A stretch of 20,000 nt of DNA from Pseudogymnoascus verrucosus (Eukaryota). The DNA is taken from assembly GCA_001662655.1 (NCBI GenBank), contig KV460215.1; one strand, given 5' to 3'. Positions 1 to 20,000 of the stretch are shown in pieces; the first letter of the stretch is position 1; the number at the start of each line of letters is the position of its first letter. The notes under the pieces were generated by a model, which ran no database searches, had not been told where the DNA came from, and saw only the letters and a program-made list of their open reading frames with translations. The translations under genes and the position numbers were made by a program.

Positions 1-1922
1 TGGACGGGGCAGAGACGATTTCAGTCCAGATGCCGACTCCATGGCATCTTTCGGGTACACCTCTCTGCGGATGCGAAATCGCGCAAGAAGATTGCTGGAG
101 CACCTTTTCCATGCCGAGCCGTTGGAGTGCCTAGAGACTGTCATCGAAATTTGGCAGAAGGCCTCAACCGCGAGTAACACGCAGTACACTGCGGCTTTCC
201 ACCTGCTCCACGTCCTTGATGGTAGTAGACCCAAACATACCATACCGGCAATATTCGATGCTATATACAGCCGTACCAATCCGGGCGTCTTAGATGTATC
301 CCGAAAGTCCACATTGACGTCCACTTTACTTGACACGGAACTTGTCGTGTTCTTGGTTGATTATACCAGATCTGTGGAAGATGACGCTATGGACGAGATC
401 TGGACGGATTGCATGACATTTTTGAAGGATATTCTTGCGAATCCATTCCCACATCGTCAAATTCTACCTGAACTTCTTGAGTTTACCTCTGTCCTTGGGG
501 AGAAGGTGGATAATACCAACTTTGGGGAGCAGCGGAAAATGCGGAAGGACCTCGCAGTGAGTAGCACTGGCCTCTCCATCAACCATGCACATACTAATAT
601 TTATACAGGACCTATTCTTAAGACTTTTAACTGCAACCTTTACGACCAACCCAATAGGATATTCTATGAGTACGTCGCAGCAACCGCCCGCTGAAAAGCA
701 TTCCGAGGTCTCTTCTTCATCAAAATTAAAGCGCAGAGCCGAAGACGTCGTTGAGATCCTTGCCACCATTATTCCAAATCTACCCAAGATTTTGGTTGAG
801 CCCGAAAGAGTCTTGGTTGCGGCCAATACGATATCGACTAGTGTTATTGGGCCGACAATTCGGTCCAAAGCATACCCTGAAAACGTTTCAGTAAGCCTAT
901 TAACTTTGCTGTACCAACTCTCACGACTGGCAAACACCCAAAAAGTATGGAAGAAAGATTTAGGAGACGCATTCAACGACCCTCGATTCTTTGCGAATCC
1001 GCCAAGTCTGTACGAGAGCCACTGGATGGCCCTTATCCGCCAATGGGCAATCACTGACAAAGAGCGCATGCCTGAACTCCTTTCTCGCATTACTCCGCCC
1101 ACAACAGCCGGTATTGTGTTTGGGGTCGGTGCTACCAGTGCCCGCCTTGAAGCTGATCGAAAGACACAACTCAATCTTCGCCGCATTGCCACGCTTATTC
1201 TATCTGTCCCCGATGATACATTCGTATCGGTCCTCGCTGATATCAACGACAAAATTGTGGAGCTCCTCACTGCCACCACCACTTCGTCGCCCTCTTCAAC
1301 TACTCGAGCAGAGATATACATACTTCTGCGCGTTCTAGTCCTGAAGACCAGCCCAATTCATCTCGCATTTATGTGGCCAACAGTCAACGCCGAGCTAGAA
1401 GCTGCAATATCATCGGTGGTCGCGCCCGACCACAGTGGGCCGGCAGACACCTGGAACAATTTCAGTATCCTACAAGCATGTAAACTGCTCGACTTACTGC
1501 TGTGTATTGCCCCAGACGATTTCCAATTGCACGAGTGGCTGTTCATCACAGATACCATTGACGCCGTCTATCGACCTAGCTCGTCAGGCTATCAGCCAGC
1601 GGCATTGATTGACCAGCTAGCTGAGGAACTCGGCTCAGCTACGCTTTCCGGTGCATTTGAAGGCACAAGCGTGGCTCCTGAGGACACAAAAGATAAATCT
1701 ATGCGACGACCCCTTATTGGTCCTGGCCGGGTGGAGACACGAGGCGTTAACCTAGAGAGGAGGGATGAGTTAGTTGCGAAAGTGCTGAGGCCATTTTTCA
1801 GTCAACTCAGTATCTGGGCGTTTGAGACGGTGTACGAGATGGGAAGTATAGAGTGGGAGGAGTGTAGGAGGCAAGTATTGGATGATTTGTTTGATGAAAG
1901 CGCGGTTGTAAAGGCGTTGTAA
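1..1922 (+). CDS. DOP1: Dopey/DOP1 (DopA) family Golgi-endosome trafficking protein, C-terminal part (5'-truncated by window); exons <1..556 and 609..1922
   Basis: Frame is open from position 2. Phase-0 intron 557..608 (GTGAGT...TACTAAT...TACAG) joins ORF 41..694 to ORF 585..1922 (…RKDLA|DLFLRLL…). Dopey C-terminal motifs recognised: NPFPHRQILP, KVDNTNFGEQRKMRKDL, GVGATSARLEADRKTQLNLRRI, LQACKLLDLL, FQLHEWLFITDTIDAVY. Confidence 0.9.
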
Positions 1923-2086
1923 GGAAACCCCATGCCAGGAGAGCTTATTGGGACTTATATTACGTGTAAATAGATATTCAAGATACAGTTCAACAGCAAG
2001 TACTGTCACAAGCCCCAGCAACGAAATAATGCCCATTTGAACGTAATGGGTATCGATTTGCACTAAATAGCTCCCCAATATGATAT

Positions 2087-3353
2087 CTAATTAGCAACCG
2101 GTTTATCTTCCTCTTCCTCTTTCTCGGTTTCCTTCGTCTCCCCAGCCTTCGACTCCCCAGCCTTCGACTCCCCAGCCTTCGACTCCCCAGCCTTCGGGGG
2201 CCCTCCTAGAGGGGGTCCTCCCTTAGGCGGGCCTGGCGTGGCCTTCGGAGGACCTCCACTCTTAGGCGGCGGGGGTGGCGGCGTGTTGGTAGGTTTCGCA
2301 CTCGGCACGTAGTCTAACTCTCTGCTCTTTTGCTCGCCTTCCATAAAATAATCGTCCAGCTCTCCTCCTTTCGCTTGTACTGTTTTATCATGTCCGCGCC
2401 CGTGTTTCCTATGCGCCTTGTCTGACGAAGCTGGAGGCGGCGGAGCTGCTCCAGGCAACTGTGCGGGGATGAGGAACTCGGAAGGAGCGGTTGTGATAGG
2501 TGGGGCACCGGTGGCAGAGAGCGCAGCCGCCCTTGACTCCTCGTTCGAGAATCGTGCCGGCTCGCCATCGAAAAGCGTCGATCCCGGCTCGGCAACGGGC
2601 TCACTGAGCGGCGCGGGTATGCGGTGCAGCGCACCATATCCAAGTACACAGCCTAACGCACCCTCTCCGCCCCAGTCGCGGCTCGGTTGGATGGTGACTT
2701 CGCGCGTGACATCGTATTCGTTGTTGTACACGTACAGCCTGAGGGGCCGGCCGATGTGGTCTTCTACCAGCTCACCGAGGCCGGCTTCGCCGTGCAGGAT
2801 TCCCTCAGGGGTGCCGAGGATATAGTCGCTGTAGGGGAGGAGGCCGGCGAGGTCGGCGGGGGAGTTGGCGGGGACGTCGAGGATGTGCCAGATTGTTGCG
2901 ACGGTGGAGAGGGGCGCGTGTTGGAGGGATATGCCTAGGGTGGGGTTGTCCGAGGGGATGGGAACGTGCAAGGTGCGTGTTCGTTGGCCCTGGTAAGTAA
3001 TAACGCGTTAGTTGAGATTATGGGAGCTATGGATGAGGGAGGAGGGAGGTGTTACCTTTGCGCTCCAGAGTCCAAGAGTGACGGTGCCTCCAGCGCAGTT
3101 GCGGACTTCTTGGGCGAAGAGACTGGGATCTGAGTCCTCCTAATTCTTTATTAGAGATTGTCTGCTGAACTATTGAGTGAAACCATACAATCATGCGCCC
3201 ATTGATCCCAACTACAAAATCAAACCAAGGCTCAATTGGAAGGTCGGCATTCTTATTTCGTAGGACTTGGAAGCCAAATGCATTGTAGGTGGACGTCTGG
3301 GCTGGCGCGTCGGAATCGAGCCTTGATATGAAGCGGTTTAGGGCGTTAAACAT
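2087..3353 (-). CDS. GRH1: GRASP55/65-family Golgi reassembly stacking protein (Grh1); exons 3353..3189, 3139..3056, 2989..2087
   Basis: Introns 3140..3188 (GTATGG…CTAAT…TAG) and 2990..3055 (GTAACA…CTAAC…CAG) keep the frame. The N-terminus MFNALNRFISRL fits the Met-Phe amphipathic helix of fungal Grh1. GRASP PDZ-like motifs: GFQVL, IEPWFDFVVGING, WHILDVPANSPADLAGLLPYSDYILG, LYVYNNEYDVTREVTIQPSRDWGGEGALGCVLGYGALHRIP. Pro-rich C-terminal tail. Confidence 0.93.
2131..2196. repeat. 15-bp coding tandem repeat (CTCCCCAGCCTTCGA), ~4.4 copies, encoding (KAGES)3-KAGET in the Grh1 tail
   Basis: Units start at 2138, 2153, 2168 and 2183 (last one partial), with a degenerate unit at 2131. Confidence 0.95.
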
Positions 3354-3902
3354 CTTGATTCCAGCCGCATGCAATTGTATTATATAGAGATGTTGGGATT
3401 CAGCAATCTTTTGTCAGTGACTTTCAAGACGGAGACTTGTAGCTGGTGATGTTTATGGTTAATGGAGCTCTGGCCTCACTTGCAACAAGGTACGTACTGT
3501 ATCATGTTTCGTCATTGGCTAAATTTACATCTTCAAGGCTTGGCACGCAGCCTTGTGCCCACCACGCTAAATACCTCAGCCCTGTCAACTTGTCAAGAGG
3601 ATAATTTTTATATTTTACAAAGAAGCTGGGCAAGCAAATCGTGGAACTGCTTGGCAACAAACTGTGATGTATTTCACCGCTACGCTCTAATCTACTTACT
3701 TCAGCTACTACTCGCATCCACTTCTTTGACTTTTGCAGAGTCCCTCAAAATCGAAGTGCGGGGCTGCCACCGCCACAACTAGACTTGGCTTCACACGAAC
3801 CGACCCGTCGACATAACTGTGCGACAAATATTGGCAAGGGTTATTAAGACAGTGAGCTCCAAGAAATACTTTCTTACTACGGCCAGAGCCTCATTGGGTC
3901 TA

Positions 3903-4994
3903 ATGGCGTCCAACCCGCAGACGTTTCAATCGTTCGGCCGTCCGCTGGCGAACTCCTCCAACTTTTTTTCACAGAGGGACAACGAACATCAACTCTACGG
4001 TCTATTCTCTGATCTGAACCTCAACGGAGAACATCGCAAACAACCACTTTTTACACCGGCCCCAGTTGCTGTTGTTTCTTCTGAGGACATTGAACTGAAC
4101 GACGCACGATCTACCGAGAGAAAGCTCACAACAAAGCAACTTCGCAAGCAACGCGAAGCGGAACAGGCTGCGAAAACTCCGAAAAAACCCAAAACCTTAG
4201 CATCTAAAGCCAAGAAGCAAAACAGAATCAAAATCAGATTTGAGAGACGAAAGAGCCAAAAGGATAGACTGGACGCAATCAACCGCGACCCGAAACTGGT
4301 AGAGAAAAGGATACAAGCCTTGAAGGAGCTCCACGCATGTGCTCAAGATTTACACAACGCCACTGAAAACAAGGTCGCCCTTAAGCAGGCACTGCAAAAT
4401 CTCACCGAAGCATTAGCTTCACATACGGAGAAAACATCCGCGGAGTTATACGCCGAGCTCTGCCAGACCAATAATCAGAAGAGTGCTGAAGTATTAATCG
4501 GAAATACAAACGATACACAAAGTTCGGAGGAATCTTTCAGGAACTTTGTCGATAATTTGGAGAAGCCAGTTCTACCATCAGAGCCCGTTTCGACTTCGCG
4601 GGGCAAGAAAACTGCCAGGGTAAAGGAGTTGCCTGTCAACATCGCCCAGCCAACATTTAAGCTTCTCGCTCCATCGAGGGAGCAGAAGATCAGAAACGCC
4701 CACAACTGGAAAAGAGCCAAACCACTTATTATCGACCTCACAAAAGCGATCGAAAGAAGTGATATTAGCATCGCCAAGTCATACGCTGCAGCACGTGTTC
4801 CAATTAAGAACCTGGCTGACGGCTTAGAAAGAGATTTTGCCGACGTTATATCAGAAGTCATTCCGTCATTTACCAGAGACAGAATTGCGTATTTTGAACG
4901 ACCCTTCATTACCCTGAAGGAGACCAACCAAATATCACCCTCTAATACTCCCATTGCAACCAATGGCGGACTCGACCAATCAATGTCAGCCTGA
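3903..4994 (+). CDS. Hypothetical basic, Lys/Arg-rich, probably coiled-coil protein (363 aa from ATG 3903); candidate upstream cistron of TGS1
   Basis: Uninterrupted 364-codon frame. NLS-like stretch KKPKTLASKAKKQNRIKIRFERRKSQK and helical segments (EKRIQALKELHACAQDLHNATENKVALKQALQNLTEAL). No family recognised. The ORF-track GTG start at 3819 is unlikely in a eukaryote. Confidence 0.7.
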   Translation: MASNPQTFQSFGRPLANSSNFFSQRDNEHQLYGLFSDLNLNGEHRKQPLFTPAPVAVVSSEDIELNDARSTERKLTTKQLRKQREAEQAAKTPKKPKTLASKAKKQNRIKIRFERRKSQKDRLDAINRDPKLVEKRIQALKELHACAQDLHNATENKVALKQALQNLTEALASHTEKTSAELYAELCQTNNQKSAEVLIGNTNDTQSSEESFRNFVDNLEKPVLPSEPVSTSRGKKTARVKELPVNIAQPTFKLLAPSREQKIRNAHNWKRAKPLIIDLTKAIERSDISIAKSYAAARVPIKNLADGLERDFADVISEVIPSFTRDRIAYFERPFITLKETNQISPSNTPIATNGGLDQSMSA

Positions 4995-5724
4995 GATGGA
5001 TGATCTACAACAGAGCTACGTTGATGAATTTGGGCTTACAGATGAGTGCCATCACTATGAAAGTTTAGCAGAAGTGCCTTGGGACCTTCAGAAATATTGG
5101 CAGCAACGATACAGTATATTCTCATTATACGATGAGGGGGTATACATGACAGACGACTCATGGTTTGGGATAACTCCGGAGCCAGTTGCCGTCCAGGTAG
5201 CTTCAGACATGGCAGCCTCGATAGATCCTTCAAAAACTACAATAGTCGACATCTTTGCTGGCGCAGGGGGGAATTCTATTGCCTTCGCTCGGTCAGGACG
5301 CTGGGAAAAGGTCATTTCAATAGAGAAGGATCCTTCTGTGATTGCTTGCGCCAAAAATAACGCGGCAATCTACGGTGTTGCGGACAAGATTACTTGGATC
5401 AATGATGATTGCTTTGATTTTGTTTCCAAGGATGGGAATATTGATTTCAATACATCCACCATCTTCGCCAGCCCACCTTGGGGCGGCCCAGGCTATCGGG
5501 GCGACGAGATCTTCAATCTCGATACCATGCAGCCGTACTCCGCCAAGCAGATCCACGAGATGTGCAAGTCGACGGAGTGTGCCTTATTCTTGCCGAGGAC
5601 ATCCGATTTGCGACAGATTGCGAAACTTGCACCGGAAGGAGACAAGGTCGAGGTCGTCCAGTATTGCATGGAGGGTGCCAGCAAGGCTTTAGTTGCATAT
5701 ATACCAGCCACTCAGAGCAGCTAA
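4963..5724 (+). CDS. TGS1: Trimethylguanosine synthase (RNA cap guanine-N2 methyltransferase), intronless; start ATG 4963 (253 aa) or ATG 4996 (242 aa)
   Basis: KYWQQRYSIFSLYDEGVYMTDDSWFGITPEPVA, SAM-binding IVDIFAGAGGNSIAFA, CAKNNAAIYGV, catalytic FASPPWGGPGY and LFLPRTSDLRQ are all Tgs1 hallmarks. Confidence 0.95.
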   Translation: MADSTNQCQPEMDDLQQSYVDEFGLTDECHHYESLAEVPWDLQKYWQQRYSIFSLYDEGVYMTDDSWFGITPEPVAVQVASDMAASIDPSKTTIVDIFAGAGGNSIAFARSGRWEKVISIEKDPSVIACAKNNAAIYGVADKITWINDDCFDFVSKDGNIDFNTSTIFASPPWGGPGYRGDEIFNLDTMQPYSAKQIHEMCKSTECALFLPRTSDLRQIAKLAPEGDKVEVVQYCMEGASKALVAYIPATQSS

Positions 5725-5819
5725 ATTAATGAAAATGAACATGAAGTCAAAAATATGCACATATCAACCCCTCATGACAAGATAATTGCTTCAGGGGAAA
5801 CTTCCAGTAACGCTTAATT

Positions 5820-5932
5820 CTGGGGTAAGGGCGGGGAAGTGGGGTAAACGGTGCTGCTAAAGTGCCGGGTGGAGTTAGCCGATGTCACCGACACAGCCAA
5901 CTTTAATATAACTCCTCACTTGTAGTCTCCAC
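5820..5932. promoter_or_regulatory. Cluster of CreA/Cre1-type SYGGRG sites plus one XlnR-type site upstream of the SGNH esterase
   Basis: CTGGGG 5820, GCGGGG 5831, GTGGGG 5839, GTGGAG 5869, CTCCAC 5927. TTAGCCG 5875-5881 reads CGGCTAA on the minus strand. TATA-like TATAAG at 6154. Confidence 0.5.
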
Positions 5933-6256
5933 ACTGAGAACAACAGCCTGAATACGCAGCATGATCATCAATAGTTGTTCCTGTTCCGAACCCCTCAGTC
6001 CATATTGCGTTACATGCGGCTGCTAATAGGACACAATATAGCTACTTTTTCCTTTTATCCGAAGCCGTTGTTGGTTTAGTTAGCAGCGAAATGATAATCG
6101 TATGGCGAAATTAGCAGACGCCAGTGCTGACGCCTGTGCCATGCCATGGCCCATATAAGATGAAGCCTAGGCGCAATTGATCATGAAGGTGACCGTTAGC
6201 TATACTTCAGGGCACAGAAGAGATTCAAGAAGTTTTACGTAGTTTGAAAGCTCAAG

Positions 6257-7593
6257 ATGCGTTCGGCTTTGGCATACGTAGCGCTTGCGGCAACCTTCGT
6301 CCAGCAAGCTGTGACTGCGCCGACGGTTGGCCTTCCAGCACACGGAAGCAAAAATGTCCACTGGGTAGATACCTGGGCTACTATGCCACAACTTACAGAA
6401 GTTGGCAATCTTCCTCCTGCTCCATACGTATGTGTCTCGATATATAGCAGTCGTGCCTTCTAACCCCTTTTTAGACCCAACCTGACTCTGTTTTCGTTGA
6501 CTCGACCGTTCGCGCGACATTCCAAGTGTCAATCCCAGGGAAAACCGTCCGTCTCAGGTTCACGAATGTATTTGGCGCCACGGACTTGCCAATCGATGCT
6601 GTGACCATTGCTCTCCCTAATGGCCCAGCGGGCACCCGCGCGATTCATACCCAGACACTTCAGAAGGTCACATTCAGTGGCAAGACCTCGATCATAATTC
6701 CCAATGGTGCTCAAGTGGTCTCAGACCCAATTCACTTTGAGGTCAAGGCCAGGCAAGACGTTGCTGTCACCTATTACACGGCAGCCGGCCAAGCCGGCAA
6801 CAGCATCACCTCCCACCCAGGGAGTCGTGTCACGAGTTGGTACTCGCGTGGTAACCACGTCACCGCTGCCAACTTGACGGATGCTTCCGTTGCAAGCTCC
6901 GAGCATTGGTACTTCGTAAGTGCCCTGGAAGTCGACGACTCCCTCGGCAGCACCTTCGCCATCGTCGGCGACAGCATCACCGATGGCCGCGGCAGCACCA
7001 CCAACGGCAACAACCGCTGGGCCGATCAGCTCTCCCTTCGTCTCCTAAAAGACCGACGCACAGCGCATATCGGTATTGCCAACGAGGCAGCTGGCGGCAA
7101 CCGCGTGCTTCACGACGGCCTTGGACCTAACGCGCTTGGTCGTATCGACCGCGACGTGCTGGCGCAACCAAACGTCAAGTATGCTATGATTTATGAGGGC
7201 ATCAATGATATCGGGACAGGCAATTCCACGACCTCCGTCGCTGAGCAGCTCGAGACGTCAGACCGACTGATCTGGGCATACCAGCAGATGGCGGAGCGAA
7301 TCCACGCGGCAGGGATCAAGGTATTCATCGCCACTATCACGCCGTTCAACCACCCAGCCGACCAGTTCCAGCCTGTGTGGGACGCGGAGAGAGAGAAGAC
7401 GAGGCAGCGCGTGAACAAGTGGATCCGCGAGAATAAGGTGTTCGATGCGGTGCTGGACTTCGATAAGGTTGTCCGAGACCCAGAGCATCCGAATGTAATG
7501 CAGGTGCGGTATAACTTTGATGACTTCCTACATCTCGGTGTTGAGGGTTATCGCGCGTTGGCAGACTCTATCCCTCTCTCTATATTCTCGTAG
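6257..7593 (+). CDS. Secreted SGNH/GDSL-family esterase (XynE-like acyl/acetyl-hydrolase type), 429 aa; exons 6257..6427 and 6475..7593
   Basis: Signal peptide MRSALAYVALAATFVQQAVTA. Phase-0 intron 6428..6474 (GTATGT…TTCTAAC…TTAG). SGNH blocks: AIVGDSITDG (Ser), AAGGNRV (Gly), YEGINDIG (Asn), DFLH (Asp/His). Confidence 0.9.
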
Positions 7594-7688
7594 GGTTGAG
7601 GTTTAAAGGCGATAGTAAAGTTGTATTTCTTATATAGAGTGCACAGTCTCTCCAGCATGGTGGGATCAATATACTACAATAATATTTT

Positions 7689-7702
7689 GTGTGTGTGTGT
7701 GT
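7689..7702. repeat. (GT)7 microsatellite
   Basis: Directly visible, downstream of the SGNH gene. Confidence 0.85.
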
Positions 7703-7916
7703 CAAGCATATGTACCGATGAACTATGGACGAATGCCATTGCATGTCTCAAGCTCCATGCTTCAAGAAGCTTCTTGACGTCTTGTGAGAAAGGGCCCTTC
7801 TTTTCCCCGCAAACTCTGAGTTTTGCAAGGGCCTTCTCGGAAAGCCTAAATTTCACAAGGTACGAATGAAGCATAACAAGTCCGGCGAAAAGTTATATGA
7901 TGCAACATAGCCACAG

Positions 7917-7972
7917 CACAGCGTATTCGCATAAAAATGCGTACCCCGCATTTTCTATACGAGTACGCTGTG
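7917..7972. repeat. Imperfect inverted repeat (25/26-nt arms, 5-nt loop)
   Basis: CACAGCGTATTCGCATAAAAATGCG - TACCC - CGCATTTTCTATACGAGTACGCTGTG. 23 Watson-Crick pairs, one T.G wobble, one C.A mismatch, one bulged C. Confidence 0.9.
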
Positions 7973-8280
7973 GGTTAACACTAACATCGAATTCGATTGT
8001 CATATAAATTGCTCTGCCATATAAAGAAGGTGCTTTTATAGTACTGTGCTTCTCAACATATTACCCATGTCCGGACGCCCGTGACATGGCACTTGTTAAA
8101 GTTGCTACCCGGCTCTATCCCAAAAAGTAAGTGCTGGACTTGGCAGGAAGGCGATATTAGATTTGTTATGTAAAATAACTTATTCGAGAACAACTTAGTT
8201 CCGGAGAATAAAACTTCCATCGAGTTACGCTCGTTCTAGGCACTTGTGTAGCTCAAACAGGGTTTCCCATGGCGTCGACT

Positions 8281-9044
8281 CGGGTTATATCCCGGTTTGG
8301 CTAAACGGGACAAAACCAACAATATATATCCATGCAGGGAAGACGACACGGACTTAGGCTATTATGGACCCGACTTAAGCCTTTCTAATGCCATGCGGGG
8401 GTAAACCTTGTATTGATGCTGTCAGATTCGGCAATGCCAATGAGAACTTTAACAACACGGAGAGCCGGTAAGGGGCAGCAAGTCGACCAGAGCCAAGGTT
8501 GTCAGCAGAAAACAGCCTGTTCATTTACAGGTTGACATTCAGACTGACGGCCAAGACCGTTTGCCGCTGGACCGTAAACAAGGTCATGTTGAACGAGCAT
8601 CATTCTCTGCTTCCAATTGAAAAAATTGACGTTGGGTTAATTGTATAGACTGTCATGAATAGGACCTACCAGTGCTAAACATCTTGCTCAACAAGCCTCA
8701 GCTAAAGTAAAACGATGATGTGTTAGCCTTCAACACCCCAGAAGCTCCTGCCCAAAGACATCCGGTATATGCCACCGATCCCTGGCAATATGGGCTCCTC
8801 CTCATCCGCTTCGAGCACACCTCATATACTATATCGCGTGGCATTGCCTGGATTTAGCCAGTGTTCTTGTCGATCCCTTGACGATTAAACCATAGCTTTA
8901 TGAGGAAGCCCCTCTGCCAATGGCAATTCAAAGAATCCAAAGTGCCCAGGCCCTTTTATTTGGCTCTTTGAATCGCATCAGGTGGGACATCGAGGCTAAT
9001 ATCAGCGGTCCAACGGGGCTTGGCGAATCATTTGTTATATAAAA
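8281..9044 (+). promoter_or_regulatory. Promoter of the CE15 gene with XlnR/Xyr1-type GGCTAA sites, a CGG-N8-CCG site, CreA-type sites and a TATA box
   Basis: GGCTAA 8299 and 8994; TTAGCC 8723 and 8854. CGG-GTTATATC-CCG 8281-8294. GCGGGG 8395 and CCCCAG 8736. TATATAAAA 9036-9044, about 90 nt before ATG 9131. Confidence 0.6.
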
Positions 9045-9130
9045 GAGTCGAAGTCGACCACAAAACTACCAGCTCTTGTTCAGACAGTACATCTCATTGA
9101 TTCGTTCACTGCCGTCTTCAATAGATCAAG

Positions 9131-10572
9131 ATGCGCGTGCTTCCAGCTCTTTTGCTTGCGGGCCCGGCCGTCGCACAACAGGCTGTATGGGGACAATGTT
9201 AGTACTCTTCTACCTTCATTGGGATGAACTTAGCTAATGAGAGTAAGGTGGCGGAACGGGATGGACAGGTCCAACAACTTGCGTCTCGGGAACGACATGC
9301 ACCTTCTCGAATGCCTGGTACTCTCAATGTCTTCCGGGTGGCAATGGCAACCCCGTTACTACTCCACCGGCAACCACTCCGCCCGCGACTACGCCACCTG
9401 CTAGTACCAACCCACCAGCGACTCTACCCCCAAGTGAGACTACAACAGCGACTGGCGGAACCCCGTCCACTTGCCCCACGATCCCCGGCAGCATCAACCC
9501 CCCATCCGTTGCCACGCTTAACGATCCGTTCACGCCCTTAAGCGGCTCCCGAATCACCACCAAGGCCCAGTGGACGTGCCGCCAGGATGAAATTAAGCAA
9601 CTCTTCCAGAAGTACGAGCTTGGTACTCTGCCACCAAAGCCATCTTCGGTGACCGGCTCCTTCTCCGGCTCGACCTTGACCATCAATGTCAGCGAGGGAG
9701 GAAAGTCGATTTCTTTCACTGCCTCGATTACCTACCCATCCTCGGGAACTGCCCCATACCCCGCCATCATTGCCATTGGTGGTCTCAGCATCCCAACTCC
9801 AGCGGGCGTCGCCGTCATCAACTTCGGCAACGATGACATTGCCGCACAGAACAGCGGTAGCAGCCGTGGACAAGGAAAGTTCTACACCATTTATGGTGCA
9901 GGCCACAGTGCCGGAGCTACCACGGCATGGGCATGGGGTGTCAGCCGTCTTATCGACGTTCTCGAGACTCAAGCGACTGCAGCACGCATTAACGTCAAGA
10001 AGCTTGGTGTTTCCGGATGCTCCCGCAACGGCAAGGGTGCCTTCATCGTCGGTGCTTTGGAGCCCCGCATTGCCCTAACCATCCCGCAAGAGTCAGGCTC
10101 CGGTGGTGCCGCTTGCTGGAGAATCTCCGACTCTGTCTTCGCGGCTGGTGGCAACATCCAGACCGCCCACGAGATTGTCGGCGAGAATGTGTGGTTCTCC
10201 CCCAACTTCAACGCCTATGTCAACACCATCCCAACTATGCCATTTGACCACCACATGCTGGCAGGTCTAGTCGCTCCTCGCGGTCTGTTCGTCATTGAGA
10301 ACAACATTGACTGGCTTGGTCCTATGGCCACAACTGGTTGCATGAAGACTGGCCAGATGATCTACAAAGCTCTCGGTGTTCCGGACAACATGGGTTTCTC
10401 TGAGACCACTCCGCACAGCCACTGCTCGTTCCCATCTTCTCAACAAGCGGACCTTACTGCATTTGTCCAGAAGTTCTTGTTTGACCAGAACACCAACACT
10501 GCTGTCTCGAAGTCCGACCAGACCTTTGATCAGGCCAAGTGGGTTACGTGGAGTGTTCCAACTCTGACCTAA
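9131..10572 (+). CDS. 4-O-methyl-glucuronoyl methylesterase (CE15, Cip2-like) with N-terminal CBM1 and Thr/Pro linker, 463 aa; exons 9131..9197 and 9248..10572
   Basis: Signal peptide [15 protein letters not shown]. Intron 9198..9247 (GTTAGT…GCTAAT…AAG) restores CBM1 [37 protein letters not shown]. (TTPPA)n linker. CE15 nucleophile motif GCSRNGK, acid PQESG, and His in PFDHH. Confidence 0.95.
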
Positions 10573-11447
10573 GTGCGATGATGTACTTCAAGTTGCTTTC
10601 TATCTGTTAGCAGTCGAAAAGGTCAATATTTTTCCAAAGCAGGGGCGTGTAGCGCCAGCCTCCAATCCGAAGGTGTTGTATTGTTGGCAGTGAATATTTT
10701 AGCTTCTTGAACAATTTTTATCATGCTTTGCCATAATTCCGAAAGATCAGGTGCCATGATGCCGTGCATAGAATGTGAGCTCTGTGAATTGAGGGGACGT
10801 TGGTGAGTTATATCTTATAAACAGCACAACTGTGACGGAAAATTGGTCTCCGATGCCCCCCAGCCGCGTCGGACTTATACCTCATTGGCCAGGACCCAAC
10901 TTGTGCCAAACCTCGGTGGAATTTCTCCGTGGCTTTCCAATGAACTGTCTACTTTCGTTGTTCCTAATCCCGACCTGACTAGTCAATGGTAGGTCTAATA
11001 ACGAGTTTCATGTTGTCCGCAAGTTTCTCCTGGTTCCACGCCGCCTCGCACTGTGCACAAGTCAGCCACCTTTGTCGGTTACTCCCAGGCCACTTGTTTC
11101 CTCCTCAAGTTGAAAGGTAGAACTCGTATTTGATGATTTGAAATAAAAGTAGTAATGGCCCATTCAGTGATAAACTTATAATGTACAAATAGATGTGCTG
11201 TGTTTGGTACGTCCGGGCTCTAACGACAAGCCTACCACTCTTAGATAGAGCCTTCAAATGGCAGACATAGTACTAACATAGACTCGTTTCAAACAGTCCT
11301 ATGCCTTTAAAATACAGGATGATTCTCGTGGTGCGAATGCTCACTCGTTTGAACAGCCGTTTTTGTGATCTAACCACGAACACCTCTCAACTGCTCCTCC
11401 GCCGTTCCTCCTATCGTACAAATTTCCTACACGTAATAATAACCTGC

Positions 11448-11930
11448 CTATTTTGAAGGCTCTTCAGGCTTGTCATTTGAGCCAAACCAAGGTTTGGCAT
11501 TCTTCCTCTTTGCGTCTTTCCGATCCGCAAGCTACAAACATCAGCGGTCAACACACTTGGTCAATGGAAAATGGGCTCCCTACCCATTGCTTTTTGCAAT
11601 CTCGATAAGCCCTATACATCAATTAGTAAAAGTCCCACTTCACTATTTCACTCCGCCGCAACCACGTGCGAGCATAGCCGAATGCGCCTCCGACTTACTG
11701 GAAGTAATCCGAGCACATCTCTCTTTGCCCGCCATTCCGGTGCAAACACTTCAAACTCCTCGTAGCCAAATCCTGACACGGATCAAAGTACTCGCTATAC
11801 GCCTTCCTACACCATCAAGTCAGTCTCCCGCCTATTTACTCCAGAGGTGGTGGTAGGTAGTCCCAATTTACCCTTCGAATTTCCTCTCCGTCTTCTCGTC
11901 CCATGGTTGCTCCGGGGGATCAATGGCCAT
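11448..11930 (-). CDS. COX23: Mitochondrial twin-CX9C cytochrome c oxidase assembly factor Cox23, 92 aa; exons 11930..11872, 11806..11699, 11611..11584, 11531..11448
   Basis: Three canonical introns: 11807..11871 (GTAAAT…CTGAC…TAG), 11612..11698 (GTAAGT…CTAAT…TAG), 11532..11583 (GTAGGG…CTGAT…TAG). Spliced product: [92 protein letters not shown]. It has CX9C-X10-CX9C and the Cox23-typical YFDPCQ…S.KCL.RN…C.DYFQAYRDCKK.W. Confidence 0.92.
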
Positions 11931-12095
11931 AGCTTAAAACAGAGCGACTTATTCGCTCTCTCCCTGTTGCTTGGGTATAAAACAGTGATGATACTGCAAA
12001 GGAAATGGTGGGTTTGGGATATATGTCCAGGTGTTGATGTCTTGAAGCACGTGCCGGGAAGGCGGTTTGGGTGCAGGTCGTGACAGGAAAAGATC

Positions 12096-12115
12096 TTATC
12101 TAATCTAATCTAATC
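12096..12115. repeat. TTATC(TAATC)3 short tandem repeat upstream of COX23, including a GATA site on the minus strand
   Basis: Directly visible at 12096-12115. CTTATC at 12095-12100 reads GATAAG on the minus strand. Confidence 0.7.
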
Positions 12116-12847
12116 AGCCCCAGAAACTATACCACCGCCATTCTCACAAAATCATGCAGGTCTATTTTGGCAATCAATGACTGTTAAATTAGTGAATCAT
12201 GTTGTTACTATATATTAAAGGCAAGACTGTTTTCCTGGGTCAAAATTTGTTCAATTTCATGTTTTTTCGTATAAACTCAAGTAAAATAATACGTGGCAAA
12301 ATCACGAAATTACTCCTCTTTTAAAAAGATTATCACACAAATATTCAAATTCCAGTCAGGGCCAAAAGTTAGGTCAATTGCATTGCATAAAAGAAAGTCT
12401 GGTTGCGTCCTGTCTAATGATACAATCTCCGTTATCCATTCTCCCACTGTCGCCCATCAATTTCGTAGATCTTATAATTTGTCTCCAAACCCTTGCTAAC
12501 TACTCAACCACCATAAATAACTCCCCTTGTAGGAACTTCCATGAATAAAAATCCAAGCTGATTGCCACGATGGTCCCGCTCAGAGTAGAATAAGCTCTGT
12601 TGAACCTAGGAAGGAGCAGTATGCAACTATGTAACTATGTCGTTTGAACCATTTTCATGTAGCTTCCAGAATCTGCTCCTGAATAGTTTCCGAGTTCCAT
12701 GGCAAGCACTTGCAGTCCCATCAAAACAGCCACATCCGTCGAAATACTCCTAACGCCTTGCCGAGACCAGCTACCAGATTGTCATTGCGAATTCTTGGCG
12801 TCCTAAGCCGAGAAATGTACTGATCGCTCCCTCAGACTTGGCAGACT

Positions 12848-14574
12848 TCAATATACTTTTGCACCTAGAGCCTGTTGCGCTAGGATATCGAGGGCCGAAG
12901 GGTTTCCATATTCTTCCCCGGCAGCCTCCTCGATCATCTCATCGGCCCAATTGAACCCAGTCCCACTTCCATGGTATTCAAAAGTTGGGACAAGATCCGA
13001 GAAATCTCTGCCAGCCTCGGGATCTGCCTTGGTTTGTTGAGCAGCGAGAGAGGCATCTTCCCTATGAATCTGTATCAATGCCGCAGCTGCCATGTATTGT
13101 TGGGCGTCAACTCTGGTACTGGATGCATCCTGCGCATTTTCTTTACCAACGGAGTTGAAAAGTTGTGTATTGTTTGCGAAATGAGAAATATTTGACGCAG
13201 CCATCATGCTCTGCTTCTGGGCTTCAGGCAAGGCCCTCGGAAGACGAAGCTTTGGAGGTAGGCCGTATTTGGCAATAAGAGCCGCCTTATCATCAGTGGA
13301 ATCGCTGCCTTCGCTTCCAAATGAAGATGCCGGCGTAAGAGTTGCGGGAGAATCGTCCGGTGTGGCACCGAATGTCACGGGGAAAGGAACGGAGCATGGA
13401 TCAGCCCCAAAGCTGACGGCTACATCGCTGCCTCTGTAGTGTGCGCTCATCAATCTGTATACTTTGTCTGCCGCAGTGATGGACGAAAACTCCACGAAGA
13501 AGTATTCCTGGGCGTCGCGCTGGACTTCAAGCAATTCTTTCACTTGGCTGTATCCGGGCTGAACTATCATATCAAAAACATCCCCTGTAGAGAATGCTGA
13601 TGGAAGACCTCTGATTGATAGACAGCGCGTCCAGCCCTGTCTGATTTGCTTTAGCATGGTGGGGCTGATTGGCCATGTTGGATAAGAAGTGATGTGCACT
13701 GGCTTGAGAGATTCCATGGCTAAATTGGATTTCAACAGACTGGCTCCGGATTCTTCAACGAAAATGATAAACGCAGTCAATCCTCCCGTGATTGCAACTG
13801 TGTTACAAAGAGTCGCCGAGTAAATCGGTCCCGTGTTGATGTTGTCAAGAATGCTCTTCAGCGTAGTTCCGATCGGAACGCCGATGTGGACAGCTCTGTG
13901 TCCCTGGGACAGTTCATCTGGTGGGTTGTATGCAATCCCCCAAACGAAATATTCCGAGAGTCTGCCGCGAGGATTGAGAATGGCATTTTGATGATCAATA
14001 GCATTTAATCGCTCCTCTCGTGTTTCCCAAATGGTTTTGTTGGCATTGTAGTCGGGAACGCATGAATTGTGACGTTGTCCATTTCTGGGTTGCCGGGGGA
14101 GAGTCTCTCGGGGGGTCTTATTGAGGTGATAGCTGACGCCGGTGACCACACCTTTGCCAATAAAGTGGTCTGGCTCATTGACGCGCTCAATGCGAGGAGT
14201 AGGCGCGGGCTTGTCCTTGATCTCTTCCATGTACTTTTCATATTCCAAGCGGGCATTTTCCTGTCAACTTTTAGTAAGTATTCATAGCTTGGCTCTCAGT
14301 AAATCCATACCACTGCGACAGGGTCCAACTCAGGCGTGGGATATGCCTGAACGGGAAACTGATCGTCGGATGGCTCGTGCTTGGCAGTTGTGATTTCACT
14401 TTCTCCCGCTAGCAGCTCATCATCCAATGACTCAAACATCGCTGGAATATGTGTGAATTCAGCCACGGAGCCTACAGGGTCGGCGTCTTGAACGGTAGCA
14501 TCATGCTCATGTTGTTCTGAGTCTGCCGCTGGCGCAGGCAGGGCATCCTCAGAGCATTCCTGGGAAGACGGCAT
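12848..14574 (-). CDS. Hypothetical protein with two degenerate RRM-like domains (~558 aa); exons 14574..14311 and 14260..12848; further 5' exons possible
   Basis: Phase-0 intron 14261..14310 (GTATGG…ACTAA…CAG) joins the acidic ORF 14296..14574 to ORF 12848..14248. RRM-like strands RAVHIGVP…TAFIIFVEE and TRCLSIRGLP…YFFVEFSSITAA…VSFGADPC. The F/Y-G-x-D-P-C ending resembles fungal Nrd1/Mrn1-type RRMs. Confidence 0.72.
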
Positions 14575-15707
14575 TCTTGGGGTGAAGTCAGCCTCAGTAT
14601 GGCAATGTTATCCGCATGACAGGTGCTTTTCACTCACTTGGTGGTAGTCGTAGGGAGTTGAGAAGGTATGGAGTGACCAGACCGTCCAAATATCGTCGAC
14701 TGGATAGGAATGAATGTCAAATAGATTTTTTGAACTCTTCAGAAGTTCACATTGAAAAGATAAGAGTAAAGCAAAGCCCCCAAGTTGAGTAGAGCTCATT
14801 ATATAGCTGCCTTGACCACAATCGGTCCTGTCGGTGAGAAGATGGCTATCAGTGACAGGAATTCCAGCAGGGACGGAGTTTCCAACCTCCGGATTGCACT
14901 TGCCTCACCACCAGTGCGGCCACTTGCTCAAATATCCTTCTCGAAAGTGCGAGATTTGCAAGAATGGATGAAGGAATCGGTTCTCTTTGATGGGCAGTAG
15001 GCCCTTTGGCCAAAGAGAGGGCGATGAGCACCATGGTGAGCTTGTGTGGTGGTATATCTGAGGTGAAGAAATATAATGTTAGTTGATGGCTTCAATTTCG
15101 GTCCAGGTTCACATACTAAATGAGGAAGAGAGGTTGTGAAACGAAATTACTTTGCTAGCATTGCGCCTGTGTTGAAAAGAAAACAGAAACATAGACTCAA
15201 CTTCGCTTTATCGTCTCGGTTTTGGTATGGAAATCGTGGGAACCATTGTACATATTGGGAATATTCAATCAGGTGTGCAATCACCAGTTGAAGCACAAGG
15301 GAACGGGGACTAGAAGCATCAAAACCAACTGAGTCCCCCAAGAAAAATGACAAAAGTATTAACTTAATTTTGAATAACGAACCATTATAGCACCATACAA
15401 TATAAACCTAGCTCCCCTATACTATCCTTAGTACGATTTTAACATGAGGTATGTTCCTGACAGGAACTCGTTAATACAACTCCCCCACAAGTATTCCACA
15501 TCAATCCACTCTGTCCAATGGGTTATTTCCCCAAAGTTTGCATCAATACAGCCAATATATGCACCCTGGCTCCAGCCCAAAACGCCTGCCACTGTCCCAA
15601 GTGCTCCCTTCGCCCATCACACTCCCTTGCTCTGTGCTTCGGTTACAAGTGTGCCCGGCAACTCCATTCAATCTAACCCATACAAGACCCATAGATGATC
15701 CCACACC

Positions 15708-16536
15708 TCACGTCCTCTCACTTACAAACCACTTCTTCTTCTCCTTCTTCACCTGTGCCGCTGTCATCGGCGTCGTCATCATTGCGGCTTCCTTTCCTGC
15801 CGAGCCGTCTCCAAAGCCGCCGCCGCCATAGGGACCGGTAGGGCCCGAATGGCCCGTAACCCAAGGTGCAGTCGGCGGCCTCATCTCATAGTTCAGTTCA
15901 CGCTTGCGTAGGTACCTGCGGCGGAAGAACGCTGCTGCGATCCAGCCACCGACAATAGCGACAACGATGATGACAATCATGATGACATATTGATAGTGAG
16001 CCTCCATCCTAGTTCAAATTAGTGTATGTTCTCAGAGGTATTGCCGGTGAATACGTATGAGACAGGGCTACTCACCAAGTCTTCTTCTTGGGGGCCGTGA
16101 CTGTGCTGCCATCAGTTCCAGTCGAACCTCCCGTGCTTCCAGTATCTGTCGATCCCGTGTCTGTGCTTCCAGCGCCGTTACTCCCAGTCGTCGTAGTTGG
16201 TGTCGTGCCACCCGATGCGCATAGCCCGTTGTACCATGTCTGAATAGCCGTCAGATCGGCTGCGACGGGGCACACAGCAGCGCACGTGTTGGCAGTGCCA
16301 GACAGTCCCACCGAGGTCGTACGGGCATCTTTGCAGAAGCAGCTTGTGTCTGGCGCGGGGGTCGCTGGGGGGATACAAGAGTATGCCACGTCAAAGAGCT
16401 TGCCGCAGCTTTGGGCGCATAGTGGAAGCGAGCCGAATGGTACGATATCGACGTTGGTCCCTGGCTTCACGGGGGTGGCTTGGAGGGTAGCGAGGGGAAG
16501 GGCGAGGAGGAACAACGTCCGTAAAAGATTCGACAT
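15708..16536 (-). CDS. Type I membrane protein with an 8-Cys CFEM-like ectodomain, Ser/Thr/Gly linker, one TM helix and a cytosolic tail, 253 aa; exons 16536..16076 and 16008..15708
   Basis: Intron 16009..16075 (GTGAGT…ACTAAT…TAG) fuses the two ORFs (…KKKTW|MEAHYQY…). Signal peptide present. Cys pattern PLCAQSC…C…DTSCFC…TCAAVC…GLC. TM VIMIVIIVVAIVGGWIAAAFF followed by RRRYLRKR. Confidence 0.85.
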
Positions 16537-17412
16537 CGTGATATGATTGCTGAATGAAATATATACGCAGAGCGCAGGTGAGGTATTATGATTTGCGACG
16601 CCGCTGGTGATTATTATTTCCGTTCTCCGATCGATCTGGCTGTTGGACTCGATCCGGCGGTCAAAGTACTTCGTTCGCAGCCGACGTTTCCGGTATCGAT
16701 AACGACGGGGACGGTCCGGCCGTTAGGCGCTGGCGTAGTCGCTGCCCTTCGAAGACGATTTCGCGATCGATGGTTGGGTCGCGATTGCCTTTTGGGTCTG
16801 GATGTGTAGAGTTGCCTTCCGTCGTGATCGTCAGGTTCAATCTCTGGGGAGCTGAGCGATCAGATTCGCTTCGCAATTTAACCTCTCAGGTGACGTTTTC
16901 GAACGATTTCGTCGATCAGCGATCAGCGGGGCAGTGAGGTGTCAAGATATAGTAATAAGAAGAATGAAGATATTAACAAACGAGCGACAACAAGAGAGTG
17001 TGTAGTGGTTGAAGAAGAGTAAGAAGATGAAAGTGTTGATTATCCGCAGTTGGTATGGTAGGCTTACTCTCGGCTCTCTCGTATGGCCAGAATGACATAA
17101 GACACAAGGGACGCTATAACACCAATTTGCGCGCATTTGTTCCGGAAGGAAGACGAGGGCCAAGATTGTTTGGCTGAGATGAAGAGAAATTATGCGAGTT
17201 GGTCCGTGCATGGTACATGGTGTCCACTTCTTCCACCTCGATGAAAAGGGGGTACGAGTTGCAGAACTGTCAACTGTCAGGGCCCACGGCCCACACGCCA
17301 CGTGAAAAGCGGCACACTTCATCATTTCCCAGTATAGGAAAGCATAATATCTATCACGTACAGCACGCCGTGCGTCGATCTAGAATAGTCTATCCGTAAT
17401 GAATCTCCAAGG

Positions 17413-19842
17413 TTACCGCGTGAAAACGCTCCCAATCCAATAGTCTTTATGCGGTCCTCTCACGTGATACCCCACGCTCCATTTAGCTACCTCAACTCCT
17501 TGGAAGGCAAATTCATACTCTGGGTCATAGGTATCGTCAATGCAAAGGTGATGGGATGTTGCCTTCCATCTCCTGTCCCTTGCCGGTACCAATTCCTTGG
17601 GATTTTGCCCCTGTTCACCACCCGTGGGATGAGGACATATCATCTGCAGCTCATGGAACAAATAGTCGACCGTCTTGTTGTCCGTTTTCACAAACCACAC
17701 ACTTAACTTGTCCTCAGCCTCCGCGTACCTGTAGACATACCTCCTCGTCGCTCTAAACTGCAGCCCAGTATCTGTCTTGAAGTCTCCGTCCTCGACATAC
17801 AGGAACTCTGCTGCGAAACCCTCGGCTGTAGGGCGCCTGGGATAGAATCTCGCGGTTCCAACTAAAGAGCCAGAAGGGTATGTCGAAATATTACTTTTGA
17901 TGGTGCGGTTAAGAACCCAGTTTCCCTGTAGGGAGCGGAAGATTGCCCTGGCCACGAATTTTCCACCTCGGCTTCCGTCAATCTCTTGTTGTATGAGTCG
18001 TAAGGCTTCTTTGGATTCTGTAGCTTCTTCACCCTCGCCTAAGCCCTGCAAGCTGGTTGCATATAGCGCCGGTGAGACAGGTGTACAGTAGCTATCGGCA
18101 GCTTCAACCGGCCCATGGCCCTGCATTTCTCGGAGAGACTCCATAATGTGAGTATAATCACCCATTGGAAACTGCGTAAGTCTTTCCGGGGTCTCTTTGT
18201 AACAGCGTCGCAGTGCAGGAATGATAGAGCCTGCATCTTTGAGAGCCGAACTCAGAGCCGGAGGCGGCCGGGAGTCAGGTTGCCAGAGGGTGCGCAGAAG
18301 AGATGCTTGCTGCTCTGCAACGCCCCAGTATGGGCCTCGGTAAAAGCCAACAAAGCCTAGAGAAGGTACGGAGGGGTGTATTGTGCTGTGTAGTGACAGG
18401 GCGAGCGGTAAGTCTGGAGTCGAAGGGTCATATCCAAGAGTGGAAAGAATGGATTTAGGAAGGAAGGATAGAGAGGATGCGCTGTCGAAGCCTGTGGCAA
18501 AGATAATCGCAGAGATGTTATCGAATGTCTCAGTTGACGAGGGTGTTTCAACAATGACAGATGTATTGTCGTCGGCAAGGGATTTCACTCGCCCCCGTGT
18601 TGTTTTGATCGCGCCGGACTGAGCGAACGAAGAGTAAGTATCGCTGATTCCTAGCCAAGGAGCATCTGTCTCCTTATCCGTGGGTAAGGAGGCAAAGGCA
18701 GTTGCTTCACCACCGTTAAATAGTTTGAAGGCAGCATGTGACTTCTGCGCTGCCTCTGGGCTTACGATCCCAGATCTACTTTTCAGGCGTTCTTCGGGAG
18801 ACCGATTGCTCAAGTTAAACATAACCATATCGAGGGGTAAAAACTCTGGCGCCGGATTCATAACCTGGTACAATTAGCATATACACTTGAGAAGGTCCGA
18901 AACAGCGCTTACCTTGCTATCATTCTTCTCATTATCAACCTGCGTCTTCAGAGGCAAAAATAACGGCACTGTCCAAAATGGCTTGCTCGTTACATGATGA
19001 AGAGTGTACTGCTCTATAGACTCGATGTCTGATTTCTCAGGAGAATGAATCTCAGATGAAATCTGAGCAGCAATTGTCGCTGATGTTTCAGCGCCAGACA
19101 TTGACCCGCCCACAACCAGAATCTTCCCGGGGCCCCCTTTATTATCTTTCAACAATTCCTTGAGGTCTGAAAACTCCGAACTGTGAATTATCGGAATAGG
19201 CACACCCTCTCTTTGGGTAAAAGCTTCGGGGATTATTGGCTTGCCAAAGAAGCCCGAAGATATTATGACATGGTCAAAAAGGTGCTCTTCGGTCTCACCA
19301 ACATTGACACTTAAGATGGCTGAAGTGTCTTCGGGTTCTAGGGAGCTTGGTCCCTTAACATCAGTGCGCAGCTTTTGCACCCGTATCCTCCATTTTATTG
19401 GTGTAGAGGCATCATCCTCCACCATACTAGCCTCTTCAACGCGGCAGCTTGTCTTGATATCAACCGATGGATTGTTCAAGTACTTGTCAACATATTGTTG
19501 AAGGTATTGCCCTACATCGCTGGCCTTGGGAAACAGAGGGCTTGGGTGAGAGGGTTCATTCTCCGGCCATGTTTTGTCACTGAAGCAGACGGTATACTTG
19601 CTCAGATTTGTTGACATGGACGGATTGATTAAGCCTTTGTCAGTGGAATTGCTGGGCCAAAGGCCCCCAATTCTCGACAGTTGCTCAAAGACTGTAACTT
19701 TGAAAGCTCCCTTGGAATACATAAATGCCCTGGCAGCTGCTATCCCGCCTGGACCCGCGCCTACGGAGGATTAGTGTCCACTTCATCTACGGATGATCGG
19801 TTGCAGGCCATACTTACCAATAATGCATACTGTTTTTGCCAT
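17413..19842 (-). CDS. Flavin-containing monooxygenase-like (class B) protein with C-terminal DUF6314-like beta-rich domain, 774 aa; exons 19842..19818, 19760..18913, 18864..17413
   Basis: Introns 19761..19817 (GTAAGT…CTAAT…TAG) and 18865..18912 (GTAAGC…GCTAAT…CAG). FAD motif VCIIGAGPGG and FEQLSRIGGLW; FMO-like IIHSSEF; NADPH motif LVVGGSMSG; IFATGF. C-terminal LQGNWVLNRTI…GTARF…YVEDG…RRYVY…FHEL…HLCIDDTY…VRGPHKDY. Confidence 0.88.
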
Positions 19843-20000
19843 TCTTATTCACCTCTCAGCTGACTTTCACCGGCGCGCGCCAGACGTTTGCTACCACGTA
19901 GACACACTGCTTAGGTATATTCTGTAAGCTTCTTGGAATAAGTATGCCTGCAGGTAAATGTAAAATAATGCTCTCAGTTTATATATGTTCCGGCCCAACC

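Follow-up and report, generated by a model that had tools for sequence, protein, structure and literature searches.

The window analysed here is a stretch of 20,000 nucleotides from contig KV460215.1 of Pseudogymnoascus verrucosus, a cold-soil fungus. Its plus strand carries two overlapping reading frames in different phases, preceded by a short intron. The upstream frame, ORF1 (3903–4994), encodes 363 amino acids from ATG 3903 to the TGA at 4992–4994; apart from the first residue, the product has no methionine ahead of the point where TGS1 starts, is predicted to be mostly helical and belongs to an unannotated fungal family. The downstream frame (4963–5724) encodes a TGS1 protein of 253 amino acids.

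The TGS1 protein and the overlap of the two frames

The TGS1 protein matches the Methyltransf_15 family (PF09445) with 145.5 bits (gathering cut-off 22; E-value 1.4e-42), its residues 92–248 aligning to positions 2–163 of the 165-position profile. Residues D96, F98, G100, G102, N104, S170, P171, P172, W173, G174, G175 and P176, which we take to be the SAM-binding and cap-binding motifs, are invariant in a 15-sequence alignment. By these features of its sequence, the protein is predicted to be an RNA cap guanine-N2 methyltransferase. It is 77% identical in amino acid sequence to its counterpart at the related locus L001, with 44, 23 and 131 differences at codon positions 1, 2 and 3. Kelch-TGS1 and DUF3591-TGS1 models from Fusarium were considered as further cases of an upstream frame and rejected, TGS1 being N-terminal in them.

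The end of ORF1 (..NGGLDQSMSA*) and the start of TGS1 (MADSTNQCQPE) share 32 nucleotides, 4963–4994, on the plus strand in two frames, and a second in-frame TGS1 ATG follows at 4996 in a TGA-G-ATG junction. Coordinates, overlap and junction are as given in the original prediction. The geometry is shared by L001, where the TGS1 ATG lies at 5088 and the ORF1 TGA at 5114–5116, an overlap of 29 nucleotides. ATG 4963 is thus conserved (as 5088 in L001), whereas L001 has no counterpart of ATG 4996 and the NCBI model P0008 has Val in its place; the conserved TGS1 start is therefore 4963, not 4996. The start of ORF1 (ggtctaATGgc) and that of TGS1 at 4963 (caaccaATGgc) both have C at position -3, while 4996 (cctgagATGga) has G at -3 and at +4; the TGS1 start of L001 (cattcaATGac) has T at -3. 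The C at -3 of the ORF1 AUG was kept in all three DNAs examined. The original prediction contrasted a weak first start with a strong second one; its contexts at 3903 and 4996 are correct, but the contrast does not stand, since 4996 is not conserved and the ORF1 start is in no weaker a context than the conserved TGS1 start, whose -3 position is a pyrimidine in both loci.

Coding status and family of ORF1

ORF1 was originally taken for an orphan. Homology and profile searches identified 14 close homologs and 11 HMM matches, a further profile word search with the family alignment returned three matches, and the aligned set of 16 sequences spans 31–92% identity. ORF1 thus belongs to a family. The dN/dS ratio is 0.14 between the window and a second related locus, L002, in line with the value below 1 that had been proposed as a check. 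Between the window and L001, where the ORF1 proteins are 60% identical, 91, 74 and 217 differences fall at codon positions 1, 2 and 3, a strong third-position bias. By this pattern of substitution, ORF1 is a real, conserved coding sequence under purifying selection.

A Pfam search with ORF1 gave no family at or above its curated cut-off (best E-value 0.1), and a profile search of the PDB returned only designed helical proteins and SegB at E-values of 2e-4 or weaker, which is uninformative. The AF2 model is helical with a mean pLDDT of 65.5 and has cores above 85 at about residues 110–190 and 250–340; a basic stretch lies around residues 75–120. No Foldseek match to this model was obtained at an E-value of 0.001 or better, a wide VIA-align search gave generic helical bundles alone (Z at most 6.3), and the ESM Atlas search with ORF1 gave no usable match. 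A complex prediction for TGS1 with ORF1 residues 70–345, run without controls, scored 0.00 and is uninformative on binding. The N-terminal extensions of TGS1 in Helotiales were rejected as relatives of ORF1, with no hmmsearch match at an E-value of 1 or better and an hhalign probability of 0.4%.

Depletion of start codons between the two starts

The plus-strand ATGs of the region lie at 3667, 3903, 4337 and 4963, with nine more by 5160, and the ATG-free gaps 4337–4963 (626 nucleotides) and 3903–4337 (434 nucleotides) are the two longest in the 20-kb window. The scan agrees with the original prediction in finding a single ATG between the two starts, none from 3668 to 3902 (3670–3902 had been described as ATG-free) and about nine in the 200 or so nucleotides after 4963. 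The sole intervening ATG opens an out-of-frame mini-ORF of nine codons (4337–4366, MCSRFTQRH, context ccacgcATGtg) and arises from the Ala-Cys codons of an invariant LHACAQ motif.

The 1056-nucleotide ORF1 body has this one ATG, as compared to a mean of 9.7 in dinucleotide shuffles, none of 1000 of which had one or fewer. The original prediction had put the chance expectation at roughly 15. In shuffles of synonymous codons that preserve the protein the mean was 5.0, and 46 of 5000 had one or fewer. No in-frame Met was found in the 352 codons of the body (P ~0.006, from 1.4% Met in eight control frames of the window). The depletion is strand-specific, CAT occurring 18 times in the same stretch. 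The ORF1 body is thus depleted of ATG beyond chance.

Locus L001 is syntenic with the window (55–7809 in the window, 2–7596 in L001), and its ORF1 also has one ATG in 1083 nucleotides, where dinucleotide shuffles average 13.0 (none of 1000 with so few) and synonymous shuffles 4.0 (219 of 5000), with Met at none of 361 codons. Support from the synonymous shuffles is modest, with P ~0.009 for the window and ~0.044 for L001, two loci that are not independent. The sole ATG of L001 sits elsewhere, at 4342, and opens a 39-codon ORF. Of 351 codons, 217 have a different third position in the two loci, so that synonymous sites are saturated; the ATG depletion, whose conservation had been put forward as a check, has persisted despite this. 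Two out-of-frame ATGs, at 1111 and 1171 and opening eight codons each, were found in the first 451 nucleotides of ORF1 in L002, and the out-of-frame depletion is therefore not strict.

At the protein level, none of the 16 aligned family members has an internal Met upstream of where TGS1 begins, over 219–394 residues each. Of the 15 members that extend to this site, 14 have Asn-Gly or Asn-Asp there, and it is written AAT-G.., with an embedded ATG, in both DNAs that cover it (the window and L001; L002 stops short). Adjacency of ORF1 and TGS1, also proposed as a check, is conserved in Pseudogymnoascus-like genomes and in L001; the distant family members were compared as proteins.

An intron containing the ORF1 start codon

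A 69-nucleotide intron (GTGAGC...CTAAT...CAG) at 3852–3920 on the plus strand contains the ORF1 ATG and is alternatively spliced or retained. This intron is a new finding that was missed in the original prediction. We examined it in three sequencing runs (X2, X6 and X8), which come from three studies of a relative about 95% identical to the window; none is on record as RNA, but all splice the introns of neighbouring genes and were therefore judged to be RNA. The GT..AG joint 3851->3921 was present in all three, at depths of 74.1 (X2), 15.2 (X6) and 243.7 (X8), alongside an unspliced path over 3822–3950 at 97.7, about 17.8 (an inferred value) and 395.7, respectively. The spliced share in this relative is thus 0.43, 0.46 and 0.38, and the retained form is the majority, 54–62%. 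At other introns in the same runs, the drops in depth fitted no retained form. The NCBI model P0002 contains the same splice (..VIKT|TFQSF..).

The donor, the CTAAT and the CAG are conserved in L002 (69 nucleotides) and in L001 (67 nucleotides), and in L001 the flanking leader has diverged. CTRAY is the branch-site consensus, and each of the three introns examined has a single match to it by regular-expression search, in every case overlapping the ATG. In the window the match lies at 3900–3904, 17 nucleotides before the 3' splice site, with the A of ATG 3903 as its fourth letter, and it is presumably used as the branch point. In the spliced form of L001, a stop in the ORF1 frame three codons before the junction leaves no upstream ORF1 start. 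Intron retention is common in fungi, and retention here could be without function.

RNA contigs across the locus

In the three RNA runs covering the stretch, contigs extend without interruption from 3921 to at least 5737; none contains a joint linking the two ORFs, and hence there is no sign of the frame-fusing intron that the original prediction had named as contrary evidence. Contigs do not resolve single molecules, transcription start sites (TSSs), strand or local level, and an unbroken contig is not proof of a single transcript. A fourth run, X1, is identical to the window; its depth is absent over 3453–4537 and its contig bridges 4853–5177. Exon 1, the 5' leader of the ORF1-TGS1 unit, spans 3597–3851 on the plus strand, from the contig starts at 3597 (X2) or 3670 (X6), which are not evidence of a TSS, to the splice donor. 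A possible 3' end region of the transcript lies at 5725–5737 on the plus strand. The hint is weak: one X6 contig covers exactly 3921–5737 at a depth of 45.7 and the next begins at 5733 at a depth of 13.3, while the X2 and X8 contigs continue into the next gene. ORF1 and TGS1 appear to be carried by one transcript.

Proposed mechanism and alternatives

We consider it fairly probable that the locus is one transcription unit in which TGS1 is reached by scanning through the AUG-depleted ORF1, on two splice isoforms. The unit would be driven from a divergent promoter region near 3.45–3.65 kb. TGS1 would have no leader of its own and, because its AUG at 4963 lies within the end of ORF1, 40S subunits would have to scan about 1.2 kb from the cap, which is why selection would keep ORF1 free of Met and poor in out-of-frame AUGs. 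On the intron-retained isoform (about 55–60% in the relative), AUG 3903 would start ORF1 and subunits leaking past it would reach TGS1, making this mRNA bicistronic. On the spliced isoform (about 40%), the ORF1 AUG would be removed, the ORF1 body would serve as an almost AUG-free leader with one nine-codon uORF, and TGS1 would be the first long ORF. The ratio of ORF1 to TGS1 from one promoter would then be set by splicing or retention of the intron that bears the start codon. We infer that there is only one TSS, that both ORFs are translated and that either isoform contributes to TGS1.

The original prediction invoked leaky scanning alone. The ATG depletion and the C at -3 of the ORF1 AUG, conserved in the three DNAs examined, agree with it, as does the majority share of the retained form, and in green algae the mechanism has been shown experimentally, in the passages cited (PMC11892635). 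If the retained form were the only functional one, the spliced form would be a by-product. This we regard as unlikely: with about 40% of transcripts spliced, a large share of the mRNA lacks the ORF1 AUG, so that leaky scanning would not be the whole mechanism; splicing at 38–46% across three studies is no trace; the donor, CTAAT and acceptor have been kept in L001 despite the divergence of the surrounding leader; and TGS1 would be read best on the spliced form. A TSS for TGS1 inside the ORF1 coding region would instead yield two separate mRNAs, the contigs being overlapping transcripts. Contigs over two genes are indeed no proof of one transcript, and those of X2 and X8 enter the next gene too, but a poverty of Met and ATG confined to the sense strand over about 1.06 kb, and persisting across saturated divergence and in members of 31% identity, would go unexplained, and we consider two mRNAs improbable.

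Termination at TGA 4992 followed by reinitiation at 4996, or backwards at 4963, is very improbable in our estimation. Stop and start are one nucleotide apart in the window and the ORFs overlap by 29–32 nucleotides in both loci, which favours it; against it, 4996 is absent in L001, whose next in-frame ATG past the stop (5268) would cost TGS1 its conserved N-terminus, a scarcity of ATG over the full length of ORF1 is not predicted, and reinitiation after a frame of 363 codons is generally inefficient. Even less probable is a single fusion protein, made through an intron, as in NCBI models of 561–607 amino acids that join both proteins, or through a +1 frameshift at GCC-TGA-G, which in the window as in L001 would lead into the TGS1 frame. 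The three RNA runs show no joint over 3921–5737, no frameshift signal of a known type was identified, and a fused product would require no ATG depletion and no conserved internal start for TGS1. Four NCBI models from four species each place the junction differently and lose conserved residues of ORF1, TGS1 or both. From their sequences, these fused models look like artefacts, and their four invented junctions leave ORF1 as well as the true TGS1 wrongly annotated.

The scanning unit with two isoforms can be extended to a broader reading, which we hold to be rather unlikely: a cistron switch operated by splicing, a feedback loop between the spliceosome and TGS1, and an old overlapping ORF1-TGS1 gene convergent with moi/tgs1 of the fly. 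The sole branch-site motif of the intron, which shares its adenosine with the ORF1 AUG, would decide between a bicistronic mRNA and one dedicated to TGS1. TGS1 matures the snRNA caps needed for splicing, so that splicing of a weak intron could couple the status of the spliceosome to TGS1 synthesis. If this were true, the family of Met-free ORF1 proteins, by its conserved Asn-Gly/Asp (AAT-G) site, would point to an overlapping gene present in several fungal lineages.

Significance

To our knowledge, conserved mRNAs for two proteins are barely documented in ascomycete fungi, and the literature that we searched, on bicistronic TGS1 in fungi, trimethylguanosine in Pseudogymnoascus and Tgs1 uORFs in Neurospora or Aspergillus, contained no account of such a locus. 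As a clean natural experiment, the locus is suited to measuring how far ribosomes scan (about 1.2 kb) once selection has removed AUGs, and the intron bearing the start codon is proposed as a means by which splicing can share out the output of one promoter between two proteins. As in Drosophila, the second cistron would once more be TGS1, which prompts the questions of why this enzyme in particular is involved and whether ORF1 works with TGS1. Conserved Met-free ORFs beside a downstream gene provide a search handle for more such fungal genes.

Comparison with known systems

Alternative splicing in a leader can remove an upstream AUG or uORF, for example in Arabidopsis HCS1. As proposed here, splicing of a leader intron in HCS1 sets whether the upstream start is present and hence how often the downstream AUG is reached; unlike in HCS1, the upstream AUG of our locus opens a conserved protein of 363 amino acids and not a short regulatory uORF.

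Leaky scanning is described as widespread in Neurospora and Cryptococcus in the part of PMC7049704 cited here. Polycistronic transcripts spanning more than one gene have been reported from mushroom-forming fungi (Gordon et al., 2015; PMC4503453); by the portion of that report used here, those are read-through transcripts of basidiomycetes identified by long reads, unlike the present case.

Among green algae, mutations have established that scarce AUGs ahead of ORF2, together with weak contexts at ORF1, drive ORF2 translation, and an AUG added to ORF1 cuts ORF2 output, according to the sections cited (PMC11892635). The window resembles the bicistronic loci of Chlamydomonas and Auxenochlorella, as these are outlined in the cited extracts (PMC11892635, PMC7896298), in the paucity of start codons ahead of ORF2, in a less than optimal context at ORF1 and in the conservation of both ORFs. 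It differs in the length of ORF1 (363 codons), in the overlap in place of an inter-ORF spacer, and in the second, AUG-less isoform that is produced by splicing.

The closest likeness drawn in the original prediction was to Drosophila moi/tgs1 (CG31241), in which one mRNA carries Tgs1 as its second ORF; this agrees with the passages cited from PMC7605716, where the ORF before it codes for a small, unrelated nuclear protein. As in the fly, TGS1 lies downstream of an unrelated ORF in a proposed shared mRNA. As for the upstream protein, ORF1 matches no Pfam family at or above its cut-off. Unlike in moi/tgs1, the ORFs here overlap, each in its own frame, and the first of them has its start in an alternatively spliced intron. 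Given the difference in lineage, the likeness of the two arrangements would be convergent.

Overlapping reading frames and protein families

ORF1 extends on the plus strand from the ATG at 3903 to the TGA at 4992–4994 (363 codons), and TGS1 follows on the same strand in a second frame, with ATGs at 4963 and 4996 and its end at 5724, in agreement with the coordinates and ATG positions of the original prediction. TGS1 residues 92–248 match the Pfam family PF09445 (RNA cap guanine-N2 methyltransferase, E 1.4e-42), and an alignment of 15 sequences shows no variation at the SAM-binding and SPPWGGP positions. No Pfam family matched ORF1 at or above the family cut-off, and no informative match was identified among solved structures by sequence or fold; its AF2 model is helical (mean pLDDT 65.5) with two confident cores.

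An identical ORF1 sequence is contained in the hypothetical protein V499_04332 (P0002) from Pseudogymnoascus sp. VKM F-103. A word-based search identified 14 relatives with 58–100% identity, and 11 matches were obtained when 1.84 billion representatives were searched with a profile, among them stand-alone proteins of 318–459 aa that are 31–38% identical to ORF1, which is thus a member of a family and not the orphan originally proposed. The dN/dS ratio was 0.14 in comparison to the closely related locus L002 (89% amino acid identity), below one as anticipated, while differences to the more distant locus L001 were distributed as 91/74/217 over the three codon positions, with dS saturated. Judged by these comparisons, ORF1 is a genuine protein gene and is conserved. 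In the close relative (P0003), an extra A follows 4916 and is offset a few codons further on (KETNQI versus KEIHQI), and GGA is inserted in frame after 4499; ORF1 thereby returns to its frame, as would be expected of a coding sequence. Most stand-alone distant relatives end in an acidic ..DEEL tail, which is absent from the Pseudogymnoascus proteins. Seven distant relatives (P0016–P0021, P0032) continue for 20–60 aa beyond the C-terminus of the Pseudogymnoascus proteins; most of them have a conserved ..RPW.. motif and then a D/E-rich acidic tail ending in EEL.

Conservation of the arrangement and of the TGS1 start

Both the arrangement and the depletion of ATGs, which the original prediction proposed to seek in related genomes, are present in L001, a metagenome contig in which positions 2–7596 are collinear with 55–7809 of the window (identity 60% for ORF1 and 77% for TGS1). 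Here, 3692–4000 is free of ATGs, the ORF1 ATG is located at 4001, and a single ATG (4342, opening a 39-codon uORF) precedes the ATG at 5088, which aligns with window position 4963 and places the TGS1 start 29 nt ahead of the ORF1 stop. The ATG at 4996 has no counterpart in L001 and is replaced by Val in the NCBI model P0008; the conserved TGS1 start is thus 4963. Position -3 of this ATG is C in the window and T in L001, and that of the ORF1 AUG is C in all three DNAs (window, L001, L002), so that the suggested contrast between a weak first and a strong second start does not hold, the context at 4963 being no better.

None of the 16 aligned family members contains Met between residue 2 and the TGS1 start site (219–394 residues each). 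At the site itself, 14 of the 15 members that reach it have Asn and then Gly or Asp, and both DNAs that cover it have AAT-G.., with an embedded ATG. Should TGS1 overlap the seven longer distant relatives at their Asn-Asp site, a much longer stretch would be read in two frames in these relatives.

TGS1 models from other Leotiomycetes carry almost Met-free N-terminal extensions of 180–300 aa without homology to ORF1: Met occurs only at 1 and 33 before 278 in P0033 (Sclerotinia borealis), only at 1 before 184 in P0034 (a Logan ORF), and only at 1 before 298 in P0035 (Cadophora sp.). The next Met is located 32–46 aa ahead of the KYW motif, corresponding to the TGS1 start position in the window. 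Long leaders with few AUGs may extend more widely among the TGS1 genes of this class.

Depletion of ATGs within ORF1

Plus-strand ATGs are located at 3667, 3903, 4337 and 4963, with nine further ones by 5160, and the longest ATG gaps of the 20-kb window, 626 and 434 nt, both fall within ORF1. The ORF1 body contains one ATG in the window (1056 nt) and one in L001 (1083 nt), as compared to means of 9.7 and 13.0 in dinucleotide shuffles (0 of 1000 as low in either case) and of 5.0 and 4.0 in synonymous shuffles (46 and 219 of 5000 as low). In-frame Met is absent from all 352 and 361 codons, respectively; Met accounts for 1.4% in eight control frames of the window (P ~0.006 for none in 352 codons), where the sense-strand ATG density is 5–22 per kb. 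The same-strand counts of CAT are normal (18 and 17), and the depletion is thus strand-specific. The noted scarcity of ATGs between the two starts is therefore real and beyond chance, within the limit set by L002, where the initial 451 nt of ORF1 contain two out-of-frame ATGs, each starting an 8-codon mini-ORF.

RNA contigs across the locus

Contigs from four sequencing runs were mapped onto window positions 1500–8000. X1 bridges 4853–5177 and matches the window exactly wherever it has coverage. X2, X6 and X8, from three studies, are about 95% similar to the window; they skip canonical introns of the neighbouring genes, 2988->3055 and 3138->3188 (CT..AC ends) and the downstream gene's intron (GT..AG ends), with drops in depth at all of these that do not fit a retained form, and thus represent spliced RNA. 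In this relative's RNA, the downstream donor is 6427 in X2 and X8 (6427->6475) and 6400 in X6 (6400->6475). The contigs are unbroken from 3921 to 5737 in X6 and to 7637 in X2 and X8, with no joint between ORF1 and TGS1; hence, no intron fuses the two frames, and the fusing intron that would have spoken against the original prediction is absent. Four NCBI models that fuse ORF1 and TGS1 do so at four different places and are read as predictor artefacts.

Many other NCBI models place TGS1 N-terminally, joined to a downstream gene, which contributes Kelch repeats in Fusarium and its relatives and PF12157 in Eurotiomycetes and Dothideomycetes; these models (P0036–P0040, P0042, P0048–P0054) probably reflect additional merging of annotations around TGS1. 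In X2, the contig covering the divergent gene upstream (minus strand) stops at 3419 with an adapter-like loose end, and one X8 contig continues out of this gene through the intergenic stretch as far as 3851. The two divergent transcripts may therefore overlap, or a very short promoter region may serve both (3419 / 3436–3573).

An alternatively spliced intron containing the ORF1 start codon

A joint 3851->3921 with GT..AG ends, recovered in all three covering runs, removes 69 nt including the ATG at 3903. Depths of the spliced and unspliced paths were 74.1 and 97.7 in X2 (spliced share 0.43), 15.2 and about 17.8, the latter inferred from bin depths, in X6 (0.46), and 243.7 and 395.7 in X8 (0.38). 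The intron begins with GTGAGC, ends with CAG and contains a single match to the consensus CTRAY: CTAAT at 3900–3904, 17 nt ahead of the 3' splice site, whose fourth letter is the A of the ORF1 ATG. Donor, CTAAT-G and acceptor are conserved in the introns of L002 and L001, which measure 69 and 67 nt, respectively, whereas the leader flanking the intron has diverged in L001. Since the spliced ORF1 frame of L001 has a stop three codons upstream of the junction, its spliced mRNA cannot encode an N-terminally extended ORF1, and the frame that stays open upstream of it in the window (3783–3851) is thus probably incidental.

The same splice is predicted in P0002, which has an N-terminal extension from the ATG at 3455 and two further predicted introns. 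An X2 RNA contig covers 3597–3851 and has no joint there, at odds with the intron predicted at about 3586–3782.

A proposed model for expression of ORF1 and TGS1

We propose that one transcription unit gives rise to two isoforms. With the intron retained, the AUG at 3903 would start ORF1, and leaked subunits would scan the AUG-poor ORF1 body to the AUG at 4963. With the intron removed, the ORF1 start would be lost and the ORF1 body would serve as a leader of about 1.2 kb with one short uORF, making TGS1 the first long ORF. The splice ratio would then set the ratio of ORF1 to TGS1. Selection against AUGs in ORF1 would be explained by either route.

The main alternative is leaky scanning alone, with the splicing incidental. 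Transcription of TGS1 from its own internal promoter would leave the conserved sense-strand depletion unexplained. Termination-reinitiation likewise predicts no depletion, and fails in L001, which has no downstream AUG. A fusion protein could be made through an intron, which is contradicted by the RNA contigs, or through a +1 frameshift, which requires neither ATG depletion nor a conserved internal AUG.

Few AUGs before the second ORF, and inverse control by the ORF1 start, have been demonstrated experimentally in green algae (PMC11892635). In Neurospora and Cryptococcus, leaky scanning is described as widespread (PMC7049704), and Moi and Tgs1 are made from one mRNA in Drosophila (PMC7605716). 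No description of the ORF1-TGS1 arrangement was found in the literature searched. Two principles that are already known come together at the locus, bicistronic genes read by leaky scanning and the loss of an upstream AUG through splicing of the leader, in a configuration that is new.
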